DNA from: Candidatus Limnocylindrales bacterium
GTDB lineage: Bacteria; Moduliflexota; Moduliflexia; Moduliflexales; JAUQPW01
DNA length: 20,000 nucleotides
Direction: 5' to 3'
NCBI GenBank assembly: GCA_035559535.1
Contig: DATMBG010000022.1
Span: 172,568-192,567 of the forward strand
Position numbers and translations under genes: made by a program. The notes below the pieces were generated by a model. The model had not been told where the DNA came from. It saw only the letters and a list, made by a program, of their open reading frames with translations, and ran no database searches. Shown one piece after another: positions 1-20,000 of this stretch. Positions within the stretch are counted from its first letter, which is position 1. Each line of letters starts with the position of its first letter.

Positions 1-935
1 ATCCCCCGGTCTGTACAAGTGGTGAAAAAGCAGTAAGAAGCATTCTGGCCAAATCCAGAGAAAAGGATGGAACGGTAACCGTTTTTCGGTTATCCAACGA
101 ACTGGTAGCCACCCTGGCCGCATCCTTAAAAAGTACCATTGTTTTAAAAGATTTGACCACAGAACTAACCAGTCTTGAAAAGCTCATTCAAAAACTCCGA
201 AAGGAAGAACACACTGGATATATTGAGGTCATTTTAAATAACCAGGAAGGAAAAGGTTATATTTATTTCCAAGACGGTCGGGTGATGGAGAGTGTTTATA
301 AATCCGACGAGGGAGAACTTATCTCAGGAGCTCAGGGGCTTAAGAAATTATTAGGGCTGAGTGCAGAGGTTGGAGCCGTTTTCAATGTGTATAAGGCAGA
401 TGTTGCTGCTGTCATAGAAGATACCACCAAGATAATGGAAGGGGAGGTTTTAGATTCGGTTCTGACCGTATTTCAAAATATTTTACTTAATTTGGAAAAA
501 GCAATCAATGACGCCATAGGCCAGGGGAAATTTTTGGAAATTTTCAAAAGGGTTTTAACGGCCTATGCCAATAAATATCCCTTTTTAGATCCCTTTGCCG
601 GTGAGTTTAACTATAAGGATGGAGCCCTCTCTTTTGAAGGAACCGTAACCGTAGATGAGTTTGTAGAAGGGGTTTGTGATACCATTCGGCAGACCGTGGA
701 AGAGGCGGCTAAAAGAACTCCAAAGGAAAAACTTCTGTATAATATTCATAACCGCTTCCAAACTATAAAAGGAGAATACAAACAAGATATCGAAAATCTT
801 AAACTGATGAGTAGATTACCCGAACTTCTGGTAGAGCCTGCCGAACCTCCAAAACCTGCTAAGGAAAACCTGGAGGAATCCAAGGAAAAGAAAGGGTTAT
901 TGAGTAGACTCCGGTTAAACATCAAATCTGAATAG
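1..935 (+). CDS. 5'-truncated hypothetical protein, PatA-N/DUF4388-like domain(s), first visible gene of the mgl operon
   Basis: Frame of ORF 153..935 is open back to base 3 (PPVCTSGEKAVRSILAKSREKDGTVTVFRL...), so the true start is outside the window. Motif LIQKL..E..TGYIEV....GKGYIYFQDGRV resembles the PatA-N/DUF4388 fold. The GEKAVRSIL..DGTVTVF segment resembles the later GAQGLKKLL..GAVFNVY, suggesting tandem copies. Confidence 0.6.
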   Translation, partial: PPVCTSGEKAVRSILAKSREKDGTVTVFRLSNELVATLAASLKSTIVLKDLTTELTSLEKLIQKLRKEEHTGYIEVILNNQEGKGYIYFQDGRVMESVYKSDEGELISGAQGLKKLLGLSAEVGAVFNVYKADVAAVIEDTTKIMEGEVLDSVLTVFQNILLNLEKAINDAIGQGKFLEIFKRVLTAYANKYPFLDPFAGEFNYKDGALSFEGTVTVDEFVEGVCDTIRQTVEEAAKRTPKEKLLYNIHNRFQTIKGEYKQDIENLKLMSRLPELLVEPAEPPKPAKENLEESKEKKGLLSRLRLNIKSE

Positions 936-945
936 GGTTTGAAAA

Positions 946-1746
946 ATGCTTGAGAAGATCAAGGATTTTAGTCTTTCGGCTAAACTGGCCTCTCTGATTG
1001 TAATTGCGTTACTCCTTTACGGTTTTTGTATTTTTTTCCTGTTGAGTTATCTACTTGATCAGAAATTTAATAGTGTTTATCCTACCGTTCGAGGAATGAT
1101 GGTCGCCCAGATGGTAGCCCATAATCTGGCCAATACTTCATTAAACGGAAGCAGTATGACTAAAAGTCAGATCCAGCAGACTTTAAATTCTTATGATCCA
1201 TATAAAAGATACGGACTCTTCTATATCATTGTGCAAAATGATAAAAATGAGGTGGTGGCCACCACGTTAGAAACGACCCCCTCTCCGGAACTGATTAAAG
1301 CAAATGAACTGACCCAGGGAAAAGAAATACAAAACAGGCGGTTTAAGTCGGGGGATAACACCATCCAGGACGTTGCCGTACCTATTGGGGATTCCCAACA
1401 ACCTAAAGGAGTTGTTCGAGCCGGGGTCCTGGAGCAGAGTGGAAGTGAAACAGGTTGGGAAATAATCAAAGAGGGAAAAATCCATGAGGTTTTGAATCCT
1501 CTTCTATGGGGAATTTTTACCGGAGCTATTGTGATAGGCTCCCTTCTGATGCTTTTCTTTTCTAAGATTATCGTGCAACGTGTTCAGTACCTGATTGATG
1601 TCGCAGACAAAATGAGTTTTGGAGATTTGGATGTGAAGATCGTTCCAGGTCCTAAGGATGAACTGGGAATATTGGGGGAAACTTTAGAAAGTATGCGGGC
1701 CAATCTCAAAGACGCCATCGAAAGACTTAAAAAGCGAAAACAGTAA
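946..1746 (+). CDS. Membrane sensor-like protein: 2 TM helices, extracytoplasmic (Cache-like) domain, C-terminal HAMP, no output domain
   Basis: Hydrophobic stretches at aa ~14-36 and ~186-209. HAMP signature RVQYLIDVADKMSFGDLDVKI...DELGILGETLESMRANL, after which the protein ends. Confidence 0.85.
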   Translation: MLEKIKDFSLSAKLASLIVIALLLYGFCIFFLLSYLLDQKFNSVYPTVRGMMVAQMVAHNLANTSLNGSSMTKSQIQQTLNSYDPYKRYGLFYIIVQNDKNEVVATTLETTPSPELIKANELTQGKEIQNRRFKSGDNTIQDVAVPIGDSQQPKGVVRAGVLEQSGSETGWEIIKEGKIHEVLNPLLWGIFTGAIVIGSLLMLFFSKIIVQRVQYLIDVADKMSFGDLDVKIVPGPKDELGILGETLESMRANLKDAIERLKKRKQ

Positions 1747-1785
1747 TTTCTTTTTAAACTCAGTCTTTAATGAGGAGTAGGGACC

Positions 1786-2289
1786 ATGCCGAAAAAGATA
1801 GATGGAAGTAAAATTACCATATTATCCTCTGAACAGTATGAAGCCATTAAAAAGTGTTTAGGAGAACTTTACTCCAAGACCAAGGCAAATGCGGTTCTTT
1901 TTGCCGATATAGCCGGTCAGCTTATAGGTGAGCGGGGAGATACCTCCCATATTAATACAACGGTTCTGGCCGCTTTGGCTGCAGCCGATTTTTCGGCCAC
2001 TGCGGAAATGGCCAAATTGGTCGGAGAAGAAGCCCGATTTAAGCTTCTCTTCCATGAGGGGGAAAAGAATAATGTCTACCTTACCAATGTCGGAGATGAG
2101 TATTTTTTGATTATCATTTTTCAATCTAATGTGGCTTTGGGGATGGTAAGGGTTTATACCAAAAAAGCGGTCGAAGCCCTGGATAAGATCATCAAAGAGG
2201 GGGGTAGCAGTAAAACTGTTACAGATATTATTGATGATGATTTTGGAGAACTCCTGGCAAATGAGTTAGATAGCTCATTTAAAGAGTAA
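1786..2289 (+). CDS. mglB: Roadblock/LC7 protein, MglB (GAP of MglA)
   Basis: AVLFADIAGQLI, LAALAAADFSATAEMAKLVGE..F..LFHEGEK, LGMVRVY; acidic C-terminal tail; RBS GAGGAG upstream; directly before mglA. Confidence 0.92.
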   Translation: MPKKIDGSKITILSSEQYEAIKKCLGELYSKTKANAVLFADIAGQLIGERGDTSHINTTVLAALAAADFSATAEMAKLVGEEARFKLLFHEGEKNNVYLTNVGDEYFLIIIFQSNVALGMVRVYTKKAVEALDKIIKEGGSSKTVTDIIDDDFGELLANELDSSFKE

Positions 2290-2312
2290 CTTGTCTCCTA
2301 TCTATCACGACT

Positions 2313-2897
2313 ATGTATATTAACTGGGCTTTACAGCAAATCAATCTGAAGATCGTTTATTATGGCCCCGGTGTCAGTGGAAAAACCACCAATTTGCTTT
2401 ATATTCACTCTAAAGTGGCTCCAGAACTTAAAGGAGAGCTCGTTTCCCTTCAAACCCAAGAAGACCGTACCATCTTTTTTGACTTCCTCCAACTGGAGGT
2501 AGGTAAAATAAAAGGGAAAAAACCAAAATTCAATTTATATACCGTCCCAGGTCAGGTGTATTATGCTTATAGTCGAAAGGTCATCCTAAATGGAGTGGAT
2601 GGGGTGGTATTTGTAGCCGATTCTCAATTCGATCGACTGGAAGCCAATCTTGAAACCCTGAACGATCTGGAGAATAATTTGAAACAGGATGGACATAAGA
2701 TGGATGAGTTTCCTTGGGTTATTCAATACAACAAGCGAGATCTTCCCAATGTAGCCCCTATTCCTTATTTACAACTCAAACTGAATAAATATAACGTTCC
2801 CTATTTTGAAGCGGTGGCCAATAAAGGGATCGGAGTTTTTGAAACCCTTAAGGCAGTCATTAACCTGGTAGTGGCTAACGTCAGGAAAAAACTCTGA
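2313..2897 (+). CDS. mglA: Ras-like small GTPase MglA
   Basis: KIVYYGPGVSGKTTNL (G1), DRTIFFDF with the intrinsic Arg, LYTVPGQ (G3), QYNKRD (G4), EAVA (G5). Confidence 0.96.
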   Translation: MYINWALQQINLKIVYYGPGVSGKTTNLLYIHSKVAPELKGELVSLQTQEDRTIFFDFLQLEVGKIKGKKPKFNLYTVPGQVYYAYSRKVILNGVDGVVFVADSQFDRLEANLETLNDLENNLKQDGHKMDEFPWVIQYNKRDLPNVAPIPYLQLKLNKYNVPYFEAVANKGIGVFETLKAVINLVVANVRKKL

Positions 2898-3277
2898 TGG
2901 ATCAAGATCTTCCCTCAACTCAAAATCTCATTGAAGAAAAGCTTCAAGAAATCAGTAAAGAAGGCCGCTTTGATCTGCTGGTTCTATTTAGTGAAGAAGG
3001 TCTTCCCATGATTCAGATTCCATCATCTAAGTATGATAAAGACAATTTTATTGCCCTTTCTATCCTGCTCAACGACCTGGCAAAAGTCGCAGAAACGTTA
3101 GATTCTTCCCTCAAAGTCGTGGAAACTTCTATTACCACATACCATAAAACCAAAATCGTGGGTCGTATTTTTTATGTCAACGGAATTCGCTTGAATCTGG
3201 TCGCCATCGTCCCACCTGAAGTGGCCTATCGTAAATTTTTCAATAAGGCAGTTAAAGCCCTTTCGGCTATTTTATAA
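2897..3277 (+). CDS. Second, divergent roadblock/LC7-like protein (MglB paralog or MglC-like)
   Basis: LVLFSEEGLPM...FIALS pattern typical of roadblock/longin folds; start overlaps the mglA stop (TGATG). Confidence 0.65.
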   Translation: MDQDLPSTQNLIEEKLQEISKEGRFDLLVLFSEEGLPMIQIPSSKYDKDNFIALSILLNDLAKVAETLDSSLKVVETSITTYHKTKIVGRIFYVNGIRLNLVAIVPPEVAYRKFFNKAVKALSAIL

Positions 3278-3281
3278 CTTT

Positions 3282-3626
3282 CTAACCCGGCGGCCATCTC
3301 ATACCTCTCCCCCCTAAAAGATGGAGATGAAGATGGTAAACCGACTGTCCCCCTTCGGGATTACAATTTATAACCAATCGGAACCCACGATGATGAACGT
3401 TTTTTAAAGTCGCAATTTTTTTTGCTACCAGGATCATTCTTCCCATGAGCATCTCTTCCTGATCTGGAACATCCATTAAAGTAGCTATATGCTTTTTGGG
3501 AATGATGAGAACATGAACCGGAGCTTGAGGATCGATATCTTCAAAGGCAAAAACCTGATCATCTTCATACACAACGGTACTCGGAAGCTCTTTTTTAACG
3601 ATCTGGCAAAAAATACATCTCCTCAT
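3282..3626 (-). CDS. hinT: HIT-family purine nucleoside phosphoramidase
   Basis: [41 protein letters not shown]-terminal WPPG. Confidence 0.95.
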
Positions 3627-4000
3627 GATCCGTAAACCTTCTTTTCATCGAACACCTTTTCCTGAATGATAGTACTGGTTTCTAAATCCTTCTCCAGGCG
3701 CCTGTAAAAACAACTACGATAACCTTCATGGCACGCACCGACCACCTGTTCCACTTTAATTAACAGACAATCCCCATCACAATCCAAAAATACCTCCCGT
3801 ACAAATTGATAATGACCGGAAGTTTCTCCTTTTGTCCATAACTTCTTCCGGGATCGGCTCCAAAAATAAACTTTACCCGTCTCAAAGGTTTTTTCTAAGG
3901 CGGTACGGTTCATATAACCCATCATGAGGACCTCATTATTTTCTGCATCTTGAACAATGGCCGGAATTAAACCATTTGAATCAAATCTGAGCGCTGTCAT
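3623..4000 (-). CDS. hisI: Phosphoribosyl-AMP cyclohydrolase
   Basis: [41 protein letters not shown] at 4000 (MTALRF) is preferred over the ORF-track start at 4036. Stop overlaps the hinT start (ATGA). Confidence 0.95.
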
Positions 4001-4056
4001 GGAGTACTCTTTTGGACTATAAAGCCCCAAAGGCACAAAGGAAACCGGATAAAAAA

Positions 4057-4168
4057 GTATGGGAGTGTGGGAGTATGGGAGTATGGGAGTATGGGAGTAT
4101 GGGAGTATGGGAGTATGGGAGTATGGGAGTGTGGGAGTATGGGAGTGTGGGAGTATGGGAGTGTGGGA
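4057..4168. repeat. Tandem octamer repeat (GTRTGGGA)x14
   Basis: 14 consecutive units of GTATGGGA/GTGTGGGA, followed by degenerate units and a partial inverted copy (CTCCATACTTTC, ~4214-4225). Confidence 0.97.
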
Positions 4169-4351
4169 GTATGAAAGTGGGAGGATGTAGGAGATTCACC
4201 TATATCCCTCTACCTCCATACTTTCGTGATATTCTTTGTACCTTTAGAGCGAATAGGATTAAAAAGTTATCCACGATGTTAATCATAATTCACCATACCC
4301 CCAATATCTATGACTCCACATGCCTTGTCAACAGTTAATTGCGAATTCTTT

Positions 4352-5173
4352 TTAATAATCCCAGGGTCCTCTAGATAAATAGTAGTCGTCCACCACTCTA
4401 AAGGTAAATTGATTAGTCGCCTCCAGCCGCCTATAACCATATCGGGTCTCGGACCACAATTTGACCGTATAGGTTAAAACTCCCGGCGGGGTCTCTCGAT
4501 CTACAACCAGATCCAATTCGTAGACCCCTGGAGATCTTTTCCAGGCTTCCACCCGTTTCCATAAATGACCCCAACTGTTATAAATTTCGAAGTAATATCG
4601 AATCGAAGGTTTGGAAGAAGCATTGGTTCTAACCGTTATAACCCCACTCCCACCTTGAGGTATAGACCAGGGAGTTACATAGGCACTGATCCATAAATCA
4701 TCCGGGTAAGGACGGTCATCGCAATCCAGGACCCTAAAACGAACCCGATTAGCATAACCATAACCCGAATCCCCATCCACATTTACCCAGAGTGATTCGG
4801 TGCCTGGAGGACCTTCGACCTCAAACATGACATCCATCAAATCCGATAGATAATAAGTACCCGGATTTAATCTGCCACTGTAAAGGGTTCGGGTAATACC
4901 TCGGGTATCTCGATTCATAAGGTAAATGTATTGGGAATAATCCCCTCGATTGGTTAACCGGATATCTATCCGGTCTCTACCTATGCAAAAAGAAGTTTTC
5001 GGATATTTGGTATAGTAATCTACGGTTTCTATACTTATCCGGACCCTGGGTTGAGGAACCAGCTTGCGATACTCCGCTCCCCAGGTTTCTCCAATAAAAT
5101 TCGTTAAATTTCCGATTCCTGATAAAAGTAGAGTTAAAATTAAAAACACTTTATATCCGCGAGATGGAAGCAT
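4352..5173 (-). CDS. Secreted hypothetical protein with two probable beta-sandwich domains (first one DUF4384-like)
   Basis: Basic plus hydrophobic N-terminus resembling a signal peptide; RBS GGAGGA; alternating beta-strand pattern, Tyr/Trp-rich; F.IG..I.I.L...YIYL..D..G...LY resembles DUF4384. Confidence 0.6.
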   Translation of the reverse strand: MLPSRGYKVFLILTLLLSGIGNLTNFIGETWGAEYRKLVPQPRVRISIETVDYYTKYPKTSFCIGRDRIDIRLTNRGDYSQYIYLMNRDTRGITRTLYSGRLNPGTYYLSDLMDVMFEVEGPPGTESLWVNVDGDSGYGYANRVRFRVLDCDDRPYPDDLWISAYVTPWSIPQGGSGVITVRTNASSKPSIRYYFEIYNSWGHLWKRVEAWKRSPGVYELDLVVDRETPPGVLTYTVKLWSETRYGYRRLEATNQFTFRVVDDYYLSRGPWDY

Positions 5174-5225
5174 ACTCTTTATCCTCCTTTTTAATCAAGT
5201 TTAAGAAGTATAGGACATAGTGCTT

Positions 5226-5343
5226 TGTTACTTTAATTTTGCTTAATGTTTAAGTGGCCCTCACCCCCGGCCCCTCTCCCACGCTTCGGGAGAGGGGAGC
5301 TGGGGAGTGAAAGCAACCCTATGAGGTCAAAATTAAGGTAACA
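5226..5343. mobile_element. MITE-like 118-bp element with 16-bp terminal inverted repeats enclosing a REP-like hairpin
   Basis: TGTTACTTTAATTTTG (5226-5241) versus CAAAATTAAGGTAACA (5328-5343), 15/16 complementary. Internal CCCTCACCCCCGGCCCCTCTCCC-ACGCTTC-GGGAGAGGGGAGCTGGGGAGTGA stem-loop. Confidence 0.6.
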
Positions 5344-5361
5344 GTGTAACAGGAGCCTGCC

Positions 5362-5441
5362 TGGGAGCGCAGGCATCCCGCCCGACATTAATTATTTGAA
5401 ACAAGATTTACAAGAGTTTGGAAGTGCAGGCATCCTGCCTG
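5362..5441. repeat. Two REP-like copies, TGGRAGYGCAGGCATCCYGCCYG
   Basis: Direct copies at 5362-5384 and 5419-5441, each with an internal CAGGC..GCCTG-type hairpin. Confidence 0.7.
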
Positions 5442-5568
5442 GTTTGATAGTTGTAACCGGTTTTTCTACTTAGAAAGATGTAGAAAGTGGTGAAAGGTTG
5501 CAGAATTATCGATTTGATATAAAAATCGGAAATTAAAATCTTAGTTCTGAACTCTCTTGAAATATATC

Positions 5569-5596
5569 TTGACAAACCCTAAGGGAACGTTCTAAT
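5569..5596 (+). promoter_or_regulatory. Putative sigma70 promoter of ctpA
   Basis: TTGACA-N16-TCTAAT about 125 bp upstream of the ATG; RBS AGGAGG at 5704-5709. Confidence 0.45.
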
Positions 5597-5719
5597 CTTT
5601 CTTAATAGAAAACAAGCGTAAAGGAGTCAAACGCTAAATCAGGTTTAGATTTCAGAGATCAGCTCTCATTTAACTATCTAAATAATGAGTGGCAGATTCA
5701 TTTAGGAGGAGAAAACCTC

Positions 5720-7132
5720 ATGTATCAAAGGATCAAGAACCATAAGATATTTACCCTCATTGTCATCTTCAGTCTAGTCTTTGGGATTAGTCTGACTTCA
5801 AAAGTTCTTGCCACCCAATCTAACGCCTATGAAAAGCTGAAAATACTCAGCGAAGTTTTATACTTAATCCAAACCAATTATGTTGAAGAGGTGAATACGC
5901 AGGACTTGATTTACGGGGCCATCAATGGAATGCTTAAAGTTTTAGATCCCCATAGTTCTTTTATGCCCCCGGATGTTTATCAGGAAATGCAGGTAGAAAC
6001 CAAAGGGAGTTTTGGGGGGTTAGGGATTCAAATTGCCATTAAGGATAATCAATTAACCGTCATTGCCCCTATTGAAGATACGCCTGCGTATCGTGCCGGG
6101 ATTGAGGCTGGAGATAAGATCGTTAAAATAGAAGACAAGCCGACGAAGGATATGACGCTGATGGATGCTGTGAAAATGCTTCGAGGTCCTAAAGGAACTA
6201 AAGTAACCATCACCATCATGCGGGAAGGATTCGAGAAACCCAAAGATTTCGTTTTAACCCGGGATGTCATCGAGATAAAAAGTGTTAGCTGGAAAGTCTT
6301 GGAAGGAAATATCGGATATATTCGGTTAAAACAGTTCCAGGAAAATACGGCCGATGAGCTTGAGACGGCATTGGACAAACTAGAAGAAGCCGGCATCAAA
6401 GCCATGATCCTGGATCTGCGTAATGATCCGGGCGGACTCCTCAATGCAGCGGTAGATGTAGCCGATAAATTCCTGGAGAAAGGTAAGTTGATTGTCTATA
6501 CCAAGGGTCGGGCGAAAAATCAGGATATGCGTTTTGTGGCCCGTCAAGGAGCTACCCATCCTTACCATCCCCTGGTGGTATTGGTTAATCACGGAAGTGC
6601 CAGTGCTTCTGAAATCGTTGCCGGGGCCATTCAGGATCATGGAAGAGGCCTTATTGTAGGAACCAAAACCTTTGGTAAAGGTTCTGTACAGAGCGTCGTA
6701 CCTCTTTCAGATAATTCAGGACTTCGGCTGACTACCGCTAAATATTATACCCCCAATGGACGAACAATCCATGAAAAGGGAATTATCCCCGATGTAATCG
6801 TTGAGCTTCCTAAATCGGGCCAGGATACCGAAGAAGCGGCTCTGGAAGCTTTATCAAAGGAAAAACCTAAAGAAAAATCCGAATCTTCCGATAAGGGAAA
6901 ATCCCCACAGGTCCCAACCGAAAAGGGCACACAGCCGGAAAGTAAAAATCCATCGGATAGCTCTCAACAGAAAACCGGTGAAGGCAGTGATACGAGTAAA
7001 GAAGGAAAAGAAGAAACGGTTAAAAAAGATCCCCAACTGGAAAAAGATGTTCAGTTACAACGGGCTGTGGATATCCTCAAAGGGATCATGATATTCGAAA
7101 AACAAAAACTGATGGAGGCGAAAAAGCCTTAA
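5720..7132 (+). CDS. ctpA: Carboxyl-terminal processing protease, S41A family
   Basis: Signal anchor, LDPHS, PDZ domain (GGLGIQI..APIEDTPA), LDLRNDPGG, SASASEI catalytic Ser, TFGKGSVQ catalytic Lys, D.QL..A C-terminus. Confidence 0.96.
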   Translation: MYQRIKNHKIFTLIVIFSLVFGISLTSKVLATQSNAYEKLKILSEVLYLIQTNYVEEVNTQDLIYGAINGMLKVLDPHSSFMPPDVYQEMQVETKGSFGGLGIQIAIKDNQLTVIAPIEDTPAYRAGIEAGDKIVKIEDKPTKDMTLMDAVKMLRGPKGTKVTITIMREGFEKPKDFVLTRDVIEIKSVSWKVLEGNIGYIRLKQFQENTADELETALDKLEEAGIKAMILDLRNDPGGLLNAAVDVADKFLEKGKLIVYTKGRAKNQDMRFVARQGATHPYHPLVVLVNHGSASASEIVAGAIQDHGRGLIVGTKTFGKGSVQSVVPLSDNSGLRLTTAKYYTPNGRTIHEKGIIPDVIVELPKSGQDTEEAALEALSKEKPKEKSESSDKGKSPQVPTEKGTQPESKNPSDSSQQKTGEGSDTSKEGKEETVKKDPQLEKDVQLQRAVDILKGIMIFEKQKLMEAKKP

Positions 7133-7140
7133 AAAATAGA

Positions 7141-7200
7141 AAGGAGACGTGTGATAACGAAACATCGGTTCTAGTTCTCCCCCACGTCTCCTTATTTCTG
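7141..7200 (+). terminator. Inverted repeat after ctpA (possible terminator or RNA-stabilising stem)
   Basis: AAGGAGACGTG (7141-7151) and CACGTCTCCTT (7183-7193) form a perfect 11-bp stem, followed by ATTTCTGTGTT. The 31-nt loop is long for an intrinsic terminator. Confidence 0.4.
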
Positions 7201-7268
7201 TGTTATTGTATCCTTTATCCCTCATGTCCTTAACTTCTTGACTTTTATCTCAAGCGGTACCCGATCCC

Positions 7269-8588
7269 GTGGAAGACGAAAAGGAGCAGCATCCAGCTCA
7301 ACTGGATATACCTCAGAATCCGGCAGTTTTAAGATCATTCTGGATTGTCTTTTTATTCTTCGCTTTTCTTTTTTCCATAGGTTTATTAACGCGACCTTTT
7401 TTTCCAGCCCTCAAAGGATTAAAGAATTATATCTTCCATGAGATTTTTAAAAAACCTGACTTTGGCCATACGGTCTTTAATCTGGATACCATAATCAGTA
7501 AAGAACTTACCGATCTGGGTCTTTCCAAAGATCAGATCCAGGTCCAGATCTCTCAGAATGTTGATGCATTCCATCAGGAGTGGACTTCTTACCTCTATGA
7601 GATTAAACTTCCCCCGGAATATAATTTCTCGGATATCCAGCAAAGATTTTATCAGGCGATAAAGTCCGCCCGGGGAAGGCTCTTCGAAGTTTATAAAGGG
7701 GAGGTTCCTCAAGAGGTCTTTGTTTTGACCCTTGGCATAGAACAAACCATTACCCATACCCTTCGATTTATAAAACAGACCCTCCCGGATTTGAAAGAAT
7801 CTCTCCCACCAGCTCTGCCGGGGCCTGAAGAGAAACGACCTCAAGTGGCCATCGTGATGGATGATGTAGGCTTCAGTGAAGAAGCAGTTCATAAAATCCT
7901 CCAGTTAGGGGAACCTTTTACTTTCGCCATCATTCCCCATCTGGAGAAATCCGTTGCCATTGCGGAACTTCTCAATGAAAAAAAGCAAGAAATTATCCTC
8001 CATATTCCCATGGAGCCCGAAGAGGATTCCTTTATAAATCTGGGGAAAGGAGGGCTCTGGACCCATATGAGCAATGAGCAGATCCGACAAACTGTACGAG
8101 AAGATATTGAAGCAGTCCCTTATATCAAAGGGGTCAGTAATCATATGGGTTCTCGATTCACTACAAGAGCCGAAAAAATGCGGGTGGTTTTAGAGGAGAT
8201 AAAAAAATATCATCTTTTCTTCCTGGATAGTCGAACCAGCAGCCAAACCGTGGGCTATCAACTCGCCAGGAAAATGGGTCTTAGATCTCTAGAGCGAGAT
8301 ATTTTCCTGGATGATGTGGAAGAGTTAAATGCTATCCGGGCCCAGTTGAAAAAGGTCGAGAATTTAGCCCTTAGAGATGGAAGAGTCATTGCCATTGGCC
8401 ATCCCAGATCTATCACCATTGAAGCCCTCCGTCTAATGCTCCCTGAGTTTAAGAAAAAAAATATTGAGATGGTCGGTTTATCTAAACTCATCGATGAAAC
8501 TCAGACAGAAAGCGGACATCAGGATTCAGAAGTTAGAAATCATGAATCAGAGACCAGAAGCCAGAAATCAGAAGTCAGAAAATTCTGA
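7269..8588 (+). CDS. Divergent polysaccharide deacetylase (YibQ family) with N-terminal membrane anchor
   Basis: VAIVMDDVG, LHIPMEP, GVSNHMGS, FFLDSRT, RDIFLD, AIGHP; the ctpA-yibQ neighbourhood is conventional. Confidence 0.92.
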   Translation: MEDEKEQHPAQLDIPQNPAVLRSFWIVFLFFAFLFSIGLLTRPFFPALKGLKNYIFHEIFKKPDFGHTVFNLDTIISKELTDLGLSKDQIQVQISQNVDAFHQEWTSYLYEIKLPPEYNFSDIQQRFYQAIKSARGRLFEVYKGEVPQEVFVLTLGIEQTITHTLRFIKQTLPDLKESLPPALPGPEEKRPQVAIVMDDVGFSEEAVHKILQLGEPFTFAIIPHLEKSVAIAELLNEKKQEIILHIPMEPEEDSFINLGKGGLWTHMSNEQIRQTVREDIEAVPYIKGVSNHMGSRFTTRAEKMRVVLEEIKKYHLFFLDSRTSSQTVGYQLARKMGLRSLERDIFLDDVEELNAIRAQLKKVENLALRDGRVIAIGHPRSITIEALRLMLPEFKKKNIEMVGLSKLIDETQTESGHQDSEVRNHESETRSQKSEVRKF

Positions 8589-8603
8589 CTTCCGGCTTCT
8601 GAT
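8518..8603. repeat. Degenerate heptamer repeat (consensus RTCAGAA): 9 direct plus 3 inverted units forming a hairpin across the stop codon
   Basis: atcagga ttcagaa gttagaa atcatga atcagag accagaa gccagaa atcagaa gtcagaa-aa-ttctgac ttccggc ttctgat. Confidence 0.85.
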
Positions 8604-8612
8604 CTCTCTTTT

Positions 8613-9761
8613 TTGTTGTCAGAAAAATTTCGGATTCTCCAAATTACAACGGGAACTACCTGGAGTGGCGGGCAAGAACAGGTTTATCAGCTCAGTAAAG
8701 GGCTTGCTGAAAAGGGTCATGAGGTTACTGTGATATGTCCACCGGGAAGTAGTTTGGGCGACAAACTGGAAAAAATCCATATACCTGTGGAGCGTATCCC
8801 GATGCGTAAGGAATGGGACTTTCTAGCTGTCCCTCAAATTATCCGGGTACTGGTTCAGCGAAAAGTGGATCTGATTAATGCCCATAGACCGACGGCGCAT
8901 ATGCTGGCCTGGATTGCGACCTTTTTCCGGAAGACTCGGGCCTTCATCGTAACACGCCGTGTTGCACTTCCCATAAAAAATCCCCTCTCTGCAAAATTTA
9001 AATACCGTTTTAGAGTATCAAAAATCATTGCGGTTTCGCAAAGTGTTAAACAGGTTTTAATAGACTCCGGAATCCCTTCCACCCAGATTGAAGTCATCTA
9101 CAGTGGTACGGATCTGGCGCGATTTAATCCGGCTCAGGTGGACGGAACTTCCTTCAGGAAAAACCTTGGACTGGATCTTTCCCAACCCTTGATAGGGGCC
9201 ATTGGAAATCACTCTTCCCACAACTTTAGAGGTTACTCCTATTTTTTAGAGGCTGCAGCCAGGATCCTTCAGGTTGCTCCCCGGGCACGATTTATCTTGA
9301 TCGGACGGGGAACGAATTCCCAAGAACTTCTTGCTTTAAGCAAAAAGCTTCATTTAGATCCTCATCTCTCCTTTCTTGGATTTCGAGAGGATATTCCAGA
9401 AGCACTGGCCGCCCTAGATATTTTAGTAAATCCTGCTCTTACAGAGGGATTCTCCGGGGTCATTCGAGAGGCAATGGCCATGAGAAAACCTGTGGTAGCT
9501 ACCCGGGTAGGTGGGAACCGGGAGCTGATCCAGGACGGAATCAACGGATTTTTAGTACCCCCTGCCGATGCCCATAGCCTGGCCGAGAAAATACTTTATC
9601 TTCTGAATCACAAAGACCTTGCATTGAACATGGGAAATCAGGGTCATGCACTGGTTGAAGAAAAATTCTCTATCCAGAAGATGGTGGAAAATACAGAGCG
9701 GCTATACGAACAGGTCCTTCAGAATACAGATAACCCTTCAAATGCCTGTTCCCTATTATGA
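8613..9761 (+). CDS. GT4-family glycosyltransferase
   Basis: WSGGQEQ N-terminal motif, FLGFREDI, EGFSGVIREAMA (EX7E), PVVATRVGG..E.I.DG.NG; TTG start. Confidence 0.93.
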   Translation: MLSEKFRILQITTGTTWSGGQEQVYQLSKGLAEKGHEVTVICPPGSSLGDKLEKIHIPVERIPMRKEWDFLAVPQIIRVLVQRKVDLINAHRPTAHMLAWIATFFRKTRAFIVTRRVALPIKNPLSAKFKYRFRVSKIIAVSQSVKQVLIDSGIPSTQIEVIYSGTDLARFNPAQVDGTSFRKNLGLDLSQPLIGAIGNHSSHNFRGYSYFLEAAARILQVAPRARFILIGRGTNSQELLALSKKLHLDPHLSFLGFREDIPEALAALDILVNPALTEGFSGVIREAMAMRKPVVATRVGGNRELIQDGINGFLVPPADAHSLAEKILYLLNHKDLALNMGNQGHALVEEKFSIQKMVENTERLYEQVLQNTDNPSNACSLL

Positions 9762-10882
9762 TCTCACCTTCCACGGCAGTTCTTTTATACCATCATGTAG
9801 ATCCCCACGATGCCATTAAACCGGAAGTGTTTGATTGGCAGATGAAGTATCTTCAACAGCATGGCTATTCGGTTGTTTCCCTCGGTGAATTGGTACAGGG
9901 GATGAAAGGGGAGCGGGATCTTCCTAAAAAATCCGTTGTAATTACCTTCGATGACGGTTTTTTAAATACCTGGGTGTACGCCTATCCGATTTTAAAAAAG
10001 TATCAGTTTAAAGCCACCCTCTTTATGATCACGGGTCTTGCAGGAAATCCCTCGACTCCGCCCCGTTTTAACCTGGAGGACGTTTTGAAGCGAAGGTGTC
10101 AGGAAAAAGATCTGTACCGGCGAGGTCATATTTTCCATCCTTCCCTTTCAGAGAGAGCACAGGATCCAGATCGTGAACTTCCGGATTTTCTAACCTGGAA
10201 AGAATTAAGGATCATGGAAGCCAGCGGAATTATCGATGTTCAATCCCACAGTCGCTGGCACAGTTCGGTCTATCGAAGCGAAAAAATTGTAGAATTTCAT
10301 ATCCCTGCCTTTGTAAATAGAAAATGGCCCATAGAAGGGGATTGCCGATTGGGGACCCCCATGTATCAACGCGGTTCGGCAATGGCTACGCGGAAGTATC
10401 TGGGTGATCCGCTCCTGGCCGAAACTCTGATCCAGTATGTTAACCGGCACGGGGGTGAAGATTTCTTTAAAGGCAAAAGAAAAGCCGACATCGATAAAGC
10501 CCTGATGGAAGTCGTCCGGGCCTACAAAGCCTGCCACAAAGTAGAAGATCGTTATGAGGATGAATTTTCCTGGCAGGAGCGGGTGAAAGCAGAACTCTTA
10601 GAGTCGAAACGAGATATTGAAAAGCACCTGGACAAAACCTGTCGTTATTTAGCCTGGCCCTGGGGGGAATATAACGCGGCAGCCCTTGCAATAGCCCGGG
10701 AAGTAGGCTACGAAGCGGCAGTTACCACAGAACGAGGGGCTAACGTCCCCGGAGGGGATGTGATGCGAATTAAACGGTTTAAAATCTGGAAACCCGGCCG
10801 GCTGGCCTTCGTTTTAGGGCTCCTTATCCATACCCATGCAACCTTTGCCCGAATCTATGCCCGACTCTATGGCTGGCTATAA
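9758..10882 (+). CDS. Polysaccharide deacetylase (CE4/NodB family) with a large insertion
   Basis: LLYHHV, ITFDDG, QSHSRWH, LAWPWG; start overlaps the GT4 stop (ATGA). Confidence 0.92.
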   Translation: MISPSTAVLLYHHVDPHDAIKPEVFDWQMKYLQQHGYSVVSLGELVQGMKGERDLPKKSVVITFDDGFLNTWVYAYPILKKYQFKATLFMITGLAGNPSTPPRFNLEDVLKRRCQEKDLYRRGHIFHPSLSERAQDPDRELPDFLTWKELRIMEASGIIDVQSHSRWHSSVYRSEKIVEFHIPAFVNRKWPIEGDCRLGTPMYQRGSAMATRKYLGDPLLAETLIQYVNRHGGEDFFKGKRKADIDKALMEVVRAYKACHKVEDRYEDEFSWQERVKAELLESKRDIEKHLDKTCRYLAWPWGEYNAAALAIAREVGYEAAVTTERGANVPGGDVMRIKRFKIWKPGRLAFVLGLLIHTHATFARIYARLYGWL

Positions 10883-10924
10883 AGAATCTGATCGGGAACC
10901 GGTTAAAACCATGAATCCTTACCA

Positions 10925-10979
10925 TGTAAGGGCGTAAGGCCTTACGCCCCTTGTACGGGCGGAGGGCCTCCGCCCCTAC
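10925..10979. repeat. Tandem pair of GTAG-type REP hairpins
   Basis: Minus strand GTAGGGGCGGAGGCCCTCCGCCCGTAC followed by AAGGGGCGTAAGGCCTTACGCCCTTACA; both are GGGCG...CGCCC palindromes. Confidence 0.8.
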
Positions 10980-11189
10980 TTCCAATAGCGCACGGGCATA
11001 ATCTAGCAAGCAGCAATGTGCTCTCGTCTTTGATCTGGAAATTCTGCAATAATTTCCTCAGTAGTATGGGCCGGCTGCAAGGTACCTAAGAATAAGACTC
11101 CCAGGAATTTTAGTCCCTTTTATTCGGGGTTTACCCCGAAGCACATCAGCCGTACTTATAATACGATCTCTCCAGTCTACCCGTATCAT
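10980..11189 (-). pseudogene. DUF433-family (antitoxin-like) pseudogene, last cassette of the array
   Basis: RBS GGAGGA then ATG at 11189: MIRVDWRDRIISTADVLRGKPRIKGTKIPGSLILRYLAAG, frameshift near 11070 (stop TGA 11060-11058), HTTEEIIAEFPDQRREHIAAC in another frame, second frameshift near 11006, LDYAR. Matches the DUF433 pattern GKP.I.GTRI.V..IL..LA.G...EEI...FP.L...I.A.L.YA. Not called by the ORF track. Confidence 0.85.
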
Positions 11190-11208
11190 ATCCTCCTTTC
11201 GCATTAGG

Positions 11209-11285
11209 GCCTAAAGGCCTGCACTTCACCTGCGGCGAACCGAACGCAACGAGGCGAAGCCGTCAGGTGCAAGCGCATGTTAGCA
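11209..11285 (-). mobile_element. Integron attC site (77 bp) with mutated R' core
   Basis: Minus strand: TGCTAAC(R'')-ATGCG-CTTGCACC(L'')-TGACGGCTTCGC...TTCGCCGCA-GGTGAAG(L')-TGCAGGCC-TTTAGGC(R', GTT changed to TTT). The extra base in L'' fixes the minus strand as the top strand. Confidence 0.88.
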
Positions 11286-11504
11286 CGCACTAGGGTAGCG
11301 CTGTCCGTTTGCCCGGTACCAGGCTTTCTCGTAAAATCAGGTTATCGATATTCGTAATATCCTACGACTCTTATCATCTGCATTTGCTTGACAACTTTAA
11401 TTTCAGCTACTTAGATAAACTACTACAGAAAGATTGTCCGAAAAAAAACGGTTAGTTCTGCAAATCGGTCATAACGTGTTGATGCAATTTAGATAATGTG
11501 ACTC

Positions 11505-11570
11505 ACTTTAAAATACTTGTACATATTATGTCAAGAAAATTTTTCTTAAGTTAAGAAAAATTTTCTTAAC
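11505..11570 (-). promoter_or_regulatory. Perfect 17-bp inverted repeat (operator-like) abutting a putative TTGACA -35 box
   Basis: AAGAAAATTTTTCTTAA-G-TTAAGAAAAATTTTCTT (11533-11567); each arm is itself nearly palindromic. Minus-strand TTGACA (11534-11529)-N18-TAAAGT. Confidence 0.55.
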
Positions 11571-11597
11571 TATAGTTTTTACAGGTATTGCAGCAAA

Positions 11598-13091
11598 TCA
11601 CTCCTGCTCCAAAGTTGCAAGTATCTCTTTACAGTACCCCTCAGCGGTCTGTCGTTCATAATCGTAAAGCGATTGATCTCGATTGTGAGCCAAAGGAGTT
11701 CTTATTTTTGATAATAATTGGGCACGTTGATCCCAGTAGTTCTTGTCTTTGCCAAAAATATCTCTGAAAATTGCCCATTCAGCAAAGATAATGTCGAACA
11801 GGTCTCGCGGATAAGTGAACTCGATCAAATTTCGAGATGCTCTGCTTCCAAAAGACTTTTCCTCTCTCTGTTGTACTTCTGTACACCTCTCAAAAATCGG
11901 CTTCAAATTTGGTCTCGCCTTACACAACTTATCAACCCACTGCTCACCATACTGTTCTCTCATCTTTTCTGTAATCAGCCGTCGCAAAGCCACCTCAGTT
12001 TTCTTCCATAAAGGCCATAAATCAACCTGGCGCCCAATCATTTTCAAATAGGTCTGAAAATGTTCTGAAAATGCCACATAATTCCCTTGTTCAGTGAGTT
12101 TGACGAGGCCATATCTTTGTAGTTCTTCCGCATCGGTTGGTCGGGCCTCAATAACAGGGCCGAATAGAATTTGCAGAATCTTACTTAGGCTTTTATCCTC
12201 ACGAAGTACGTCAAGCATGTGTTCATAATGATGAATAAAAGATTGTTCGACTCGCTTAACCGCTTGGCTTACATCAACTACATTAGTTTCCCGAAATAGT
12301 TCCACCACCTCGTATCCCACCATATCGAGAAGATAAGGATGACCGCCGCAATAATACAGAAAGCCTTCTCTAATTTGCGGTGTTATGCTGATACCAATTG
12401 ATGATAAACGTGCAAGATACGCCTCAAATGCCTCATCATCAAACATACCAAGATAATAGTTCTGGAAAACACCTTCTAACGTTGAAATAGCCTTTGTCTG
12501 GAATTCAATACTCTGCAGAGATCTGCGAGATGTTGTTATTAAAGTCACCCGCCATTCCGGGCGATATGACAATTCGCGAAGCCCTTGAAAACTTGAAATA
12601 TCTCCCCGAAAAAGATGACGTGCATGATCAAACTCGTCCAGAATAAAAAGAATGCGTATTCCGGCTTGGCGAACTTTCTCAAAATATCGCTGTATACGTC
12701 CGTAACCTTCACTCCACGAGACCTCATCTTTTAGGGCGCCTTCTGCCGCTCTCTTTACTGTATCAGTCAACCATCCCAGACCTTCTATCTCATCATAACT
12801 GTTTGTGACAAGCGAGCGGAAAAATATCGGCGCTTGATCAAAGGTCGCCAGATTGATCCAAATCGGAATGCGTTTTTTCTCCAGCAAGTCACTTTTGCGT
12901 GTCATTATGGAATGATAAACCAGACTACTCTTTCCAATTCGATAATCACCAATAAGTGCCAGATTTCCTGGCTCTGTTGGTCGGATGACTCGATTTTCAA
13001 CGGCACGAATGGCATCAGGGCGGTTTATAAAGCGCTCTCCATATACAATGTTTCCGTAATCACTGAAAGGATTAGCAAAATCACGCTCCAT
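11598..13091 (-). CDS. STAND-like (AAA+) ATPase fused to a C-terminal Swt1-like HEPN ribonuclease domain
   Basis: NPF...F.NR, Walker A GDYRIGKSS (aa 48-56), Walker B FILDEFD, GGHPY (GxP-type motif). C-terminal TEVALRRLI...W...FTYPRDLFDII..W..F...F...RTPLAHNR contains the HEPN RxxxxH motif (R464/H469). Confidence 0.82.
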   Translation of the reverse strand: MERDFANPFSDYGNIVYGERFINRPDAIRAVENRVIRPTEPGNLALIGDYRIGKSSLVYHSIMTRKSDLLEKKRIPIWINLATFDQAPIFFRSLVTNSYDEIEGLGWLTDTVKRAAEGALKDEVSWSEGYGRIQRYFEKVRQAGIRILFILDEFDHARHLFRGDISSFQGLRELSYRPEWRVTLITTSRRSLQSIEFQTKAISTLEGVFQNYYLGMFDDEAFEAYLARLSSIGISITPQIREGFLYYCGGHPYLLDMVGYEVVELFRETNVVDVSQAVKRVEQSFIHHYEHMLDVLREDKSLSKILQILFGPVIEARPTDAEELQRYGLVKLTEQGNYVAFSEHFQTYLKMIGRQVDLWPLWKKTEVALRRLITEKMREQYGEQWVDKLCKARPNLKPIFERCTEVQQREEKSFGSRASRNLIEFTYPRDLFDIIFAEWAIFRDIFGKDKNYWDQRAQLLSKIRTPLAHNRDQSLYDYERQTAEGYCKEILATLEQE

Positions 13092-13099
13092 CTTTCACC

Positions 13100-16000
13100 T
13101 CACCGATGAGCGAGCAGCCATTCCCTGAATAGCCCAACGCGAATAGAGTAGTATTGCCCTCGTTCGCGTTCGATAACGTCTCGCCTAACAAGATCTTCGA
13201 GAATCTCATCAGCGGGTGTTTTCGTCTCGCAAGCAATATTGCTTCGGCCGCAGGGTCCGGTGCGACTATTTTCGGCAATCGAGGTCAGTACTTTTAACAC
13301 ATCTTTATCGCTAATCGCATCCGGCGATGTATCGCCAGAGTTGATCAAGTTGTCAAACTTGTCTTTTCCTAGCGCATTCACCCCGCGAATGAGCTCGTCT
13401 TTCACCTGTTCCACATCAGCCTCTGTAACAAGACTGGCACGTTTGCGATTCATATACTCAACCAATCTATTACACAAAATCTGGATGTAGAAAGGACTTC
13501 CCGCTGTAAGCTCCAGAATACGCTCAATGGCGCGTTCCCGATAACGGCTTTCCCCGAAACGTCCACCGATACGAATCGGCTCATCAATCAATCGCATAGC
13601 ATCTTCTCTCCTGAGATAAGTCACCCTTTCATCTTGCGTTGTCCCAAATTCGTTTGGAAAACGTTGCTTGAACTTGGGCATCACATCCTGTCCAACGAGC
13701 ACCGCGTTGAAAAAGTTATCTTGTAATAAGGCTTTCCAGTTCTTCATAAATGATTCTGGGATGAACTCATTCATAATATACCCATAAATGTATGAGAACT
13801 CGTCTATCAACAGAATAACTCGCATCCCTTGCCAGTCAGGTAAATTGGTAGTAGCCCGGCGAAAACTTTCAAAAATATCTCTGAAAAGTACTAATGGGCT
13901 TGGGTGCTGATAAAATTCCAAATCTGCAGGGAATGAAATCCCTGGCGGATTTTTGCCTTGTGAAACTTTATCCTCAATAGCATCTCGCAGCGCCTTCAGG
14001 ATTGTCCAAAGAATCTGATAGAGGAAAGGAACTTTTGAGTGTTCATCTAGAATCGCTCCGATATTGCCTATATTAAGAACAAGCAAATCATCTTTTGTCT
14101 CCAGTCTCTTTTTTAGATGATACAGAATAGATGACTTGCCAGCGCGCTTTTGCCCATAAATCACTACACACTTACTTTGGCTTCGCGATGTTTCAAGCGC
14201 TTTGGCCACATTTGCAATCAGGTCATCGCGCCCATAGAACATCGTTGGCTCGCCGACAATGCCACCTTCGGCATAAGGAGCGTATGGGTTTTCAATTTCC
14301 TCAAAATCCTGTTCTGAACTTAACCGAATTGAGAAATTGGCAGCAGGCGTCTGTTGAATTTCTCCAGACCGCGTGCGGTAACGAGCATGTATAGGAAGTG
14401 AAAAAGCTTGGGCAGAGAGGGCCTCTTCACTCAGTTGAATAGGGACCCTCAAGATGCGCTGCTCGCCACCTCGCAAAGACCCATCCAATCTGACAGAAAA
14501 CGTATCCTCATACTCTTGCACAACTAACTCTAACGCCTCCGCAGGACTGCATCCTGTTCGATTACTAACTACGACCTGGACTTCTATAGAACGGTCATTG
14601 TCAGGTGTACAGGTTTCAATAGGCAAGCGTAAGGTCAATTGAGGCGTTGAAGTTTCATAGAGCTGTTCCAGGTAAACTTTTGTCTTCTCTTGGATACTCT
14701 TGACAAGCGGATACATCTCCTCTACCGAAATCTTTGTTGAACTTGCTTCAATCTCTCTCAGCAAGTCCTGGCATCTGTTCTCAATTTGAATGCAAAGTCG
14801 TTCCTTTTCTTCAAAGACTGTTTGAACACATAGGTCTAGAGCGGTTTCCAGTACTTTCTGTATTTGTATAGCCCTCTGTCGATCTAGGTCAAAAAAGAGA
14901 TTTTCAGCAATCGCCTTGACCCTTTCTATACCGTGTTCAAGGGAAGCGGCGGTCAGTTCAACCTGAGCCAACGCGCGAAGCTCATTGAGCAAGGAACGTT
15001 GTTCATCCAGTTTTTTCCTCACCAATTCGTTCCATAATTTGACAAAATCATCTAATTTTTTGACGGGCCCAACGCTTATACCTGATGCCCTTAAATACTC
15101 TAGCGCCATTGCCTGTAGTGACGATTTGTCATAAAGGCGGTTAAGCAAGCGACTAGCCGCATACCGGCTGCGGAAAACAAGATAAGCAATCGCCTCAAAG
15201 ACTTTGTTTCGATCTGGGTGATGAGTTAGCACATATTCGAGTGTTTCATCAATGGAAGGTATGCTGGGCTTGATGGGAATTTGCGCTGGTCCCATAGTCG
15301 AAAACAGAAATCTTACCAGAGCATTAACTGCATCTTGTTCAATCCCTTGGCTCCGATCTCCATCGTATGCACTTAACGACTCGCAGTAAAACTCCCGTGC
15401 TGCGTCTAACGGTCTATTTTCAACAACAATTGCATCACCAGAAGAAGCGAAGCTACGACAAAGGTACTTGTAGAACTGATTGGGATCTTCATCTTCCAGC
15501 AAGGAAGCTATTTTTGCCGCAGATAAATAGTAACCAGCGCGCTCCCGCGGGCGAATAGTTCGAGAACGTGTTGCTAATTGCTCCAGTGTGAAAATATCAT
15601 TGCGATCAAAATTCCGGCTTTGAATGTGATCCGCTCGCACTCCCTGATAATCACAACGCTCTAAGAAAAACCTAGCGAAGCCACTAATCTCTCTAGATAC
15701 GTCCGATAGTGCTGTCTCTACAATGATCTCGTTAATCGGAAGCATCTGCCCCGCTTGAGCTTGTTTGATCGCTTCCAACAATTCTACAGCCTGCGCGTCA
15801 GGCGCAGTTTTCAGAATGCGATTCAGGATTTGTTCTGCTTCTTTGTAGCGGCCTTGTTTGAAGAGACAAAGCGCAATATTCCTCTGCGCTGTACGATTAT
15901 CAGGCTGTGAACGTAGCACTTGGCGGAAAGTCTGTTCGGCCAAAGCATAATCTTCTTTCCTGAGATATCCAATGGCAATCTGCCATAAGATTTGCGCCTT

Positions 16001-17764
16001 CTTGGTTTCTGTAGTGGCTTGCTCAAGTTTCCTCTGTAGTAATGAAATGGCTTTATCATGCTGACCAGCGCTCTGATAGAAATTAATCAGCATATTATCT
16101 ACAGATTGCTGGTTAGAAATCCGACTTCGGTTCCTTTCCAAAACCCGAACAGCCTCGTCTGAGCGTCCAAGTTGAACCAGCAACGCGGCCAAGTCTTTGA
16201 CGGCACTTTCGACATTATCCCCTTGCTTGATAGCATCACGAAGCAACTGAACTGCTCGTTCTAGGTCTTTCTCGACCAACTGCACACGTTTAGCCCGCGC
16301 ATAGGGATTTGACCCTCTAGGGACACCGATAACTCTGGCATACTCACGCCACTTGTCGTATGCCTCTTGTGCCGATGGATAGTTTGAATTGGCCTCCAAA
16401 ACTCTTTTTACAAGGGCAATTGCTTTAGAGTAATCACCATCACTGGCATACTCAGTAGCCCTTGCAAACATCTGGTCGAGAGTGCGATGGAGTGTAACCC
16501 TAATAGCGATGGGACCCTTCGGCCCCTGGCTGGGTTCAAAAGTTACCGATATCCGTTTGCCAACTGAGAAATCGCGAAGTTGTTCAAGTAGGTCATCGTC
16601 GGATACTGCAGTGATATGGAAAAAGTAAGTTTCGCCATCGTTATCTTTCAAGAAGCCGAAACTGCGCTCTGGCTTGTAAGAGTAAATGAAGCCTTGCGGG
16701 TTGTCCGGAACTGCTTTTGCAGATTGGGTGGTTTTTGCTTCAACGAACTCTGAAATCACCTTTTGATATGTTTCGTCCGGCTGCCCTTGGAGACGTACAA
16801 AAGCATCCGGTATCAAATCTTGAGGCGCTCCCCCTTTTATCCAGCGTTGGACGATATCTGTGGCAAAAGGCTTGTTTCCACTGGCAAGAAGCAGGTAAAT
16901 ACCTGTTTCCAATAATAGCTCGATTTCTTTCTCTGAAACACTCGTAGATCTTCTCTGGGCTATATCTCTAATAGTTGGGTAGTTAGAGAACTTCTTGATC
17001 AAGCCAATGTAGACATACCAGGCGTGTAATACCTCTACGTTAGGAATTATTTGGAAGAAACGCCCAAAACCGTAACAAGCCAGACCATCTTGTCCACTTG
17101 TTAAAGCCTTTGTTGCCAAGTTATACCAGTCCCAAGCATTATCGGAGATAGATGCAGCAGTCTTATATAAATTCAAGGACTCTTGATAGTTTCCTAAAAG
17201 ATGATGAAAATAGGCCAAATGCCGCTTTATCGAAGCAGAATGCGGAAATTGCTCTGAAAGGGAAGCGAGTTCATGTACTAAGGGTTGGATTCTTCCGAAC
17301 TTTGCACTTAGTTCATTGATTTTCTCTGCGTACTGATATTTATCCTTGACTCGGTTCCAAACTGTCAGTGCGCCAGCATTGTGCTTGCCTTTAATTTCAT
17401 TCGCTGGGAAGACAAAATCTGGTGCTTTTATTTGTACGGAAGAAACCTGTTGTCGAGCCTGAAAACGCGCTTCGATTTCTAATAGTTTCTTGATGGCTTC
17501 TTGATCAACAGGCTCTGTAGATATGCGCACAGGCGCTGGCTTTAACCTTAAAGTTTGTTGAGGGGATTCAGATTCAGCGCCCTTGAGAACACGCCAGGTG
17601 CTTATCACTTCCGTCAAAATAGTTACCAACTCTCCGGCACTATCTAAAGTGACATGATCGCGTCCGATCTCTATTAGGACTCCGCTTATCTCACGACCGT
17701 CTTTGAGACTAAAGATTACTGTGCTACCTATTGAAATTTGGCGTTGAATTATTTGTGAAAGCAT
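13100..17764 (-). CDS. Giant multidomain protein: Sm/Hfq-like, TPR, cold-shock (OB) domain, TPR/helical, Ig-like, STAND-like ATPase, winged helix
   Basis: aa ~10-60 GSTVIFSLKDGREISGVLIEIGRDHVTL (Sm1-like). aa ~358-424 GFIYSYKPERSFGFLK..GETYFFHIT...VTFEPSQGPKGPIA (CSD RNP1/RNP2). Multiple TPRs at aa ~140-240 and ~430-670. Beta-sandwich at aa ~1040-1150. NPY..G....FYGR, Walker A GQKRAGKSS (aa ~1205), Walker B LLIDEF, GSPFY. ATG at 17764, or TTG at 17767. Confidence 0.85.
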   Translation of the reverse strand: MLSQIIQRQISIGSTVIFSLKDGREISGVLIEIGRDHVTLDSAGELVTILTEVISTWRVLKGAESESPQQTLRLKPAPVRISTEPVDQEAIKKLLEIEARFQARQQVSSVQIKAPDFVFPANEIKGKHNAGALTVWNRVKDKYQYAEKINELSAKFGRIQPLVHELASLSEQFPHSASIKRHLAYFHHLLGNYQESLNLYKTAASISDNAWDWYNLATKALTSGQDGLACYGFGRFFQIIPNVEVLHAWYVYIGLIKKFSNYPTIRDIAQRRSTSVSEKEIELLLETGIYLLLASGNKPFATDIVQRWIKGGAPQDLIPDAFVRLQGQPDETYQKVISEFVEAKTTQSAKAVPDNPQGFIYSYKPERSFGFLKDNDGETYFFHITAVSDDDLLEQLRDFSVGKRISVTFEPSQGPKGPIAIRVTLHRTLDQMFARATEYASDGDYSKAIALVKRVLEANSNYPSAQEAYDKWREYARVIGVPRGSNPYARAKRVQLVEKDLERAVQLLRDAIKQGDNVESAVKDLAALLVQLGRSDEAVRVLERNRSRISNQQSVDNMLINFYQSAGQHDKAISLLQRKLEQATTETKKAQILWQIAIGYLRKEDYALAEQTFRQVLRSQPDNRTAQRNIALCLFKQGRYKEAEQILNRILKTAPDAQAVELLEAIKQAQAGQMLPINEIIVETALSDVSREISGFARFFLERCDYQGVRADHIQSRNFDRNDIFTLEQLATRSRTIRPRERAGYYLSAAKIASLLEDEDPNQFYKYLCRSFASSGDAIVVENRPLDAAREFYCESLSAYDGDRSQGIEQDAVNALVRFLFSTMGPAQIPIKPSIPSIDETLEYVLTHHPDRNKVFEAIAYLVFRSRYAASRLLNRLYDKSSLQAMALEYLRASGISVGPVKKLDDFVKLWNELVRKKLDEQRSLLNELRALAQVELTAASLEHGIERVKAIAENLFFDLDRQRAIQIQKVLETALDLCVQTVFEEKERLCIQIENRCQDLLREIEASSTKISVEEMYPLVKSIQEKTKVYLEQLYETSTPQLTLRLPIETCTPDNDRSIEVQVVVSNRTGCSPAEALELVVQEYEDTFSVRLDGSLRGGEQRILRVPIQLSEEALSAQAFSLPIHARYRTRSGEIQQTPAANFSIRLSSEQDFEEIENPYAPYAEGGIVGEPTMFYGRDDLIANVAKALETSRSQSKCVVIYGQKRAGKSSILYHLKKRLETKDDLLVLNIGNIGAILDEHSKVPFLYQILWTILKALRDAIEDKVSQGKNPPGISFPADLEFYQHPSPLVLFRDIFESFRRATTNLPDWQGMRVILLIDEFSYIYGYIMNEFIPESFMKNWKALLQDNFFNAVLVGQDVMPKFKQRFPNEFGTTQDERVTYLRREDAMRLIDEPIRIGGRFGESRYRERAIERILELTAGSPFYIQILCNRLVEYMNRKRASLVTEADVEQVKDELIRGVNALGKDKFDNLINSGDTSPDAISDKDVLKVLTSIAENSRTGPCGRSNIACETKTPADEILEDLVRRDVIERERGQYYSIRVGLFREWLLAHR

Positions 17765-17802
17765 CAAAATTACCTGATCATCAGTTTGGTATCTCCAACA
17801 TT

Positions 17803-17866
17803 CCTTAACCTGTTGCCGCCCCGCGAAGCGCAGCGGAGCGGCGTCGGCTGCAAGCGCTAATTAGCC
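17803..17866 (-). mobile_element. Damaged integron attC site closing the toxin-antitoxin cassette
   Basis: Minus strand: GGCTAAT(R'', AAC changed to AAT)-TAGCG-CTTGCAGC(L'')-CGACGCCGCTCCGCTGCGCTTCGCGGGGCGGC, then L' missing and a candidate GTTAAGG. Lies 16 bp after the vapC stop. Extended R'' GCTGGCTAA is the reverse complement of the cassette's start TTAGCCAGC. Confidence 0.8.
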
Positions 17867-17882
17867 AGCGTATCTTGTCTTT

Positions 17883-18269
17883 TCACCACAAGCGCGTAAT
17901 TTCATAGGCATCAAATACCGCATCACTGCTTACAAGGGACATCTGTTCGATTTGAGCCTGTGCTACCAGAAGACGATCGAAGGGATCACGATGATGGAAA
18001 GGTAAGGCCGCCACCTTCGCTGTATGGCTAATCATAATATCAAGTAGCCCGATACGATTCAGACTCGGTTGGTGCGGGATGAACGTCTTAAAAGATTGTG
18101 CCAATTGTAACCGGCCAAGACTGATCTTGATGGCCATTTCCCACAGACTGGCAACGCTGAGATAAACGTCGTTGGTCAGATCTTCAATCAATGTCCGCGC
18201 AGTGGGACTGAGACGCTCATCTCCACCGATAAACCCCAAGAAAGTGTGCGTATCGAGGAGCAGTTTCAT
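17883..18269 (-). CDS. vapC: VapC-family PIN-domain toxin
   Basis: LLLDTH, SVASLWEMAIK, HRDPFDRLLVAQA, LVSSD; start overlaps the antitoxin stop (ATGA). Confidence 0.93.
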   Translation of the reverse strand: MKLLLDTHTFLGFIGGDERLSPTARTLIEDLTNDVYLSVASLWEMAIKISLGRLQLAQSFKTFIPHQPSLNRIGLLDIMISHTAKVAALPFHHRDPFDRLLVAQAQIEQMSLVSSDAVFDAYEITRLW

Positions 18270-18490
18270 GGCATATAGGTATTAAAGTCAGGGAGAGGTG
18301 CGTCAAAGTTGTCTGCCATGACAATCAGCCCTTTCGCGCTCCCAAATTGGCGACGGGCGACAGAGGCCACAGGCACCAGTTGTACGGCTTCTTGAAGATC
18401 TTTGACGATCAACACCGTTTCCCCTTTCAGTACCGCATTAATCAACTCGAACAAACGGTCCTTGGCTTCTTCTAAATTGACTTGAAGCAT
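18266..18490 (-). CDS. Phd/YefM-type antitoxin
   Basis: VNLEEAKDRLFELINAVLKGETVLI...LVP N-terminus and RQFGSAKG.I.M..NFDAPL.DF C-terminus; RBS GGAGGA; directly upstream of vapC. Confidence 0.9.
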   Translation of the reverse strand: MLQVNLEEAKDRLFELINAVLKGETVLIVKDLQEAVQLVPVASVARRQFGSAKGLIVMADNFDAPLPDFNTYMP

Positions 18491-18538
18491 TTTGTCCTCC
18501 TTTCCGCGTTCTCACTCTGCATTGTGCCACCTTGTGCT

Positions 18539-18586
18539 GGCTAACGGTCTGTGTTTCGCGGCGTCAGGTGCAAGCACGTATTAACC
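18539..18586 (-). mobile_element. Internally deleted integron attC site (48 bp)
   Basis: Minus strand: GGTTAAT(R'')-ACGTG-CTTGCACC(L'')-TGACGCCGC-[deletion]-GAAACACAGACC-GTTAGCC(R'). Shares GCTTGCACCTGACG with the attC at 11209-11285. Confidence 0.82.
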
Positions 18587-18669
18587 TGCGTTCTTTGTGA
18601 AAGACTAAATTCTTGCATAATAAGGTATATGCTTTGGTTCTGCGTTTTTATCGCCTGTTACAATCTTCC

Positions 18670-19020
18670 TGAGAATATAAGGTGGCTCAGAACCACCTTG
18701 ACCTCTTCGCACGTCAGGACAATGGGCAAGCGCTTTGGCTTCCGGACGCAAATTACTGACCAAGATCGCCGATGTCACGTCCCAGAAAGGCGCTGACTCG
18801 TTCCTTCAGGGCTAACTGAGAGAAAAGCATTGATTTCCGGCTCGCCCATCTCCGCTGGATGGTGCTTGTTGTGAAAGAAGATGAACCGCTTGATCCATAT
18901 CACATAGACATCTTCAGTTTGTGGGCTGTAATGACGGGCGTGAAGCACCTGACGGACTTGATCCAGAGGCTTTGGCTTGGTAGCGCCAGCACCACTTCCC
19001 ACCAGACCCTTGTTATCCAT
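18670..19020 (-). pseudogene. intI: Integron integrase pseudogene (N-terminal SAM-like domain and linker only)
   Basis: KPKPLDQVRQVLHARHYSPQTEDVYVIWIKRFIFFHNKHHPAEMGEPEINAFLS, then via frameshifts and deletions LALKERVSA / LGRDIGDLGQ / VRKPKRLPIVLTCEEVKVVLSHL. The usual STQNQALSALLFLY segment and the whole catalytic domain are missing. Confidence 0.92.
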
Positions 19021-19120
19021 CGCCCTATCAAGCGGGACGCTTAACCTAACTTATCATAACAAAACAAGCGAATTACTCGGTCAGAATTGGCAGGGAGGGC
19101 CTTTGCAGCCACATAACCGA

Positions 19121-20000
19121 TTATTTTGGCCAGGGATGCCGGGCTATTTCCTTCTCATTAAGATCCGTTCCCCATCCGGGTTTCTGGGGGATTTTAAGAT
19201 AGCCATTCTGGATCACTGGAGGGTCTGTGACGATCTCATCTTTCCAGGGAACATCATCGACATCTGTTTCCATGATGCGCACGTTAGGGACACAGGCACA
19301 GAGATGCGCACTCATCAAGGTGGAAAGGTGGCTGTAGTAGTTATGGGGTGCAATATTGATTTCATAGGTCTCGGCCAGGTCCGCTATCTTCTTTGACTGG
19401 GTAAATCCATTCCAGGGCACATCGATCATGGCAATATCCATGGCATGTTTATCGAAAAAGGGCCGGTAGCCTCGTAATGTGTAAAGATTTTCGCCTGAAC
19501 AGATACGGGTGGTCGTGGATTGTTTGACCTGAAGGAGGGCGTCGGGATCATAAGTATCCACTTCCAACCATAAAAGGTTAAAAGGTTCTACGGCTTTCGC
19601 AATACGTATATTTCCTTCCGTTTTAAAATTGAAGTTCAAATCCAGGCAGATATCCACCTCTTCACCTACCGCCTGTCGAAGGGTTCCGATTAAGTTTTCA
19701 ATGTCCCGCAGGATGGTATGCGTAATATTTTGGTCGGTAGTTCCATATCCACCACCGAATCCTTGCCAGACGACACGGGGAGGATCTCCAGGGGTTATAA
19801 TGTTGGTTTTGAGCGCGGTAAACCCTCGACTTACAACTTCCCGTCCGAGGTTTGCAATATCCTCCAGGGAACGTAAAGGTGGGGTCCCCAGGATCTGGGG
19901 GTACATGGCCCGATAAGTCCCACAGTGGGACCAATACAACCGGACCTGGTCTCGAGTAGGTCCACCAAATAATTCATAAACAGGAATCCCTAATGCTTTG
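19121..20000 (-). CDS. Mandelate racemase/enolase-superfamily acid-sugar dehydratase (DgoD-like), 5'-truncated
   Basis: Frame is open to the window edge (KALGIPVYELFGGPTRDQVRLYWSH); metal ligands in LDLN, WLE, SGEN; APHN; PQKPGWG. Confidence 0.9.
   Translation of the reverse strand, partial: KALGIPVYELFGGPTRDQVRLYWSHCGTYRAMYPQILGTPPLRSLEDIANLGREVVSRGFTALKTNIITPGDPPRVVWQGFGGGYGTTDQNITHTILRDIENLIGTLRQAVGEEVDICLDLNFNFKTEGNIRIAKAVEPFNLLWLEVDTYDPDALLQVKQSTTTRICSGENLYTLRGYRPFFDKHAMDIAMIDVPWNGFTQSKKIADLAETYEINIAPHNYYSHLSTLMSAHLCACVPNVRIMETDVDDVPWKDEIVTDPPVIQNGYLKIPQKPGWGTDLNEKEIARHPWPK

What the first reader, a model, noticed from the sequence alone, without database searches (positions are those of the whole stretch)
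11598..17764. Candidate undescribed two-component STAND-ATPase defence system: RNA-binding sensor ATPase plus ATPase-HEPN RNase, inside an integron array
Seen: two intact ORFs 8 bp apart, each with a similar STAND-like ATPase module (NP[YF]..G...F..R, Walker A GxxRxGKSS, hhhDEF, GxP[FY]). The larger has Sm-like, cold-shock, TPR and Ig-like domains N-terminal to its ATPase. The smaller has a C-terminal Swt1-like HEPN domain with an intact RxxxxH. The unit lies between attC sites beside toxin-antitoxin cassettes. Known: Avs and bacterial NLR-like proteins are usually single genes ordered effector-NTPase-TPR sensor; HEPN domains are RNases activated by dimerisation; integron arrays are enriched in anti-phage genes. 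Inference: sensor and effector are split over two ATPases that hetero-oligomerise, like paired sensor/helper NLRs, and trigger RNA cleavage or abortive infection. I do not recognise this architecture as a named system, but cannot check novelty here.
Basis: partly seen in the sequence, partly recalled or inferred. Interest (0 to 1): 0.92.

Follow-up and report, generated by a model that had tools for sequence, protein, structure and literature searches.

The report
Paired-ATPase HEPN RNase cassette, untested
Two tightly linked genes, a giant RNA-binding-domain ATPase and a smaller ATPase ending in an RNA-cutting HEPN domain, form a conserved mobile unit carried as an unusually large integron cassette; it is most likely an untested anti-phage suicide module.

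Summary
At 13100-17764(-) and 11598-13091(-), 8 bp apart, lie a 1554-aa protein (Sm-like barrel, helical repeats, cold-shock domain, TPRs, helical domain, beta-sandwich, nSTAND1-type ATPase) and a 497-aa protein (Arch_ATPase/ORC-like ATPase plus winged helix plus Swt1-type HEPN with Rx4H). The pair is a fixed unit. Starting from the small gene, 60 of 67 genome loci with room carry the large one directly upstream. Starting from the large gene, 77 of 77 loci with room carry the small one directly downstream. Natural single-chain fusions exist, some with a Schlafen/AlbA_2 tail in place of HEPN. The unit is an integron cassette: attC sites of one family follow the small gene here and in 10 other loci, next to a VapBC cassette and a decayed intI. 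It is absent from a same-genus genome and from the plasmid and phage collections. No PADLOC v2 model covers it. The idea is not wholly new. The STAND-ATPase-HEPN architecture was listed in 2013. A different family (nSTAND2) of two-STAND operons with HEPN effectors was predicted in 2021. This scan met the same pair before on other DNA (e1-3373441). Function is untested. Hetero-oligomerisation has only indirect and weak support.

The parts
13100..17764 (-). P2: large sensor-type ATPase, 1554 aa from the ATG at 17764
   Evidence: ORF. Homologues start at this ATG. Conserved directly upstream of P1 homologues.
17588..17764 (-). P2 N-terminal Sm-like/SH3-like barrel (one helix plus five strands)
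   Evidence: AF2 model. Profile against PDB: Lsm 6tfl E 0.0023, Hfq E 0.046. Weak Pfam LSM, DUF2642 and RimP-SH3 matches.
16730..17512 (-). P2 first helical-repeat block
   Evidence: AF2 model, helices 85-345.
16490..16693 (-). P2 cold-shock (OB) domain
   Evidence: Pfam CSD E 1.7e-6, 28.2 bits against cut-off 27. PADLOC CSD_V E 4.2e-5. Beta-barrel in the model.
15755..16480 (-). P2 TPR block
   Evidence: Pfam TPR_19 E 7.5e-22 and other TPR families. Model. Foldseek returned only generic TPR solenoids.
14321..15736 (-). P2 system-specific middle module: helical domain (14651-15736) plus beta-sandwich (14321-14638)
   Evidence: Model. The profile finds 622 representative proteins at E<=1e-3. 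In 140 of the best 150 it is followed by the P2-type ATPase.
13103..14320 (-). P2 C-terminal ATPase module (nSTAND1-type); Walker A K1211, Walker B D1322/E1323 in P0002 numbering
   Evidence: Pfam AAA_16 E 5.8e-10; nSTAND1 27.2 bits against cut-off 27.1 over model positions 14-330 of 379. Walker A and B invariant in 43 of 43.
12027..13091 (-). P1 ATPase plus lid plus winged helix (Arch_ATPase/ORC-Cdc6-like); Walker A K54, Walker B D152/E153
   Evidence: AF2 pLDDT 91. 2qen Z 17.8 with 315 residues aligned over model 7-351; 2fna Z 16.4. Foldseek 2qen E 7e-7. Motifs invariant in 43 of 43.
11601..12026 (-). P1 Swt1-type HEPN domain; R464..H469 at 11685-11702
   Evidence: Pfam PF18731 above cut-off. 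PADLOC PDC-M34B E 8.1e-11. R and H kept in 41 of 43. All-helical in the model.
11211..11281 (-). attC site closing the P2-P1 cassette (R'' TGCTAAC; R' mutated to TTTAGGC)
   Evidence: Repeat family D3. Homologous to the attC sites right after P1 in L002, L007 and L010, which fold as bulged hairpins.
17806..17870 (-). attC-like site between the VapBC cassette and P2 (3' half degenerate)
   Evidence: Its own fold is not better than shuffles (z -0.5).
18536..18590 (-). attC-like site upstream of vapB, with an internal deletion
   Evidence: Fold z -0.2.
17883..18490 (-). Neighbouring cassette: VapB-type antitoxin (18266-18490) and PIN toxin (17883-18269)
   Evidence: Pfam PIN E 5.4e-12. NCBIfam TA_VapB E 7.6e-12, below its cut-off.
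18640..19020 (-). Decayed integron integrase: N-terminal 81-codon ORF, then a frame change and an internal loss; the catalytic domain is absent
   Evidence: Pfam Phage_int_SAM_4 E 3.9e-16. TIGR02249 integron integrase E 3.4e-14 on model positions 2-51 of 315. Three-frame reading.

Best explanation
This is a mobile, two-component NTPase-gated RNase system of the STAND/NLR-like conflict type. It is most likely an abortive-infection style anti-phage (or anti-mobile-element) module carried as one integron cassette.

P2 is the input subunit. Its N-terminal Sm-like barrel, cold-shock OB domain, TPR arrays and a system-specific helical/beta-sandwich module bind the trigger, which I infer to be a foreign RNA, ssDNA or ribonucleoprotein. 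Its C-terminal nSTAND1-type ATPase acts as the switch.

P1 is the output subunit: an Arch_ATPase/ORC-like ATPase with a winged helix, ending in a Swt1-type HEPN RNase.

On trigger binding, the ATP-bound P2 and P1 NTPase modules assemble together. This brings HEPN domains into the dimeric arrangement they need for catalysis. Cellular and/or invader RNA is then cut and growth stops.

Shown: the anatomy, the intact catalytic motifs in both ATPases and in HEPN, the obligate gene pairing, the natural fusions, the effector swapping, and the cassette-borne, patchy distribution.

Inferred: the defence role, the nature of the trigger, the hetero-assembly, and HEPN activation by proximity.
For: Anatomy.

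Conservation: Walker A Lys and Walker B Asp-Glu are invariant in 43 of 43 for both ATPases. HEPN R..H is kept in 41 of 43.

Pairing, seeded with P1 in genome contigs: 73 loci, 71 with a P1 hit, 67 with at least 1300 bp of room upstream. Of these, 57 have a P2-type ATPase directly upstream by the script, and 3 more (L066-L068) have a fragmented P1 but a P2 present. That makes 60 of 67, with spacers of mostly 7-15 bp.

Pairing, seeded with the P2 ATPase: 80 metagenome loci (the best 80 of 262) plus 1 viral contig. 77 of 77 with room have P1 directly downstream; 4 have too little room.

Fusions:
- P0124, 2393 aa: Sm - middle module - P2 ATPase - whole P1.
- P0123, 1152 aa: whole P1 - part of the middle module - P2 ATPase.
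- P0125, P0226 and P0234: middle module - P2 ATPase - P1 ATPase - another tail. In P0125 the tail is SLFN_AlbA_2.

Mobility:
- attC sites of one family follow P1 in the window, in L002, L007 and L010 and in 7 of 81 further loci.
- P1 is 60-82% identical across records labelled as many phyla.
- The same-genus genome G001 (97% complete) lacks the system, while a same-order genome has it.
- The genes are single copy in the window's own genome.

Sensor modularity: 8 of the 60 P2 forms are short (Sm plus ATPase, 503-656 aa). The Bacteroidota forms start at the cold-shock domain.

Complex prediction of whole P1 with P2 residues 1150-1555: weak support, score 0.51, best of 3 controls 0.00. The mark was reached by 58 of 80 solved complexes and 2 of 110 mismatched pairs, but at 0.60 or under by only 7 of those 80 and by both mismatches that passed. 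The runs share at least 84% of contacts and partner pLDDT is at least 84. My own alignments were used, so these counts hold only roughly.

Background from papers: integrons store defence systems (passages of bioRxiv 10.64898/2026.03.17.712381). HEPN domains act as dimeric RNases in defence (passages of PMC13092281, and PMC3710099).
Against: There is no experiment on any member that I could find.

Neighbours are not a consistent defence island. Of 150 flanking ORFs from 52 loci, the commonest Pfam families are PhyH (6), sulfatase (4) and AAA_19 (4). No PADLOC family is matched by more than 3.

There is no match in 72,556 plasmid or 50,697 phage records, and only 1 distant viral-contig relative.

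The complex prediction is only weak.

The HEPN fold was not confirmed structurally: the fold searches were filled by the ATPase, and phmmer against PDB found nothing.

Two homologues (L023, L039) have lost both R and H.

The Sm-like assignment is weak.

No promoter-like site lies upstream of P2 on its strand.
Confidence: 0.6

Rival explanations
1. It is an addiction or cassette-stabilising module. P1 is a HEPN toxin held in check by P2, and the pair persists because losing it kills the cell, as toxin-antitoxin cassettes are thought to stabilise integron arrays. No invader is sensed.
For: It sits in a cassette array beside a VapBC pair. HEPN domains are common toxins of TA systems (Anantharaman 2013, passages seen). 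The two genes are never found apart.
Against: About 2050 residues with two ATPases whose catalytic motifs are invariant, plus modular sensor-like N-termini, is far more than a TA pair needs. Effector swapping to Schlafen/AlbA_2 and single-chain fusions do not fit a labile antitoxin. Most loci show no attC of this family.
Confidence: 0.12
2. The same parts are wired differently. P2 is a guard or inhibitor that sequesters P1. Trigger binding releases P1, which then homo-oligomerises through its own ATPase to activate HEPN. No hetero-ring forms.
For: P1 has a complete NTPase plus winged-helix module of its own. One P1 homologue (L064, 59% identity) has a different upstream ATPase partner of AAA_35 type. 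P0122 carries two P1-type ATPase modules in tandem without a P2 module. The hetero-complex prediction is only weak.
Against: Fusions place the P2 and P1 ATPase modules side by side in one chain, in both orders. That fits co-assembly better than release.
Confidence: 0.15
3. It is a housekeeping or stress RNA-processing machine, for example a cold- or stress-responsive RNA decay factor using Sm/CSD RNA binding. It would not be a conflict system.
For: Sm-like and cold-shock domains are typical of RNA chaperones. Many flanking genes are metabolic.
Against: It is absent from a 97%-complete same-genus genome. It is cassette-borne with attC sites. P1 is near 80% identical between records labelled as unrelated phyla. 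Its genomic position is variable.
Confidence: 0.05

Closest known systems
nSTAND2 two-gene counter-invader system (Kaur, Iyer, Burroughs, Aravind, eLife 2021; section 15 and Fig. 6C legend read)
   Same: It is a mobile two-gene operon. Both products have a STAND-type NTPase core, one of them is fused to a variable effector that is often a HEPN RNase, and a toroidal hetero-multimer is predicted.
   Different: There the effector-bearing NTPase has eroded NTP-binding motifs; here Walker A and B are invariant in 43 of 43. Pfam nSTAND2 (PF20702) matches neither module at E<=1 and matches nothing in this genome (though the control genomes were silent too). Here P2 is nSTAND1-type and P1 is Arch_ATPase/AAA_35-like. 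That system's source data are supplements I could not open, so overlap of members cannot be fully excluded.
[quoted passage not shown] 2013 (passages read)
   Same: Same HEPN family and the same kind of NTPase-HEPN fusion. These are probably members or relatives of the P1 family.
   Different: It is only a domain-architecture entry. The passages I saw describe no partner gene, no two-ATPase unit and no cassette. I could not fetch those proteins to test identity.
Avs/AVAST and other single-chain prokaryotic STAND defence proteins (Lee et al. 2026, abstract and section 5 read; Avs4 8dgf and EfAvs5 9jap appear among the fold hits)
   Same: An NTPase switch flanked by a repeat-rich sensor and a nuclease-type effector, with expected ligand-induced oligomerisation and cell-suicide logic.
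   Different: Here the functions are split over two NTPase proteins. The sensor is N-terminal to its NTPase and the effector is C-terminal to the other. The input domains include Sm-like and cold-shock nucleic-acid binders. There is no PADLOC Avs match. Whether either NTPase falls in one of the 589 clades of Lee et al. is in supplements I could not open.
Paired sensor/helper NLRs of plants (recalled from general knowledge; NRC resistosomes 9cc9 and 9ria are among the fold hits)
   Same: Division of labour between a sensing NLR and an executing NLR.
   Different: There is no homology beyond the shared NTPase fold. In plants the helper forms its own homo-oligomeric resistosome. Nothing here shows which model applies.
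PrrC/RloC anticodon nucleases (passage in PMC3710099)
   Same: An NTPase-regulated HEPN-type RNase acting as a suicide defence.
   Different: Those use an ABC-type ATPase, are a single protein, and are guarded by a type I R-M system.
PADLOC candidate PDC-M34 (component B)
   Same: The HEPN part of P1 matches model PDC-M34B (E 8.1e-11, residues 365-480 on model positions 68-178 of 192).
   Different: The match covers the HEPN domain only. No PDC-M34A match was found, and the model is a roughly 190-residue protein without an ATPase. No paper holds the term 'PDC-M34'.

Membership tests
STAND/ORC-Cdc6-clade AAA+ NTPases (P1: Arch_ATPase/MNS-like; P2: nSTAND1) | P-loop NTPase with Walker A GxxxxGK[ST] and Walker B hhhhDE | tested here: met
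   Invariant in 43 of 43 for both proteins.
STAND/ORC-Cdc6-clade AAA+ NTPases (P1: Arch_ATPase/MNS-like; P2: nSTAND1) | NTPase core followed by a helical lid and a winged helix | tested here: met
   P1 model aligns to PAB2304 (2qen) over residues 7-351 (Z 17.8, rmsd 4.9, 315 aligned) and to SSO1545 (2fna, Z 16.4). P2: Pfam nSTAND1 covers model positions 14-330 of 379 at 27.2 bits against cut-off 27.1. The P2 module was not modelled.
STAND/ORC-Cdc6-clade AAA+ NTPases (P1: Arch_ATPase/MNS-like; P2: nSTAND1) | Family model above the curated cut-off | tested here: inconclusive
   P1: ATPase_2 at 17-18 bits (cut-off 33.2) and AAA_35 at 23-24 bits (cut-off 27), both below cut-off. P2: AAA_16 at 40.3 bits (cut-off 32.6) and nSTAND1 just above its cut-off.
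STAND/ORC-Cdc6-clade AAA+ NTPases (P1: Arch_ATPase/MNS-like; P2: nSTAND1) | Ligand- and nucleotide-dependent oligomerisation | not testable with these tools
   There is only a weak two-chain prediction.
Avs/AVAST | One polypeptide ordered effector - STAND NTPase - C-terminal sensor | tested here: not met
   Here there are two genes. The sensor domains are N-terminal to the P2 ATPase and the effector is C-terminal to the P1 ATPase.
Avs/AVAST | Match to an Avs model of PADLOC v2 | tested here: not met
   None listed at E<=0.1 for either protein.
nSTAND2 two-gene system (Kaur et al. 2021) | Adjacent genes each encoding a STAND-type NTPase, one fused to a HEPN or GT4 effector | tested here: met
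nSTAND2 two-gene system (Kaur et al. 2021) | The effector-bearing NTPase has eroded NTP-binding motifs | tested here: not met
   P1 G48, G53, K54, S55, D152 and E153 are invariant in 43 of 43.
nSTAND2 two-gene system (Kaur et al. 2021) | The NTPase modules belong to nSTAND2 (Pfam PF20702) | tested here: not met
   Not among the matches at E<=1 for either module. No match in the whole genome at E<=0.01, though the family rang in none of the 14 control genomes either.
Swt1-like HEPN (PF18731) | Family model above the gathering score | tested here: met
   32.7 bits against cut-off 27.5, E 9.9e-8. PF18731 is precomputed on most of the 120 listed homologues.
Swt1-like HEPN (PF18731) | Rx4-6H catalytic motif | tested here: met
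   R464-x4-H469 is kept in 41 of 43; it is lost in L023 and L039.
Swt1-like HEPN (PF18731) | Four-helix up-down HEPN fold | tested here: inconclusive
   The model is all-helical over residues 360-496 with pLDDT mostly 86-95, dipping to 67-69 around residues 461-480 at the motif. The fold searches were filled by the ATPase and did not reach this part.
Integron gene cassette | attC at the 3' end with R''-L''...L'-R' symmetry, folding as a hairpin with extrahelical bases | tested here: met
   L002, L007 and L010 sites lie 18-45 nt after the P1 stop, with GCCCAAC...GTTAGCG type ends. They form hairpins with two single-base bulges (z -1.5, -3.7, -3.5). Window site A is homologous with a mutated R' (own fold z -1.6). 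Sites B and C are degenerate. No dedicated attC model was available (Rfam: nothing).
Integron gene cassette | Adjacent integron integrase | tested here: inconclusive
   Only a decayed N-terminal remnant is present (TIGR02249 E 3.4e-14 on positions 2-51 of 315, far below the cut-off of 265). It lies on the same strand as the cassettes.
Type II toxin-antitoxin pair | A small toxin neutralised by a small labile antitoxin | tested here: not met
   The proteins are 497 and 1554 aa, both with conserved ATPases.

The most novel reading that the evidence does not exclude
This would be a bacterial paired-NLR that senses nucleic acid. The Sm-like ring-forming barrel and the cold-shock domain of P2 would read a phage RNA or ssDNA pattern directly. 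The Sm domain, which in other proteins builds 6-7-mers, would help nucleate a mixed P2/P1 NTPase ring in which both ATPases hydrolyse ATP. That ring would be the platform switching on the HEPN RNase. It would be an RNA-triggered, RNA-cutting 'resistosome' that travels between phyla as a 6.5-kb integron cassette.
Probability: 0.2. Interest if true: 0.85.

Novelty: new variant of a known kind. Interest (0 to 1): 0.62.

Why it matters
If it defends, it would be the first worked example of a prokaryotic immune switch built from two different, both catalytically intact, STAND-type ATPases with sensor and executioner on separate chains. That is the logic of plant sensor/helper NLR pairs. Its input domains point to nucleic acid rather than the phage proteins sensed by the characterised Avs families.

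It is common in uncultured Chloroflexota, Latescibacterota, Poribacteria, Cyanobacteria, Bacteroidota and some archaea-labelled records. It is absent from the plasmid and phage collections. Both facts help explain why E. coli-centred screens and PADLOC v2 miss it.

It also shows that an integron can carry a cassette of about 6.5 kb. The cassette paper I read reports that recombination falls with cassette size.

Tried and rejected
- Rfam, whole window, gathering thresholds: no family.
- Fold search of the P1 model: every listed match covers the ATPase. The HEPN part was not reached, so nothing can be said about its fold from these.
- phmmer of the HEPN part against PDB: only chance-level rows.
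- Foldseek of the P2 1-1159 model: only generic TPR solenoids (IFT-A, Ctr9, Ski3 and the like), uninformative for the middle module.
- ESM Atlas for P2 residues 677-1150: no usable hit.
- ssDNA folds of window sites B and C are no better than shuffles (z -0.5, -0.2). I therefore call them degenerate.
- Promoter and terminator scan of 11000-19100: counts are within the shuffle range, and no promoter-like site lies upstream of P2 on the minus strand.
- Sequencing runs: no RNA holder listed; two DNA holders, one of which may be the source. No reads were laid.
- Plasmid and phage collections: no match.
- Literature: 'PDC-M34' appears in 0 papers. Searches combining Swt1/HEPN/STAND/defense, HEPN/STAND/cold-shock/TPR/anti-phage, integron/cassette/anti-phage/HEPN/ATPase and STAND/two-gene/HEPN/anti-phage/Walker found no paper describing this pair. 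DefensePredictor (passages) and the Hma-embedded systems preprint (passages) describe other HEPN systems.
- The idea that a third gene belongs to the unit: a PhyH-family gene follows P1 in 6 loci, which from the coordinates I take to be the ~290-aa ORFs next to P1 in the related Latescibacterota/Poribacteria records. It is absent here and elsewhere, so I rejected it as shared local synteny.

Full report
WHAT IS THERE. On the minus strand, a 1555-codon ORF (13100-17767; the real start is the ATG at 17764, where homologues begin) is followed after 8 nt by a 497-codon ORF (11598-13091). I call them P2 and P1.

Pfam places a Swt1-type HEPN domain on P1 residues 368-481 (E 9.9e-8, 32.7 bits, cut-off 27.5). 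The N-terminal two thirds of P1 give weak AAA_35 and ATPase_2 matches. On P2, Pfam places a cold-shock domain (358-426), a long TPR block and AAA_16 (1177-1324). The P2 ATPase module scanned alone reaches nSTAND1 just above its cut-off (27.2 against 27.1 bits, model positions 14-330 of 379). The two ATPase modules resemble each other only distantly (26% identity, E 3e-4).

STRUCTURE. The AlphaFold2 model of P1 (42-row alignment, pLDDT 91, pTM 0.86) is an AAA+ core plus lid plus winged helix (residues 1-355), followed by an all-helical domain (360-496). The front part aligns over its whole length with the archaeal Walker-type ATPases PAB2304 (2qen: Z 17.8, 315 residues; Foldseek E 7e-7) and SSO1545 (2fna: Z 16.4). 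The NTPase core also aligns with ORC/Cdc6, TnsC, NLRC4, Apaf-1, plant NLRs and Avs4. The fold searches never reached the HEPN part. The HEPN call therefore rests on the Pfam and PADLOC profile matches and on the conserved motif.

The model of P2 residues 2-1160 (39 rows, pLDDT 85) shows, in order:
- a helix plus five-strand barrel;
- a disordered linker;
- a helical-repeat block;
- the cold-shock barrel;
- the TPR block;
- a roughly 360-residue helical domain;
- a roughly 105-residue beta-sandwich.

The first domain gives weak but coherent Sm-fold signals: Lsm 6tfl E 0.0023 and Hfq E 0.046, and DUF2642 17/36, RimP-SH3 16/36, LSM 9/36, all weak.

CONSERVATION. P1 has 922 relatives at E<=1e-3 among the candidates scored. 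The best 120 are 60-82% identical over the full length. In 43 paired homologues, Walker A Gly/Lys/Ser and Walker B Asp/Glu are invariant in both proteins. HEPN R464 and H469 are kept in 41 of 43; L023 and L039 have lost both.

THE PAIR IS A UNIT. I seeded a genome scan with P1 (73 loci) and looked for P2 with tblastn. Of 67 loci with at least 1300 bp upstream, 57 have a P2-type ATPase ending right before P1. Three more (L066-L068) have a P2 beside a fragmented P1. Spacers are mostly 7-15 bp.

The seven others are:
- L044: truncated P1 next to a transketolase.
- L071: a 40-residue P1 fragment.
- L048: an ABC ATPase upstream.
- L054: a thioredoxin upstream.
- L070: a TPR protein upstream.
- L026: a 105-aa Sm-like ORF only.
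- L064: a different, 530-aa AAA_35 ATPase upstream.
(for the upstream proteins; for L071)

Seeding instead with the P2 ATPase module in metagenome contigs (the best 80 of 262) and viral contigs (1), all 77 loci with room downstream have P1 directly after P2.

The middle module of P2 (helical domain plus beta-sandwich) finds 622 representative proteins at E<=1e-3 and 277 at E<=1e-30. In 140 of the best 150 it is followed by the P2-type ATPase. The other ten carry the module but have no ATPase hit in the same chain, and most of them are short. So the module belongs to this system.

FUSIONS AND MODULARITY. A search among longer proteins found 4 relatives, and the representative search added 2. 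With my own HMMs and Pfam, the architectures are:
- P0124 (2393 aa): Sm - middle module - P2 ATPase - complete P1.
- P0123 (1152 aa): complete P1 - part of the middle module - P2 ATPase.
- P0125, P0226, P0234 (2026-2180 aa; 35% identical between P0226 and P0125 over about 2000 columns): middle module - P2 ATPase - P1 ATPase - another tail. In P0125 the tail is SLFN_AlbA_2.
- P0122: a TCAD9-like region followed by two P1-type ATPase modules.

Fusions in both orders argue that the two NTPase modules work side by side. The Schlafen/AlbA_2 tail in place of HEPN is the effector swapping typical of conflict systems.

P2 itself comes in three forms: long (about 1500-1660 aa), short (Sm plus ATPase, 503-656 aa, 8 of 60), and Bacteroidota forms that start at the cold-shock domain.

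A two-chain prediction of whole P1 with P2 1150-1555 gave weak support only. The score was 0.51 and the best of 3 controls 0.00. The mark was reached by 58 of 80 solved complexes and 2 of 110 mismatches, but at 0.60 or under by only 7 of those 80 and by both passing mismatches. The runs shared at least 84% of contacts and partner pLDDT was at least 84. My own alignments were used.

CONTEXT. Three copies of a repeat (core CGTCAGGTGCAAGC on the plus strand) lie at 11261, 17842 and 18562. This core occurs as a cluster nowhere else in the 5.6-Mb genome. The same element, 79-92% identical over 40-72 nt, lies 18-45 nt after the P1 stop in L002, L007 and L010. It also lies 35-60 nt after the P1 stop in 7 of 81 further loci.

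Aligned, these are textbook attC sites: RYYYAAC...GTTRRRY ends and an imperfect inner palindrome. They fold as hairpins with two single-base bulges (z -1.5, -3.7, -3.5). Window site A (11211-11281) is a good copy with one change in R'. Site B is degenerate in its 3' half. Site C has an internal deletion.

The array reads, on the minus strand: decayed intI (N-terminal 50 residues match TIGR02249 at E 3.4e-14, then a frame change and loss of the catalytic domain) - attC C - vapB/PIN - attC B - P2-P1 - attC A. The P2-P1 cassette spans about 6.5 kb.

Elsewhere the neighbours vary. The two nearest ORFs on each side were taken from 52 loci, and 150 of the 175 were scanned. The commonest Pfam families are PhyH 6, sulfatase 4 and AAA_19 4. 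PADLOC families are matched by at most 3 ORFs (mad2 3; helicase, DRT, AbiO and similar models 2 each). So there is neither a conserved housekeeping context nor a clear defence-island signal.

The phylum of this genome holds only 9 species genomes. The same-genus genome (97% complete) lacks the pair, and one same-order genome has it. There are no matches in the plasmid or phage collections.

INTERPRETATION. The anatomy is that of an NTPase-gated effector system of the STAND/NLR kind, with input and output on separate NTPase chains. I rate a conflict (abortive-infection type) role at about 0.6. The grounds are the HEPN effector with an intact motif, effector swapping, modular input domains, obligate pairing, cassette-borne mobility and patchy distribution. 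The trigger (nucleic acid, suggested by the Sm-like and cold-shock domains), the mixed assembly and activation by HEPN proximity are all inferences.

The rivals are an addiction module, a guard-and-release wiring, and housekeeping RNA processing.

WHAT IS KNOWN.
- PADLOC v2 has no model for the system. Only the HEPN domain hits candidate PDC-M34B, and the cold-shock and TPR parts hit retron-associated models weakly.
- NCBIfam has nothing for P1. Sources name its relatives 'Swt1 family HEPN domain-containing protein' or 'ATP-binding protein'.
- Anantharaman et al. 2013 (passages) list Swt1-like HEPN fused to 'STAND-ATPase, TPR, S1'. They also mention HEPN-STAND proteins with cold-shock domains in Bacillus, with HEPN at the N-terminus.
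- Kaur et al. 2021 (section 15) predicted a mobile two-gene operon of two nSTAND2 NTPases forming a hetero-multimer, one of them inactive and fused to GT4 or HEPN. This is the closest published concept, but two of its defining features fail here.
- Lee et al. 2026 (abstract and section 5) classify 589 STAND clades. Their tables are supplements I could not open.
- An earlier report of this scan (e1-3373441) describes the same pair in another genome inside BREX remains. My pairing counts agree with it. I did not test the BREX context.

VERDICT. This is a real, widespread, well-conserved and experimentally untouched two-ATPase HEPN unit. It is a new variant of a known kind rather than a new kind. 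The cassette context and the natural fusions are the new facts added here.

Noticed in passing
window 10905-10985: Two adjacent perfect GC-rich hairpins lie right after the polysaccharide deacetylase gene. The ssDNA fold is -22.2 kcal/mol with z -5.4. It is probably a terminator or a REP-like element marking the edge of the cassette array.
   Followed up: partly
window 10990-11196 (-): A small frameshifted ORF lies beyond attC A. Its two reading-frame pieces ('...RGKPRIKGTKIPGSLILRYLAAG' and 'TTEEIIAEFPD..REHIAAC') look to me, from memory only, like a DUF433-type antitoxin-like protein.
   Followed up: partly
window 11290-11597: About 300 bp of AT-rich spacer lie between the P1 stop and attC A, with a 20-nt near-perfect palindrome at 11530-11570 (I2). 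In L002, L007 and L010 the attC follows P1 within 18-45 nt and this spacer has no counterpart.
   Followed up: no
L064:2230-3822: A P1 homologue (59% identical) is preceded by a different 530-aa AAA_35-type ATPase that tblastn with P2 does not find. This may be a partner swap.
   Followed up: partly
L046:10001-13645: The P1-like ORF runs on to 779 aa. A second P2-type ATPase module (63% identical to P2 residues 1149-1554) lies just downstream at 12419-13639. This may be a tandem or rearranged copy.
   Followed up: no
L023 and L039, P1 homologues: Both the Arg and the His of the HEPN motif are replaced (A..Q and G..Q) while both ATPases stay intact. The effectors may be inactivated.
   Followed up: no
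L024, L027, L029, L032, L033, L037 downstream of P1: Pfam finds a PhyH-family dioxygenase in 6 of the 150 flanking ORFs scanned. From the coordinates I take these to be the ~290-aa ORFs that follow P1 on the same strand in these related Latescibacterota/Poribacteria records. The tool did not list which members matched. It is not present in the window.
   Followed up: partly
window 946-2897 (+): A run of genes encodes a HAMP-domain protein, a Roadblock/LC7 protein and a small Ras/Arf-like GTPase. It is an MglA/MglB-like polarity or signalling set and is unrelated to the finding.
   Followed up: no
G001 (same genus) against G000: The same-genus genome (97% complete) has no P2-type match, while G007 in another family of the order has a close one (E 2e-205).
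   Followed up: partly
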